This document shows, in pieces, positions 1-64,000 of a DNA stretch of 64,000 nucleotides. This stretch comes from Paramoeba atlantica. Its lineage: Eukaryota; Protista; Discosea. Within the stretch, counting starts at the first letter, position 1. Each line of letters starts with the position of its first letter. Below the pieces are notes generated by a model. That model was not told the DNA's origin. It saw only the letters and a program-made list of their open reading frames with translations, and ran no database searches. The stretch lies in contig CDRNVI010000026.1 of the NCBI GenBank assembly GCA_977017575.1, forward strand, positions 248,001 to 312,000. The letters are read 5' to 3'. The translations under genes and the position numbers were made by a program.

Positions 1-139
1 GCTGACCTAAGAACACTCGCAAACTGATATTATTAAGGATACATGTACTCTGACCCCCACTTAATTGTCATACCCTAACTACAATTGTCCGTTTTTTTTC
101 CTCGAAAAAGTGGTGACAAATAAGGGGGGAAAGTCACAG
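1..139. mobile_element. Right end of a TA-flanked TIR element (CTGTG-terminus family), continuing off-window
   Basis: 51-139 matches the reverse complement of 18965-19035 (TGACCCCC..CACTTAATTGTC..GAAAAAGTGGTGACAAATAAG..CACAG|TA). The same terminus occurs at 8742, 17139, 18965 and 40909. Confidence 0.5.
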
Positions 140-218
140 TACTATACGTCGTACTATACAATGATATACGTTTAATATCGTTCTCGTGTCTTTTGTGTTA
201 TCTACTCTACACTCTGTC

Positions 219-290
219 TGATGATTCTGCTTAACAAAGCATTTTATACTATGACATTCATGATAAACTTCGTCTTTCGCTCCTATCTGA
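219..290 (+). ncRNA. Box C/D snoRNA, U80/snR60-like (copy 1), predicted guide for LSU rRNA 2'-O-methyl-G in AUAGGGGCGAAAGAC
   Basis: 72 nt, starting with box C TGATGA and ending with box D CTGA, with internal ATGA/ATGATA (D'/C'). The guide GTCTTTCGCTCCTAT directly before box D forms 15 bp (one G-U) with the conserved LSU sequence AUAGGGGCGAAAGAC. The 3' end GTCTTTCGCTCCTATCTGA matches the recalled 3' end of human U80 and yeast snR60. Confidence 0.85.
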
Positions 291-502
291 TTTTTCGGTC
301 AAAGGGGCATATTTTTGTACCAAGTATTTTTTTCAATGAAATTTCTCCCCGACGAGTAGAAAAAAGTTCTTAAATATACAAAAACATTTTATCGTTCCTC
401 ATTAGTACTATCCAGAAATATTACGAATACTTGTATTGCGGGATTGCAATCACCTTTCACCTTCGCACAGTGCTGAAGTGTTTTTATACATTCTAGGAAG
501 GA

Positions 503-727
503 ATGTTCATCCCGTACCTCGATGGTATGAATTAATTCACTCAAATGTATCACACCCTTCGCAGTCAAAGCTCATATTAAATGTGATTTTAAGGGTGGTC
601 CAAACTTTCTTTGCATAACGGTTCCTTAGTAATGAAAGATTCCAATAAATTATCAGAAATTATTCAAATATTATAAAAATCGTTTTCAGTCAGTCGGAAG
701 AGTTGGTACAAAAATTTCCTTTTCACT
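503..727. repeat. Duplicated ~225 bp block (copy 1) next to the snoRNA
   Basis: Aligns with 1723-1796 plus 2850-3020, i.e. copy 2 split by the retro-insertion. Confidence 0.75.
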
Positions 728-1796
728 CAATTATCACACCAGTGGCAGAGAACTCGGGGAGGGGGGGGGTCGATGAATGGTGATCAAACGTGCAGTCCGT
801 GCAATGAACGATTGTTTTTTTGAAAAGGAGTGGAAAATGCGATTTTATCGCTCACTTACCTTGATTCTCAGGAAACCACCTTGTGGAGCGTCGAGATGTA
901 CAGAAACAGTACCTTTATCTGTAAAAGGAATAATTCCCTGTATGCATGTTTTTTCAGCGCAAAAACGGTTTTTTTTTGCAATTAATAGGGGGAGGGAGAA
1001 GTCTGGAACGCGGCATTGCCTCTATTTTTTTACCCAGTATTTGAACCATGGTCCATATTTGAAAACAAGCTACTACGTAAGGTATATAGAAACTATAAAA
1101 CCAACTTTGCCACTTCCCAACTTTCCCACCTCCCCTTACCCAACTTCCACCTTTCCAGAGAGGGTAAGGCTCGGAAGGAAGACGTCCTCCGGTCGGTTCA
1201 AGGCGCCCCCTGGACCCCTATTCCCAAGGCTTTTTTCACGTCTCCATGCTTACACGTGTATGTCCAGTGGGAAAGTGCGGTTCTCCTTGGGACATGTGAT
1301 TTCTTCCCCGTAGACCGGAACTCCCATATTGCATCATACAGGTAAGCCTGCAGAGATTTATATGGTGAAAACGCGCACAATACGCGTTTTTGTCACCTGT
1401 TTCTATTCAGCAGCACTGAGAATGTTCTCCTGCATCTAATTTTTGTCGTTGCGGTGTTGATACACTATGAAGCTCCCACTCAGAGCCTGCACGGTCATAT
1501 TGCGCCGGCACTCAGCCACCAGCTCATCATCACCCATAAATAGAGAGTTGAGAGTTCGCCCAGCACTACTTATTTTCCCTCTCGCTCCGACTTCGAAAAC
1601 GAGTAGGAAAGTGCGGGACAAGAACGGAATTCCGTTGGGTTGAAGGCGTGACCGGTACCTCTGGACGAACGCCTAGCTACTAGCCTCTTTCCGGTTCTAG
1701 GACAGCCAGCGTGCGCGTGTCCATGTTCATCTCATACGTCGATGGTGGGGTTTAATTCACTCAAATGTATCATACCCTTCGCAGTCAAAGCTCATA

Positions 1797-2177
1797 GGAA
1801 GCTAGTCCTAGTGGACGTGAAGATGGTAAACCCACTGGCCCCGTCCTACGTGGACAAGGAGGCAGCTGAGCCCTCCTTCACCGTGAGGCAGGCTGAGCAC
1901 CTCAAAAGGCGCACTCACGAGGAAATGGCGGGGGCCAGGGAGATGGATTTCTTCCCTTTGGCCTTCACCACGTACGGTGTCCCCGGCCCCGAGACCCTCC
2001 AGTTTCTAAATCTGGTCGCTCGGAAGGCCACCGGCGAGAAGAATGGTTGCCTCAGGCATTTTATCATGGCAATCGGGGTAGCCATCCAAAAGGGGAACGC
2101 CCAGATAGCGCATGCCGCGGTACAAAACTGGTACCGTAGGGGCGTGCGCAAATGGGCTCGGGGGTTGACAAAAAAAA
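1797..2177 (+). mobile_element. 5'-truncated CRE/SLACS-clade non-LTR retrotransposon 3' end (restriction-like endonuclease C-terminus)
   Basis: Translation KLVLVDVKMVNPLAPSY...AEHLKRRTH...FFPLAFTTYGVPGPETLQFL...AIGVAIQKGNAQI fits the D..V..P.A.SY / AE..K / F.P.AFET.G / ALQRGNA pattern of REL-type CRE-like elements. It ends in an A8 tract. Confidence 0.7.
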
Positions 2178-2213
2178 CTTTAACGATAAAGATACTGTTT
2201 CTGTACCTTATTG
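2176..2213 (+). other. Spliced-leader (mini-exon) sequence, retrocopied
   Basis: AACTTTAACGATAAAGATACTGTTTCTGTACCTTATTG. The last 23 nt are 20/23 identical to the recalled T. cruzi SL end GATACAGTTTCTGTACTATATTG, and the 5' AACT..AACG is also conserved. It is followed by a UTR rather than the GT of an SL RNA intron. Confidence 0.8.
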
Positions 2214-2252
2214 ATTTATTTCCTTTTTCTTCCCTACACCATCTTCCAGACC

Positions 2253-2699
2253 ATGGGAGGGCACCCCCCTCAAATACACACTTTCTTGTCGGCATCCCCC
2301 CTCCCTCTCTCGTCCCATCATCCGTCTGCGCCGTATCCCCCCACCTCGACCTTCCGTGTCAGCGCGCTTGTCGTTCTGTTGTTTTCCTCTCTTGCGTCCC
2401 CCACCCCCGTGCCAGCAGCCCAAAGTATTGTATACTTGCTCAAGGGGTGGGGGCAGAGGTCCAGACCGATGGGCTCGGGCGTCGTTTCTCCTTGTCCCCG
2501 CGTCCGTCCCGCCATGTCCCTCTTCCCGCTTTTTGCCCTCGGCGTGACGGCGGCTATGCGTTTCGTCTCCTCCAAGTCTCCCACCCTCGTACAGCAACTC
2601 AAAGTATCTTATACTGCTAACGGGGTGGGAGCGGAGGTCCTGGACCACATGGGCCACATGTGCGGACGAGCCGGTCAGTGGGGACGCGTCAGTCGGTAG
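2253..2699 (+). pseudogene. Processed retrocopy of a trans-spliced mRNA, 148-aa ORF of unknown function
   Basis: Order: SL, 39-nt pyrimidine-rich 5'UTR, ATG at 2253, TAG at 2697-2699, purine-rich 3'UTR, then an A-tract at 2845. Confidence 0.6.
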
Positions 2700-2849
2700 G
2701 GCGTAAGTGGGGGAAGGGAAGTGAGTGTGGTGAGGGGAAGGAAGTAGGGGAAGGAAGGAAGTAGGGTGAAAGGTTTTAAGTGGTGGAAAGTTCGAAACGT
2801 AGATATAAACATTAGAATCAATACTACTGCCCCTAATTATTCGCAAAAA

Positions 2850-3020
2850 AAAGCTCATACTGTTACACGAAATGTGATTCGAAAGGTGTTGCTAACTTTC
2901 TTTGCATAACGGTTCCTTCGTAATGAAAGATTCTAATACATTATTAGAATTTATTCCAATATTATAAAAATCGTTTTCATTCAGTCGGATGAGTTGGTAC
3001 AAAATATTCCATTTTCACAG
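2850..3020. repeat. Duplicated block copy 2, right part (left part 1723-1796)
   Basis: Matches ~570-727, e.g. AACTTTCTTTGCATAACGGTTCCTT(A/C)GTAATGAAAGATTC. Confidence 0.75.
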
Positions 3021-3159
3021 ATTTTTCTTTACATTTGCCGTGTTTGATATTTAAAGTTTTTATTCAGTTATTTTCAAATGGACTACAGTTATTTTACGAT
3101 TGTTGTGTATCTACTCTATGAGTTTGTACACTCAATACGACGCCGTACTACATACTATC

Positions 3160-3230
3160 TGATGATTCTGCCTAACAAAGCATTTTTATTATGAAACTCA
3201 TGATACATTTTGTCTTTCGCTCCTATCTGA
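3160..3230 (+). ncRNA. Box C/D snoRNA, U80/snR60-like (copy 2)
   Basis: TGATGA...GTCTTTCGCTCCTAT-CTGA, 71 nt. Confidence 0.85.
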
Positions 3231-3360
3231 TTTTTTAACCATTGTTCTCATATCGATTTACACTTGTCTTTACTTACATTGTACTATTCATTGGAGACTA
3301 TTCCTCTTTGTTGCGGTTTTTATGTTATCTATTATTAGACTTTTTAGACTCAATACTGCC

Positions 3361-3433
3361 TGATGATTCTGCCTGATAAAGCATTTTGTTTATTATGAAC
3401 CTCATGATACGTTCGTCTTTCGCTCCTATCTGA
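3361..3433 (+). ncRNA. Box C/D snoRNA, U80/snR60-like (copy 3)
   Basis: TGATGA...GTCTTTCGCTCCTAT-CTGA, 73 nt. Confidence 0.85.
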
Positions 3434-3658
3434 TCACCCGCGTACATTTTCGTTCCCTATTTTACCAGTAACACTAGTAACCCCACTAATTGGGGTTTCG
3501 TTTTCACTAGATTTTTATCAACCTTATTCAGATTATCAACCTTAATTCAGGCAGAATTAATGAAAGTGTAATTAAAAGAGGGAAAAGATCAAGCGCTTAA
3601 ATTCTATTCTAAAACAAGACGTTGCCATTTTGGTAAAAAAGCAGTATTCTATGTGTCT

Positions 3659-4879
3659 ATGTTGAATCTCGATGATTTGAAGGCCAATTTAAGGCGGCGC
3701 ATTGCAGTAGCACCACGCCAATCTCTTTTTAATCTAAAATCAACAGGAAAACACCAAAAGCGATTACATACCGAGTCGGTACAGTCATCTGAAGGTCACG
3801 TGAAAAGATCAGTCAATGTTCAAAAGTCTCACCAAATTTTTCCATCGAGTTCCGTATCTGACAGTGTTACTTCTACCATTCTTTCACAAGTCGAACTTCG
3901 CGTCAACGAAGAGAAATTTAGTTCGCACGGAGATAGACTGCGCACGTTTTTTCCTACAATGGAGACGGAAGAAATGGATGATGTTTCCGCTATTCATCCA
4001 CCAAAGGAAGAAACCATCCCCCCGTGTGTGCAACTCTTACGATCCGAAGAATTATCCGACGGTGAATCTTCCTCCTCTGACGAAAATATTCTATCTGATA
4101 CGGACATGGAGATCGTGCGGCGTCACAACACGTGGGTGCAATCCCAACAACAACTTTCGCATTCTCAATCCTCCTTACATTCGCCTCTTTATCCCTCCTC
4201 TCATCCCAACTCACAGAACACGCCCTTGGAACTTAGTAGTATGAACCCAGGAGCTGTACATTATGATGCTGACACCATCGCACCCTATTTAAAGACGGTC
4301 AAGACCTCAACCGCCCCTCCCTGCTCCCTTGTGGAGTGGGAAAACGAGGATGAGGAGGATGAGGCCATGCTCGGTGAGATGAGCCGCAGCCAGTCGTTTT
4401 CTACACAATATTCTGCGTATTTAGGTACGGTTCAAAGTCACCGTGGGTCATCTGCTCTTGATCCAATCTCCTCTGCTGCAGCAGCATCGGTTACCGATAT
4501 GATTCGCCCCATAAGCACAACTCGGGCAGAGTTAAAGCCAGTAAAACGTAAACCTCTGGTGGGACTTAACCCGAAGGCTCGGGATAAGCTTGATGTGATC
4601 AAGCGCATGACCTCGTTCGATACGGTTAAGGCAGGGGCGGTTGTATTTTCCACAAAGAAAACCGTTTCGCAGACAAAGACAACAAAAGATATGAAAACCC
4701 GTCAGAGCAACACGGAATCCCTGGTCGTGAGTTCCAAAATGGATGGGACAGTAGCGGCAAGCTACGAGCACGTGCGCAACACAACGCAGGGGGGTAGCCA
4801 GCCGCCTTCCGCGAATGAACTTAGTCAACAAGCCCTTTTGGATGCCTTTTCGGCAGTTCCAGAGAGGTTGAATCAGTAG
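3659..4879 (+). CDS. Hypothetical Ser/Thr/Gln-rich, probably disordered protein (~406 aa)
   Basis: Long ORF on the gene-cluster strand with acidic patches. No domain recognised. Confidence 0.7.
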   Translation: MLNLDDLKANLRRRIAVAPRQSLFNLKSTGKHQKRLHTESVQSSEGHVKRSVNVQKSHQIFPSSSVSDSVTSTILSQVELRVNEEKFSSHGDRLRTFFPTMETEEMDDVSAIHPPKEETIPPCVQLLRSEELSDGESSSSDENILSDTDMEIVRRHNTWVQSQQQLSHSQSSLHSPLYPSSHPNSQNTPLELSSMNPGAVHYDADTIAPYLKTVKTSTAPPCSLVEWENEDEEDEAMLGEMSRSQSFSTQYSAYLGTVQSHRGSSALDPISSAAAASVTDMIRPISTTRAELKPVKRKPLVGLNPKARDKLDVIKRMTSFDTVKAGAVVFSTKKTVSQTKTTKDMKTRQSNTESLVVSSKMDGTVAASYEHVRNTTQGGSQPPSANELSQQALLDAFSAVPERLNQ

Positions 4880-5180
4880 ATTTCGCACGCCTTTCAGATT
4901 GTTTCGCACGTCTGAAGTGTGTGTACATAGTGGGCCATCAAGATATGCGAATCAGTGCGTAGTAAACCGCCAAGATGTCATGATTCTTACGGTGCCAACG
5001 CTACGGTGAGTGATGTATACTTCGAAGCTGTACAAATGGCATCGTAGCTTCCTAAACATACTCTATGCACAATGTAAATATTATTCTTGTAAGACATTTT
5101 GCTCAGAGATGACCTTCATAAACCTTATTTTTTATCTGAAAGAAAATTCAACTCTACGTGACATACTTATCCGCTTTCTC

Positions 5181-5666
5181 ATGAGCTTTGCCACCGCCTT
5201 ATCTAGTTCGATACGTTCGAGCCGATGGGCCCACTGGTTCTACGCCCGGTGCGGTCGATGTCAGGAGCCGCAGCGCTTCGGGGTAGGTTACACTCCATGC
5301 CCTGATGTTGTTGTTTTCCACCAAGCAACACAGTGCAAGTACTACCACCGATTGCACGACATACACGCCGGTTCCAACGGGCGAGGACATAACCTATGGG
5401 ATCTTCGCAAATGTACCGCGTGCTCATCTTTGCATGGAGATTGGATCTACCTGGACGATATTCAATATTCGGATATTATGACGGAACGAAGGCAGAGGAA
5501 TGAGAAAAATCGCCTTGCCGAGGAAAATAAATCTGACAACGCACACTCCTCCTCTCATTGCACAAAGCACCCGAGTCATAAAACAATTGATCGGGCGAAA
5601 AATTTACAGAAGATGGAAAAACAATTAATGCGGCGTTATCCAATGAAACCGATTGTTGAAAACTGA
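5181..5666 (+). CDS. Hypothetical protein with putative Zn-binding Cys/His motifs (~161 aa)
   Basis: ATG at 5181 follows a pyrimidine-rich upstream region. Motifs CGRC, C..C..H..H and CTAC, then a charged C-terminus. Confidence 0.6.
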   Translation: MSFATALSSSIRSSRWAHWFYARCGRCQEPQRFGVGYTPCPDVVVFHQATQCKYYHRLHDIHAGSNGRGHNLWDLRKCTACSSLHGDWIYLDDIQYSDIMTERRQRNEKNRLAEENKSDNAHSSSHCTKHPSHKTIDRAKNLQKMEKQLMRRYPMKPIVEN

Positions 5667-6659
5667 GTGGTACGATCCACATCGTTCATGTACCGTTACC
5701 CCCCCCTTACTTATCCCGCATTTTGACCCCAAAATCAGTGATTTTGTAATAAGTAACGTACTTGGATAAGTAGCGTACCTGGATAAGTAGCGTACCTGAA
5801 AAATATTTCGACCTCAGCAGAGGAAACATGGGACGTTATCGGAATCCATTAGAGCGACGTGGAATCCGTTAGAGGAGCGAATAAACAGGACATCAACCTC
5901 TCGCTCACGAAGGAAGGAAAGAATTTCGATGAGCAGCATAGAGGTCAACCACCATCAAAGTTTGTCGTGGAGGATAGCGCGCATGGTCTAAGAACTCTAT
6001 TTGAAGCCATGTCAGAAGAAGGCCACCGTTTATCCACCCCGATGAAGTTGTTGTGGCAGTACGATGGTACTTTGCAGCTGCCGCGCTGAGTTCCCGAGAG
6101 ATGGGGACTGTGGAGGACCTCGCCTGCCAGATGAGATGGGGGGGCAACATTGTGTGGTCCCAAACGCCACCTCCGGTCTCATTAGCCGTGAGGATGACAG
6201 AGTTCCTCTGCGATCGACGTTCATCAGAGTCATCATCTCGAGAAAGTTTCGGACCCGCGCATCAGCATCTGTCTGAACGAGTTGAGTGCAACCGCTCATA
6301 TGGCGGCGACAAACGTTCGCAAATCGACAAAAGCGCTGCCAGAACTTTTGCTTCTCATTCTCTGTTAGTTGGCTGAAATGGTCAAATGTCCCAAAGTATT
6401 GGAACATCATGGATTTCGTGACCCACGACAAGGGCGCCACGCAAGACCGCAATCACGCGATAACCCTGAGTGTATAATTCCTGATTCTGAAGCAGAATAC
6501 ATGTAGATGGATTCCATAGGAGAGTCTGCAGATGGGCTAGGTTGGGGTTCAAAAAAACCTACACGAACCTACACGGATCTACACGAATTCACACAGACTT
6601 ACACAGAACCCCCTTTTTTCCGATTTCTAGTAGTTTTACCGTAGTTCATTTTTAAAAAA

Positions 6660-6776
6660 TTTCTTTTTTAGGCTCTTCGTTAAACGCGGTGATTGTTTTC
6701 AACTTAGAAGTCACTCATGCTGCGAGCTTCGCGTTGAAAACTACCTCCGCGTTTAACGAAGAGCCTAAAAAAGAAA
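6660..6776. repeat. Foldback/MITE-like inverted repeat
   Basis: Perfect 30-bp arms at 6660-6689 and 6747-6776, plus an inner 9-bp pair GTTTTCAAC/GTTGAAAAC. Confidence 0.85.
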
Positions 6777-7426
6777 AATTGGTTACGAAAGCCGAAAAAA
6801 ACGGAAGAATTTGAGCCAAAAATCGCCGATTTTTAAGTAAAAATAGGTGCTTTTTTGCGTATTTTTGCTCTGAGAGCGCTAAATTCGATATTTTCGTGTG
6901 GTACGACCATTATCATCATAAGCATTATTAGACTAATACTAGGATAAATTAGACAATACTAATTTAGTATTGTGCCTAAGCGGGTTTGTTCTTTCAGTTG
7001 TTATTATTTCGGCTGTTATTCAACTTATCATTCAAGTGACGTGTTTTAACTGAACCACTGTCCAGGTTAATATTCATATACCCTCGTATTATTCCTACCA
7101 GGAATATTAAGTGTCCCAATGGTGCTTAATATTCCTACCCTCCTCTCCCCGACACCGACCCTGTCTTTACTTGAGATCCACACAACTTTTTTTTCAATAA
7201 TCGAGGGTAGAGCGGTAATTATACAACCACCGCAATAATATCGTAATTAAATATACCACTTTACCTAAGTTGCCAAGTATAAAAGAGCGAAGATGGATGA
7301 ACACATACAAGTGCACTACAGATTCCTTTATGCTCGGGCCCAATTTTCCGCCTTTTTCAAACAAGAAATTTCTAAGATAAGCTACGAATTTTGTTATTGA
7401 TTCATTTTATATTAGTCTACATATTG

Positions 7427-8209
7427 ATGATTTTCGCTGTGAGTAGCGTGTTATTTCACACGCTAGGTCACCGCTTCTCTGGAAAGGATGTCAGCGACAT
7501 AATCCGACGTCCGGCTAAGGTATCTTCTTCGATACTTCCCGCCGAACATGATTTGATACGCCTTATTCAAGGTGTAAAAAATCCCGATCCCTCGTGGACT
7601 CCGGACACTCCTGCCTGCGATTGGGTCGGTGTCAGTTGCAACGATGCAGAAAAGGTGCGAGCAATACGCTGGGAATGGATGCAAAGTTTATATGGAACTC
7701 TGTCCCTGCGCTATTTACCGGTATCGCTTGTATCATTTTCAGTGGACCGAACGTTTAATTTGGCACATGAAAATAAACTTAGTGGGGAAATCGAATTAAC
7801 GAGCCTTCCAGCAGGTTTGACTGACTTCAACCTCAGCGAAAACCGATTTAATGGTAGTGTAGATCTTACCTCCTTGCCTGAAAATCTAACACACTTGTAT
7901 TTGAATGGCAATGACTTATGCGGAGAGGTTTGTCTGGATTATTTGCCCTTGAAATTGCAACATCTTAGCCTAAGTAAGAATCATTTTACCGGAACGCCCA
8001 TTTTAACCAAGCTACCTCCCGCATTGGTATCTCTCGGCTTGTCGCAGAACCAATTCGAGGGTCATATCAATTTGGACGCCCTGCCTTTAAGCTTAAAACA
8101 TTTATGGCTAGATGAGAATAAGGAGCTCTCAGGAACCTATAGTCTTAATATGCTTCCTAAGTGCATAAGTCTAACATGCACCTCAACCGGCCTCTCAAGG
8201 TGGAATTAG
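7427..8209 (+). CDS. LRR protein (23-aa repeat family), paralog 1
   Basis: RRPAKVSSSILPAEHDL N-motif, W..DTPACDWVGVSC cap, LP..L..L.L..N.F.G.I.L repeats. Confidence 0.85.
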   Translation: MIFAVSSVLFHTLGHRFSGKDVSDIIRRPAKVSSSILPAEHDLIRLIQGVKNPDPSWTPDTPACDWVGVSCNDAEKVRAIRWEWMQSLYGTLSLRYLPVSLVSFSVDRTFNLAHENKLSGEIELTSLPAGLTDFNLSENRFNGSVDLTSLPENLTHLYLNGNDLCGEVCLDYLPLKLQHLSLSKNHFTGTPILTKLPPALVSLGLSQNQFEGHINLDALPLSLKHLWLDENKELSGTYSLNMLPKCISLTCTSTGLSRWN

Positions 8210-8673
8210 CCCAAAGGAATTAACCGAATATAAAATGAGGGGCTGCGGGTGGATCGTCTGAATGTCTTGCCGCTCATGAAGAGTTAATCTTCGATATTTA
8301 GGCATATAAAGTGCGAGTTTCGATTAGAAAGAAAAGCTACTAATTATGATAAAAAATGTACCTCTTGGTGCACTGAGTATGACAATCCTATAAATTGTGG
8401 TACACTGCGTATGACAATTTGGTGCACTGACATTGACAATCCACCTATCTTTTCCGTTATGGAAACATACGGAATATAGCTCGTCATTTCGAAATTTGTT
8501 CACGAATTAATATTTCACATTTTTTTATTTTAGGGTATCTTTATTTCACAAAATTTTACGACCGCTGTACCCCATACACAGCAGTGGTGTAGAAACTCCA
8601 TTTACAGCGCTTAGGCACTCAAAATCACATGATAGAAAGAATTGCGCCGCGAAGCGGCGTGCTTTTTTTTTGA

Positions 8674-11187
<2,514 letters not shown>

Positions 11188-11530
11188 AGGGGGGAAGGTG
11201 AATAGGGTGGGGGGTCAAGTTAAATTTGTCTGTAAGGTGACAGGTGGGGCTGCGTACAGGTCGTTTATTCGTTGTTTTTGCTTCTTTTTTGGTTAGTAAC
11301 GTTGGGGGTTAAGAAAGCGTATTTGAAAAATATGGGAAAGTATTCAATTTTTGGCACATCATGGTGGACGGTGTCGTAACGTGTGTGTAAATGATGACCA
11401 CTGGATTTTGATTCGTGCACAAGTTGTACAGCGTTGCACTCAAAGAGTGCAATGAAGAGTCTCTTCATTCATGAGTAAAGATCAGGTATAAATACATTTG
11501 TTTACTTACTCTCTATCTTCCTCTAGTCAT

Positions 11531-11914
11531 ATGAAAGATGAATCTTTTTTTTGTGAAGAAGAAATCGCGGACAATATTTCGGAAATAGTTGGAACAACGC
11601 ATTTATTATCTGAGGAAGCCGCGGAGCTATATGAGCTCACTCTTCAGCATTATGCCGAGGAAATACTTAGCTCTGCTATAAATAAGATGCGGTCGGAGAG
11701 GAAGTCTTCGGGTACACAAACCCCAAAAGCAGTGCTTAACATACTAACGGACAATACTTTACGGGAAAATACGGATAAAGACTCCACGACTGGTGTTGTA
11801 CATGAGATGGAATGTACTCCTACGGCACAGGGCAAAGAATGCCTTACCATATCGCGCGAGGATGTTGTTCACTGTATTCGTACGTTCCAATCCAGTGCAG
11901 CAAAGACACGCTAA
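11531..11914 (+). CDS. Small protein with putative histone fold (TAF12/TAF13/SPT3-like pattern)
   Basis: Pattern EEIADNISEIVG - LLSEEAAELYELTLQHYAEEILSSAINKMRSERKSS - insertion - TISREDVVHCIR. Confidence 0.5.
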   Translation: MKDESFFCEEEIADNISEIVGTTHLLSEEAAELYELTLQHYAEEILSSAINKMRSERKSSGTQTPKAVLNILTDNTLRENTDKDSTTGVVHEMECTPTAQGKECLTISREDVVHCIRTFQSSAAKTR

Positions 11915-12392
11915 TGGTGCTCAATTCATGTTTTTAGCGTGAGAAATTGTATTCGATTATTTCTCATTGGTTTCTTTGCGTTGAACATTGTAGGTACCGC
12001 CAGGGGCACGTTGCTGTTGTTGCTGGTAACTTACTAAAGTATTACTAACTTACGAAGTTCTCTCTTGTTCTGTTCTTCACATTACTGTTGTAAGGTACAG
12101 CACAGGCAGCTGTCGTACAGTTCCCTTCTGGACTCGATTCAATTATAGAATTCACGTCCAACGACTTCTACACTTCCAGTCTAGGGAGCAAGTGACTTTG
12201 TCCCTGTAACAAATTTCCAGGAAGATACTCGCAACCTCACTGACAAATACCCTGTTTTTTGTTGAATAGTGTCGATGTTCGCGTTTGATGTACGTTATAC
12301 CCTTTGTCTTAAAGACTACTATTGCATTCACCATACGATTCCATGTGTTTTTCGTTCTTTCGTCTAACTCTCCTTCCGAACCGATACATGTA

Positions 12393-12721
12393 AACCCCGT
12401 TCCGGGTTAAAGTACCTGTAGCTCGCTATTGTACCGGGGGGTACAATAAGTGGAAACGCCTGGTTTTATTGTACCCGCAAAATTATTTCGCCTTTTTACA
12501 GATTTTCTTTTTAAAATTGATTACAATTTTACCTTTTCTACCAGCGAAGACATGAAAATAGAGAAGCGCTGGCGGCGCGAAGCGGCGCCAAATTATTTTT
12601 TGCACTATTTCGATTATTTTTCGGAATTGTACTTGTAGCAAGTACTATTGTACTTGTAGCTACGTATTGTACCTGTAGCTCGTTATTGTACCGGGGGGGT
12701 ACATTAACCCGGACGGGGGGT
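12393..12721. mobile_element. MITE (~330 bp), TA-flanked
   Basis: Termini AACCCCGTTCCGGGTTAAAGTACC and GGTACATTAACCCGGACGGGGGGT, TA on both sides, internal TATTGTAC(C/T)TGTAG repeats. Confidence 0.7.
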
Positions 12722-13287
12722 TATGTTGCGGACGGGTTTAAATATCGGCTACAACTTTACTATCAATCGAGTATTCACGTGAGAAACCGTTTGCGAACGC
12801 TCTACCCGCGCTCGTATTATCAGTAGCCACAAAGTCTCCCAGCTTTGTATTTGTGAGCTTTTAAGTTGCGTGACCTCTGATATCTTCGTATCCCGAACCC
12901 GCCTGCTGCTCGAAAGGAAGTAAACAAGCGACTTTCCGCTAAACAAATATATTCATTCTTCTACTCAAATATCTCTTTGAAGTAAATCTCAGTTCTATGA
13001 AGTTCAAAACAACGCATCCTGACTCGATTTTCGCAGTTCCTTTGATAGAAATACGCATTCTCGAAAATCGCGGAGTAAAAAAACTCCAACACTCTCACAA
13101 CGAGTCGAAAATAAGTGTTCCGAAAATAATAAATGGGATTGTACGTTCGCAGCAAAAAGAATGAAGTACTTCTGTATAATACCATTATAATAGTAATATT
13201 ATTAATATTATTAATAGTAGTAGTATAATAGTATAATACTATTATAATAATAGTAAAAGGATTTAGTTCTTTGTTTGCGTTAATTTC

Positions 13288-13926
13288 ATGTTTTCCTTGT
13301 TTTTCAAGACTGCAGACCTGGTGTCTCGACCAGCTAAAGTACGTGGCACTTTTTTGCCGCAAGAGTACATCTTATCACAATTTATCAGCCATATTGTCAC
13401 CTCTGAGGAATCTTGGACGGTGGAAACTTCAGCATGTGAATGGAAGTACGTAAAATGCAATTCTAAGAAAGAAGTCACTCATCTATATTGGAGTTCGAGC
13501 ATTTTTGATTCAGAGTGTCCCACGATCGAAGGCCAATTACTTTGGAAATTTATACCACACACGCTACTGTACCTTGGCACTTTCTGGCAATCCATAACAG
13601 GAACCGTGGAGCTATCATTACTCCCTCCACATATGGAAGAAATTCATGTCGGTTCCACAAAGTGCCATGGGAGTTTAGAACTCACAAATTTGCCATCTAC
13701 ATTGAAGGTAATGGATTTACAGGAAAATAACTTGACCGGACAGATCGATCTGACGTCACTTCCCGCATTGATCCGCGAAATTAACTTAAGCTTTAACTAT
13801 CTCCGTGGGACCGTAGACCTTACCAAACTTCCAGAGAGCTTAAAGGAACTGGATTTGTCATATAATCGTTTTAAAGTATCTGAATACGTACCAGACGTTG
13901 TGAATATTGAACATCAGGAGGTATAA
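13288..13926 (+). CDS. LRR protein, paralog 2 (LRR-a)
   Basis: SRPAKVRGTFLPQEYIL motif, W...TSACEWKYVKC cap, about 4 LRRs. Confidence 0.85.
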   Translation: MFSLFFKTADLVSRPAKVRGTFLPQEYILSQFISHIVTSEESWTVETSACEWKYVKCNSKKEVTHLYWSSSIFDSECPTIEGQLLWKFIPHTLLYLGTFWQSITGTVELSLLPPHMEEIHVGSTKCHGSLELTNLPSTLKVMDLQENNLTGQIDLTSLPALIREINLSFNYLRGTVDLTKLPESLKELDLSYNRFKVSEYVPDVVNIEHQEV

Positions 13927-14640
13927 AAAATCTTTCAAAACGAATAACAGTGTAACAAATAAAACGAAACAACATTTCAGTTAAACACATGCGGTGGCAT
14001 ACAAAAGTAAAAAGATGGCAAATAGGCAAGTTAACAGAGAAGTAAAAAACTTAAGTCGAAAAAAATTATTATCAAATTATTTCTACTGAAGATATTGATA
14101 AAGACTGCAGCTCTAGATACATTGCAGGAAGATAAAGACAAATTATTGTCCGTACTTCCACCTCTTTAACCTTTGCGAAAGAGTGCATCGGGTGAGTTTC
14201 CTCTTTTTTTTCCGAAAAAAACCATACGCAGTGAAAAGGGACTTTCCCCCCCAAAAAAGCTTAAAATTTCATGGTAGTTTTCGCTTCATAACTTCGAGTA
14301 TTATCTACCGTAAGTGAGTGATTAAAGGATTGTATTTTTGCTACTTACACGATTCTTATCAACTTTCTTTGCATAGGCTGCAAAACGTATGACCGCATCA
14401 AGTTTCGTAGTTCGGAACCTTGGATGACACGGTAATAGAAGACTACCGTATGATGTGAATCAGGGACAGCTCGTAATCCACTGTTGAAGAAATTTGAAAT
14501 CCTTTTCCGGACTCAGAACCGGAATAAAGCTCATAAATTTTCTTGTTTGGTACATTCTACTAAAGAAAATAAGAGGTTCAAAGTTTTTTGGGCGAAAAAA
14601 GTCCCCTTTGACCTTTGTATGCTTGTGCTCGCATCTGATA

Positions 14641-14659
14641 TTCCTTTTCTTTGATTTAG
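14641..14659 (+). promoter_or_regulatory. Candidate trans-splice acceptor (polypyrimidine tract + AG) for LRR-b
   Basis: TTCCTTTTCTTTGATTTAG, 37 nt upstream of the ATG and conserved in the duplicate at 24654-24672. Confidence 0.45.
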
Positions 14660-14695
14660 ATCGTCTCTCCCGCCTTTTTGTTTGTATTCGTGACT

Positions 14696-15328
14696 ATGCA
14701 TTGCACGTTTTTCAACGCCGCCGATGAGTTATCGCTACCCAACAAAGTACGCGGGGCGATCCTACCGGGCGAATACAGCCTGGTGCAACTCTTGAGTAAA
14801 GCAAAATTCTCAGAACCGTCCTGGAGTGTGCACACTCCAGCACGTCAGTGGGAGGGCGTAAAATGCAATGATGAGGATGAAATCACACACCTAAATTGGC
14901 TGGCGGATTTCTTCGATCCCACTTCTCTATCTATTAAAGGGGAACTTCTTTGGCAGCACCTGCCCCGTACATTGGTGCATTTTTGCGCGATGTGTCAAGG
15001 GATATCGGGACCGGTAGACTTGTCGTCGTTGCCTCCTGCGTTAATCGAATTCAACATCGATATGAATAAGTGTGACGGATCGTTGGACTTAACTAATTTG
15101 CCCCATAGACTTGAGATACTCAGTTTAGCGTTCAATCTGTTTTCTGGGGAGATCGATCTGACACGTCTGCCCGCATCAATCGGTGAGTTAAAGTTGACTG
15201 GCAATGCCTTATGTGGGGATATAGATTTGACCAAACTTCCTGCGAGCTTGTCGGTGTTAGAACTCTTAGGAAATCGCATTAATCGTCCTAAACATGTCCC
15301 CAAATTTGTTAATATAGGAAGTCGTTGA
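14696..15328 (+). CDS. LRR protein, paralog 3 (LRR-b copy 1)
   Basis: KVRGAILPGEYSL motif. About 87% amino-acid identity to 24709-25341. Confidence 0.85.
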   Translation: MHCTFFNAADELSLPNKVRGAILPGEYSLVQLLSKAKFSEPSWSVHTPARQWEGVKCNDEDEITHLNWLADFFDPTSLSIKGELLWQHLPRTLVHFCAMCQGISGPVDLSSLPPALIEFNIDMNKCDGSLDLTNLPHRLEILSLAFNLFSGEIDLTRLPASIGELKLTGNALCGDIDLTKLPASLSVLELLGNRINRPKHVPKFVNIGSR

Positions 15329-15658
15329 CCCAAAGTACTAAAGTAATTCCTCATTTGAAGGCTGTCGAAGAGATGCTAGTCGTCGAAGGAAGCGTTTTCA
15401 ATAAAGTAAAAATTGATTAATATTGTTTTAAGGTCTGTTATTAGGCTTCTTCATGACTTTGTACAAATCACTGAGAATCACGTATTGACACGTAACACAT
15501 GGAAAACTGACGAGTGCGCTCTTACCTTCCGATTTAATTCTTACTTTCCACAACGAAGCATACGAATACAACTTTGGTGCCCCAGCCTTCATTTTTTCTC
15601 AACCTATTTCCTCTTTTTTTTCACTATATACGCTCGTTGTCTCTCCCATGCTATCCAC

Positions 15659-15807
15659 ATGGCACGCACCGTAAAGTACTTTTACCGCACCCGGGCCCGG
15701 GCCTTCTTTGGTCGTCTCCCCCTGGGGCGTATTGAGCGGGCGCTCGCGATGGAGTACTGCAAGGAGGGCCGCATGCAGCCATGGAGCTACTCGAAGGAAC
15801 AGGTCCT
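15659..15807 (+). pseudogene. Truncated duplicate of the bL19m-like gene (first 49 codons)
   Basis: Protein-identical to 25876-26024 up to SKEQVL, then joined to Tc1-like sequence. Confidence 0.85.
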
Positions 15808-16430
15808 TCCGGTGCGAACGAAAAAAACTGGCCATGCCACTCTTCATAAGCCAGTAAAATCTGTTCGGAGTTAAGAGAAGCATCCTGTTCTCCCTCAAAG
15901 ATGAAGTAGAACAGACCGTAGTTATAAAAATACCCCATCCACACCATTATCCCCCTCCACCCAAAATGTTTTCTCCGCCGGTCCGATTGCCTCAGACGAG
16001 GTTTGCGACGACGTAAAAGTCGGCGTTTGACCCCGCACAGCAACTGAACAGTTCTTCGTCGGGAAAAACAATGTTCAGGTAGTCAGCGTCACTCCACGTA
16101 TGCATGTCCTTCACATACTTAAGACGGAGTTGAATGTGACGCGGTTTGAGACCAAGGTCTTTGGCCTTGCGAAGGCGCCCATAGCCCCTAAAATTATGAG
16201 CTCGCCGGACACTACTCAGGGAGCCTCCGTGATTGCTTCGCACCTCGCGATGCACGACAGAGAACGTAGGACAACCCTCCACGGTATCCTTCGACACTCT
16301 CCGGCACGCAGAAACACATACTTCAACGTACCTTTGTGTAAGGACCGTACGCGCCCCCTCGCGAGGTGGAGTACTGACATGCCCGTGCTCCTCATACTTA
16401 CGCACCCAATACTTTACAGTCCTGCGGCCA
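15808..16430 (-). mobile_element. Tc1/IS630-like transposase fragment (pseudogene) at the duplication junction
   Basis: RRTVKYWVRKYEEHGHVSTPPREGAR (HTH), LKPRHIQLRLKYVKDMHTWSDADYLNIVFPDEELF (W..V.FSDE motif), then MVWMGYFY in another frame. Confidence 0.75.
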
Positions 16431-17200
16431 AGGAATCTTGGACTGTGGAAACTCCAGCATGTGAATGGAAGTACGTAAAATGCAATTCTAAGAGAGAAGT
16501 CGCTCATCTATATTGGGGTTCGAGCATTTTTGAATCAGAGTGTCCCACGATCGAAGGCCAATTACTTTGGAAATTTATACCACACACGCTACTGTACCTT
16601 GGCACTTTCTGGCAATCCATAACAGGAACCGTGGAGCTATCATTACTCCCTCCACATATGGACTCTTCACCCCTCCCCGGCTCGCTCTCTTCGAGTGAGC
16701 TTTCTTCCCTCCCCGGTTCTCTCCTTCTCGTGCTTTCTTCTCCCGGGAGCTATGCGCCATGGTGGCGTCCCTTGAGGACCACTGGACGTGCTACAGCGGG
16801 AGGACACGTTGTATGCGTGTATAGGGGATGCGAACTTGCACCCCTCTCTCCCTACATGCTGTAGCGAGTGCGGCGGTAACGGACCTCCCCATGATGCATC
16901 ATGATCCACGATAGACCATCTGACAGCATGAACCCACGGCTTGACCGTGTTGCAGCATGAACCATGGCTATACGTGCTGTAGCATGACCGATGGGCGACT
17001 CGTCTCCTACCTCGCACTCCACTCTCTGTGTGACACCCGTCGTATGCGGGTCATGCGCCGATGGTATCGGCCGTCACACAGAGAGACGTATCTCTGCGCC
17101 ACGAGCGTATGATATCATGCATGTAAGGGGGGGTCACAGCAATCGTTTTGAAATATCTGAACACGTACCAGACGTTGTGAATATTGAGCATCAGGATGTA
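16431..17200 (+). pseudogene. Disrupted duplicate of LRR-a (paralog 4)
   Basis: 16431-16662 matches ~13406-13637 and 17141-17200 matches ~13863-13922. The 5' end and the middle are replaced by transposon sequence. Confidence 0.85.
16663..17139 (-). mobile_element. Terminal fragment of a CTGTG-family TIR element inserted in the LRR-a copy
   Basis: Minus strand starts CTGTGACCCCCCCTT at a site that is TA in the intact paralog. It contains a 13-bp hairpin (CTCTCTGTGTGAC/GTCACACAGAGAG) and an ORF start MAHSSREKKAREGENRGG. Confidence 0.5.
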
Positions 17201-17510
17201 AAAAAAAAACTCTCAAAGCGAACTACTCCCCCTGTCATTGATAATGATAATCTTAAAAAGAATATCATTCTACACACCCTGGATTCAATTTGTAGTAATT
17301 TACTACAAATCAACTACTAATCAACTAGTACTATAACTACTACTACTACTATAACTATAGCTACTACTACAAATCAACTACTATCAATTGTACAAATTGA
17401 TACACATTACTACATTTTTATCTCAATACATTTACATTTTTTTAAGAAATTTTTTTTTTTTTTTGCTTCTACCTTAAAAAGAACGATTTTTAAGAGGGTT
17501 GAAACATCCC

Positions 17511-17610
17511 CAGCCGCACCCACCCGCACCCACCCGCACCCACCCGCACCCACCCGCACCCACCCGCACCCACCCGCACCCACCCGCACCCACCCGCACC
17601 CACCCGCACC
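17511..17610. repeat. Tandem decamer repeat (CACCCGCACC)x10
   Basis: Read directly from the sequence. Confidence 0.95.
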
Positions 17611-18239
17611 CAGTGCATCTTCAACGGCAAAGACTTAGCGAAATTTGGGAGATCCAAAAGGAACACGTTCGGGGTACTACTCCCCGAGAGGGATGACTTT
17701 TTTTCAGTCAATTTCAAAGTACGAGTGCTTCACCATACGCGTTTTTTTTGCAGAATGCAACCCAAAAGAAAGTGCCAGTTGTGCAGACTAAAAACCTTTC
17801 ACAAAATGAACTTTATGTCCTTATGTTGACATAAAAAATTTAAGAAAATAATTTGGCGTTGTCCTTTTTTTCCCGCGCAAGATCCTTCTTTCTCTGCTTT
17901 GCCGGCGGGGACTACGGCAGAGTCGACGGCGGTGTTCGCGGTGACCGCGAGGGTGGTGGAGGGGGCTGCGGTGGGGTCGACGGGTACGACGGCAACGGTG
18001 GTGATCGTGGAGACCGGGGGGGGAAGGACTGCTGCGAGGGTGGGGCGCTCGTCGGCGGGGAACTCGGATTTGGCACTGTTTTCTTTTTCGGCCGGGTGTG
18101 GGGGAGGGTCAAAATCTCAGGAGCTACTCCTGTTTCTTTCGCCTTGGAGCGTGTGACCACTCCCATGAAAAGTGAGAATAAGAAAAAAGAAGACAACAAG
18201 GTTTAGTTCTTGCAGGAGGATTTTTTTTGTCAAAATTAA

Positions 18240-18761
18240 TCTGAAGAAATACTGACAATATCAGGACCAGACGCTATACAAATGAAAATTGATTCCAGAA
18301 TATTAGCTGGCCATGTGGCCCGCATGGGGCCAGACAGAATGCCCAACAAGACACTTTTCGACCAAAGAAGAAACGGCAATAAATGTGCATACAAAAAAAT
18401 GTTGCACAAATCCTTATTAAGAGTTGGAATAAATGAAGCAGAATGGAAAAGGACAGCACAAGACAAAGCAAGTGGAACCAACGAATCACAGAGTACAAAG
18501 ATGAAAGCAAACTGAAAAAGAGGCCGAAGAAATTATTCAGAAACAATAAGGGCCAATCATAAAAATATACTGCATTCTACTGCGCGATTGAAAATATTTA
18601 ATTGTTGGATTCCTTCACGGGAAAACTTCTCCTCTCCAAGTGGAGCGCCAGTCACAGCTTGCTGTGGCTGACTTCGACCGATTTATCGGACCTCCCCACT
18701 TGGAGAGTCGAGGGGGCATAACTCTTCGGAGTCAAACGGCCCATCCCAACAACAACTACAA
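18240..18761 (+). mobile_element. RTE-like LINE 3' fragment
   Basis: LAGHVARMGPDRMPNKTLF...GINEAEWKRTAQDK matches the RTE C-terminal GHV.RM / LP...LF / W...A.DR pattern. The 3'UTR has a hairpin (CTCTCCAAGTGG/CCACTTGGAGAG) and an AACAACAACTACAA tail. Confidence 0.65.
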
Positions 18762-19185
18762 TTGAAGTTGATTACAGGGGTATTTGCCTAATACTAAAAT
18801 CTGTATTAACATTCCTTAGCGAGTAAGGAGTGTACGTACGATTTGCAGAGTACATGCGAGTACGTACTCGCATGTACTCGCTAAAAATATATTTTGATGT
18901 CGATATTTTTTTATACGTATAATAATTACTTTTTTATAATTACATACTATGATTTTTTTATATACTGTGCCCTCCCCACTTACTTATTTGTCACCACTTT
19001 TTCGGAAAAAGGACAATTAAGTGGGGGGGTCAATTTATTTGGTTAGATGAAACAAAGGTCCCAAACTTTTTTCATTATTTTAGGAATCTCCAAAGCGTTC
19101 GGATAATGTTGGCTTTACAGAAACGGTATCTTTATCGTATGAGTAGTTTTTCTACCTTTCTCGTAGTGTACTACTACTCGTAGTG

Positions 19186-19221
<36 letters not shown>

Positions 19222-19439
19222 CAACTCCGTCCCAAAATTTTGAAACCATTCTATAGAGAGCACCGTGTCTTTGTTTTTTGTTCTGTAAAAAGCTAAGTTT
19301 ATGGGAATACCACAAGAGGACCGGAAAAATAGTTTAAATTGACGTACGTTAACGTTTGAAAAAATCGTTTTTGCTGAACTAAATTTGTTTGACATACGCT
19401 TTTTACAAAACTTGATTAACAAATACTTTTTTTTATACG

Positions 19440-20336
19440 ATGTCCATGTCACACATATCTCCCAGGGCGCATGGGAGCTCTGATAGCATGAGCTCAGGTT
19501 ACACGAGCTCGGAGTACACGAGTTCGGAGGCAACTTCGGAGAGCAATTCCAAAAATTCAACAGTTTGCCGATCAGGCTCTTCTGACGTTTCATCATTGTC
19601 TTCGCACTCACCGGAGTACGCAAGCTCTGATTCAGAGGATGATCCGAACTGGGATCCAGAAGATGAGTCAACAGACTCGGAAATAACGGACTCTGAGTTT
19701 GATTTTTTTGAAGAAGAGACTCTTTTCAAAATAAATCAAGAAATACAGGGGTCTGTCCAAGATGATAATCATCTTTATCCAGTTCCTCCGAATTTCGTGC
19801 AACCTAAAAAATGCTTTGACATCCGGCTTATCGAAGCAGCAGAAGGCCTATGCCAAATGTTTCGACCTCAGTCCTCCAATCCACGAACTTCCCACCCCCA
19901 TCCCTCTGATGATCCACCTATTGACCCGCAGCTCCCTGATGTTCCATCTATTGACCCTCAGCCCTCTGATGTTCCATCTATTGACCCTCGGCCCTCTGAT
20001 GTTCCACCTATTGACTCTCAATCCTCTGATGTTCCACCTATTGACTCTCAACCCTCTGATGTTCCACCTATTGACTCTCAACCCTCTGATGTTCCACCTA
20101 TTGACTCTCAACCCTCTGATGTTCCACCTATTGACTCTCAACCCTCTGATGTTCCACCTAATGACCCTCAGGCCCCTGATGTTCCACCTATTGACCCTCA
20201 GACCTCTGATCCACAACCTGATATTCGCAGCGCCCGTAGTAGTACTAGTAGTAGTAGTAGTAGTAGTAACTTTGAATTGCTTAATTTGGAAGTAATTAAA
20301 CGTAGTAATACGTATTGCCCAGTAACATTGATATAG
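19440..20336 (+). CDS. Ser/acidic-rich ORF with ~10 tandem DVPPIDSQPS repeats, inside the nested element
   Basis: 298-aa ORF with a 30-bp tandem unit GATGTTCCACCTATTGACTCTCAACCCTCT at ~19902-20220. Confidence 0.5.
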   Translation: MSMSHISPRAHGSSDSMSSGYTSSEYTSSEATSESNSKNSTVCRSGSSDVSSLSSHSPEYASSDSEDDPNWDPEDESTDSEITDSEFDFFEEETLFKINQEIQGSVQDDNHLYPVPPNFVQPKKCFDIRLIEAAEGLCQMFRPQSSNPRTSHPHPSDDPPIDPQLPDVPSIDPQPSDVPSIDPRPSDVPPIDSQSSDVPPIDSQPSDVPPIDSQPSDVPPIDSQPSDVPPIDSQPSDVPPNDPQAPDVPPIDPQTSDPQPDIRSARSSTSSSSSSSNFELLNLEVIKRSNTYCPVTLI

Positions 20337-20675
20337 CATCGCCCAGTACCATTGTATACATGCCCTGGTTACTCCTGTTTTTTCAGAAATCAGAAAACCC
20401 ATTGCTTGCTAATATTCCAACGAAATAGAACATCCTTGTCTGATACCTTAAACAAAACACGATACAAGTTGTTTACTACATGTATAGCACAAGTGTTTTC
20501 GCCGGGACTTGCCACTTTTCTTATCTCATAAGCTTCGGGGGGCACGTTGAGATGCTTGCTCATACGCTCTTTGAAGTTTATGATGTTGTCATGATATGAC
20601 TCAGATGCATATCCGACAAAACTATCGTACACGTACATCACGCACCTTGGATATAAACAAGAATGAAATGATATG

Positions 20676-22457
20676 CATAGTTTGGACTAGTAAACTAGTA
20701 ATTACTAAAAGTAGTAAACAGGCTAGTAATTACTAAAGTTACTACTTTTTTGGTCACGTACTTTTGGTCAGATTTAGGTAACATGTTAAGCTTTGGAAGA
20801 GCTCTACTTTACAGAAACGGTATCTTTATCGTTGTGGAGACTGAATATCACCATCCTCCATTCATCTGAATATCTCAATACTATTCTCAACATTAATATC
20901 TCAATATTAATGTGTACTACAAAACATACTCCAAAACGTACGCTCGGATAAATAAACTGATATCAATTTTTAAACTTAGTTCACATGGGGGAAAACAAAG
21001 CGATTGAATAGAGCCCACGGAAAAAATCCACATGAAAACAGAAGCAAAACTCGTAAGCACAATCGAGTACATAATTTAAATTTCTCCAGCTCCGAAAATG
21101 ACATGCTCGCCCAAGTTCAAAGTCCGTCCTGCATATCTCGCACAATGATGCAAAAAGAAAAAATGATGATAATTCAAAATCGAGGGTTCGCCCAAGTTCG
21201 AAATCCTTCGTACAGTTCACGCACAATAGAGTAATACACTTCTTGTAAGGCACTTTTCTCCCCGTGAATACGCTTCAACTTGGAGTCTAATTCTTTGCGA
21301 GCTACATGGTTAACAGGAGCCCCATCTACCATGAGGTAACGTAACTTCATCAGATTTTCATCCGATATGCAGGAGCGCAGTGTCGTAATCAAGGCTTCGG
21401 ACATTTCAATGCCATTGTAGCCTTTGTGCTTGGGGTGGTAAATCGGGGGCAGTACGAAATGCTTACGACCAACGTACAAAATCGCAATCAGGACATGCTC
21501 ATGTAATACGGCATCAACCCCGCCATCCACTGCCATGCCAAAAAACGTTGCTCGATCAAGCTGTTCATTGACCAAGGCCCACACCTTGTCGGCGACGCGG
21601 CGTTCGTAGCGGTGAAACACCTTCGCACTAGGTGTTGCGTCGATGACATCCTTTGAATATATTTTTGAAGGGCGGAGCGCTTCATATTCTGCAACGAACT
21701 TAAGGAAAGCATCCGTCGACAGACTATGTTTCGCGGCAAGACGTGGCCAATCAATTCGTACAAACTGCTGGACTTGGGCTTTCTGTGATTCCGCATCTAC
21801 TTGTGCGTCGGTGTCGCTGATTGCGCCTGTGCAAGTCTTTGAGAGCTTCAATCCTACTGTGTGTTATAAAAGAGCATTGCGTACATTTCACGTGTCTAGC
21901 GTGGCCCATGCTGTCGCATTTAATGGTGTTGACGGGGTTTTCGGCATTTTTTACGGCCCAGGCTTCACATCCTTTTCCAGCGCTGAAGTCACATCTCTCA
22001 TAAACCAAGATGTTTTGATTTCTGAGAGAACCGAACGATAGGGGGTCATTTCCAGTATTGCTTCTTCCTCTACGAGGGCGAGGAGAATCCTGGATCAACG
22101 CATTTTCCGCGTTAACCGCTATTTGTGTTGGAGTTGTTTCTAGTCGCTTCATTACGGCAGCCGCGTTTTCTCGATGGGCTTGCGCAGTGGCGTTCCTGCG
22201 TCTTCGAGTGTCCGGGGGAGAAGGGTACTCGATCGGACTTTTCATTTATGTGAAAAAGTGCTGGAGCCTAAAATAAGTTTAGAACGTCAAATAATGAGGA
22301 TGTCACGTACATTCTATTTTCTTCGCACTAAATTATTTAATACAATGTATATTTAAAATATACATTGTATGCAAAATTTACGTGTGGGAAAAAAGTAGTA
22401 ATTACTACTTTTTAAGTAGTAACTTTAGTAATTACTAATTTACTAGTCTAAGCTATG
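20676..22457 (-). mobile_element. Internally deleted hAT-like element with frameshifted transposase
   Basis: TIR CATAGTTTGGACTAGTAAA / TTTACTAGTCTAAGCTATG with flanking (T/G)GATATGC duplication. ORF 22245-21174 has KCTQCSFITH (Zn-finger-like), FFGMAVDGGVD and YLMVDGAPVN (hAT D..D motifs), with a frameshift near 21800. Confidence 0.7.
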
Positions 22458-22480
22458 GATATGCGTAGTAGAGGCATGCA

Positions 22481-22683
22481 AAAATGCCGGCGTTGGTAAT
22501 ACCTTCTCAGGATAATAGCAACGCCACGTTTTCTCAGCCTCGGAAATGGAGCTTGCTTGCCTGAAATGATGCCAGTCTGACCTCTTTCCCTTTCTCTTTT
22601 TTTTTGTTATATTCATCATTTCGAGGCTGAGAAAACGTGGCGTTGCTATTATCCTGAGAAGGTACTACCAACGCCGGCATTTT
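22481..22683. repeat. Foldback element with ~68-bp arms
   Basis: 22481-22548 versus 22617-22683 reverse complement: one substitution and one indel. Confidence 0.85.
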
Positions 22684-22821
22684 CACAGCCTTCGTAGGCA
22701 CATTGATACCGGGACCAAGCCCATGTTGCTAAGATTAACATGAAGGAGGCAAGCATTAAGTGCCCCTCTCCTCCTGACCAAAAAAGGGAAATTCTTACTT
22801 TTCCCAGTATTCCTGGGAAAA

Positions 22822-22937
22822 CAACTAACCCGAGGGATGACCCTCCCAGCACTCCTGAGGATGACCCCAACTAACCTGAGGGATAACCCCCCGAGTACTC
22901 CTGGGGAAGACCCCAACTAACCTGAGGGATGACCCTT
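22822..22937. repeat. Tandem ~46-bp repeat x2.5
   Basis: The unit AACTAACC(C/T)GAGGGAT(G/A)ACCC... recurs three times. Confidence 0.8.
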
Positions 22938-23419
22938 CGCCTACCGCCTCACACTTCGTCGAGGAAACAACGACGCCGGGCTTGGGTACTCGCTGTACTC
23001 GGTTAAGGTATGTATTAACTCGAAAACATTTGCCCGGACAGAAATATGTGCTAAAAAACCAAAAATCCGCCGCAAGCGAATTTCTGCTTCTTTAGTAAAT
23101 TTGTTATGTCTTTTTCTCTGAAGTTTATGTTCTGTTTTCTTGAGTTTCATTTGAAAAAATGCACTGCCACTGTCATCCCACTGATGGTGTAGACGTCGAC
23201 AAACTAGTTCTCCGAAAGCTTTTGATACCTTCAACACGGGTAACCCGACTTACCCCTTTAGGTATGAATCTTAGGAAATACGTGATTTTGATATTAACCC
23301 GCCGACACTTTAATATTAAACTTTTTGGGATGGACACTTTAATATCAAAATTGCCAGCTTAATATCAAACTTTGATTTTGATATTGGAGTGACCCCCGGT
23401 TTATGTCAGATTGGACAAA

Positions 23420-23880
23420 GCATTCGCTGTCATGAATCCGACCCTCGAAACGTCCACACCAGGCCAAAGGTCAACCGTCCATCATGAGAAGAACTTGAAA
23501 AGTCCAATACTTCGCGGCCTTTTTCGCGTTATATAATACACTGGGCCCACGGCTGTACATGGGGACGCCGTCGAGTATGCTTAACACCATGTAAAAAGCT
23601 TTTTCTCCGATAGAAAATCTTCTCTGTGTCGGCCAGATTGCCAGCCTCATCAGAAAGCTTCAAGGCCGGCTGAATAATTTTTTTCCATATATGGGGTGGT
23701 GAATAATGGCCCCCCACAGAAGGAATGAGAGCAGCCGCTGCTTGTTCATGGGTCAGATTCATATGGAGCATTGCCAGAGCGCAGAACACGTCAAGCGTGG
23801 GGCTTAAAGATTTTGCAATGAGGACGATACCCTCGAGAAGGATTTCTTCGTCCAGTGTAACATCACACAGAGTGTTGTGA
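23420..23880 (-). mobile_element. PIF/Harbinger-like transposase fragment, homologous to 37719-38835
   Basis: HMNLTHEQAAAAL..YSPPHIWKKIIQPALKLSDEAGNLADTEK and KYWTFQVLLMMDG align with HLNLTHAQASVVL..YLSPTWVWKKNVLPVLKASDRVGNLARTER and KYWSFQVLIMMDG. Confidence 0.7.
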
Positions 23881-24217
23881 ATACTGGGAATTGAAGAAGC
23901 GGTGAGCTGATGATGGCGGTTGTTTATTATTTATATTTTACGTTATTCACCCCATGACAAGTTTACAAGGTGCGCGAAGTCTATTTACTGAGATCTGCAA
24001 AATGCCAAAGGAATTAGCTGAAACGGAGCTACCCTACTGATTTTTGAGGGGTGCCTTATCGTGTCGAAGTATTTATACGTCACACCATACTACGGCAAAA
24101 GATGTAGTAATGCTCAGTTCAAATGTGGTAATTTACTACACCAATTACTCATGTAGTAAATTACTACAAATTGAATCCAGGGTGTGATTCTATGTGGTGA
24201 AGACTCTTAAAAAATTA

Positions 24218-24400
24218 TATAGTCCTCGCGCATTTGGTCACAAGCTATAAAAGGGGTCTTTCGTGCTGCGAGAATTTTACACCGATACCCCAATGAAGCC
24301 TTCAGACGCTTGAAGCTCAATCCAAAGCTTCATACATAGATCGGTAGGGTTCAAGGCCCTTTCATCAGTAGGGTTCAAGATGCCTTTCTTTCCGGAGATT
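24218..24400. repeat. ~180-bp segment nearly identical to 30141-30325
   Basis: Direct alignment by eye with only a few substitutions. Confidence 0.85.
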
Positions 24401-24708
24401 ACATTCCCACTAATAATGATAATAATAATAATAATAATCTCAAAAAAAATATCATTCTTGAGGATTATCATTATCATTATTAATGACAGGGGGAGTACAG
24501 TGTAACAAATAAAACGAAACAGCATTTCTGTGAAGCACATGCGATGACATACAAAAGTAAAAAGTTGCCAAATAGACAACAAGTTAGCAGAGAAGTAGAA
24601 ACATTATGTCAGAAAAAATTATCATAAAATTATTTCTACTGAAGATATTGATCTTCCTTTTCTTTCATTTAGATCGTCTCTCCCTCCTTTTCATTTGTAT
24701 TTGTGACC

Positions 24709-25341
24709 ATGTATTGCACGTTTTTCAACACCGCCGATGAGTTATCGCGACCCAGCAAAGTACGCGGGGCGATCCTACCGGGCGAATACAGCCTGGTGCA
24801 ACTCTTGAGTAAAGCAGAATTCTCAGAACCGTCCTGGAGTGTGCACACTCCAGCACGTCAGTGGGAGGGCGTAAAATGCAATGATGAGGATGAAATCACG
24901 GACCTAAATTGGGTGGCGGATTTCCACTCTGCCAGTTCTCCACGTATTAGAGGGGAACTTCTTTGGCAACACCTGCCCCATACATTGGTGCATTTTTTCG
25001 CGATGTTTCATGGGATATCGGGACCGGTAGACTTGTCGTCGTTGCCTCCTGCGTTAATCGAATTCAACATCGATATGAATCAGTTTGACGGATCGTTGGA
25101 CTTAACTAATTTGCCCCATAGACTTGAGATACTCAGTTTAGCGTACAATCTGTTTTCTGGGGAGATCGATCTGACACGTCTGCCAGCATCGATCCGTGAG
25201 TTAAGGCTAGCTGGCAATGACTTATGTGGGGATATAGATTTGACCAAACTTCCTGCGAGCTTGTCGGTACTAGAACTCTTAGGAAATCGCATCAATCGTC
25301 CTAAACATGTCCCTAAATTCGTTGATATAGGAAGTAGTTGA
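24709..25341 (+). CDS. LRR protein, paralog 5 (LRR-b copy 2)
   Basis: SRPSKVRGAILPGEYSL motif. Duplicate of 14696-15328. Confidence 0.85.
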   Translation: MYCTFFNTADELSRPSKVRGAILPGEYSLVQLLSKAEFSEPSWSVHTPARQWEGVKCNDEDEITDLNWVADFHSASSPRIRGELLWQHLPHTLVHFFAMFHGISGPVDLSSLPPALIEFNIDMNQFDGSLDLTNLPHRLEILSLAYNLFSGEIDLTRLPASIRELRLAGNDLCGDIDLTKLPASLSVLELLGNRINRPKHVPKFVDIGSS

Positions 25342-25875
25342 CCCAAAGTACTAAAGTAATTCCACATTTGAAGGCTGTCGAAGAGTTGCTAGTCGTCGAA
25401 GGAAGCGTTTTCAATAAAGTAAAAATTGATTACCCCTATTATATTGTTTTAAGGTAATATTTTTTTAAGGTAATATTGTTTTAAGGTCTGCTATTAGGCT
25501 TCTTCATGACTTTGTACAAATCACTGAGAATCACGTATTGACACGTAACACATGGAAAACTCACAAGTGCGCTCTTACTTTCCGATTTAATTCTTAATTT
25601 CCACAATTTAATTATTGTTTCAAATACTCGAACATAGTGGCGGGACGGCAAATAATTATTCCTTCGCTAAGCGTACATACATACAGTACGTATGTAGAGT
25701 TGAGGTGAGTCCTTTTGCGTAAGACTAGTTCGTATGCGAGTTTACTAATATACTTAGTATGCGAAGCCTACGAAATACAACTTTGGTGTACAAGACAGCA
25801 TACAAGTCATTTTTGCTCAACGTTTTTCCTCTCTTTTTCACTATATACGCTCGTTGTCTCTCCGATGCTATCCAC

Positions 25876-26298
25876 ATGGCACGCACCGTAAAGTACTTCT
25901 ACCGTACCCGAGCCCGGGCCTTCTTTGGTCGTCTCCCACTGGGTCGTATTGAGAGGGCGCTCGCGATGGAGTACTGCAAGGAGGGCCGTATGCAGCCATG
26001 GAGCTACTCGAAGGAACAGGTCCTGGGGGCCCCGGTGACCTTATCGGTCGCCTACCAACCCAAACCACTGCGTCTAGTGGGAACCATAATGGACACTTAC
26101 CGTGATGAGACCCACTTAAACGGCGGTCTGAAAGTATTTTGCAAGTATGAGGAGACCAACATGATGCTTTGGGTGCCGCTGGCAAATCCAAAGATTAAAG
26201 TGGAGATTAGCCCCGCGACAGGGACGTTCGAGCATTTTCTAGAGGACAGGGATCGCTGGGATGAGGCGTTTATGTCCGGGAAGGCACGGCTGAAGTAA
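25876..26298 (+). CDS. bL19m: Mitochondrial ribosomal protein bL19m homolog (kinetoplastid type), 140 aa
   Basis: RARAFFGRLPLGRIERALAME..MQPWSYSKEQVLGAPVT..YQPKPLRLVGTIMD..GGLKVF..EETNMMLWVP..NPKIK..FEHFLEDRDRWDEAFMSGKARLK aligns along its whole length with the trypanosomatid mitoribosomal protein I recall as bL19m. Confidence 0.65.
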   Translation: MARTVKYFYRTRARAFFGRLPLGRIERALAMEYCKEGRMQPWSYSKEQVLGAPVTLSVAYQPKPLRLVGTIMDTYRDETHLNGGLKVFCKYEETNMMLWVPLANPKIKVEISPATGTFEHFLEDRDRWDEAFMSGKARLK

Positions 26299-26552
26299 GA
26301 TGCAGCAAACCGACGGTGCAAAGTGCATCTATTCGCCACGCTGTTACGGAGGCTCGTTGTTAGTGCATCGACTTTAGACCGTAAATTCATAAACCATGCT
26401 TAACGTGTACGCTACACGTCCGAGACACCAAATATTTTAGAGTGCACCAGATCTTTTTTTTTCGCAGTTTTGTCATCATACCTTACATTTAGAGATGTGA
26501 AAAGGGAAATTAAACAATCCAAATCATCTTTTACTTTTCCCTTTTTTCGATC

Positions 26553-27176
26553 ATGAGCGATTCCCATTCACCCCCCTCTGCAACCGCCTCCACGCCTGTA
26601 TTCGGTGCCGAAATACCCCAGGTAGAAGCCATGGCTCGTTTTGTCGACAAACTTATTAACCCACATAAAACCTGGCAGGTGTCGAATCCGGCATGTTCCT
26701 GGCGTGGGGTTCACTGCGACCAACACGGGAAGATCTCGGAGATACGCTGGGAAGACGTGCAGACGAAACTCACGGGGGTGTTGCAATGGCCGTATCTCCC
26801 ACGAACCACAAAGGTGTTTACGCTTTATGTGTACTCAGAGGGACGACTACCGCTGACTGGGTCCTTGCCCTGCGGTGCGCTTCCTCCGGGGCTGAACGAG
26901 TTTGTCCTAAGTAACACAAATTCGGATGGTGGGTTGTCTCTGGAAGAGCTGCCGCGGGAGATACGATCGTTCGACGTGCATGACAATAAATTCAGTGGCA
27001 CAGTTGATCTTCGTGCGCTTCCGGAAACTCTTGAAGAGTTATTTCTAAACGACAATGGACTTGAAGGGTTGGTAGATGTTACGAAACTTCCAAAGAAGAT
27101 GAGCGAACTCCATTTATATGCTACCGATCTTGCAATTCCGAGCGACATGACTATTCCGGAATGTGTTATGATTTAA
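26553..27176 (+). CDS. LRR protein, paralog 6
   Basis: W.VSNPACSWRGVHC cap and LP..L repeats. Confidence 0.85.
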   Translation: MSDSHSPPSATASTPVFGAEIPQVEAMARFVDKLINPHKTWQVSNPACSWRGVHCDQHGKISEIRWEDVQTKLTGVLQWPYLPRTTKVFTLYVYSEGRLPLTGSLPCGALPPGLNEFVLSNTNSDGGLSLEELPREIRSFDVHDNKFSGTVDLRALPETLEELFLNDNGLEGLVDVTKLPKKMSELHLYATDLAIPSDMTIPECVMI

Positions 27177-27429
27177 CTGAGGGTTGCCATACGCACACTG
27201 ATTGGTTCGACATCAAAGTTGCGTTCTACGATGTGTTTCGCGCAGAGCGCGTGTCGTTATGTGTATACTTATGAAATTAGTTTCTTAGACTTGTACAAAG
27301 CAATATATGTGTAGGTGTACTTGTTATGTTGTAGACCTCTCCGACTGGTTACGGGGACGCAAGGCCGCACCAAGGCTGCTTACACCAATGACAAGGCTTT
27401 CGCAGTCCCATTGGGAGGGTTGCTCGGAG

Positions 27430-27698
27430 CATTTCCTACGCTCAATTGTAGATCTGACGATATCTTCCGAACTGATAATCCGTTCTTTAGTTTTTCTATA
27501 ACAAGCCTACGTAGATCACTGGGTGCACTGCGCATAGTGCAATGAAACGCAAAGTAAACAAAGAGAATCTTACTCCATTTGCTATACTTTTTATGCGCAG
27601 TACACCCAGTGATCTACGTAGGCTTGTTATAGAAAAACTAAAGAATGGATTATCAGTTCGGAAGATATCGTCAGATCTACAATTGAGCGTAGGAAATG
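27430..27698. repeat. Inverted duplication of the transposase 5' end (107-bp arms, 55-nt loop)
   Basis: 27430-27536 is the reverse complement of 27592-27698 with 2 mismatches. Confidence 0.9.
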
Positions 27699-28612
27699 TA
27701 AGTAATATTAATAAAAAATACCTTCCCAACTTAGTTAAGAAACGAAAAACAGGTCGCCCTCGCAAGCTTACCGAGGCATGCTCGAATCGCGTCCGCCGCC
27801 TTATCACCAGCGGAGGAACTAAGGATGCAGTCGCTACTAGTAAACGGTTAAGAGATGAGGGAGTTGCAGGTATTTGACCTCAAACCATTCGGGTTTCCCT
27901 TCGGAAGCGTGGTTTGAAGGGGAAGAAGAAATTACGGAAGCCCCACCTCACGAAGCGTCACAAAGCTCTACGTCTTGCTTTTGCAAAGAAGTACGGGCAT
28001 TGGACGCACGCCGACTGGAGCCGTGTGCTCTTTACCGATGAAAGTCAGATCTGCCGTTTTGAGTCGAATGGCGGCCGGTGGGCGTGGGTGAGCTTTGGGG
28101 AAGCACTTTCAGAGCGAAATACTCACAGCACCGTGAAGTACGGTGGAGGATCCATCATGGTATGGGGGTGTATGATGGCTCACGGCGTGGGCCCCATTGC
28201 TCTGTTTCATGGCAACATGAATGTTGACCAGTATGTTCAAATACTTCAACAGTATTAGCCTCCTTCCCTTCACAAGTTGGATGTCATGAAGGACTGGATC
28301 ATCTTCCAACAAGATAATGATCCAAAGCACATGAGTAAGAAGGCTCGGGAATTCCTTCGTTTGGAAGAATTATGTGTCCTAAACCGGCCCCCACAGTCTC
28401 CCGATTTAAATCCCATAGAGCACCTATGGGGCGAGCTCAAAAAGTCAACTGCGAATCACCCAGATCCTCCGGTAGGAATGTTGGAACTTTGGGAACGCGC
28501 CTAAAAAGCGTGGGCAGACCTTCCTCCGAGTGCATGTCTTCCTCTTGTCCGCAGCATGCCCCGTCGTTTAAGGGCAGTAATTAGGGCGAAGGGGGGACTT
28601 ACGAAGTATTAA
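27593..28612 (+). mobile_element. Tc1-family DD34E transposase pseudogene (339 codons, 3 premature stops)
   Basis: HTH, GRPRKL, W..VLFTDES, GGGSIMVWGC, FQQDNDPKH, PQSPDLNPIEHLW. There are 34 residues between the second D and E. Stops end at 27877, 28258 and 28504. Confidence 0.92.
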
Positions 28613-29111
28613 GCTTTGGTCATTTTGGTTTGGTAAGGGTGAAGTAAGACAAAGTTTTGGTCAAAAAAAAATAATCTGAAAAAAGTGAAAAAAAGTGTTC
28701 AAGTGTTGGTCTCGCATTATATCTTTCATAGTCTTTTATAGTAAGATCGTTGATGAAGTCTAAGTACGTGGGAATGTAAGCACTACTCCAGCCTACACCA
28801 CTATAATATACTACTGCATTATCCTCTACATCTCTTTTGTAAAATATTAAAGCATTAAAATTTGTGAAAACATTTGAACACTTTTGTTAGTTACTGTAGT
28901 TATGAAGTTAGTTTCTTAGAGTTGTACAAAGCACGCCTCTTTTTTAAAAAAAATAGCCAATATTTTTACGGCGCTTTCCACGCACAGTAATGCCCCGAAG
29001 AAATTTTCCTTGGCATTTAGGCTATCGCCCTATTAAAAGGGGGTCACGTGTAGCCCTTCAATAGTATTCCATAGTGGAGGGCTGGTATAAATTACAAGTT
29101 GTTTTTTCATC

Positions 29112-29430
29112 GTGTACTGCATTTCTTTCCGCTTTGCGGGCGTGTCTCGAGCAGGTAAGGTACGTGGCGGCACCTTGCCGCAAGAATACATTTTATGGCA
29201 GAATTTAGGTAATGCGGTTCATAAAGAGACATCCTGGACCAGTCAGACGCCAACCTCTAAATGGAAGTATGTTTCATGCAATGCCCACAACGAAGTAACT
29301 CACTTGCTATGGTCATTTGACTTACTTTTGTCCGAATGTCAGACACTTCAGGGTAAGCTCGTTTGGGAAAATATGCCACGCACATTGTTGCATTTCGAAG
29401 CTAAGTATCAGGCATTGTCTGGCCGCGGGA
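29112..29430 (+). pseudogene. Truncated LRR paralog 7 (N-motif and cap only)
   Basis: SRAGKVRGGTLPQEYIL...W..QTP..KWKYVSC..GKLVWENMPRTL. It starts with GTG and family similarity ends near 29430. Confidence 0.75.
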
Positions 29431-31240
29431 TGTGTGCATTCGCGCATCACGTTTTCTCGCGCTTTATCATTTCAAAAGAGCTCTGCATCCTGAATACTAC
29501 CTCAAAAAATACCTACACCGGACCCACTATTTTCGACCGTTTGGCGCCAACCTCCAGGTAGTGTCTACACCCCCGCCATTGCAGAGGGGGTGGTCGAGGG
29601 GTCACCACCAGTGACCTTGCAAAAGTCTTCTGTGGGTAACACAGGTTGCACTGGGTAGCACAGCGCACACAATATCACACTGGGTAACTGCAGTATCTCC
29701 ATAGAGAGAACTATGAAATCGTAAACAGCAAAGCAGAAATAAGAGAAAGTAAATAGACTTCTAGGCCTGACAATAAACCAATAGGAGAGATCAATTGAGA
29801 AATTCGAAATAGTCGTAGGCTTTATTTCATTTAGGAATTTTGAGCATGGCGTTTGCGCGAGGTCGGGATTGGTGTCCCTTTTTCGGTGCAACTTTCGATG
29901 TCCTCTATTTCTTTAAAAGTCCCGTCCATGTTGGCCTTCGTCAGTGTCTCAAAGATTTCTAATTGGATGTAGTGGAGGAGAACCGTTTTCATCGCGCGGT
30001 CAAAACGGAGCTTGGAAGAGTGCAAGGTATGCACTAAACGGATCGTACGTGCCATTAGTCAAGGATTCTTCCTGGAGTTTGAGCTTAGGTTCCGTCATGA
30101 GGACCAATGACTCAGGATTTTCAATGCGGAGTTTCCCTTCGGTATAGTTCTCGCGCATTTGGTCACAAGCTATAAAAGGGGTCTTTCGTGCTGCGAGAAT
30201 TTTACACCGATACCCCAATGAAGCCTTCAGACGCTTGAAGCTCAATCCAAAGCTTCTTACATAGATCAGCAGGGTTCAAGGCCCTTTCATCAGTAGGGTT
30301 CAAGATGCCTTTCTTTCCGGAGATTCCATTGCCGCTGAGTTTACTTGCCCTGCAGGAGGATTAGCTTTCGTTATATCCACATGGTCGTTTACCTGCTTCA
30401 ATACAGTTTAAAAGCGAGCGACGTCTTCCGGAGACCAAGAAAGCCGAGCAGCAATCGCATTACAAAAATTTAGTCGCGATGGTTCTTCGCTTGACATGTC
30501 TAGGATCATTTCAATGCTTTAAAAAAATTGGCTACACAAGGTATCTAAAATGCGGCAAGCAGTGGGAGTGAGCATTAAAACATTGATCTCCGTTGCCAAA
30601 AGCGAGTCGGGTAACGCCCCCTGAATTCATACCAGGAATAAATCCGCCTATATTTTTCCCACCATGTGCTGTATTCGTAACGCGCGGCGTATGGGCGGGA
30701 TTGTTGATTACGTGTGGCGTAGGGGTACCAGGAACTTAGTCGAATTGCGACTTCAGTACGACAAAAAATAATTATCATGCTTGGAGAACAACTTGCTCTG
30801 CCGGTACGAGCGATATTTCCAGGAAAAGATTCTTCCACATGACAAGTGACGAGCCTCCCTTCACAGAGCGCGAACGAGGGCCTGCGTGCTAGAAATATGA
30901 GAAAGGGTGCCGACGATCATTTGCTCGTTCGTCCGGCGGAGGCAAATTTAAACAGAATGACGTTTTTGATAAAATTTAGTTTTTCTTAATACATCCATAT
31001 GTACATGTTCACCTACATGTACGCCTTCGCAATACGATGTATGTACACATCCACACGTACTGTCAGTAAAATACCGAGGGGTATGGTAAGCTGGTTTATT
31101 CCCGCTAGCATACAACGTAGAATACGTAATTAATAGCCTTTCAAATCGCAAAGATTAAAGTCATTAGAGAAGTATGATTATGATCTGTTGACAGCTTAAT
31201 TCAATATTAAGCCTCAACTCCTCCCCTTTGTTGGTGTGCT

Positions 31241-33226
31241 ATGACGGAATGCAAGGATTTCAGTATTCGTCGGGGAGTAGAAATTCTCCCTTTCGGTTAC
31301 CAAATGTGTATCATTGTGTTGCTACCTATTCTTTTCAGGTACGGGTGGTACGTCGTTCAAGATTATCCGAATGTCTCTGTAAGGCTTGACTATTTGATCA
31401 ATCCGATAGACCTTCGTCCGATGCTAAAAGTCACGTGGATTTTCGACCTTTTAGAACGTCTCTCTCTTCATGAGGTGCTTATCTGCACATTCATGGGTAG
31501 TTTTCTTCTTCATCGGGCTCTACAACGCAGAAAAGAGTTATCTGATGTTTTATTGCAGGCTGTAGATTCCCCTGGAGAGGTGTCCGTTGCCACTCGATTG
31601 CTCTATTTGACTTTGACGTCTCACTTGCTGAGATACCTTACACATAGAGAGATGTTACGTTCCCCTCTGGAAGAATGGGGCTGTTCTATCCAAGAAAATG
31701 CTTGCGAATCTTTCGACGTGGAAGAATACTTTCCCAGTCTTGACTCTTACATTGGACCCCTTAGTCAATATCCAGAAAGCTTCATCCGTCACATTTCAGC
31801 AATCGGATGTGTCATGCTGGTTCCATGTACTGGGATTCTAAGTTCAATCGCATTTTCGCTCTTGGCAGCCACACTGTACGGATTATTGCGTCACGGTTTA
31901 CACATGTCTGAAAGGCATAATCTCTTACGGTTCTGGCTGCATTGTAGCTTTTTTAACGCCATCTACGAAGTCGCATTATTTTTTCTGTCCAGTCCAGTAA
32001 ACTCATTGATTGAAGAGGTCAGCGATAGTGAAAGCCTTCCAGCAATCGTACACCCAACATGGGGTTGGTATGAAACAATAGTTATCAGTTTCCCTATTGT
32101 ATTTCAACTGTGGTACAATTATCGTTTTGGTCCCAATTGCGCAGAAGTTGAAGACACAGGCGACGATGGAAAGGTAAATGAGGACTCCCCACAGTCAACT
32201 CTCGCGAAAACGGAGAACGCGGTTGAAACGGATTATTTAGCTTACCCCACGGATAATGCCTTCCCCATTAGGTCATTGGAGCCCACATCGGTTTCTGATA
32301 GCGAGTACTCCACAACTCCGTGTCCTGAACAACCCATGCCCCCTATCCGCTTATTGGATGCCTTTTATTCTTTATGGCAGTTCATGCGGTGTACTCTGGT
32401 TGCGTACTTTACTACCGCACTCGTTGTCCTGATATTTTCGGCTGTCACCGTTTTGTTGCCCTTTGTGACAGGATTCATCTACGTTATTTTTCTGTTTGTT
32501 TGGTATCCTGCTGCTTTATGTGTTCTAAACATGGACTTCATTGTGGTAGCGAGTGGTTGCGTTAGCTTAGCTCTGCAATTTGTTTTGCAGCTCCGATCGA
32601 TCGATACTTGCTTGTGTTTCATTTTACTCTTGCTTGTCACGGTACTCTTTGCGGAACTCGTTCACCTTGCAAGAGGGCTACACACCCATTATTCCCTTTT
32701 TATTGTTATCGAATGTTTCATCGCTTTCCCGTTAGTGTTAAGCTGGACAACTTCAGTATTCAAGGAGTATTCTGTTCTGCCGTTCTTAAAAGAGAGTATA
32801 GGAATGGTTGCTTTTCCAATGGAATGTTCGGCTGAGTCCTCTTTAATGTTAAACTTCTTGTACATTTACAGCGCTATTTTGGGCCTTCTTACCTTTGTAC
32901 ACGTACTTAGTTCATATTTCCTCAGGCTCCCGCAATTTCCTACCTATACATTTCTAAAGAAGGAGCTGTCGATATCACTCCTCAAAGTGATTTGTATGTC
33001 ACTGTTATGTACAGGGTTTGCGTATTTTTCGCAATATTTTTCGCAATATGTGTTTTCGATTCCTGATCTCGGAATCTTGCTTCTGAATATATGCCACGGC
33101 TTTATGTTGCTAGGCATACAAAGAGAAAGACAAGAAGATATCCGCAATGCACTTTCCCGTATGTGTGGATACCATCGAGCACCTTCATCTCGAAGTCATC
33201 AAATGCACTACTCCGAACTCATGTAA
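31241..33226 (+). CDS. Multi-pass membrane protein (661 aa), unknown function
   Basis: Many hydrophobic 20-aa stretches in two clusters separated by an acidic loop. The layout is loosely reminiscent of the MARCH6/Doa10 TM region, but no RING is seen. Confidence 0.75.
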   Translation: MTECKDFSIRRGVEILPFGYQMCIIVLLPILFRYGWYVVQDYPNVSVRLDYLINPIDLRPMLKVTWIFDLLERLSLHEVLICTFMGSFLLHRALQRRKELSDVLLQAVDSPGEVSVATRLLYLTLTSHLLRYLTHREMLRSPLEEWGCSIQENACESFDVEEYFPSLDSYIGPLSQYPESFIRHISAIGCVMLVPCTGILSSIAFSLLAATLYGLLRHGLHMSERHNLLRFWLHCSFFNAIYEVALFFLSSPVNSLIEEVSDSESLPAIVHPTWGWYETIVISFPIVFQLWYNYRFGPNCAEVEDTGDDGKVNEDSPQSTLAKTENAVETDYLAYPTDNAFPIRSLEPTSVSDSEYSTTPCPEQPMPPIRLLDAFYSLWQFMRCTLVAYFTTALVVLIFSAVTVLLPFVTGFIYVIFLFVWYPAALCVLNMDFIVVASGCVSLALQFVLQLRSIDTCLCFILLLLVTVLFAELVHLARGLHTHYSLFIVIECFIAFPLVLSWTTSVFKEYSVLPFLKESIGMVAFPMECSAESSLMLNFLYIYSAILGLLTFVHVLSSYFLRLPQFPTYTFLKKELSISLLKVICMSLLCTGFAYFSQYFSQYVFSIPDLGILLLNICHGFMLLGIQRERQEDIRNALSRMCGYHRAPSSRSHQMHYSELM

Positions 33227-33591
33227 AACTGGATTGTATTTTCGCATTTATCAGGAAAATGGGGTCCATAATTATGGCGTGCACTTTTTACCGCGGTGAT
33301 GCGCACTTTTGACTGATGCGAATGACGGAATATCATATCGCCACGAAAATCCCATATGAACGAAAATCCACGTATGGAACGTATCGAGCGATTTTGATAC
33401 TATTATGACGCAAAAGTACAGTAGCATTCCTCCACTATGTACAGGATTATTCTTTGTATAATACAAGAAACTTTACACACAAAGTCAGTGTATTTTATAC
33501 TTTATGTAACTCCTGACAAATAATGAGGTAAATTCAAAAGTTAAGAAAGAAATCCGTGTAGTTTGTCTCTGTTTTTACACCTTTCCCCGTC

Positions 33592-34311
33592 ATGATCACA
33601 CCACGTTTTATCGCCCAGGACCCGCCCCGTCGCGCTGCCAAGGTCCGTGGTGCCTCTCTCCCCCAGGAAGTCCTACTCTCCCAACTTATACACAACATCT
33701 CGTATTGCCCCGAAGCTTGGAATTCAACAAACTCGGTTCACGCGTGGCCGGGTGTCATGACCGATATTGCCGGGGATGTGCTATGGCTGGAATGGGGAGC
33801 CATGGGACTCGACGGGACTCTGGCCTGGGAGGCGCTACCCCAAAGTCTCGCAAAGGTGGATCTCACGGGAAACTTCCTCAAGGGGGAGGTACCATTAGAA
33901 GTTCTACCCCGCGATCTACAAGATTTTCATATTGCGAAGAATTCCTTTCACGGTGATCTGCGTATCGCCGAGCTTCCACGCACATTGCAAGTGCTGGATG
34001 TCTCGGATAACTGCTTCGGCGGTACGCTTTCCTTGGAGGCGTTACCTCCGACACTAACGCATGCATATGTTAGTATGAACCAGTTTACTGGGGTAGTAAA
34101 CGTCGAAGCCTTGCCTTCGACTCTTCAAGATCTCTATTTAGGTGGAAACGACTTTTTTGGAACACTCGATCTCCGCTCCACAAATCCCGGGACTGTCATC
34201 AATCTCTCGGTGAACCGATTTGACACGATTCTTCTAACAAAGGAAAATAAAGCGAGTTTTTATATTGGCACTCAACCGCGCGGTCTGAAAATAGTTGAAT
34301 ATGAAGGGTAG
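33592..34311 (+). CDS. LRR protein, paralog 8
   Basis: RRAAKVRGASLPQEVLL motif and about 5 LRRs. Confidence 0.85.
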   Translation: MITPRFIAQDPPRRAAKVRGASLPQEVLLSQLIHNISYCPEAWNSTNSVHAWPGVMTDIAGDVLWLEWGAMGLDGTLAWEALPQSLAKVDLTGNFLKGEVPLEVLPRDLQDFHIAKNSFHGDLRIAELPRTLQVLDVSDNCFGGTLSLEALPPTLTHAYVSMNQFTGVVNVEALPSTLQDLYLGGNDFFGTLDLRSTNPGTVINLSVNRFDTILLTKENKASFYIGTQPRGLKIVEYEG

Positions 34312-35480
34312 GAGGTCAAGATGAGATGTTTATCGCGTTGGTTATATAACTACCGCTCTGACCTCAATTATTGAAAATGAATAAAAATCGTGCAAAAAAA
34401 AAGAGGAACTCAGTAACTCATGCATGTACCGTAGACCCCACCGAGTAATAGACCCCACCCCCCCAGTAACAAGGATTTGACCCTTTTTCGGCTGACGCCC
34501 AGTAACAAGGATTTGTCTAGGGAGGGTCGTTGGAGGGGGGGTCTCGACGGGTAGGGGTGGCTGGGCGGGGTGAGGGCGGTTGCGAGGAAGCGAATGGCGT
34601 GTTTGCGGGGTTGGATGGGCTGAAAATCAACGCACTCATTAACAAAAAAGTCCTTTTTCACCCAAAAAGTATACCCCCCAATAACCAGGAAGTCGTCATT
34701 TTGGCTCAAAATCGATTCTATTACTGGGGGATATACGTTAAATGTATATTGTCGAAAGTACCATGCGTTACTTAATTGCTCTTAATTACCGTTGTTCCTA
34801 ATTGCGGTTAATCTATTTAAGATTCAACTAACATTTTCGCCATCCAACGCGGCAACGCTCACATGCTGAGAGCGGCCTCAGGGGAGCAGGACGGTGGGCG
34901 GCGCGGGTAAAGGGGGCTTTGTGGTGACTGTATTTCTCTGAACATTTTTATTTGCCGACCAATATATTTTTTATGCGCCATGTGACCGGAATATCAGGAT
35001 GCAGAAAGCCTCCTGGGCGAAGAATAGATCGACTGGCATTCCTCGTGCAACGTGGAATGCGCCAACATGTTGCGACACAGTATCAGATAATTGTATTACG
35101 AGGGGCTTGGGAACATTATAGCTCAGATTATGACTTAAACCGGGGGTCAGTCTAATATTAGGATTGGAAATGCTAATATTAAGATTGGAAAGATGCTAAT
35201 ACTAAGATTGGACACGAATCTTAATATTAAAGTGACATCTTAAAGTGTCCAAAAAATGAATCTTAATATTAAAGTGTCGTCATTTTTACAGTATTTACTG
35301 TATTTTGATGCGAATCTGAGGGCTACGGGGAACGCAACGATGATGCGGATACCACTAGGAGAAAGCGGCAACGAACTTTCGAATCTAGCGGGTATAAGAT
35401 GCGCGATATTGATGATTCATTGTTATCGTTTCATTGACATTGAAATTCGTTGCGGTCAATGTATACCCGATTTTCCCTAT

Positions 35481-35577
35481 TTACGGAATTTCTTAATTTC
35501 GGTTAACCGATTTTAGGTTAAATTTTAATAAAATCAACGAAACTTTCACCGTTAACCGTAATTAAGAAATTCCGTAA
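35481..35577. repeat. Inverted repeat with 27-bp arms
   Basis: TTACGGAATTTCTTAATTTCGGTTAAC versus GTTAACCGTAATTAAGAAATTCCGTAA (1 mismatch). Confidence 0.75.
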
Positions 35578-35739
35578 TTACCGTAGAAACTTCAATTAAG
35601 GGTAATTAGAATTAAAGCAACTTTAATTAAGGCAATAATTAATGTTTTGTCATTTTGCGGCAACAATTAGGAAAAATGCAATTTAATAATTCCGTCTCAG
35701 ACTTCTCCTTTCAATAGTCGTTCAATGATTTTTAGCTTG

Positions 35740-36120
35740 CGCGCAGAAGGTACGCAAGTAGCCCAAACGGTTGCGGTGACGACTCGAAAAAATAACTTAT
35801 CCGAAATTTTAATGTAAGTAGTACCAGATCGCACTGCTGGTTCTCTTGTCCCCGGAATTACAGAGCTAGCCGCAGGAGAACGTACCAGAATTTGGACAGA
35901 CGACGCTCGTCACAATATTCGTCTCGGGCAGAACTACAAGTGGGAAAGCGTCAACCACCGTCAACAGTGGGTCACAGAGGAAGGTGTGCATACAAACACT
36001 GTGGAGTGTGCGAACTCAATCGTCAAGAAGCGTTCAAAGCGTGAAGGTGGTGTGTTGGACAGGAAAGCCGCCCGGAGAGAAGATCGGGTACAGGCCTACG
36101 CAGAGCAAGGAAGCGGAAGT
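35740..36120 (+). mobile_element. Merlin (IS1016/IS1595-like) transposase fragment
   Basis: VVPDRTAGSL, RIWTDD, SVNHRQQWVTEEGVHTNTVEC: the D/VNH/HTN.E motifs of DDE_Tnp_IS1595, with stops and a frameshift. Confidence 0.8.
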
Positions 36121-36770
36121 TTGAAGTGTAATGGGGGGGATGCTTTGTTGCGCGTGCTTGAAATTTTTAAAAGACCATTGCGCTTGCGTATATGTATAGT
36201 GTCCGCTTTTTTAGTCCAAAGTTGTCAGTGTTTACACATTTTTTGAGCAATTTTTGAACAGATTTATGAAAAAAAACGAAAAAATCGAATTTTGCTTCAG
36301 TTTAGCCCCTTTCAATGATCGTTTTAGCTTTTCTCTCACACGTTGAACTGGTTGACGACCATAAAGGGGGGCAAAACAGGCGAAGCTCGTCTAGAAAAGT
36401 TCAAAAAACACGATAAATGATCAGAAATTGAACATTTTTAACATAAATGTGATATTTATGCTACAAACGACAGTATTTACATAGAATTTTTTCGGGCTTT
36501 TAGAGGGCTCAAACCACCTGGGTTTGCCTGGGTTCTCTAATTTTCTATATTGTATTAGGCAACTCAGTTTCTTCCATGACGAAAAGCACAGTGTATTCTT
36601 TAATGCTTTTTTCGCAAAATAAGTAACTTATTTTTCTTAGATTTTGTATTTATCCTGAACATACCACAATAGAATGCTACATCTATGATCTTCCGCCTGA
36701 CGACGATGAGTTTGTCGTAAATGAGTTTTCCTCTCCGGATTCCGAGAAATATGTCTCCCTCAGAAAATGG

Positions 36771-37571
36771 GTGGTGTTTACGTTGCGAGAAACGTTTCGC
36801 ATCCCTCTTGTCCGGACGGAAAGCACGATGCAATGGCTCCGCATGAGCAAGGCGGAAAGAAACGCCATGAAGTACGCTCCAGAACTCATGTATCGCATGG
36901 AAGACAATATTGTCTCTCTGTGCGTCAAGTGGGTGACAGACAGGCTTCGTCTGATATCTGATGCCGAGAGCAACGCGTCAGAAACACTATGTAACGTCAG
37001 AATTGACGGTGACATTCTGATTCATGGATTAGTGATTCTCACTAAAGCCCGTACGACGGGACTGCTCTACTTCAAGGATTCCGAGCGTTCCGAAAATCAC
37101 GGCATTCGAGAGGAGGAGATGCCTGCGTATTGGCGTTGGAAGGTGACCGAGACTTGGTCCTTGGCAATTGAGGATCTACCTGCGGAAAGCATGGCCACTC
37201 ACATGGTAGCTTTCTTGAAAGAAAGGTATAAAGGCGTATTCGAGAGTTCGAAGCGCGATCGAGAGCAATTAAGTGAGTGGTTTAGGGCCATGTGGCGAAG
37301 CTTGCGCGGTCACAACGTTCAAAGTGGTCAAAACTACCGTGATCGAAGCAAGAAACTGAAAGATAAAGTTGAAGAATGTTGTGACGTTTTATCACGGACT
37401 GTGACTGACGTAAAGAGAATCGTTGTGGAAGTGGAAGAGCTGCGTAAGGAAGTAAGTACTTTGAAAAACGAAGTTTGTTGTCTTGAATGCGAAAATAAAC
37501 GAGATGACTCGAAAAGTGTAGAAAGTAGTTCAAAAAGGCACAAGCCTTACAGTCTCACGGGTATTCGCTAA
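36771..37571 (+). CDS. Unknown ORF with C-terminal coiled coil, probable accessory ORF of the Harbinger-like element
   Basis: The frame is open from 36627. It lies directly upstream of the transposase and ends in a heptad-like VEVEELRKEVSTLKNEV. Confidence 0.5.
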   Translation: MVFTLRETFRIPLVRTESTMQWLRMSKAERNAMKYAPELMYRMEDNIVSLCVKWVTDRLRLISDAESNASETLCNVRIDGDILIHGLVILTKARTTGLLYFKDSERSENHGIREEEMPAYWRWKVTETWSLAIEDLPAESMATHMVAFLKERYKGVFESSKRDREQLSEWFRAMWRSLRGHNVQSGQNYRDRSKKLKDKVEECCDVLSRTVTDVKRIVVEVEELRKEVSTLKNEVCCLECENKRDDSKSVESSSKRHKPYSLTGIR

Positions 37572-37718
37572 AGATCACTAAAGATACGAAATTTTTGAAG
37601 GAAGCAAAGCACGCTTTTTGGACCAGACCTGTGGAAGTACAGTGTGTATACTTGTAACGTACATGCATGTATTCTTGTGTAACCCCGTCACATCATATTT
37701 TTATGTTGTCATACTTTT

Positions 37719-38835
37719 ATGTCATTTCTCAAAACTTTAATGCTGTTACAGATCAATAAGGTTTGTCGTGAACTAACCGGGTACTCGCACGAAGTGGTTG
37801 AAGTGCTTTCACATCGTTTGCACTGTGACTTCCTCAGCGTTTGTTGTGCCTCGGCGACGGCCCACCTTAACCTCACGCATGCGCAGGCCTCTGTTGTGCT
37901 CGCTCCATATTTGGGTGAGTATTTGTCCCCTACATGGGTGTGGAAAAAGAATGTTCTTCCTGTCTTAAAGGCTTCTGATCGGGTTGGAAACTTGGCAAGA
38001 ACGGAAAGACGTTATACCGTGCGAGAACCAAATTTTATATTGTGCACTAGCATCGTAGATGGGCTTCCGTTGTACAGCAGAGGGTCTAGCGAGCTCTACA
38101 ACGGCATGTAAGTATTGGTCGTTTCAAGTATTAATCATGATGGACGGATGCCCTCTTTTTTGGAGTGGGCCGTTTGAGGGTCGATCCCACTGTCTGGCAA
38201 GAGCGGGAATTCCAGGATTTTTTCATCGCGTCGATGAATTAGTTATGGCTGACAAGGCCTATAAAAATGTTCGACACTGTCTTTGTCAGGAAATCGGATC
38301 CAACATAGATGAAGTCTATGACATGAAGTTTCGTAGGATCCGAAACAGAGTCGAACGCTTCATTGCTCTCTTAAAGCAGCATCAATTTTTCTATAAAAAT
38401 CGTCATAAGAAGCACGTTCTACGTTCATTCTTTGGCTTGCTATGGAACGCTGAGTGCATTCACTGGGAAGTCGAAAAGCCAAATCTTTACCCCGATTCCG
38501 TGGAACACTTAAAGGAAAGGGATTCGCGAGTCGGTGAGTGGAAGACACGAAGTTTCTGCTCCTGTAAGTTTCATAAGGATGATAAAGAAGATCAAGCGTA
38601 TATCAAAAAGTATCGCGATCATACTAAACTACTAGTTCATATGGCCGGAGTGCGCCCTGGTAAATGTCCTGCACACGGGTTAAAAGGAAAAACTACGTAT
38701 GAGAGATTGACGAAGAGCGCGATAAAGGAGAGAGATTCTGAAATAAGAAATCAGAAAAGAATTGATCAGCAGGAACGAAGGAAACAAAGCAAACGACTTA
38801 ATCGTCAAGCTCTTTCGGAATTCCATAATGAATGA
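37719..38835 (+). mobile_element. PIF/Harbinger-like (DDE_Tnp_4) transposase with frameshift near 38100
   Basis: RELTGYS N-terminus, SIVDG, FQVLIMMDG...GPFEGRSH, VMADKAY, RIRNRVERFIALLK. An 8-nt deletion relative to the 23.5-kb paralog shifts the frame. Confidence 0.75.
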
Positions 38836-39522
38836 AATAATTAAAAGAAATCACAAGAAACGGCCGCAGAAGAATCACAATGTGGGGTTTTGGGGTGACG
38901 TTTTGTGGTTTAGGCCAGGGTCGATAGTTCATTTTGCTCGCCCTTGTCTGTTCCCCAGCTCTGTTGCAAGAGCAATCAACATTTTCGACAAGAATGTGGA
39001 TGTCCCATCTGCTGAGGAGCCGTTTTTCAAGCTTTCACGTAAAGAGTGGTTCCCCTGGCAAAGAGCTTTGCCGCCATTTTTTTCATGTATCCCCTGGGTA
39101 AAAACGCCAGGGAAACTGGTGCAACCGGGGCTTGGGCGCTTATTGGATAGCAGCAACTCCGTGCATCACAAACCATTGTTCTTCGTTGTGAATAAGTGCG
39201 TGGCCGGACTTCTCAGGGTGTTACCGTAGACTGCCCCCTAGTACCATACCTTAGTACCTTAGTACCATACCTTGGTATCTTTAGTACCATACCTGTGAGT
39301 CCAGTAAGAGAGATTAGGCCCTTTTTGGGCTGAGCCCCAGTAAGGGAGATTTGGTTCGATTGGCTGAGCCAGTGGGGGTGACTGGACGGGGGAGCGTGGT
39401 TGGGCGAGGTGACGGTACTTGGGCGGGCGGTGATGTCTTTTTTAGACGCTTCAAATAGCCGTATGAACCTGCAAATGCCGTAAAAAGATTTGAAAAGATA
39501 TTTGAATCATTTGTGAATTGCA

Positions 39523-39790
39523 TTATTCCATCGAGTAATGAATAGTTGAGTGCTCTGACATCCGCCGTCCTCGTCGAAGGCATGGGACTAGATCTGTTCC
39601 TTCGTGAGTCAAGTGCCCAGCGCATCCATGTCGCAGGCAATGAAACGACCATGTCTGTTGTTGATTCCTTTTAACCTGATGAGCAATGCGTGAAGCATAG
39701 GGGAGTGGAACCCCAGGAAAGACAAACCCCATGCTGGAAAAGAAAGGGAAACAATAAGTGTCGGCAGCGCCTTTCTCGTCAAAACTAAAA
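39523..39790 (-). mobile_element. Tyrosine recombinase C-terminal fragment (DIRS/VIPER/TATE- or Crypton-like)
   Basis: WSFHCLRHGCAGHLTHEG..L..GRRMSEHSTIHY, i.e. HxxR box II followed by G-R and the catalytic Tyr. Confidence 0.6.
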
Positions 39791-39896
39791 AAATAAACTT
39801 TTTTTTATATTCTGTTATTACATAGCCCACTGAGACATTTTTTGTGTGACACTTACTTCAAACTCTACTTTTTTGCAAGCAGAATATTTTTTTCAT

Positions 39897-40538
39897 ATGG
39901 AGAGTATACAGAGGTGCGATTTGCGACGGAGTCAATTCAGGCATGCCTCTATGCCTGAGAAAGCCTTGACGCAATTTTTACGTAATATTGTTCACGATGA
40001 ACCCTCATGGGATCCACGCGTTCCGTTGTCACAGTGGCGCGGCGTACGAAGAGAAGGCAATTCTATTGATTGGCGCAGAGTTCAAGAGCACGAAATCGTG
40101 CTTTCTGGCAATTTTACTTGGGAATACCTTCCTGAAAATGTTCATTTCTTTCGAATCTCTCAACAAGGTCTCTCGGGTCCGGTTGATACTGCATTGTTAC
40201 CCATCGAAATGGAAATCTTGGACATTTCCTACAATACATTTTATGGAATACTTGACCTAACAAGTCTCCCACCAAATATGCGAAAACTTTATGCTCACTT
40301 CAACTCATTTGGTGGGAGAATTTCTCTTTCATCTTTACCTGAAGGCATGGAACTGATAAACTTGTCATGGAATTATTTCAAGGGTGTTGCCGACGCATCT
40401 AACGTACCTGATTCCTTGAGTTTTTTGCATTTGCATGGAAACGACATCATCCTATTTCCCGAAGAATTAAGCGTTAGAAACGTAATGAGTGATGCGGACA
40501 AGGTTAATGACTGGGGTTTTGTTGCATATTTGACATGA
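39897..40538 (+). CDS. LRR protein, paralog 9
   Basis: SWDPRVPLSQWRGV cap, GNFTWEYLP, LP..M/L repeats. Confidence 0.85.
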   Translation: MESIQRCDLRRSQFRHASMPEKALTQFLRNIVHDEPSWDPRVPLSQWRGVRREGNSIDWRRVQEHEIVLSGNFTWEYLPENVHFFRISQQGLSGPVDTALLPIEMEILDISYNTFYGILDLTSLPPNMRKLYAHFNSFGGRISLSSLPEGMELINLSWNYFKGVADASNVPDSLSFLHLHGNDIILFPEELSVRNVMSDADKVNDWGFVAYLT

Positions 40539-42236
40539 TTAGGCTACATGGCCCTGGGTGCATGGCTGATTTCACCCGATACTTAGTCTTGAAAATTATG
40601 TAACTCAGTACCTCACATCTGTTTCTCTGTGGTCTTCTGTGGGCAAAGATCAAGTTCATACCTATTCATATGCCTTCATCTATACATAAAGAAAATACTA
40701 TAATTTGTAAGAATTTAATCAAACTTTTGTGCATAATATAGACTTGTATGATAAGCTATGTTTTTATTTAGCGTAGACGTTTTTATTTACCGGGTAGACA
40801 TTGTAAACATATTGTAGAAACAAGCTGCAGGTATATAGATGTATGATGATAAGATAGTGATGTTGAATATGTGAGATTGCACAAAACTACTTCACTTCGC
40901 ATTAATTACTGTGCCCCCGCACTTTTAGTGTCTTTTTGCAAAAAAATGAATAAAATTGTAGGAAAAATATTTGACCTTTTTTTACCAAAAACGTAGAGTA
41001 AATATGGTGTAAATTTCTACTATTTACAACATTTCTAATATTTAAGGAAATCATTGAAACTTGGTCATTAGTTCCCTTTATCCATTCAATGACTGCTGAT
41101 TCTCACGAAAACGAGGCACCAGACAAAGCACACACTCGTGAATCGGCGATTTCAGGTCCTTTGGTCCGATGATTTACGGTTATTCCACCAGTGCCGAGAA
41201 TAGGCCCCCTTGTGGCCAGCCGTTCTTCTCCCAACACACTTGATTCTCTTGCCATCAGCACACCTAGGACCTCTAGAGTGTGTTTAACTATGTAAGAGAA
41301 TTTGAATGTCTGTTTGAGCGAATTCAACGCAAAAATGCTGAGCGAAATGTATCGGATCAGTTTAAGAACTGTCCGAAGCACATACGTACTCTAAAGGTGA
41401 CCTGCAGTGACCTCACTACAGGTTACTACATTTTTTATTAATGAGATGACGCAAACTTGAGGACGCAAAACCGCCCCGCATCTCGGGGGTTAAGACATCT
41501 GTTTCGGAAAATTATATATGTAATAATATATGTAATCATGCGGTATTTGAGAGTACTGTCACCCATGTAACCTACTAGTATCAAATTTTTATGACGGCAA
41601 TCAATATGGCGTTCATATTACTGACATGCATGTCATTCTAAAAATTCGTGATCCTTAGAATCATGATCCTTAGAATCCCTTCATAGATGATGACCTTATT
41701 GCTCTTGTCTACCTCGTCGTCGAGCATTAGAGTCTACACTGTAGACTCTACAGAACCTCTGACGACACTCAGGCGCCATATATCGCTCTGGAGTCGAAAG
41801 CTTAGAATGATGGCACTGATCTTGAACAGAAGCGTCTAAATGCTCAGACGCATGCCACTTGATTGGACGCCTGGAATAGGAATTCTAGGAGGCGTTTTAG
41901 CAAGAAGGTAGCTGTACTACGCGAGACCTGTTTTCTCCGCAATCGTTTCGCACCTCGCGCCGTGAAACCGTTGGCAGCCCAGAGCGCTCTGGTATTGGAT
42001 CAACATTTGCTTTGCATTGGTTTCACTTGCTGAATCGCTCCCGTGATATTGCGGCGAAGATCTGCGACTGTGAAACCCAGCCAGGATGAAGTCCGACACG
42101 ATAATAACACTCAGATATGCAAAATGCAACAAAAATTAGGCAAAACGGTCATACGATAGTTTTCGTGCACCCCCCCCCACTGTATAATGACAGCTCTCCT
42201 TTCTTCACGTTATTTTCGATAAAGACCTTTTACGAG

Positions 42237-42824
42237 ATGATATATTCGTCTTTTGCAAACGCCGCCGACAATATTCCATCCTCTCGACTGGGAAAAATTC
42301 GAGGTGTTCACTTACCTACTGAATACGAACTTGAGAAGTTGATAAGAGGTGTACAGAACCCGCATTCCTCATGGAGCGCGAACACACCTGCATGCGAGTG
42401 GCATGAGGTAACCTGCAATGAGGAAGGAGATGTCACAAGGATAGAGTGGTCCGGTCTCGGTTTGCGTGGTACATTGGATTGGAAGCACATTCCAAAAACC
42501 GCAAAGTATGTCGACGTCATGAACAATGAGATCGAGGGAACACTTGAGCTATCAGCACTTCCACGTGAATTAGAAAAATTTTGGGCTGGAGAGAACAAAC
42601 TTTCTGGCTCTCTTCAATTCTGTGATCTTCCACCAACACTAGAAATACTTAACTTAAGTGAAAACTACTTTACTGGGCATGCTGACTTGTCTTGTCTTCC
42701 ATCTGAGCTTAGAGGCATGAATATTTCGGGCAATAAAGGTTTGAGAGGTACTGTGCATACGTCGAATCTCTCTGAAACTTTGACATACAGGTGTGTTCGG
42801 AACACGAAGATCACTTTTATTTAG
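42237..42824 (+). CDS. LRR protein, paralog 10
   Basis: SRLGKIRGVHLPTEYEL motif and W.ANTPACEWHEVTC cap. Confidence 0.85.
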   Translation: MIYSSFANAADNIPSSRLGKIRGVHLPTEYELEKLIRGVQNPHSSWSANTPACEWHEVTCNEEGDVTRIEWSGLGLRGTLDWKHIPKTAKYVDVMNNEIEGTLELSALPRELEKFWAGENKLSGSLQFCDLPPTLEILNLSENYFTGHADLSCLPSELRGMNISGNKGLRGTVHTSNLSETLTYRCVRNTKITFI

Positions 42825-43265
42825 GGTGCGCAGAATCATAAAAAAGAATACAATGATGCATGTACGATGTTTTTGAGTCTTAATTTTTTTGTTGTTAAGA
42901 AGCAGTCTGCTAGGCTTCGTATTTGTGACAAAGCTGAATATTTCTTCTTATTCCTATTCGCTCTGCTCATTTCCTGTTTATATTAAGAGTCACTTACTCA
43001 AAATAAGACACAATTAAAGGTAGAGATAATTTATGTTTTTCTGAGAAATTTGCTCTTCAATAACAAGGCAAATGACCCATTGAAATGAGATAGATATCTT
43101 GTTACCGTAGGATCAGCGAGATCGGTCAAATGCGCTATTCTTTTCTAAAATACAACAAAAGATCGCAAAAATCTCGCGCTCAAATAGATCGCAAAAATAG
43201 ACCCCTGGTCCTTCTATTTCCGTCCCTGTCTCTATTCACTTTGCTGAATCACTTTATACGTTTTC

Positions 43266-44618
43266 ATGGTCCGAAAGATGCGTAAGCGAGCGAGACGTTC
43301 ACGCGAGTTCCAGCACCGTGCTTTACTTCTTTCCTATATTGGGACATCCTACCGGGGGTTACAACTCCAGCCGGAGCACTCGGATACAATAGACGACGCT
43401 CTCCTTCGTGCGGTTCACGAGGAGGGGCTGCTGCCCGAGTACCCTGGGGGGAGCCTGCGCTATCACCGTAGCTGTCGCACCGATAAGGGTGTCCATGCGC
43501 TACGGAATTTAGTCTCCCTTGAGGTTCCCCGTGAGATTTTTCACGATTCGGGAAGTGAAACAAAAACAGAGGCGTGTTACGTTCGTCGGATCAATGAGCG
43601 ATTGCCCCATGATATCAACGTTATTCGTTTCCCTCGTGTCACTTCGGATTTTCGCGCGCGAGAGTCGTGTTCCCGTCGTCGGTATCACTATCTTATCCCC
43701 TTGTACGCATTGGAGCCTGAGGCGGATGACGCGGAAGACTTTAAAAGAGTATTGGAACAAAAGGAGCTTTCGCACACCGCGGGAAGAAAGATTGAAATGA
43801 TGTGTCAGAACGATGACAATGGATGCGATGAGGTTAAGAATGCCACGAAATCATCACCGTCCTCCAAGTCTTCTAATGAATCCCATACCCCAGCGTTGGT
43901 TCCTTACTATACAGACTTGGTGCGCCGTTTTAACGAATACGCGTCGCAATTTCTCGGAGTGCACTGCTTTCATAATTTCGTAGGTGAAAAAGAACGACTG
44001 ACCTCCAAGAGTGATGAAAGCGTGCGAGTGATTCACCAATGTGAGATCTTGACAGGCAATTTCCTCTATCTGGCGTCCGATCCCGTAGTTGAGTACGTCG
44101 TCTTTTGCATCGAAGCCCAGAGTTTTCTTCTTCACATGATTCAAAAAGTTGTGGGTACATGTATTGCTCTCTGTCGTGGGGTACCCAGTGATTTGCTCGA
44201 GAAAGCTCTGCAAAAAGGGTACGTCGTAGATACTCCGCTATCGCCGGCATCGAATTTATATCTGCACACTCCCTACTACTACACTTATGACAAAAACCAC
44301 AATATCCGGATGCGTCAGACCTGTTCTCAGAGTACCAATGCGTGCGTTGGTCTTCCTTGTAGTGATTCACATGTTCAGCCAAACGAAAATGGTCGTTCAT
44401 TAACAGAGAGCTCAGTTCCACTGCAGGAGGAAACTGCTCCGTCGGAAGATCTTTTTCCTAAGATAAGTTCCTTGTGGGAGTCTTCGGAAGCCATTGATCG
44501 CTTTCAACGTCGCATATGGGAAGAAATTGGACGTATTGAGAAGGAAAGCATGTCCATGACCAAATTTATTAGAATGCTCCGGATGCATAACTGGAGCATA
44601 CGCAAGGAGAGCGTGTGA
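43266..44618 (+). CDS. PUS1: tRNA pseudouridine synthase, TruA/PUS1 family
   Basis: LSYIGTSYRGLQ, SCRTDKGVHA (catalytic Asp), R.Y.YL.P, G.HCFHNF, QSFLLHMIQKVVG. Confidence 0.85.
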   Translation: MVRKMRKRARRSREFQHRALLLSYIGTSYRGLQLQPEHSDTIDDALLRAVHEEGLLPEYPGGSLRYHRSCRTDKGVHALRNLVSLEVPREIFHDSGSETKTEACYVRRINERLPHDINVIRFPRVTSDFRARESCSRRRYHYLIPLYALEPEADDAEDFKRVLEQKELSHTAGRKIEMMCQNDDNGCDEVKNATKSSPSSKSSNESHTPALVPYYTDLVRRFNEYASQFLGVHCFHNFVGEKERLTSKSDESVRVIHQCEILTGNFLYLASDPVVEYVVFCIEAQSFLLHMIQKVVGTCIALCRGVPSDLLEKALQKGYVVDTPLSPASNLYLHTPYYYTYDKNHNIRMRQTCSQSTNACVGLPCSDSHVQPNENGRSLTESSVPLQEETAPSEDLFPKISSLWESSEAIDRFQRRIWEEIGRIEKESMSMTKFIRMLRMHNWSIRKESV

Positions 44619-44907
44619 ACAACTGATGTTCATCAAAGCTCTGTGCGCATCAATTCTCTATACGTGCCGCATGACGGGCTTCATTTCGAAAGGGGATTTT
44701 TACTGGTCAGTGGATTTTACAATGTGTTTTGTTCACTTTAGATTTTCATAGTGTGAGGCATAGTCCTTTCTTTTTGATAGTGATTCCGCAGGAATAGCTT
44801 GTAGGCATCATCAATGTGTTTCTTATACACTGTTTTCAGTTGAAAACAACGTCAAATGTTTGAATGAAGCTCGAATATATTCGTACTAATAAAATCAAAG
44901 CAACAGG

Positions 44908-45531
44908 ATGTCTTTTGCTTGTCTGAGTGCTGCCGACGCAGGTTGTCGACCAAGCAAAGTACGAGGCGCCATCTTACCACAGGAGTACACTCTATTAAGA
45001 TTTCTAAGCAAAGCTAACTTCTCAGATACATCCTGGAGCACTCAGACTCCAGCTTGTGATTGGACGGGTATTACATGCAATGCAGACCAAGCGGTAATTC
45101 ATATAGATTGGAGCTTTGATCTTTTTGCAACTGATCCTCCTGATGTTCATGGTGAACTTCTTTGGCAGCACATGCCGCGTACTGTTATGCATTTCGAAGC
45201 CAGATACCAGCTCTTGTCAGGGCCCGTAGAATTACCAGACTTACCTCCTGATTTACAGGAATTCGACATAAATAACAATAAGTGCGACGGTTCATTGGAA
45301 TTCACTAGTTTGCCCCGCAGAATTGAAATCTTAGTTTTGCGAAATAATATGTTTTTTGGTACCATTGATTTGACAAGTCTGCCGGTGGCGATCCGTACGA
45401 TTGATTTGAGCCGCAATCAATTATGTGGGGAATTAAATTTTATAAAGCTTCCTGCGAGTCTCCAAAGGTTGAATCTTTCAGATAATGGCTACATAAAGCC
45501 TGATCGATTACCTGCAGTTGTCCTTATGTAG
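44908..45531 (+). CDS. LRR protein, paralog 11
   Basis: RPSKVRGAILPQEYTL motif. Same subfamily as LRR-b. Confidence 0.85.
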   Translation: MSFACLSAADAGCRPSKVRGAILPQEYTLLRFLSKANFSDTSWSTQTPACDWTGITCNADQAVIHIDWSFDLFATDPPDVHGELLWQHMPRTVMHFEARYQLLSGPVELPDLPPDLQEFDINNNKCDGSLEFTSLPRRIEILVLRNNMFFGTIDLTSLPVAIRTIDLSRNQLCGELNFIKLPASLQRLNLSDNGYIKPDRLPAVVLM

Positions 45532-45855
45532 CGGAATACAAAATCGTAAGTAAGACACCCGTCTCTAAATACAATACTACTATTGTAGTACACCCCCGCG
45601 CAAATGTGTTATAATTTATTAGTATCGATCACGATTTTTGGAATCTCTTTCGGGTTCCTGTCATTAGTACACGAGAAACCTTGAAGACTCAGCGACTTGC
45701 GAAGCGTATCCAACTACACTTCAGTACTTATCCAAATATCAGATATTCATTTGGAAACGTAATGTAGCTCTAAAGTTTATATAATCAAAACTAGGAGCTT
45801 ACCGTGTTAGGTGACTCTTATTGTAGTACTAATTACTGCTTTCAGTGTATTTCAA

Positions 45856-46563
45856 ATGAATGCAGCACCACCCAAACGACGTAAGTTGGGAAAAGTCAGC
45901 ATGGCTTCTCTCCCTCAAGAAGCAGAAATGGAAAGATTTTTAAGGGATATGTCTAGGCCACAAGGCTTCCAATGGAATTTTACTGCCTCGCCTTGCACAT
46001 GGAGAGGTGTAGAGTGCGATTTTCGGAACCAAATACGTCGTATAGATTGGTCTAACCTTTCACTCCTTGGCCAGCTGAACTGGAAATATACCCCTCGCAA
46101 CCTGCACTCTTTCAAAGCCCACAACAACCAGATCCACGGCATGCTTGTTTTAGATTTGCTACCTAAAGGGCTCCGCTTGATAGATTTAACAAAAAACGAC
46201 CTCATGAAAACATTAAACTTGTCCAACTTGCCCGAGAATATCCGCGATGTTTTTCTAGGAAGAAACTCATTTTCCGGACCCATTGACTTAACTGCTCTCC
46301 CCTGTTCGCTACAATGGCTATCGCTTCAGTACAACCTCTTCAACGGGGAGCTCGATCTCACTCACCTTCCAGAGAATCTACAAGCTCTGCGTTTAAACAA
46401 CAATGAATTTGTCGGCAGCGTTGCTCTCTCTGCTCTTCCCCGATCGCTTACTGAGCTCACTTTGGATCACAACAAACTGACTAAAATTCCGGACACCTCT
46501 TGTATGCGGCGACCTCTAGAAAACCTAACTTATTATATGAATTATTTTGAAACGGAGTCTTAG
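45856..46563 (+). CDS. LRR protein, paralog 12
   Basis: PPKRRKLGKVSMASLPQEAEM motif (NLS-like basic patch) and PCTWRGVEC cap. Confidence 0.85.
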   Translation: MNAAPPKRRKLGKVSMASLPQEAEMERFLRDMSRPQGFQWNFTASPCTWRGVECDFRNQIRRIDWSNLSLLGQLNWKYTPRNLHSFKAHNNQIHGMLVLDLLPKGLRLIDLTKNDLMKTLNLSNLPENIRDVFLGRNSFSGPIDLTALPCSLQWLSLQYNLFNGELDLTHLPENLQALRLNNNEFVGSVALSALPRSLTELTLDHNKLTKIPDTSCMRRPLENLTYYMNYFETES

Positions 46564-46668
46564 AAAAACAAATGGTGAAAGTCAAGCATTATTTCACAAA
46601 ACAAACTTTTTTTTCTCATTTGATCATATTTTACTCGCAAAGTGTTTTTAGGATATTTTTCGCATATA

Positions 46669-47421
46669 CAGTGGTGTTCAGCGTCTTTTGCCCCCCCTAC
46701 AGGTCTTGTATTTTGTCCGATTTTGGAAATATTTGGTATACCACCGTTTTTCGACCCAATCGTTCCGAATCCGAAGTCCTTTTCACTCGAGCGACCCCCT
46801 ACCCCCCTAGCCAGGTAGGGGTCAAAAAAGCTAATTACAACTTTTTTGGGTTCATTTTTTTGAATATTTCGGATGAGGAACAGCAATAAAGTAGGTCAGA
46901 AGACGTGGAAAAAGAGTGCAAAGTAATCTCTAGTATTTAGTCATATGCACTTTAGTCTCCTTGACCAAAAGAAAACGTTTACTATAGTCCCGGAAGGCTT
47001 TCTTAAACGTTTCTGGTTAATCTTCAGAAAAAAAAGCGAAAAGTTTCAATGATGGACCCGGGGCTAAGTTTATAAAGTTCTTCGAGTGTCTTATAGAACT
47101 TAAGTCGCTTTCAATCGATCGCGAGTGCCGTGCGCATCTCGGGGCACACGAGGCAGGAAGGTAAGCACACGGGGCAGTGCTTTTTCGTCATGAATCACCA
47201 ACAAGTGTACCAATTATAAAAAAAATGTACTCTGTGAAAAAAAAATCGACTTTTTTGCATTTTGTTTTCCGGTTTAGGTGTGATACAGGTGTCCACGAGT
47301 GAAAAGGACCTCGGATTCGGAACGATTCCGGTCGAAAAACAGTCCCATACAAAATATTTCCAAAATCGAACAAAATGCAAGACCTGTATGGGGGGGGGGT
47401 AAAAGAGGCTGAACACTACTG
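46669..47421. mobile_element. Non-autonomous Tc1-like element, 753 bp, ~125-bp TIRs
   Basis: TA|CAGTGGTGTTCAG ... CTGAACACTACTG|TA. An internal minus-strand remnant resembles a transposase C-terminus. Confidence 0.8.
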
Positions 47422-47843
47422 TATTTTATTTGCACTATTCTCGATGGATTGCTTGTTTTTCTCCGATTTCGAATGTACAGATAGTATTAGCTATATTGTG
47501 CTCGCCCGCGCCCACAAAAATTGTCTTTGGCATTCAAAAAAATGCCTTTTTTTCTTCCCGAAAATTGGCTTTGACCAAACAAATTTAAAATATGGATAAA
47601 AAAGATGCACATTGTTTTACGTTTTTATTTGTGCCAATATGGTTAGATTCACAGTGTTGTATTTGAGGTTTGCGTAATAAATTATTTCTTTCTCTGTATT
47701 ATTGAAACAGTCTCGTTTCAGTTTTTTGCTTAGAAAGTTTTAGCTGTTGAAAGCACAGTTCTTGTGTGCTACTCAACAAGCTCACCACGGACCAGTTTAC
47801 TGAATGTTAATTTGAAGACTACGCTTCGATAAATCTAGTTCCA

Positions 47844-48842
47844 ATGTCGCCTTGGGTACTCTACAACCCCTCCACGTGCATTGTGCAAATTAAAATAGCG
47901 CTTGACGGCCTTAGCCCACCGATCTGGCGACGCGTGCTGATGGATGACTACGACTCACTCGGTGTTCTCCATGAGGTCATTCAACGTGTAATGCCTTGGA
48001 ACGACGGCCATTGTCATTGTTTTACTATCCTAAATGAGTACTACGAGCGCAATCCAATGACCGAAATCCGTGAGGCGAGACGTGAGGAAGATTACATGCT
48101 TCAAACGGTGATCTCATGGGGGGTGAAAAAATTTAAGTACTCGTATGACTATGGCGATTCTTGGGAACACACGATTGAGATTGAAAAAACCCTTCCGATG
48201 GATCCCTCTCTTCGCTATCCGGTCTGCATAAAGGGGAAATATGGATGTCCTCCGGATGACTGCGGGGGTACCGATGGGTACATAGGTATGCTCCAAACAC
48301 TGCGCGCACCGGGTGATTCAGAGGAAAAACAAGAATATTTGGAATGGTTGGGGGGGCCCTTTGATCCGTTTGTATTTGACATGGACCAGGCGAATGAGCG
48401 CCTGGAAGAACTTCGGCCAAGGCGACGTGCTCCCAAAGAATCTGGCCCGAAGAAAACAAAGTCCACCACGTCTGGAAAGAGCAAGCTCTCGAAGAAAGGC
48501 ACACAGACCAAAGAGAAGCAGTCCGATGAAAAGGTAAAAGGCAAGAAAAATGTGAAGGCAACTAAAACGAAACCAAAAGCAGGTGAAAAGGCTAAAAATG
48601 TCGAGAAAAAGACGACAACTGCGTCAAAGGGAAGGGCCAAAAAGACAAGCACGACTTCCAGTACACAACAGAAAGCGAAATCGAACAAGAAACGGGAGAG
48701 CAAGCCCAAAACGAAGAGGGGAAAAGCGAGTACCGTTGGTAAGCGCGAACGCGTAGAACGTAAGCAAACGGCGGCGCAGAAAAAGAACTCGAAAGTGAAG
48801 CGAGTTTCTTCCAGCATTAAAAAGGGCACTTCACGGAAATAA
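47844..48842 (+). CDS. pRiA4b ORF-3-like (MM3350-like) domain protein with Lys-rich H1-like C-terminal tail
   Basis: QIKIALDGLSPPIWRRVLM, LHEVIQRVMPWNDGHCHCF, YSYDYGDSWEHTIEIE, YPVCIKG..GCPPDDCGG..GY, EWLGG.FDP..FD: canonical motifs of the family. The last ~140 aa are K/S/T/R-rich. Confidence 0.85.
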   Translation: MSPWVLYNPSTCIVQIKIALDGLSPPIWRRVLMDDYDSLGVLHEVIQRVMPWNDGHCHCFTILNEYYERNPMTEIREARREEDYMLQTVISWGVKKFKYSYDYGDSWEHTIEIEKTLPMDPSLRYPVCIKGKYGCPPDDCGGTDGYIGMLQTLRAPGDSEEKQEYLEWLGGPFDPFVFDMDQANERLEELRPRRRAPKESGPKKTKSTTSGKSKLSKKGTQTKEKQSDEKVKGKKNVKATKTKPKAGEKAKNVEKKTTTASKGRAKKTSTTSSTQQKAKSNKKRESKPKTKRGKASTVGKRERVERKQTAAQKKNSKVKRVSSSIKKGTSRK

Positions 48843-49343
48843 TTTTTACACTTCTTTTTCAAGCATTTCTATATTTTTCTGTACAGTACAGTATAAGTTT
48901 AGAGGTTTTATATAGTAGTAGATTTAATACTTTAGTGGCCTATAGCATAGTTTACCTACCCTGTAGTAACCTAGTACAGGTAAGCACGATAGGTATTTAT
49001 ATCATAGGACCTCACGGGTCTATTTTGAGCTTAAAAAGATTGTTAGAGTGAGAAGGGCACAACACTCCTTGTTGGAAACGATGTCATTCTTGAAAAGAGG
49101 AAAGACCAAAACAAGGAAAAGAAATAAAATCGCGGAAGACGTCTACTGAAACGCGTTTTCTTGACAGAATTTCATGAAAGCGTAGTGTTGAGCTTTCACT
49201 GGCAAACATCAGACATATTAAATTGTTGTACGCATCATAAAAACATTTTAAGCACAGGCGTACATCTCAATACCCAAATAATCAACCAAATAGTCAACAC
49301 CTCTTTCAAAAACGATTAAAAGGTTTCTATTATCACTTCTGCT

Positions 49344-51020
49344 ATGCATTTTATACCCTCTTTTTGTGACGATGCACAGCCACCGTCACGGCGATCTTCT
49401 TCACCCGGATTACACAAAACACCTGCTACTGCTGTTGGCAAAGTTCACTCCTACGCCCTCCCGGTGGTATACGACCTCGCACGTCTGGTGGAACACATCA
49501 GCAACCCCCACCCCTCGTGGACCTTAGAGACGCCCCCCTGTTCGTGGGATGGGGTCACGTGCGATCCCCCCACCGGGGCTGTCACGGAGCTGCGCTGGAT
49601 GGATCGCGGATTACGTGCGAGAAATTTCTCCCTGCAACATCTTCCTCGTACGCTGCATCTCGTGGATCTCTCTGGCAACAATCTACGGGGTACGGTGCTG
49701 CTGAACGCGCTGCCAGATACCTTGCGAGAGCTTGTGATGGACAGAAATCTTTTGCATGGCGAAATCGATTTGTGTGACCTTTCGGAGGCCTTGGAACGGT
49801 TGAGCTTGGCGCATAACCAGTTTCAGGGTTCCGTAGAACTTGCCTCACTTCCTCCTCACTTGCGTATTCTGTGCTTAAATGAAAACGCGTTCGAGGGAGA
49901 AATTGCTTTGGGGAAGCTCCCTAATACGCTCGAAGGCATGGATCTGTCGGAGAATCAATTCCATGGGACCTGCGTACTTGATATGTTTCCTCCTTCTCTT
50001 AAGAGTTTGAGACTAAGCAAAAATAAATTGTCGGGCAATTTGTATTTTGAAGCCCTTCCGCGCGGACTCGAGGATCTAGTGATCAATGAAAATAAATTTC
50101 AAGCAGAATTAAAATTCCAGAACTTACCTCCCGCACTCCGTTGTCTTCAATTGGAAAATAACCAATTTTCGGGTCACATTGACACGTCAAGTTTTCCGAA
50201 TGAAATACAACTTGTTTTACTGTACAGCAATCTCTTTACAGGGCAGTTTCTTTTTGAATCCCTTCCTAATTTGCAGTATCTTTCCCTCGCGCATAATAAA
50301 GTGACAGGTAAAGTGCCTCCTAATGTACCTCTTCCGGAGGTTGAAATGCTAAACCTCCATAAATGCGATTTCGAAGGTCCATTCGATATGACGACTCTCC
50401 CGCCCACCTTGAAGTTCTTACTTCTCTATGGGAATCGCTTTGATGGACAGCTCGACCTAAATCATTTGCCGTTGGAGATACAGATGCTCAACGCGGCACA
50501 TAACCAGTTTACTGGGTCTATTTCCTTGGACCAACTACCCGTTGGATTGAACGAACTACGCCTTGGGGGTAATAATTTAGATGGTACGCTGCTGCTTACG
50601 CACCTTCCAGACTCCTTGGAGCATCTTCACCTGCAAGAAAATTTATTTACAGGAGAAATAGATCTTTCTGCGCTTCCTGAGAGGCTAAAAAGTGTACGAC
50701 TCCATCAAAATGCGCTCACAGGAGCTGTACATAGTGAGAATCTCCCAGAATCTCTCGAGGAATTATCCCTTCATAGTACTTTCCTCCACGTATGCATCGA
50801 CAAATATCACCATCCCCCCAATCTGGATATTTCCCCAATCTTGGAGACCACCGTTTGGGTATTAGACAAAGCGGGGAAGGTGTGCCGCGTTCCTTTCAAG
50901 GGTTCTAAACACTGCTTAATGGTATGGGATGTGCAAGGCTCCAGCACTGCGGAAGAAATACAGCATCGGTACGGTGAGTTCCTTTTTGATCAAGATTACG
51001 TGGAAGAGGAAGCCCTGTAG
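49344..51020 (+). CDS. Long LRR protein (~17 repeats), paralog 13
   Basis: GKVHSYALPVVYDL motif, W..ETPPCSWDGVTC cap, long 23-aa repeat array. Confidence 0.9.
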   Translation: MHFIPSFCDDAQPPSRRSSSPGLHKTPATAVGKVHSYALPVVYDLARLVEHISNPHPSWTLETPPCSWDGVTCDPPTGAVTELRWMDRGLRARNFSLQHLPRTLHLVDLSGNNLRGTVLLNALPDTLRELVMDRNLLHGEIDLCDLSEALERLSLAHNQFQGSVELASLPPHLRILCLNENAFEGEIALGKLPNTLEGMDLSENQFHGTCVLDMFPPSLKSLRLSKNKLSGNLYFEALPRGLEDLVINENKFQAELKFQNLPPALRCLQLENNQFSGHIDTSSFPNEIQLVLLYSNLFTGQFLFESLPNLQYLSLAHNKVTGKVPPNVPLPEVEMLNLHKCDFEGPFDMTTLPPTLKFLLLYGNRFDGQLDLNHLPLEIQMLNAAHNQFTGSISLDQLPVGLNELRLGGNNLDGTLLLTHLPDSLEHLHLQENLFTGEIDLSALPERLKSVRLHQNALTGAVHSENLPESLEELSLHSTFLHVCIDKYHHPPNLDISPILETTVWVLDKAGKVCRVPFKGSKHCLMVWDVQGSSTAEEIQHRYGEFLFDQDYVEEEAL

Positions 51021-51070
51021 AAAAAAACTTTTAAGAGGCGAACGCACAGCAAAAAAATCGGCTACAGACT

Positions 51071-53860
51071 ACTTATATTGTACCCATATGATATTTTTAC
51101 TGCTTTTTCCACTTTTTACCCCCTTTTCGTCTATCTTAGCATTCAAATCAAATCAACAAACCTTGAATCACACCCCAATCTTCACTCTCTTCTTCAGAGT
51201 CATCTTCTGTCTCTTCATTGTCGTTGTCTTCGTCCCTTTCTACTTCTTTCCTTTCCACTTCATCTTTTACGGACTTCAGAGCCAACAAAAGAGCGCGGAA
51301 GCGTTCTTGCCAGCTTGCGTTCTTAAAAAACAGCGTGTACAATGAAACAACTTCATCAGCCTTATGCGGATGCATTGAGAGTCTTCCTTGCTTTCATATT
51401 CCCCTCTTTACAGAAGAGTGGCACGACTCGGCATTGTTCGTATGTATTCCCTCCTTTGTAACAAAACGATATTTACCTTTTGTGCTATGGTTCACGACTC
51501 GATGATCTCTTACGGCATTTAATCCACGGTACGCCCGCCAAGCATCTGTGTTTACGATCGTGCGGTAGCTGTCCACTGTGTGCTTTTTCACAAAATTTTG
51601 TAAAGTAGTCCTGTCCCTTTTTTCAACGCGCTTCCATACAGGGGGGGCCACGAAAACTGACAAGGTCCGCATTTTAGCGTCCTGAGGCAGTTTGAGCTGA
51701 TTTTTGTTGCAAACGAGAGATCTCGTTCTGAATATCGTGTCTACGCTATTTAAAATACAAAAACGTTCGCCGGAAAACATTTCCAATGAGTTACAAAAGT
51801 GAAATTTTAAAGATTTTGCAAATTGAAAAACGGGTCTAAAATTCGTAATTTTTAGCGTACGTACCACGGCCCAAAAAGTACCCAGAAAGTAGGTCTTAAT
51901 AGCCAGTATTCCCACCTCCACGCTCACGTAGTATAGCGAGGCGCGTGGGAAGACTCTTTAGCGTATTCACATACGCCTCGTGACATTCGTTCAACAAATA
52001 TTCCTTGGCCTTTGGAATAGCCGCTTGTAATTCTTTTCGATTCTGTGGACCGAGATGGCTGTGGATGTACTTATCCATCATACTCCACAAATTCTCAATC
52101 AAATTGAGATCAGGAGATTTCGAAGGCCAATCAATAATTTTGATGTCTTCCAACTATTCTCCTGGCTTCCCCATGCCCTGGGCGTTGTCAAGGATAATTG
52201 TAGCCCCGGGGCGGCGATGCATCCAGTTGAAAAACCCATTTCGTTTTTTCATTGCATTCAAAAAGACCTCATTTGTAACAGTTTCATTTTGTGCGAACTC
52301 ATGGAAACACGCATCAGGCACTTCCCAACGGAGACTGGTGGCCATGAATACATGAACTCCTTTCCCCCCATACCACCTATCTAATTGTACTGGTGTTTCC
52401 TTGGGGGGGTCAGTCATTTTTGCAAGGTACGTATTTTTTTGTGATCCGCATCGAAAGATTTTTTCGTTGCACCACACAATACGAGACAGCTGATCTGGGC
52501 TGAATCCCTCAAAGTAATCAGCAAGTTGTAGTCTAGCAGCCTTGTGCTCAGCTGTTAAAAAAGGCTTGTGCGACATCGTCTTAATGACGTATCCCATCTT
52601 TTTCAAACTCCGTTTCACGGTGTTTAGATTACATGGATAAAGTACTTTATCCACTCTCTTATGTACCCATTTAAACCCCGGACACCCGAATTGTGTGTCT
52701 CGCTCAGCATCAACAATAGCACAGAGCATGGCTCGGAACTCCTCCGTATCAACGCCGTTATCGCGCGAGTAGGGTGCACTTGCCACGTCACCTGACTCAT
52801 CGAAACGCGCTTTGTACCGAGAGACAGAGCTCTCTGAACAGTTCATCATACGTGCCGTATCCGGAATAGATGTCCCACGGTGTCTTTCGTGTGCGCAGAC
52901 AATGCGCACAGGATATGAACACTGTTCTGGTGATAGCTGGCGACGGTTTAGTCTATTCCGTTTGCCCATAGTAAGGTAAAAAGAAGAAAAAATAGCCTTT
53001 TTTACGTTTTTCGATACTTTTTGCAAAATATTTTGCCCAAAATTTCAATATTTTGTAAATATATTTTTTTTTATTAGCAGAAACGGGCTCCAAATAGCGT
53101 AGACACGATATTCAGAACGAGATCTCTCGTTTGCAACAAAAATCAGCTCAAACGGCCTCAGGACGCTAAAATGCGGACCTTGTCAGTTTTCGTGGCCCCC
53201 CCTGTATAGTACGGCCACAACTACCATCTCTTTCGATCCCAGTAATTGTAGCCATGTAAAAAGATCTTTTTCTCACTCGGCATCACCGATGATACTTCCG
53301 TGGAAAAAGATAGGTTTCATCAACTGCGCACCTAGAGAGCTTGATTTCCTCGTTGCGTTTCAGTACGGCCTTATGAATCCATAGCAGAAGTTGTTTTTTC
53401 CATTTGAAAACAGTACGTCGGGCTACCTTACACTGTGAGGCCAGACTTGCCATTTCGACCCGTTGACAAAGTTTGATCCAAAACATGAATTTCATTTCAG
53501 GCTTTTTTGTTTCGAAGAAAAAAAAGGTGCGAGCCTAGTAAGGCGTTTCCTGCATTTAGCACCACAATTTCTGCGCCAGCAAATGGACAATGAGGGATTC
53601 GACTTGTGAGGAGTGCCAGGTAATTTATGTGTAGGGCATTTATCTTGTCGCACTATTCCATGAGATACCAGGAAAGACACAAAATTATCAGGGATATCTC
53701 CAGCATGCTTGAATCGGAGAATGCACCGAAGATCGGAACGAGCATTTATTGGACAAAAATATGTAGGATAGATGTACAGAGCCAAAAAATTAACATTAGC
53801 AAAAAGATGCGACAAAATACAAAAAAAATAAAAAAACCAAATTTTGGGTACAATATAAGT
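51071..53860 (-). mobile_element. Merlin element interrupted by a Tc1-like insertion
   Basis: 16-bp TIR ACTTATATTGTACCCA / TGGGTACAATATAAGT. Transposase motifs AVDETYLFPRKYHR, NTDAWRAY, VVNH, GIHTNNAES. The frame rejoins across the TA site (GSCGRTI|WKRVEKRD). Confidence 0.85.
51639..53204 (-). mobile_element. Tc1/IS630-like element (1566 bp, ~112-bp TIRs, TA TSD) with inactivated transposase
   Basis: TA|CAGGGGGGGCCACGAAAAC ... GTTTTCGTGGCCCCCCCTG|TA. The ORF has an HTH, KPFLT..HK..RL, WCNE (first catalytic D changed to N), LDNA, a stop at 52154-52156 and WPSKSPDLNLIENLW. Confidence 0.9.
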
Positions 53861-54037
53861 TCTCATTGCCCAAAAAATCAATTAACAATTTATTTTCGTA
53901 TCAATTACTCAGTAATTCAATGATGTACGCAACATGACAAAGCTCTACTGCGGGTAAAGAACACTTAATAATACTAATAAAACACGTAATACGCTTCACT
54001 TTATTTTTCTACAATTTTGATATCCTGTGACACTTTT

Positions 54038-56242
54038 ATGACGCTCTTGTTCACTGCCTTGCTCGTACCACTGCTTGCTCATGATGAGCTGGATGTGTTA
54101 GACCGATTCACCCCTCAGCATCCTGATTTAGAATCACCACGATTCGAGCGCTTACGTAGGCAGCCCATGACAAGCCTGCAACGTTGGCAAACACAGCACA
54201 TGAATTTCAACACGCCGCTTTCCTGGGAATCGGATGACCCAAGTACGGAAGGCGACATCTCGGATGATTTCCAAGACGGTTTTCAAAAGTATCGCGGACA
54301 GACACTTCTGTACCGACTCTGGAACCGCATCGTCCATCTTTTCACCCCATGCTGTGAAACCGACCCCGGTCCCGACCCGATCCCCACAACGCCCTCCCGA
54401 AATCGAAAAACCAGCTGGAATTCGATTTCCGAACCTGTCTCGACCACTACCTTATACCCAACAACACAACCTTCCCTCTCAACCCCCACAAAATGCACAA
54501 CCCGCAGCCCTCTCTCGCAGGGCTACTGGGGAGAGGAGAACGCCGCGGTGCCCGTGCGGGACGACACGGTGCAACCCACACCCTCCCACGGCGCTCTCTC
54601 CCGCAATGCCTCCGTACTCCTTCTCGACCCCTTCGCCCCGATTGAGGTCGACTTCTCCGAGGATGCGGAACAAGAGGTTTCGGAGGAGGAAGAAGAAGAA
54701 GATGAAGACTATGAGGGGGAGGGGGGGGACGGCGACAACCACGAGCCCCCCTCTCATCGTCTCCGGGGGAGTAAGTCGGGACTCAGCGCTCCGCCCCCGC
54801 CCTCCTGGCTGGGCTACACCCTTCGCCGGTTCCTTCACTGGCTGCGGGACTTCCCGCGACGGTTCCATGCGTTTGCGATGGGACGGCGGTCGATGCCCGA
54901 GGACCACTACCGGGAACGTCCCGGGACCTCGTTTCTTGATTCGATGGGGTCGTGGTGTACACGACAGCCCGTGGGGAAGCCCCATAAAAAAAAGGGAAGG
55001 AGAAAACAACAAAAAGAAAGGGACCAAAACAAGAAAAAGGAGAAAAACGAGAAATCCGGGGATAGTTCTCCTTTTCAGGGGTATAACCCTTGGTATGAAA
55101 ACACCACAGAATCGGATTCCTCTTCCTCCTGTTCGTATTCTTCATCATCCTTCCACAATGCTGCTGCGGAGTCGCACTCCAAAAGCAGTACTCCTCCCCA
55201 TCGGCCTCTGCCCCATGAGGTCGCGATGGCCACCAAACACCCCCGGCAGTGTGCGCTGCACGTCGCACTGTGTCCGAAATCGGACCCGGCCACAAAAATC
55301 CCGTTTTCAACGAAGCAACAAGACGGGCTCTGGGATGCGCTCACCGGGGCGGCCCAGGTCCCCCGGGTGGTGGTCCCGGGGGAGAGCTTCGAGTGCTCGC
55401 GGTTTCACCCGAGAACGAACCCCGGGCGCCGACTGGTGTTGCGCGGGGGACACAAGAAACGGTTTCCTGGGCACCCGATCTTTTTGTCCGAAATCCCCGT
55501 GCTACGGGATTGGTGGGATGGACTGGAGGAGATGAACCCGTGCGCGATGACACGGGTGGCGGAGAGTCCAGAGCGTAAGCGTGAGGCGGGGGGTTGCGAT
55601 AAAAAAGAGGCATTGGAGGGGAAATCGGATTCCGGAGGGAGAGACACTGAGGTTTCATTTTCGGCCGTTTCGTCTTCATCGGGTGCAGCCTCGTCTTCGG
55701 GAGCGAGTTCATCTTCTGGGGAGGTGTCCGTTGAGGTTTTGTCTTCTGGGGCTTCTTCTTCTTTGTCTTCATCTTCTACAACGCCGCGTAAAGCATTCTG
55801 CTCCCCCCTCTCCCCGTCCTATCGAAGGCATCACACCAATCTCTACGGTAAACACACAACGGGAATATGTACGCTGGATATCCCTGCAACGCTGCAAAAG
55901 AAACTCGACCGGCACGTGAGGCGTCAAATTGCCATCCAGGGACAAATTACGCCCTTTGAGGCGTGGCTCCCCGGGGAGGAAACTAGCAAGGCAGGGAAGG
56001 GGGATAAAAAAGGGGAAAAGGAAAGGGAGGGACAGCAAGAAACTACTGGCTACTCTTCTTCCTCATCTTCCCCTCTTCCGTACTACCGACCGGTTCGTGC
56101 AGAAATCTTTGAAAGAGGATATCTGTGGGGGAAGGGCGAGAGCGTGTCAAATGGGGATCGCACGGGAACCTCCAGATATTACTTTCTGGTGTGTCCTTGT
56201 GTGTATGAGCCTGTGGTGGGTTTAATGCGGGGCGAAATGTAG
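54038..56242 (+). CDS. Hypothetical low-complexity protein (~734 aa)
   Basis: Long ORF with acidic, basic and Ser tracts and a hydrophobic N-terminus. No domain recognised. Confidence 0.65.
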   Translation: MTLLFTALLVPLLAHDELDVLDRFTPQHPDLESPRFERLRRQPMTSLQRWQTQHMNFNTPLSWESDDPSTEGDISDDFQDGFQKYRGQTLLYRLWNRIVHLFTPCCETDPGPDPIPTTPSRNRKTSWNSISEPVSTTTLYPTTQPSLSTPTKCTTRSPLSQGYWGEENAAVPVRDDTVQPTPSHGALSRNASVLLLDPFAPIEVDFSEDAEQEVSEEEEEEDEDYEGEGGDGDNHEPPSHRLRGSKSGLSAPPPPSWLGYTLRRFLHWLRDFPRRFHAFAMGRRSMPEDHYRERPGTSFLDSMGSWCTRQPVGKPHKKKGRRKQQKERDQNKKKEKNEKSGDSSPFQGYNPWYENTTESDSSSSCSYSSSSFHNAAAESHSKSSTPPHRPLPHEVAMATKHPRQCALHVALCPKSDPATKIPFSTKQQDGLWDALTGAAQVPRVVVPGESFECSRFHPRTNPGRRLVLRGGHKKRFPGHPIFLSEIPVLRDWWDGLEEMNPCAMTRVAESPERKREAGGCDKKEALEGKSDSGGRDTEVSFSAVSSSSGAASSSGASSSSGEVSVEVLSSGASSSLSSSSTTPRKAFCSPLSPSYRRHHTNLYGKHTTGICTLDIPATLQKKLDRHVRRQIAIQGQITPFEAWLPGEETSKAGKGDKKGEKEREGQQETTGYSSSSSSPLPYYRPVRAEIFERGYLWGKGESVSNGDRTGTSRYYFLVCPCVYEPVVGLMRGEM

Positions 56243-56814
56243 AGCAGGATGAATGGAGAGATGCGATAGCATGGGTTACGAGACACTTGTATTGGTGTAT
56301 TGGTCATTAGCAATGCTGTACTACCTTAATATCGATATCTTGTAGGACGTCACGTAACTTTTTACACGTTCTGTTCTTCCATTTTGATATGGTCGCACAA
56401 GGATCGCAAAGACTTGGCCAACTTTTCTATGAGGTCGCTAGCAATTGCTTTTCTCTTTTTCCCCATTGCAAAGTCCAATGCTCCGAGTAAGGTTCCGCGT
56501 TCTTCGGAAGAATGGTCAGACTTTGTTTTGGTCAGACTTTGTTTTGGTCGGACTTTGCTTTGGTGGACATTGTTGCGTGACGCAGATTTCATATTACCAC
56601 GTCGCCTTGGAGACGCGCTGAGCGTGATCATGACGAAAATAGTATAAAGAATGCTACGTACAACGGCTAATAAGGCATTTTTAGCATATTTTGTATTCAC
56701 ATTATTTACGTCGCAAAGCCTTCCATATTTCTTTCTTCTAGTTTTTTGTTTTTGTATTTACTTTTAGTACAGCTCAGAATAATGTCGAAGGTGGTATCTT
56801 GAAATCGCTAAATC

Positions 56815-57279
56815 ATGTTACACAAGAGGCTCATAACGCTTCCGTCCAAATCCGAGGTTGCGTTAGGCGCCTGCGTGATATCCTTTGCCATGCTCGTCCG
56901 GTACGGTTATCGTTTAGCTCAACAGAAACATTTTTCTGAAACAAACCCTGATCCCTTGCCTTTTGTAACATCGTCCTACAAATACTCAACAAACGAGGTA
57001 CTTAACAACAGCGAAACTTCACCAACTACTGTAGAAATTATAAAGGAGGTCCTCTCCAAGGACGCTCATGACATCCAGGATTCTGAATTCGAGCCAGATA
57101 CAGGTATGGAAGAATTCAGTGAGTATTCCGACACAATAGACAGTATGCTGGGCGCTGGCTGGGATTCTCCTTGGGATTTGGATTGGATGATGTTACAAAA
57201 TAATATGGAGTTCTCAGAATCTGATTCGTTTCCGTACGATGGGATTGCAGATGGGCACCTCATTGAGGAAATCGAATAA
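56815..57279 (+). CDS. Small hypothetical protein with N-terminal hydrophobic segment and acidic tail
   Basis: 154-aa ORF on the cluster strand with VALGACVISFAMLVRY. Confidence 0.55.
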   Translation: MLHKRLITLPSKSEVALGACVISFAMLVRYGYRLAQQKHFSETNPDPLPFVTSSYKYSTNEVLNNSETSPTTVEIIKEVLSKDAHDIQDSEFEPDTGMEEFSEYSDTIDSMLGAGWDSPWDLDWMMLQNNMEFSESDSFPYDGIADGHLIEEIE

Positions 57280-57507
57280 GCGGTATCCAGCATGATGAAT
57301 CAAGTCACACAGCACGTACCATGCCCAGTCGACATGTGCCCATGCATATCTTTATCGTAATAATACCCAAATATTAATCTAGGATTATGTTGTACACGTC
57401 AACTTCAATTTTCACCTTTTCGTACTCCTTTTTTGTCTTCTCACACACACTTATTTCACCTTTATCAACGAATAGCATCTTTTTTAACCCACCTCACAAC
57501 CGACACC

Positions 57508-60500
57508 ATGACCGCGCTACGAGAGGAAGAAATCCCCCTTCGAGGCCCCTCTCTACCCTCTTCTTCCTCCACCTCCCCTACCCACCCTACCCGGTCTTCA
57601 AAATTTCCCCCTTTTCGTCTCACCCCACCTGTCCTCCTTACACTCCTGTTTATCCTCCTCGCGGTCGGCTCCCTCATCGGGTACGGCTGCACGAGTCGTA
57701 ACCCCGGGACATCTTCTTTTTCATCTTCATCTTCAAACACATCTCCCGATGCTACATCCTTGGCCAATGCACAATGGGAGGCCCTTAAAAAGGCCAAGCC
57801 CCCAAAAACGTACGCGGAACCTCAGCAAAAGTTTACCCCTCTCTCTACGCCTCCCACCGTCTCCCATGGTCGAATCCTTCCCCCTTTAAACTTTTCCCTT
57901 CCCCCTTTAAACTTTTCCCTTCCCCCTTTAAACTTTCCCCTTCCCCCCTTCACCTCTCCTTCTTCGTCTCCTTCTCAAGAGTTAACCAAATCCCACGTGC
58001 CGCTCTTCCCCTCCCCCAGCGACCCCCGTCCCTATCGTTTCCTTACCCTTTTGAAAAACCATTTCGATTTTCTTCTCGTTTCGGATAGCAACACAAAATG
58101 GACTTCGGCCTCCATGGACGTCCATGTCGGGAGTGCGTATGATCCGAAAGAAGGGGATCACGACGGTCATCAAGGCCTGGCCCATTTCCTGGAACACATG
58201 CTGTTTCTCGGAAGTGGGAAATATAAAGAGGAGGGCTCGTATGGGGCCTACCTTGCGCTCCATGGGGGATACGCGAATGCGTTTACCGCACAAACCCATA
58301 CCAATTATTATTTTACGGTTCAAGCAGAGGCTTTTACGGAGGCGTTGGATCGTTTTGCGCAGTTTTTTGTGGACCCGCTGTTGAGTTATGAGGGGATGGC
58401 ACGTGAGGTGAAGGCGGTGCATAGTGAGCATGAAAAGAATGTGCTATCGGATGCGTGGCGGGAGTACCAGTTGGTGTTGTCGCTGGCGGAATCGGACTCG
58501 GCGTTTCATCATTTCGCAACCGGGAATAGGGAGACGTTACAACCGGGGGAGAGGCTCCATGGGGCGTTGTTGTCGTTTTATGCCGCACATTATCGAAATG
58601 CGACACGGATGAAGCTATGTGTTGTGGGGCCGCAATCCCTGGACGAGCTGCAAACATTGGTCCAGACACGGTTTCAAGAGATCGGGGGAAAGAATGAAAG
58701 TACGGCGCCCGATACGGTTTTGTCGACTCCCCACGAGTTGAGTCAAATCGATCCCTATCCTTCCGATGCTCTCCCTGTTCGGGTGTATGCCCAGCCGGTT
58801 ACGGTCTCCATGCGTGCGCTTCGGGTATTTTTCTTTATCCCGATTGATCTTGAACAAAAATATCGGCTGCGCATCCCCAACTATCTTGCCTATTTGCATC
58901 ACAGTCGCGACAAAGGCTCGCTGTATCACTGCCTGCATGAGCTCGCTCTGGTCGAGGATATTGACCTAACGCTGTACGACAGCCTGCCCGTTGGTTTCTT
59001 AGTTCGCGTGAGTCTACAGCTCACGGAACAAGGAGAGGCAAAACATGAGGAAGTGCTAAAAGAGTATTATCGATTCCTGGAGGTTCTCCAAGAAGCAACC
59101 GACAAAAAGGGATGTGAACTTTGGAAACAGAGCGTCGCACTGGAATGGCTGCATTTTAATTTCGAGGAAAATCAGCCCGGGGTGGAGTATGCGATACAGC
59201 TGGCAACTGCAATGCATTATGCCGCCCCGGAAGATGTGTTGGGGTCGCCTCGAAATGCGCACTGTCATGAGCATGTTCTGCGGAGCGTACTGGAGAGGCT
59301 TTCTCCGGAGAATGCGATAGAAATTGCGTGGTTCAGTTCGCAAAATATCACCGGGGAAGAGACTCGGACGGATCCGTTTTATGGAACACGGTATAATGTG
59401 ACCCGCGGAGGGGTTGGAGGAAAGAACAAGCAGAATGTTGTGAAAGAGGGGAGTAACCACACGCAGAACTTATGCCCTCATCTCCATGTGCGCCAATCCA
59501 ATGCATTTCTGACCGAATACGTTTTATCCGAAAACATTACACTTGCAAATAAAATGCAATCCTCGGAGAAAACGAATTCCCCTCCGGAGGTTGTCCGAAG
59601 CGATATGGGAAATACCGTGTGGTATTCTCCGTCTAAACACTATCACACGAATCCCCGGATGGAGTATCGATGTTCTTTAGCCCATACTGGGGCAGTGGAT
59701 GCTACTCTGGTCGTTGCCGCCGGATTACACAATCGGTTGCTACAGGATCAGCTCATCAGTCTACAGACAGAAGCAACAGAGGTCGAGCTCTCCTCTGATT
59801 TTGACATTTCCTCTCGAGGAAGCTCCATTCGAGTCGCTGGGTTCTATGATAAGACCCCGGCCTTGTTAGATGAGATGTTGAGGCACGGCAAGTACTCCGC
59901 GATTTGTGATTCAATCACAGAACAACGGTTTGAAATTGTCCGCGCAAAATATCTAAAGGATTTGGATCATGTGGCAAGTCTACCGGCGTACATGTACGCT
60001 GCTAAATATGTGCTGCCGCTGCTGATTGATCCGCATGCGTACTGTGTGGAAGAGGAAAGACGAGCGCTCGAGGGTTTCAAAAATAAAGAGAAATTGTTTT
60101 CGGTCCTCCAGGTCGCGCAAAGCCTTGTCCGTACCCATTCGGATTGTCTTGGTTTTGGAAATGTGGATAGAAATACCACACTTGCGATGACGAACCACGT
60201 GGGGAACTTAGCGGAGTATGAGCGTGTTGCAAGCCGAACAGAAGTGCAAAAGAACTCACGTCGTCTTCTGACGCTACCGTCCGGCGCTGATATTTTGGTT
60301 CATACCACCCCTGGATTACCCGAGGATGAAAACGAGGTTGTGCTCTCCCTGTATGAGCTATCTTCGGATCCCATTGTCTTAGCCCACGCTCGTGTATTTG
60401 AACGCTTTATCTCTCCTGTGTGTTTTGAGGAGCTGCGAACGAAACGTCAACTGGGCTATATCGTACAGAGTACGCTACGAACCACCGATCTTCCACAGCG

Positions 60501-60969
60501 TTCGGCATCTTTCTTTATGTTTCTTATCCAATCACCCTTGTACAATGCCACTACGGTGCTGGAATCTCTCGAAGAGTTTCTGCGCTCTTCTACGGTTGAA
60601 AACCTTTTTGAAGAGCTCTCGGAGGAAAAGCTCACACACGCTCTTGAGGCTGTGAAGGGTTCACTCTCGGAGCCTCCGTTAACACTCAAAGATGAGACGG
60701 ATCGTGTATGGCACGAGATTGTCTCAGAGCAGTTTCGGTTTGATCGAAGGGATAACGATATTTGCGATCTTGATAAGGTCTCGGTGAAGTCCTTGCAACA
60801 GTTTTATAGGCAATTAGTCGATGGAGGTCAACGACGCCGACTTTCTGTGGTTGTTACTCGATATGGCGCTCCCAATGTTACCAAATGGAACACAAAGTGC
60901 GATGTAGTGGATATGTATGATATTGCGTCAAACATCGATACATGGAGAAACAACATGACATTTGCATAA
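57508..60969 (+). CDS. M16A metallopeptidase (insulinase/pitrilysin-like) with N-terminal signal anchor
   Basis: GLAHFLEHMLFLGSGKY (HxxEH), NAFT...TNYYF, AV.SEHEKN, GNRETL, FEELRTKRQLGYIV. TM segment VLLTLLFILLAVGSLIGYG. Confidence 0.92.
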   Translation: MTALREEEIPLRGPSLPSSSSTSPTHPTRSSKFPPFRLTPPVLLTLLFILLAVGSLIGYGCTSRNPGTSSFSSSSSNTSPDATSLANAQWEALKKAKPPKTYAEPQQKFTPLSTPPTVSHGRILPPLNFSLPPLNFSLPPLNFPLPPFTSPSSSPSQELTKSHVPLFPSPSDPRPYRFLTLLKNHFDFLLVSDSNTKWTSASMDVHVGSAYDPKEGDHDGHQGLAHFLEHMLFLGSGKYKEEGSYGAYLALHGGYANAFTAQTHTNYYFTVQAEAFTEALDRFAQFFVDPLLSYEGMAREVKAVHSEHEKNVLSDAWREYQLVLSLAESDSAFHHFATGNRETLQPGERLHGALLSFYAAHYRNATRMKLCVVGPQSLDELQTLVQTRFQEIGGKNESTAPDTVLSTPHELSQIDPYPSDALPVRVYAQPVTVSMRALRVFFFIPIDLEQKYRLRIPNYLAYLHHSRDKGSLYHCLHELALVEDIDLTLYDSLPVGFLVRVSLQLTEQGEAKHEEVLKEYYRFLEVLQEATDKKGCELWKQSVALEWLHFNFEENQPGVEYAIQLATAMHYAAPEDVLGSPRNAHCHEHVLRSVLERLSPENAIEIAWFSSQNITGEETRTDPFYGTRYNVTRGGVGGKNKQNVVKEGSNHTQNLCPHLHVRQSNAFLTEYVLSENITLANKMQSSEKTNSPPEVVRSDMGNTVWYSPSKHYHTNPRMEYRCSLAHTGAVDATLVVAAGLHNRLLQDQLISLQTEATEVELSSDFDISSRGSSIRVAGFYDKTPALLDEMLRHGKYSAICDSITEQRFEIVRAKYLKDLDHVASLPAYMYAAKYVLPLLIDPHAYCVEEERRALEGFKNKEKLFSVLQVAQSLVRTHSDCLGFGNVDRNTTLAMTNHVGNLAEYERVASRTEVQKNSRRLLTLPSGADILVHTTPGLPEDENEVVLSLYELSSDPIVLAHARVFERFISPVCFEELRTKRQLGYIVQSTLRTTDLPQRSASFFMFLIQSPLYNATTVLESLEEFLRSSTVENLFEELSEEKLTHALEAVKGSLSEPPLTLKDETDRVWHEIVSEQFRFDRRDNDICDLDKVSVKSLQQFYRQLVDGGQRRRLSVVVTRYGAPNVTKWNTKCDVVDMYDIASNIDTWRNNMTFA

Positions 60970-61343
60970 GCATCTATGAAAAGGATGGTTCTAATTTATG
61001 TCATTTTGTTTGATATTTGTTAATCAATTTGCTAAGCATAAACGGCGAATGTTATAGATAAACAGTAGTACCAGTTCTTGTACAAAGTAGTCTTATCGGA
61101 ATTGTCTATATAGAGTTATTCTGACCACCATGTTCACATTACTTTCACTTTACTTGCATACCATCTTGATTCAGTACATGTGCAATGAATGTTTTAGGCT
61201 ACCAAAATGAATTTTTGGGTTACCAAAAATGGATGTTTTAGTTTTCCAAATTTTATGATCCTCGACTTTTCGTAACTCTTCTTTTACCAATTTAGAAAGG
61301 ATTTCTTCCATAACTACTTCGCCACAATAACTCTCCCGCCGCT

Positions 61344-63320
61344 ATGAGCAACACTTCTGTACCGCAAGTCACTATACAACGACGATACGACCCCAATATT
61401 CCCGTGTTGGTTCGTAAAAGAAGAAGAGTGTCTGCCGATGAAGACCACCAATCAGCCTCAGCTGTTGACAAAGAAAAGTTAGATACTCAGAAACCTTTCA
61501 CGTGGGATACTGAAAATCAGCGAAGGCTGTGGAACGAAACCCAACGTGTGATACGACGTAGTATTAACCAGGCGAACATGGACAACATTAAGGTCGTGCT
61601 CCCTGGGCTGCTTACTCAAAACCTTACATGGGCTCGCGGAGTGTTTTGTCGTAGTATGCTAGAGAGTGTGATGCGAACCCCGGAATTGGGCGCGATACTC
61701 GCAGCGCTCGTGGCCGTCGTGAACTCTCTATATCCGACAGTAGGAAATCTTTTGGTGACGCGAATAGCAGCACGTATTGTTAAAGAGCATCGCAGACAGC
61801 AATGGGGTTCGATTCGAAATCTACTACCGCTGCTCGCCCAATTAACGCTGCAACAAGTTGTGGATGAGAGTCTGGTGCTGGAATGTGTAGCGCTGTTTCT
61901 CACAAAGCCGAGTGATGAAGGGGTTCAGTTAGGGGTGGATCTCATGCTACAACTGCATGTTTATCTCAGCCGCAACAGTCCACGAGCTCTACAGATTGTG
62001 TTGAGCCGATTTCGGACGCTTCTGACTCAAATATGCCCTCAACAGAAATTTTCAGAGTCGACCAAAGGGACGACGCTGTCTTCCCGATCTCACATTCTGA
62101 TACAGGACATGTTTGAAAAGATCGCCCTATCTCGCACGTCAAATCAAAACTCCAGATTTAATTGGGAAGGCTCGGGAGACGTTGACATCTTACCTCTAGA
62201 ACTTGATCTAGTGGAAGATGACCAACAGGTTACGCACCAGTGCTCCCTGAACGACGAATCCCATGATGTGGAAGATAGTGTCAACTTTTTCGCGGCCATT
62301 CCTGCAGAAACGTTTCTAAAAAGGAAGACCGAACATGATGAACGCTTACAGGTTTTGGGTCTCGACAACTTGACAGGTGATATACCCGATATCGGTGAGG
62401 AGTCTCCCTTTGATCTACATAACGATGAGGAGCATCCACCCAATCCCTCATCCACTGAGCCGGAGGAAGAAACGAAACCTCATACTTCAGATGTCGAACC
62501 ATCCACCCCCATTTCGCATGATGCTCTCCCGAACAACCCTATCCCCGCTGAAATAACAAAAACAACAACAACCTCTCCACCCCCACCTACGGACCCTGTC
62601 CCCCCCTCCACGACGCCTCCCCCCCCTCCCCTCCTCTACGACGACCTCGAGCTCCGTCGTCGTTTCGCGCTCCTTCTCCAAGGCAGCGCGAGCCCCGAGG
62701 AGGCGGCGCACAAACTCCTTCGGGGCTTCGACCCGGGAACAGAGCCCACGCTCGCACAGCTCCTGCTGGAGAGTCTGTTCCACCAGCCCACCTATTCCCC
62801 GTTTTACGGGACCCTGGCCTCCCGTCTGGTCGCCACGGGGTACGCCTTTCGGGGCTGCTTCGAACGGCTGTTCGAACGGCACTACTCCGAGGCCGAGGAG
62901 CTGTCCTCGAAGACCACACGACAGCTCGCGAGGCTCATGTCGCATTTGCTCGCGAGTGAGAGCCTTCCCTGGGGCGTGCTCCAGGTGGTGCGGCTGAGTG
63001 AAAAGGAGTGTACCGCGGATCAACGGGTGTTGTTAAAATACCTGCTGGAGGATCTCGCGCGTACGCTCGGGGTGGGGGTGTTGAAGGAACGGCTGCTGTA
63101 CGACAGCGCGCTGCAGCCGTTGTTGAGAGGGATGTTCCCGGTGGATGAGATCGCGGAGGTGCGGTACGCGATGCTGTTTTTTGCCTCATTGGGGTTGTCC
63201 CCGCTGAATGAGAGGCTCAGCCAGACGTATCGGATCTTGCAGCGGGAGGAGAGCCGGGGGGAGGAGGGGATGTTGCCGACTCCTCTGGATCCGAACGAAG
63301 AAATGGAGGGGAGAAAGTAG
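61344..63320 (+). CDS. CWC22: Pre-mRNA splicing factor CWC22 (MIF4G + MA3)
   Basis: W...QRVIRRSINQAN..NI......NL..ARGVFCRSM..P....LAALVAVVNS.YP.VG.LL; MA3 part EEAAHKLL, TYSPFYG.LASRL, LPW.VL..VRLSE..T...RV..KYL...LA..LG. Confidence 0.85.
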   Translation: MSNTSVPQVTIQRRYDPNIPVLVRKRRRVSADEDHQSASAVDKEKLDTQKPFTWDTENQRRLWNETQRVIRRSINQANMDNIKVVLPGLLTQNLTWARGVFCRSMLESVMRTPELGAILAALVAVVNSLYPTVGNLLVTRIAARIVKEHRRQQWGSIRNLLPLLAQLTLQQVVDESLVLECVALFLTKPSDEGVQLGVDLMLQLHVYLSRNSPRALQIVLSRFRTLLTQICPQQKFSESTKGTTLSSRSHILIQDMFEKIALSRTSNQNSRFNWEGSGDVDILPLELDLVEDDQQVTHQCSLNDESHDVEDSVNFFAAIPAETFLKRKTEHDERLQVLGLDNLTGDIPDIGEESPFDLHNDEEHPPNPSSTEPEEETKPHTSDVEPSTPISHDALPNNPIPAEITKTTTTSPPPPTDPVPPSTTPPPPPLLYDDLELRRRFALLLQGSASPEEAAHKLLRGFDPGTEPTLAQLLLESLFHQPTYSPFYGTLASRLVATGYAFRGCFERLFERHYSEAEELSSKTTRQLARLMSHLLASESLPWGVLQVVRLSEKECTADQRVLLKYLLEDLARTLGVGVLKERLLYDSALQPLLRGMFPVDEIAEVRYAMLFFASLGLSPLNERLSQTYRILQREESRGEEGMLPTPLDPNEEMEGRK

Positions 63321-64000
63321 GGCCATAGGGAATAAAGGAGAGGGAATAAGTACTGTTGCTCCTACTTAAGAATCCAAAAGTCCAAAATCCATGGACTCTT
63401 AAGTAGAGGGGATAATACGAGACAAACGATTAAGAAATAAGACACCAGTTTTTTTCTTTTTTTCTTTACAAACAGGCATAAAATGTAGTTGCAAAATGAA
63501 GGAAAAAGCTAAATGTTTTAGTATTTGGCTTAAAAAAACATACACCTTAAAAATGCACTTTTCTGAGCAGATTCGATTAAGAATCTCGTGCGAGTAGACA
63601 AAGGGCAGGCATGTTTCCTTAGTACACGGCTTGGATGCTGCTCATCTAGAAGAAGATAACCACGACTATCGTTGAGTTGCAGTAGTACTACAGCACTAAG
63701 TAATGTTCGTTAAAGGACTTTGAGGGTCATGGACACACCCCACAGGCTTCGCTTTCCTCGCAGAAGCTTATCTAAGGATCGCGCCACACGATCCACATTT
63801 TTTAGCTCTTTTTCAGTGATTGTCGAACAGGGTCTAGTATCCGCTGTTTCCGTGTCTCTTTCTCAGAACGGTACGAACGTCGTGTGTTTGTTGCTACATT
63901 GAGTATTTGGAATTGAGCTACATTGAGTATTTGCAGAAACTCTTCAAGCACTTCTTGCGAACTCATAATATGTCATGTCCCCTAGATATCCTCTGTAGAT

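Follow-up and report, generated by a model that had tools for sequence, protein, structure and literature searches.

Mobile elements of kinetoplastids are known either to target spliced leader (SL) genes, as CRE, SLACS and CZAR do, or to carry the Pr77 signature at their 5' end. R2-type and L1 reverse transcriptases (RTs) switch templates, and the R2 enzyme performs end-to-end template jumping in vitro. L1 generates chimeric retrocopies flanked by target-site duplications (TSDs), and the mammalian U6-L1 and mRNA-L1 chimeras are explained by RT template switching during target-primed reverse transcription (TPRT). In dinoflagellates, retrogenes carry relict spliced leaders (PMC5585692). This dinoflagellate case was the only precedent returned by a keyword search of the literature, which retrieved no families of SL-headed retroposons, and a literature search with the leader sequence itself retrieved no paper.

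Here, we describe a composite insertion in a 64,000-nucleotide stretch of DNA (C26:248001-312000), the whole of which is referred to below as the window; the genome searched comprises 45.7 Mb in 248 contigs. The insert consists of two units of defined identity and borders, the second headed by a true SL, and both lie within a single TSD at a site that is empty in other copies of the same repeat. It may well be the two-unit product of a single TPRT event with a template switch, a reading to which we give about an even chance and under which both units would have entered together. As in the L1-mediated chimeras, two unrelated RNAs are represented in the same orientation, with a 3' poly(A) and one TSD around the whole. 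Unlike in those chimeras, the upstream partner has an A-run of its own at its end, so that nested insertion also fits, and the downstream unit is an SL-headed retroposon in a kinetoplastid-type protist. Dinoflagellate retrogenes (PMC5585692) resemble the locus in that DNA copies of the SL head retroposed RNAs at the 5' end. Dinoflagellates, however, recycle host genes, whereas the SL here heads families of mobile elements, of which one numbers dozens to hundreds of copies.

Architecture of the insertion and its target site

Read directly from window positions 1-3600, the insert (1797-2859) measures 1,063 bp with one copy of the duplication counted (Table 1). It interrupts a copy of a repeat of ~310 bp, here called F. 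When 1797-2859 is taken out, F aligns colinearly, base for base, with its empty copies, and all seven to eight other F copies examined (one in the window, the rest elsewhere in the genome) are uninterrupted at the insertion point. The target 10-mer is present once in the uninterrupted F copy of the window, at 567-576, in agreement with the first-pass annotation, which had placed an empty target near 560-575. The TSD reads as 10 bp, and its true length is 7-10 bp, the first three A's being assignable to the tail or to the duplication alike. At the right end, the A-tail and the second TSD copy together form a run of eight A's (2845-2852) followed by GCTCATA. Each element of the anatomy given in the first-pass annotation was recovered at its proposed position, including one TSD around the entire composite.

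Table 1. Features of the composite insertion and of the repeat that it interrupts, in window coordinates.
Feature	Position	Strand	Basis
Left half of F, ending in TSD copy 1, AAAGCTCATA (1787-1796)	1723..1796	+	Alignment with the in-window and six other F copies
Family A 3' end, 5'-truncated	1797..2169	+	At least 40 related copies; longer copies reach further upstream
A8, the usual short family A tail; its last two A's may be SL positions 1-2	2170..2177	+	Family A tails elsewhere
DNA copy of the SL 38-mer, two substitutions	2176..2213	+	Match to the exon of SL RNA genes
Family B body, including the 148-codon ORF (2253-2699) and the 3' motif, a C-run plus AATTATTCGC	2214..2844	+	Copies with different flanks
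Family B A-tail (A5), then TSD copy 2, AAAGCTCATA (2850-2859)	2845..2859	+	Read directly; same junction in a partial copy on another contig
Right half of F	2860..3010	+	Alignment with empty copies
Uninterrupted paralogous F copy, within 403-780	503..720 (as listed)	+	Alignment

The read data consist of assembled contigs from one study and one RNA-like run. A 413-base contig from a public run bridges the left junction (1643-2055) with zero differences; among the read contigs shown, none extends across the A8/SL junction inside the insert or across the right junction. In run X3, position 1787 is joined to 2851, which may represent an empty allele or a paralogous copy of the repeat. The right junction is reproduced in the assembly by a 423-bp copy of window 2546-2966 on a second contig (C66), which comprises the 3' part of the second unit, its tail, the TSD and 107 bp of flank. 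This partial copy and the window copy have two private changes in common, indicating later copying of the locus, or its transcription and retroposition. A search for a syntenic empty or intermediate site led to a paralogue on C59 that lacks all of window 297-3019 and is consequently silent on the order of events. The candidate TSD of locus L029 was rejected because its flanks are themselves repeats.

The spliced leader

The 38-mer that heads the second unit is the organism's own spliced leader, as the first-pass annotation had supposed. It differs at two positions (CAG to CTG and GTTG to ATTG) from the exon of the SL RNA genes, for which 40 exon-intron junctions, the SL exon followed by GTATGAGAAG, were found in tandem arrays on contigs C97, C107, C11, C74 and C3. 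The repeat unit examined on C3 is 1,454 bp long and also holds a 5S rRNA gene. A genome search with the canonical trypanosome SL end, one mismatch allowed, gave two non-gene sites only, and the true SL RNA genes were found with a looser pattern. Genome-wide, there are ~830 dispersed tags of the 3' half of the SL. In the window, the SL overlaps the preceding A-run by two A's (2176-2177) and is joined to non-intron sequence, as expected for a trans-spliced RNA; a contig of the RNA-like run has the SL joined to yet another sequence.

Family A, an R2-like retrotransposon

The first unit (1797-2177) is the 5'-truncated 3' end of an R2-like non-LTR retrotransposon with a restriction-like endonuclease (RLE), a family that we call A. 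Its 381 bp hold the last ~118 endonuclease codons, from just before the second catalytic aspartate (D90), and a 3' UTR of ~20 nt. The frame is open over 1797-2169, and the stop codon is mutated from TAA to AAA at 2150, which gives rise to a spurious 292-codon ORF (1742-2620). A genome search identified at least 40 relatives with 72-96% identity. Among eleven other copies, mutual similarity continues upstream of the point matching 1797 and starts at differing positions, so the window copy is a genuine 5' truncation. Copy lengths are 381, 464, 539, 671, 754, 985, 1293, 1411+ and ~3,500 bp, mostly with a fixed 3' end, and nine of the eleven other copies read end in GAC followed by eight or nine A's.

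The endonuclease assignment rests on the longer family A copies, on a sequence profile and on the predicted fold. One longer copy (L042) encodes YLDD, then C-x-C-x9-C-x-H-x3-C, and then RGPD...VDVT, with an RVT_1 match below the cutoff (E=5e-4, 20.2 bits versus a cutoff of 29.6). When a family A profile was compared with the PDB, R2 proteins ranked first (E=5e-19), with the CCHC and PD...DVTV motifs aligned to the R2 endonuclease, and across 20 family A sequences residues C15, C17, H29, C33, P76-D77, D90 and K120 are invariant or nearly so. The last 201 residues were modelled with AlphaFold (pLDDT 90), and the model retrieved seven structure matches (E 2e-6 to 3e-4, TM 0.54-0.66), all of them R2, followed only by generic PD-(D/E)xK nucleases. 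A Pfam search of the 125-aa tail returned no family, and a PDB search with the 465-aa family A ORF as a single sequence returned nothing. The close homologues recovered from searches of 5.8 and 1.8 billion proteins and from cluster look-ups are all unnamed metagenome or assembly proteins. The description of this unit as a truncated endonuclease tail is thereby upheld, since longer copies combine an RT with CCHC and PD...D...K motifs and both profile and fold match R2.

R2 structures (9dou, 9nl3, 8gh6, 8ibw-z) provide the best profile and fold matches for the RT and endonuclease domain of family A; family A is nonetheless not rDNA-specific and has ~16% identity to R2 in the endonuclease domain. 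It resembles CRE, SLACS and CZAR in several respects: its RT precedes CCHC and a restriction-like endonuclease, its 3' end is short and A-rich, its ORF contains a 2A-like NPGP peptide, and its host is a kinetoplastid. Unlike these elements, which occupy a fixed site in the SL RNA gene exon, family A is found at diverse sites. The 3' flanks of the 11 other copies are of seven kinds, one shared by four copies and another by two, and SL gene sequence is absent from all 11. Among the at least 40 family A matches listed, the only one on a contig with SL genes (C97, C107, C11, C74, C3 and others) is on C74, and it lies ~100 kb from the SL genes there. The label 'CRE/SLACS-type', applied to this unit in the first-pass annotation, is not borne out, because the SL-gene target by which such elements are defined is not what these flanks contain.

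Family B, an SL-headed retroposon

The second unit (2176-2852) is not a copy of a host gene; an SL-headed, poly(A)-tailed, SINE-like non-autonomous retroposon describes it best. It bears the SL at its 5' end, poly(A) at its 3' end and a target-site duplication. The family to which it belongs, here called B, comprises dozens to hundreds of copies in several subfamilies. A genome search gave 577 candidate places, and the 40 that were scored have 73-100% identity, many of them with independent flanks. Close copies (96-98%) on contigs C44, C84, C18, C4, C94 and C3 have unrelated flanks, and further subfamilies lie at 77-90% identity. The full-length copies examined all begin with the SL, often without its first 2-6 bases or with ATC in place of AAC. 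At the 3' end, a C-run is usually followed by AATTATTYGC and then by A8-A40.

This unit had been read as a complete copy of a host mRNA, which the high copy number of the family contradicts. No SL-less parental gene was found in the genome, and a pattern search for the first 15 bases after the SL, preceded by an acceptor AG, gave zero occurrences there; a splice acceptor, which had been expected upstream of a parental gene, stands in place of the SL in no copy. The family B ORF of ~150 codons is open in three subfamilies, and in pN/pS (0.67-0.77) it does not fall below two control frames (0.67-1.26); a second frame is open over most of B. Pfam searches of the 148-aa ORF and of the antisense ORF returned no family, and the only five homologues, unnamed and from one source archive, look like copies of the same family. 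Family B is probably non-coding. Other copies with an SL, a body and poly(A), which the first-pass annotation had anticipated, are indeed numerous, but they are family B retroposons rather than retrocopies of host mRNAs.

We infer that B RNAs carry the SL by trans-splicing or by another form of SL-capping that precedes copying. The 3' motif of B recurs in at least two further tails of retroposons observed here (H and E) and is absent from the 3' end of family A, which makes family A unlikely as the partner of B. The RT that copied B probably came from the partner of the families sharing this motif, and family A probably did not mobilise the second unit. The idea of an SL-associated element mobilising host mRNAs lacks support on the side of the element as well, as the family A copies examined are not associated with SL genes and the 3' end of family A is unlike that of B.

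One event or two

In a single event, the RT would have been primed at the nick GTC/AAAGCTCATA on the short poly(A) of a family B RNA, would have copied this RNA to its capped SL 5' end and would then have continued on the A8 3' end of a family A RNA. It would have halted after 381 nt, and joining of the cDNA to the upstream break end would have left one 7-10-bp duplication around both units. Several features of the locus are consistent with such a course: the units have the same orientation, a single TSD surrounds both, and neither has flanking repeats of its own. The A unit moreover keeps the A8 of its family, and the other 11 family A copies measured are all longer.

Junctions elsewhere in the genome bear on the same question. 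An SL head lies directly behind seven of ~19 independent B tails, and every junction is different. Of 19 leader tags sampled without bias, seven stand directly behind an A-run, and at least four of these runs are the tails of other retroposons; among the remaining 12, eleven lack an A-run and are members of other families, and one is an inverted leader pair. Tail-to-SL-head junctions are at least seven times commoner than random targeting of A-runs predicts (~830 tags, 14,728 runs of at least 10 A's), and many of these junctions are not chance nesting. At locus L025, a single duplication (A11 + TTGACT) encloses four units of 55, 23, ~650 and 8 nt, and every unit has an A-run of its own; four separate insertions would hardly produce this arrangement. 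The 5'-truncated B copies L022 and L030 are not flush with the upstream tail, and 5'-complete copies often are. Such head-to-tail trains tilt the balance towards template switching. That the insert is a fossil of an RT jump from the SL-capped end of a retroposon RNA onto the RNA of a different retrotransposon, and one case of a genome-wide building of head-to-tail 'retro-trains' from SL-capped RNAs, is nearly, though not quite, as probable as its opposite.

The principal rival is a history of two successive insertions, in which a 381-bp 5'-truncated A copy entered F with a duplication of 7-10 bp and a full-length B later entered its A8; we regard it as a serious contender that is nevertheless somewhat doubtful. 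The A-run at the internal junction gives the one-event and the nested history the same sequence. With nesting, the whole A8 run would have been duplicated, leaving A8 on the left and A8 on the right, and the all-A second duplication would be hidden. B does have eight A's on each side, as expected if the run is the duplication, and two other flush B copies show A-runs of 10/9 and 20/19. Family A alone often leaves 5'-truncated copies that end in A8, and one family A copy has a clear 9-bp duplication of non-A-rich sequence. The uniformity of this A8 suggests that the family's own enzyme starts precisely at a nick in the DNA, which counts against a jump onto it. Furthermore, the five B insertions with readable duplications (L014, L016, L022, L025 and L028) all lie at runs of 10-25 A's, whereas the target of the composite offers only AAA. 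An SL head follows one of the at least 40 family A tails, about the chance expectation, and the A unit is nominally more diverged from its family consensus (11 differences over 381 bases, 2.9%) than the B unit from its subfamily consensus (11 over 665, 1.65%), a difference that is not significant (Fisher p=0.19). The internal junction also lacks support among the read contigs shown.

Other observations weigh against nesting. An 8-A run is shorter than every confirmed B target. In clear cases, the second nick of B falls 2-6 nt past the A-run, so that GCT.. would be expected before the SL, where it is absent. No A-only intermediate allele was seen, and both the genome-wide excess of junctions and the micro-train at L025 are poorly accounted for. 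The best-known parallel for nesting is the insertion of Alu and other SINEs into the poly(A) tails of older LINEs, in which, likewise, a retroposon that seeks A-runs comes to lie behind a tail and an all-A duplication is invisible; here, however, the tail has only eight A's, and the junctions exceed chance in the genome. Between the single-event and the two-event mechanism, the odds are roughly even.

It is improbable that the composite was formed elsewhere as DNA, was transcribed as a single read-through RNA and reached this site by retroposition in one piece, with truncation in A. Composites do spread in this genome, as seen at L024 and L027, where the upstream tail, the 12-nt partial SL and SL-B are the same and the right flanks differ, and the partial copy on C66 also favours this course, but the A8-to-SL junction of the insert is found only here in the assembly. 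An artefact at the internal junction, through chimeric assembly or contamination with cDNA, is less probable still: none of the read contigs shown bridges 2170-2180, but one crosses the left junction without differences, the paralogous copy reproduces the right junction, TSD and empty sites match those of a real insertion exactly, and the SL copy has two substitutions, as in old DNA.

Implications

The locus is a clean case, with an empty site, in which reverse transcription of an SL-capped RNA reached the 5' end of that RNA and the product entered a locus away from SL genes. Should the single-event reading be true, the locus would also record in vivo template switching by a protist RT and would help to explain the head-to-tail retroelement trains of this genome. 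Recycling of a host gene is not what the locus displays, and the stakes are accordingly lower than the first-pass annotation had claimed. The present analysis contributes a case whose empty sites have been verified, tests and rejects the host-mRNA idea, and compares nesting explicitly with template switching.

The window and its host

Rfam gave no match over the whole window. All long intron-less ORFs of the window are plus-strand, among them those for CDC48, an M16 peptidase and an MIF4G protein. Such long, intron-less plus-strand ORFs, together with the spliced leader, point to a kinetoplastid-type protist as the host.

Head-to-tail trains and composite insertions

Serial template switching is hinted at most clearly by a single locus, L025, in which four retro-units lie head to tail. 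These units comprise, in order, 55 nt, 23 nt of the 3' end of family B (the SL-headed, poly(A)-tailed retroposon), one complete SL-B and a final 8 nt. All four close with A12-15, and together they are enclosed by a single target-site duplication, A11 + TTGACT. At four family A loci on contigs C59 and C26 (L004, L005, L006 and L009), the tail of this R2-like element is followed, after A8 + C, by the identical sequence GGAACGCGCGAATGG... in every case. This junction is another tail-to-head composite, copied several times.

Coordinates of retroelement features and SL RNA gene arrays
Feature	Location	Strand	Details
3' end of another retroposon	window 960-1030	minus	C-run, TATTAATTGC, A9
Retro-unit train, four units head-to-tail	L025 (C63:418186-421937), about 1395-2290		
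Partial copy of window 2546-2966	L030 (C66:339869-343173), locus positions 1383-1805	minus	423 bp, 97.9%
Third leader-headed family	L035-L039, L045:8640-8720, ~170 further sites		5'-truncated leader, then GTACATTTT(G/C)C...
Long family A copy	L042 (C30:347100-356600)	minus	
Family A copy	L053 (C2:361100-369500)	minus	3.5 kb
SL RNA gene arrays	C97:341-28612, C107:1853-22437, C74:104185-121533		period ~2.56 kb

Positions 297-3019 of the window form a patchwork of repeats that is missing in a paralogous region on C59, 91.5% identical. The retroposon 3' end at window 960-1030 belongs to the group having the 3' motif of family B. The partial copy of the window locus on C66 spans the 3' part of family B with its tail, followed by the duplication and 107 bp of flanking sequence; two changes private to the window copy recur in it. 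This piece looks like a 3'-transduced or duplicated fragment of the very window locus.

Leader-headed families and the spliced leader

Three family B copies from two subfamilies (L018, L024 and L027) bear at their 5' ends a 12-nt partial leader (AACTTTAACGAT) immediately upstream of the full leader; the break in this partial leader coincides with the position of the CRE/SLACS cut in trypanosomatid SL genes. The leader followed by GT but lacking the SL intron occurs at 207 places, mostly in the third leader-headed family. Leader bases 1-3 of the SL heads are often ATC, not AAC (L016, L021, L023, L026, L028, L029, L032, L062, L063, L065 and L076), some heads begin with G + ACTTT (L061 and L075), and others lack 2-6 bases. 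These altered starts may be footprints left by modified cap-4 nucleotides during reverse transcription.

Two long family A copies, L042 and L053, both start with GTTGAATCC and so open with the last four leader bases. The family A ORF of L042 encodes a 2A-like motif, GCIEANPGP, and this copy is interrupted by ~2.4 kb holding a 518-codon ORF with a match to DDE_1 (pogo-type transposase). In L053 an internal deletion has removed the RT core, and the copy has one in-frame stop. Among the SL RNA gene arrays, spacing on C74 increases to 7.3 kb, which suggests insertions within that array.

Follow-up and report, generated by a model that had tools for sequence, protein, structure and literature searches.

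The structure closest to the protein described here is that of MM3350 from Methanosarcina mazei (PDB 2I1S), a tail-less, stand-alone archaeal protein of 188 aa. In bacteria, the same PF07929 domain is a module of multi-domain proteins that are often encoded on mobile DNA, as in TnpR of IS1096, and NCBI labels members of the family 'IS1096 element passenger TnpR'. The tnpR gene of IS1096 is dispensable for transposition (PMC5681481). The fusion partners in 108 longer relatives are SEC-C (14), TPR (6), DUF7309 (5), DUF6930 (4), UPF0149 (4), HTH (2) and resolvase (1), and a cluster of 56 Chloroflexota proteins in the ESM Atlas combines LexA_DNA_bind with PF07929. A literature search for PF07929, MM3350 or pRiA4b ORF-3 in eukaryotes returned nothing relevant. 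Highly basic, lysine-rich and disordered segments are known from linker histone H1, the H1-like proteins of trypanosomatids and the kinetoplast-associated proteins. H1 tails are rich in K, A and P.

Here, we describe a eukaryotic gene that joins a complete PF07929 domain to a polybasic tail. It was found in a window of 64,000 nucleotides, the whole stretch of DNA that was analysed, from an assembly of Paramoeba atlantica. Perkinsela endosymbionts live in Paramoeba species (PMC5601477), and the CDC48 protein encoded in the window has its best named match in Perkinsela sp. CCAP 1560/4 (75% identity); the trypanosomatid proteins are 69-71% identical. Based on these identities the host is a kinetoplastid, but only a distant relative of Perkinsela sp. 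CCAP 1560/4. The gene is genuine: it is expressed and is present as a single copy in the nuclear genome of this kinetoplastid, whose nearest named relative is Perkinsela and which comes from a Paramoeba atlantica culture. With it, a known family gains an architecture and a host lineage that are both new. Its features are:

47816 to 47817, plus strand: putative AG trans-splice acceptor, placed by a contig of run X4 with spliced-leader-like letters
47844 to 48842, plus strand: complete coding sequence, 332 aa and stop, from the listing of ATG-to-stop open reading frames
47880 to 48386, plus strand: PF07929 (PRiA4_ORF3 / MM3350-like) domain, aa 13-181, by Pfam search (E 4.5e-53)
48414 to 48839, plus strand: polybasic K/S/T/R-rich tail of 142 aa, aa 191-332, predicted to be disordered from its composition and the AF2 model
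48843 to 49062, plus strand: 3' UTR, reaching at least to 49062, from transcript contig L001

The earlier note had placed the N-terminal ~190 residues in the pRiA4b ORF-3 / MM3350 family, and the Pfam search bears this out: PF07929 is matched with 179.9 bits (cut-off 26.6) over model positions 2-172 of 173. Pfam finds no other family in the whole protein, and no NCBIfam model matches it. In an alignment of the protein with 119 close relatives (A1, 120 sequences), 15 of the 15 invariant columns are retained (R29, L39, W52, H56, Y99, Y101, D102, G104, D105, W107, H109, E114, P136, P137 and G141), and the family motifs WRR, GWxDxHLH, YDFGDxWxH and CPPEDCGG are all present. The last of these, in the form CPP[ED]DCGG, puts the protein in the same subfamily as its bacterial neighbours. 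An AlphaFold2 (AF2) model built on this alignment has a pLDDT above 95 over aa 11-190 and superimposes on 2I1S with a VIA Z of 24.4 and an rmsd of 1.7-1.9 over 172-174 aa (Foldseek E 1.6e-18; TM 0.87, normalised by the 2I1S chain); by sequence, 2I1S is matched with E 8.9e-27 at 32% identity. The domain is a complete MM3350-like/PF07929 domain with a ubiquitin-like beta-grasp core and a helical extension, and it shares both fold and family with MM3350. A difference is seen at three positions, where MM3350 has V, A and S, whereas our protein and its nearest relatives keep H109, C135 and C140. Of the histidines and cysteines, the domain of our protein retains H56, H58, H109, C128, C135 and C140. 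The segment aa 1-190 is acidic, with a pI of 4.57 and a net charge of -15.

Unlike MM3350, the protein has a tail. The C-terminal ~140 residues had been described as rich in K, S, T and R; indeed, aa 191-332 contain 29.6% K, 12.7% S, 12.7% T and 8.5% R, next to 7.0% A and 3.5% P, which gives a pI of 11.55 and a net charge of +45. In the AF2 model this part has a pLDDT of about 50 and no secondary structure. The tail contains no internal repeats and has K[KR]x[KR] at aa 203, 291 and 300. Not one of 270 relatives has a comparable lysine-rich tail, the ESM Atlas feature search gave no usable match to it, and the word-indexed sequence search gave none. The architecture, a folded domain followed by a polybasic tail that is predicted to be disordered, is seen in no relative examined and is new. 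The comparison with histone H1 drawn in the earlier note, however, holds in part only. Judged by composition, the tail is H1-like in its lysine content and charge, but it is poor in A and P, unlike H1 tails, and the S/TPxK motif is absent. The protein also differs from H1 in having no winged-helix domain (PF00538), and it has no HMG domain; Pfam finds PF07929 alone.

The gene had been described as intact, on the strand of the gene cluster and between eukaryotic genes, and this description is correct. It sits on the plus strand between two LRR genes at 45811-46563 and 49344-51020, both of which encode an LRRNT_2-type N-terminal cap and FNIP/LRR repeats. The other genes of the window on this strand encode CDC48, an M16 peptidase, a MIF4G/MA3 protein, a pseudouridine synthase and LRR proteins; in fact, all open reading frames of at least 200 aa with recognisable domains are on the plus strand, with the exception of one transposase relic. 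This relic, on the strand opposite to the gene cluster at 52154-53026, is an open reading frame of about 290 aa in which only the Tc1/Tc3-type helix-turn-helix is matched (HTH_Tnp_Tc3_2, HTH_23/28/29). Logan contigs of four runs were aligned to window positions 45600-51400. In two DNA samples, overlapping contigs lead from the gene into the LRR gene downstream of it, and the gene is as deeply covered as its single-copy neighbours. The upstream LRR gene has about twice the depth of the other flanks, a hint that this LRR family has several copies. Both the GC3 of the gene (0.53) and the correlation of its RSCU with the other open reading frames of the window (0.47) are within the host range. Directly upstream of the gene is an element of about 760 bp (46666-47424) with 129-bp inverted repeats at its ends (46666-46789 and 47296-47424, 87% identical). 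Its contig depth in run X2 is about 13-87x that of the flanks and, therefore, it looks like a high-copy MITE-like element. An Rfam search of the window found nothing.

That the gene is expressed, which the earlier note had left to be checked, is evident from two sources. Contig L001 (1262 nt) of JGI sample 3300017035, a transcript from the MMETSP culture of Paramoeba atlantica, spans the gene and is colinear with window positions 47801-49062 apart from one mismatch; it shows no intron, and its product (P0001) is identical to the window protein. In run X4, a 2015 run that is probably RNA, coverage is confined to the upstream LRR gene and to 47817-48901, and the intergenic regions have none. Here, the coverage of the gene begins with spliced-leader letters, in line with the spliced leader that the earlier note had in mind: the X4 contig matches the window from 47817, and the 12 non-matching letters that precede, CTGTACCTTGTT, are similar to the 3' end of a retro-copied spliced leader at 2176-2213 of the window (...GTTTCTGTACCTTATTG). 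They are also similar to the Perkinsela SL primer ...GTTTCTGTACTTAATTG (PMC5601477). Based on these 12 letters of one low-depth contig, the AG at 47816-47817, 26 nt 5' of the ATG, is the putative trans-splice acceptor. In the X4 contig the body of the mRNA starts at 47818, which leaves a 5' UTR of 26 nt that contains no upstream start codon; contig L001 starts 16 nt upstream of the putative trans-splice site. The leader tail of the mRNA contig, CTGTACCTTGTT(G), differs by one base from the retro-copied leader in the window, CTGTACCTTATTG; either the leader exists in variants or the retrocopy has mutated. A further Paramoeba atlantica sequence, the EukProt protein of MMETSP0151_2 (P0121), is 97% identical to the window protein. 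The sole difference is a local frame slip at aa 124-132 (window about 48213-48230) that turns RYPVCI into PLSSLSGLQ and eliminates the near-invariant P126 and C128. The DNA contigs aligned to the locus do not show the slip, which is therefore probably due to misassembly.

Runs X2 and X4 also contain a second version of the locus. The X2 variant has eight coding substitutions, of which seven are synonymous and one is F176Y, and the end of the variant transcript in X4 adds three further substitutions, all synonymous, as well as a 6-nt deletion that stays in frame and replaces VKR by G. Altogether, the two versions are separated by 10 synonymous changes, one conservative change (F to Y) and one in-frame indel. 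This excess of synonymous changes indicates that both halves of the gene are under purifying selection. In the tail, six out of six substitutions are synonymous, next to the in-frame 6-nt indel, and the tail is therefore constrained coding sequence and not a read-through artefact. The variant gene carries a variant of the downstream LRR gene as well; hence, it is an allele or a strain variant and not a dispersed paralogue.

Where does the domain come from? In a word-indexed search of 5.8 billion clusters, the protein itself was followed by matches of at most 49% identity. The named near relatives among the best 120 of these matches belong to Anaerolineae, Verrucomicrobia and Methanosarcinaceae, and no relative among these 120 was sourced from EukProt. 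An exhaustive HMMER search with aa 1-190 against 1.84 billion representatives detected 14,094 family matches at E <=0.001, none of which exceeded 48% identity; taxa were inspected for the best 120-150 matches. The gene neighbourhoods of four close relatives are typical prokaryotic contigs. A single-protein scan of GTDB gave six loci, the best in a metagenome-assembled genome of the Planctomycetota (43%), and 153 viral contigs in IMG/VR encode the family (best 44%). No close kin was found in JGI metagenomes. The prokaryotic type of the domain is thus supported, the best relatives being at most 49% identical and of bacterial, archaeal or phage-borne origin. A grouping with vertically inherited euglenozoan homologues, which would speak against a transfer, was not seen: among the matches listed, no euglenozoan relative groups with the protein. 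On the horizontal acquisition proposed in the earlier note, the distribution of the family and the phylogeny have to be distinguished. In a FastTree phylogeny of 270 domains the terminal branch of the protein has a length of 1.13 (median 0.51), and in an IQ-TREE LG+C20 tree of 88 rows a length of 0.83 (median 0.32); in both it falls into no supported clade. Horizontal acquisition is the best reading because of the distribution of the family, but the trees give neither donor nor direction.

Taken together, we think it probable that the gene was acquired laterally, a long time ago, from a prokaryote or its mobile element; the tail may serve the protein as a polyanion tether, perhaps in the nucleus or nucleolus. 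A PF07929 gene would have moved long ago from a prokaryote, or a prokaryotic mobile element, into the kinetoplastid lineage, where its codon usage would have adapted to that of the host and its reading frame would have been lengthened by the 142-aa disordered polybasic tail. The tail would tether the protein non-specifically to a polyanion, DNA or RNA, and would carry basic clusters of the nuclear-localisation type. The acidic folded domain would then make the specific contacts to protein, ligand or DNA, by analogy with the bacterial winged-helix (wHTH) fusions. A transfer as such comes as no surprise, since the presence of bacterial genes in kinetoplastids is well documented.

An old transfer has to be weighed against vertical inheritance, in which PF07929 was present in the euglenozoan or eukaryote ancestor, was lost almost everywhere and persists here as a fast-evolving relic. 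The long terminal branch, the missing support for a bacterial sister group and the fully host-like codon usage would be expected of such a relic, and its orthologues could be missed, since this part of the kinetoplastid tree is poorly sampled. However, 1.84 billion representatives contain no relative above 48% identity, and the CPP[ED]DCGG motif is shared with the subfamily of the bacterial neighbours. EukProt does not appear in the best 120 matches, although the same collection yielded CDC48 proteins of Perkinsela CCAP 1560/4, of trypanosomatids and from EukProt transcriptomes. We therefore regard a vertical relic as unlikely. A different question is where the protein acts. A tail with a net charge of +45 could also condense kDNA, in analogy to the kinetoplast-associated proteins (KAPs) or histone H1, and there would be no lack of substrate: a passage in one paper gives the DNA content of the Perkinsela mitochondrion as larger than that of the nuclear genome of host or endosymbiont (PMC4669381). 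But the N-terminus, MSPWVLYNPSTCIVQI, fits poorly, as the first 16 aa contain no basic residue and the first beta-strand of the domain begins at aa 12, and the 26-nt 5' UTR without an upstream start codon would leave no space for an N-terminal extension. The A/P richness and the S/TPxK motifs of H1 are missing from the tail, and Pfam finds neither an HMG box nor a linker-histone domain. A kDNA-condensing protein is, in our view, quite unlikely. With no obvious mitochondrial presequence, binding of kDNA is less likely than a nuclear role or some other role in polyanion binding, and judging from the sequence the nucleus or nucleolus is a likelier putative site than the kinetoplast.

Two explanations remain. 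Bacterial members of the family ride on IS1096, as their NCBI name says, and this genome is rich in transposons, with the high-copy inverted-repeat element directly upstream of the gene and the Tc1-type transposase relic at 52154-53026; the gene could thus be, or could until recently have been, the cargo of a transposable element. Unlike its relatives on mobile DNA, however, the kinetoplastid gene has no adjoining transposase and carries the lysine-rich disordered tail. The pair of inverted repeats closes upstream of the gene, which itself has no flanking repeat. Its depth is that of single-copy neighbours, the second copy has the same downstream LRR gene, as expected of an allele or strain variant, and the synonymous excess of 10:1 points to a gene selected by the host. 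We consider a passenger of this kind very unlikely and, based on linkage, depth, spliced-leader and allele evidence, have rejected transposon cargo as an explanation. Given a prokaryotic family, one also has to think of a bacterial gene misplaced in a eukaryotic contig, by contamination or as an assembly chimera, a possibility that the earlier note had already discounted. The probability of such an artefact is close to nil: the contigs of two DNA samples tie the gene to an LRR gene at single-copy depth, a transcript with spliced-leader letters spans it, its codon usage is host-like, the polybasic tail is absent from bacterial relatives and two haplotypes exist. Linkage, depth, spliced-leader letters, alleles and codon usage all led us to reject this explanation, too.

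A separate lead comes from the structural comparison. In an exhaustive comparison with 48,161 PDB representatives, human SNAPC3 (SNAP50), a DNA-binding core subunit of the snRNA-activating protein complex, is the only structure besides 2I1S to reach a Z of at least 8. SNAPC3 has a Z of 8.1 in this comparison, and other SNAPc entries raise the score to as much as 8.9, with 148 residues aligned. The alignment covers model residues 4-179 at 17-18% identity, and the remaining structural matches are generic ubiquitin-like beta-grasp folds with a Z of about 5. The likeness is one of structure alone, as neither Pfam (no match to PF12251) nor a PDB profile search connects PF07929 with SNAP50 by sequence or profile, and we take it as a lead and not as a classification. 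SNAPC3 differs from our protein in its two zinc fingers and its long insertions (PMC9758055). According to the model, a relationship between PF07929 and the SNAP50 core is conceivable. It is tempting to go further and to regard PF07929/MM3350 as what corresponds in prokaryotes to the DNA-binding core of SNAPC3/SNAP50, and the kinetoplastid copy with its tail as a sequence-reading chromatin or transcription factor, but this is a highly doubtful proposition. If it were true, it would be the first functional handle on a family of more than 14,000 members without known activity, and the resemblance deserves a proper test of its own.

Returning to the probable old transfer from a prokaryote or its mobile element, the gene would illustrate on a small scale how a gene can change once it has arrived in a new host: here, a domain would have been joined by a new tail that is predicted to be disordered. 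At the same time, it is a clean case of a eukaryotic gene, expressed and under selection, that belongs to a very large prokaryotic family with no known function. Since the host is a eukaryote, a first clue to the function of PF07929 could come from tagging and localising the protein.
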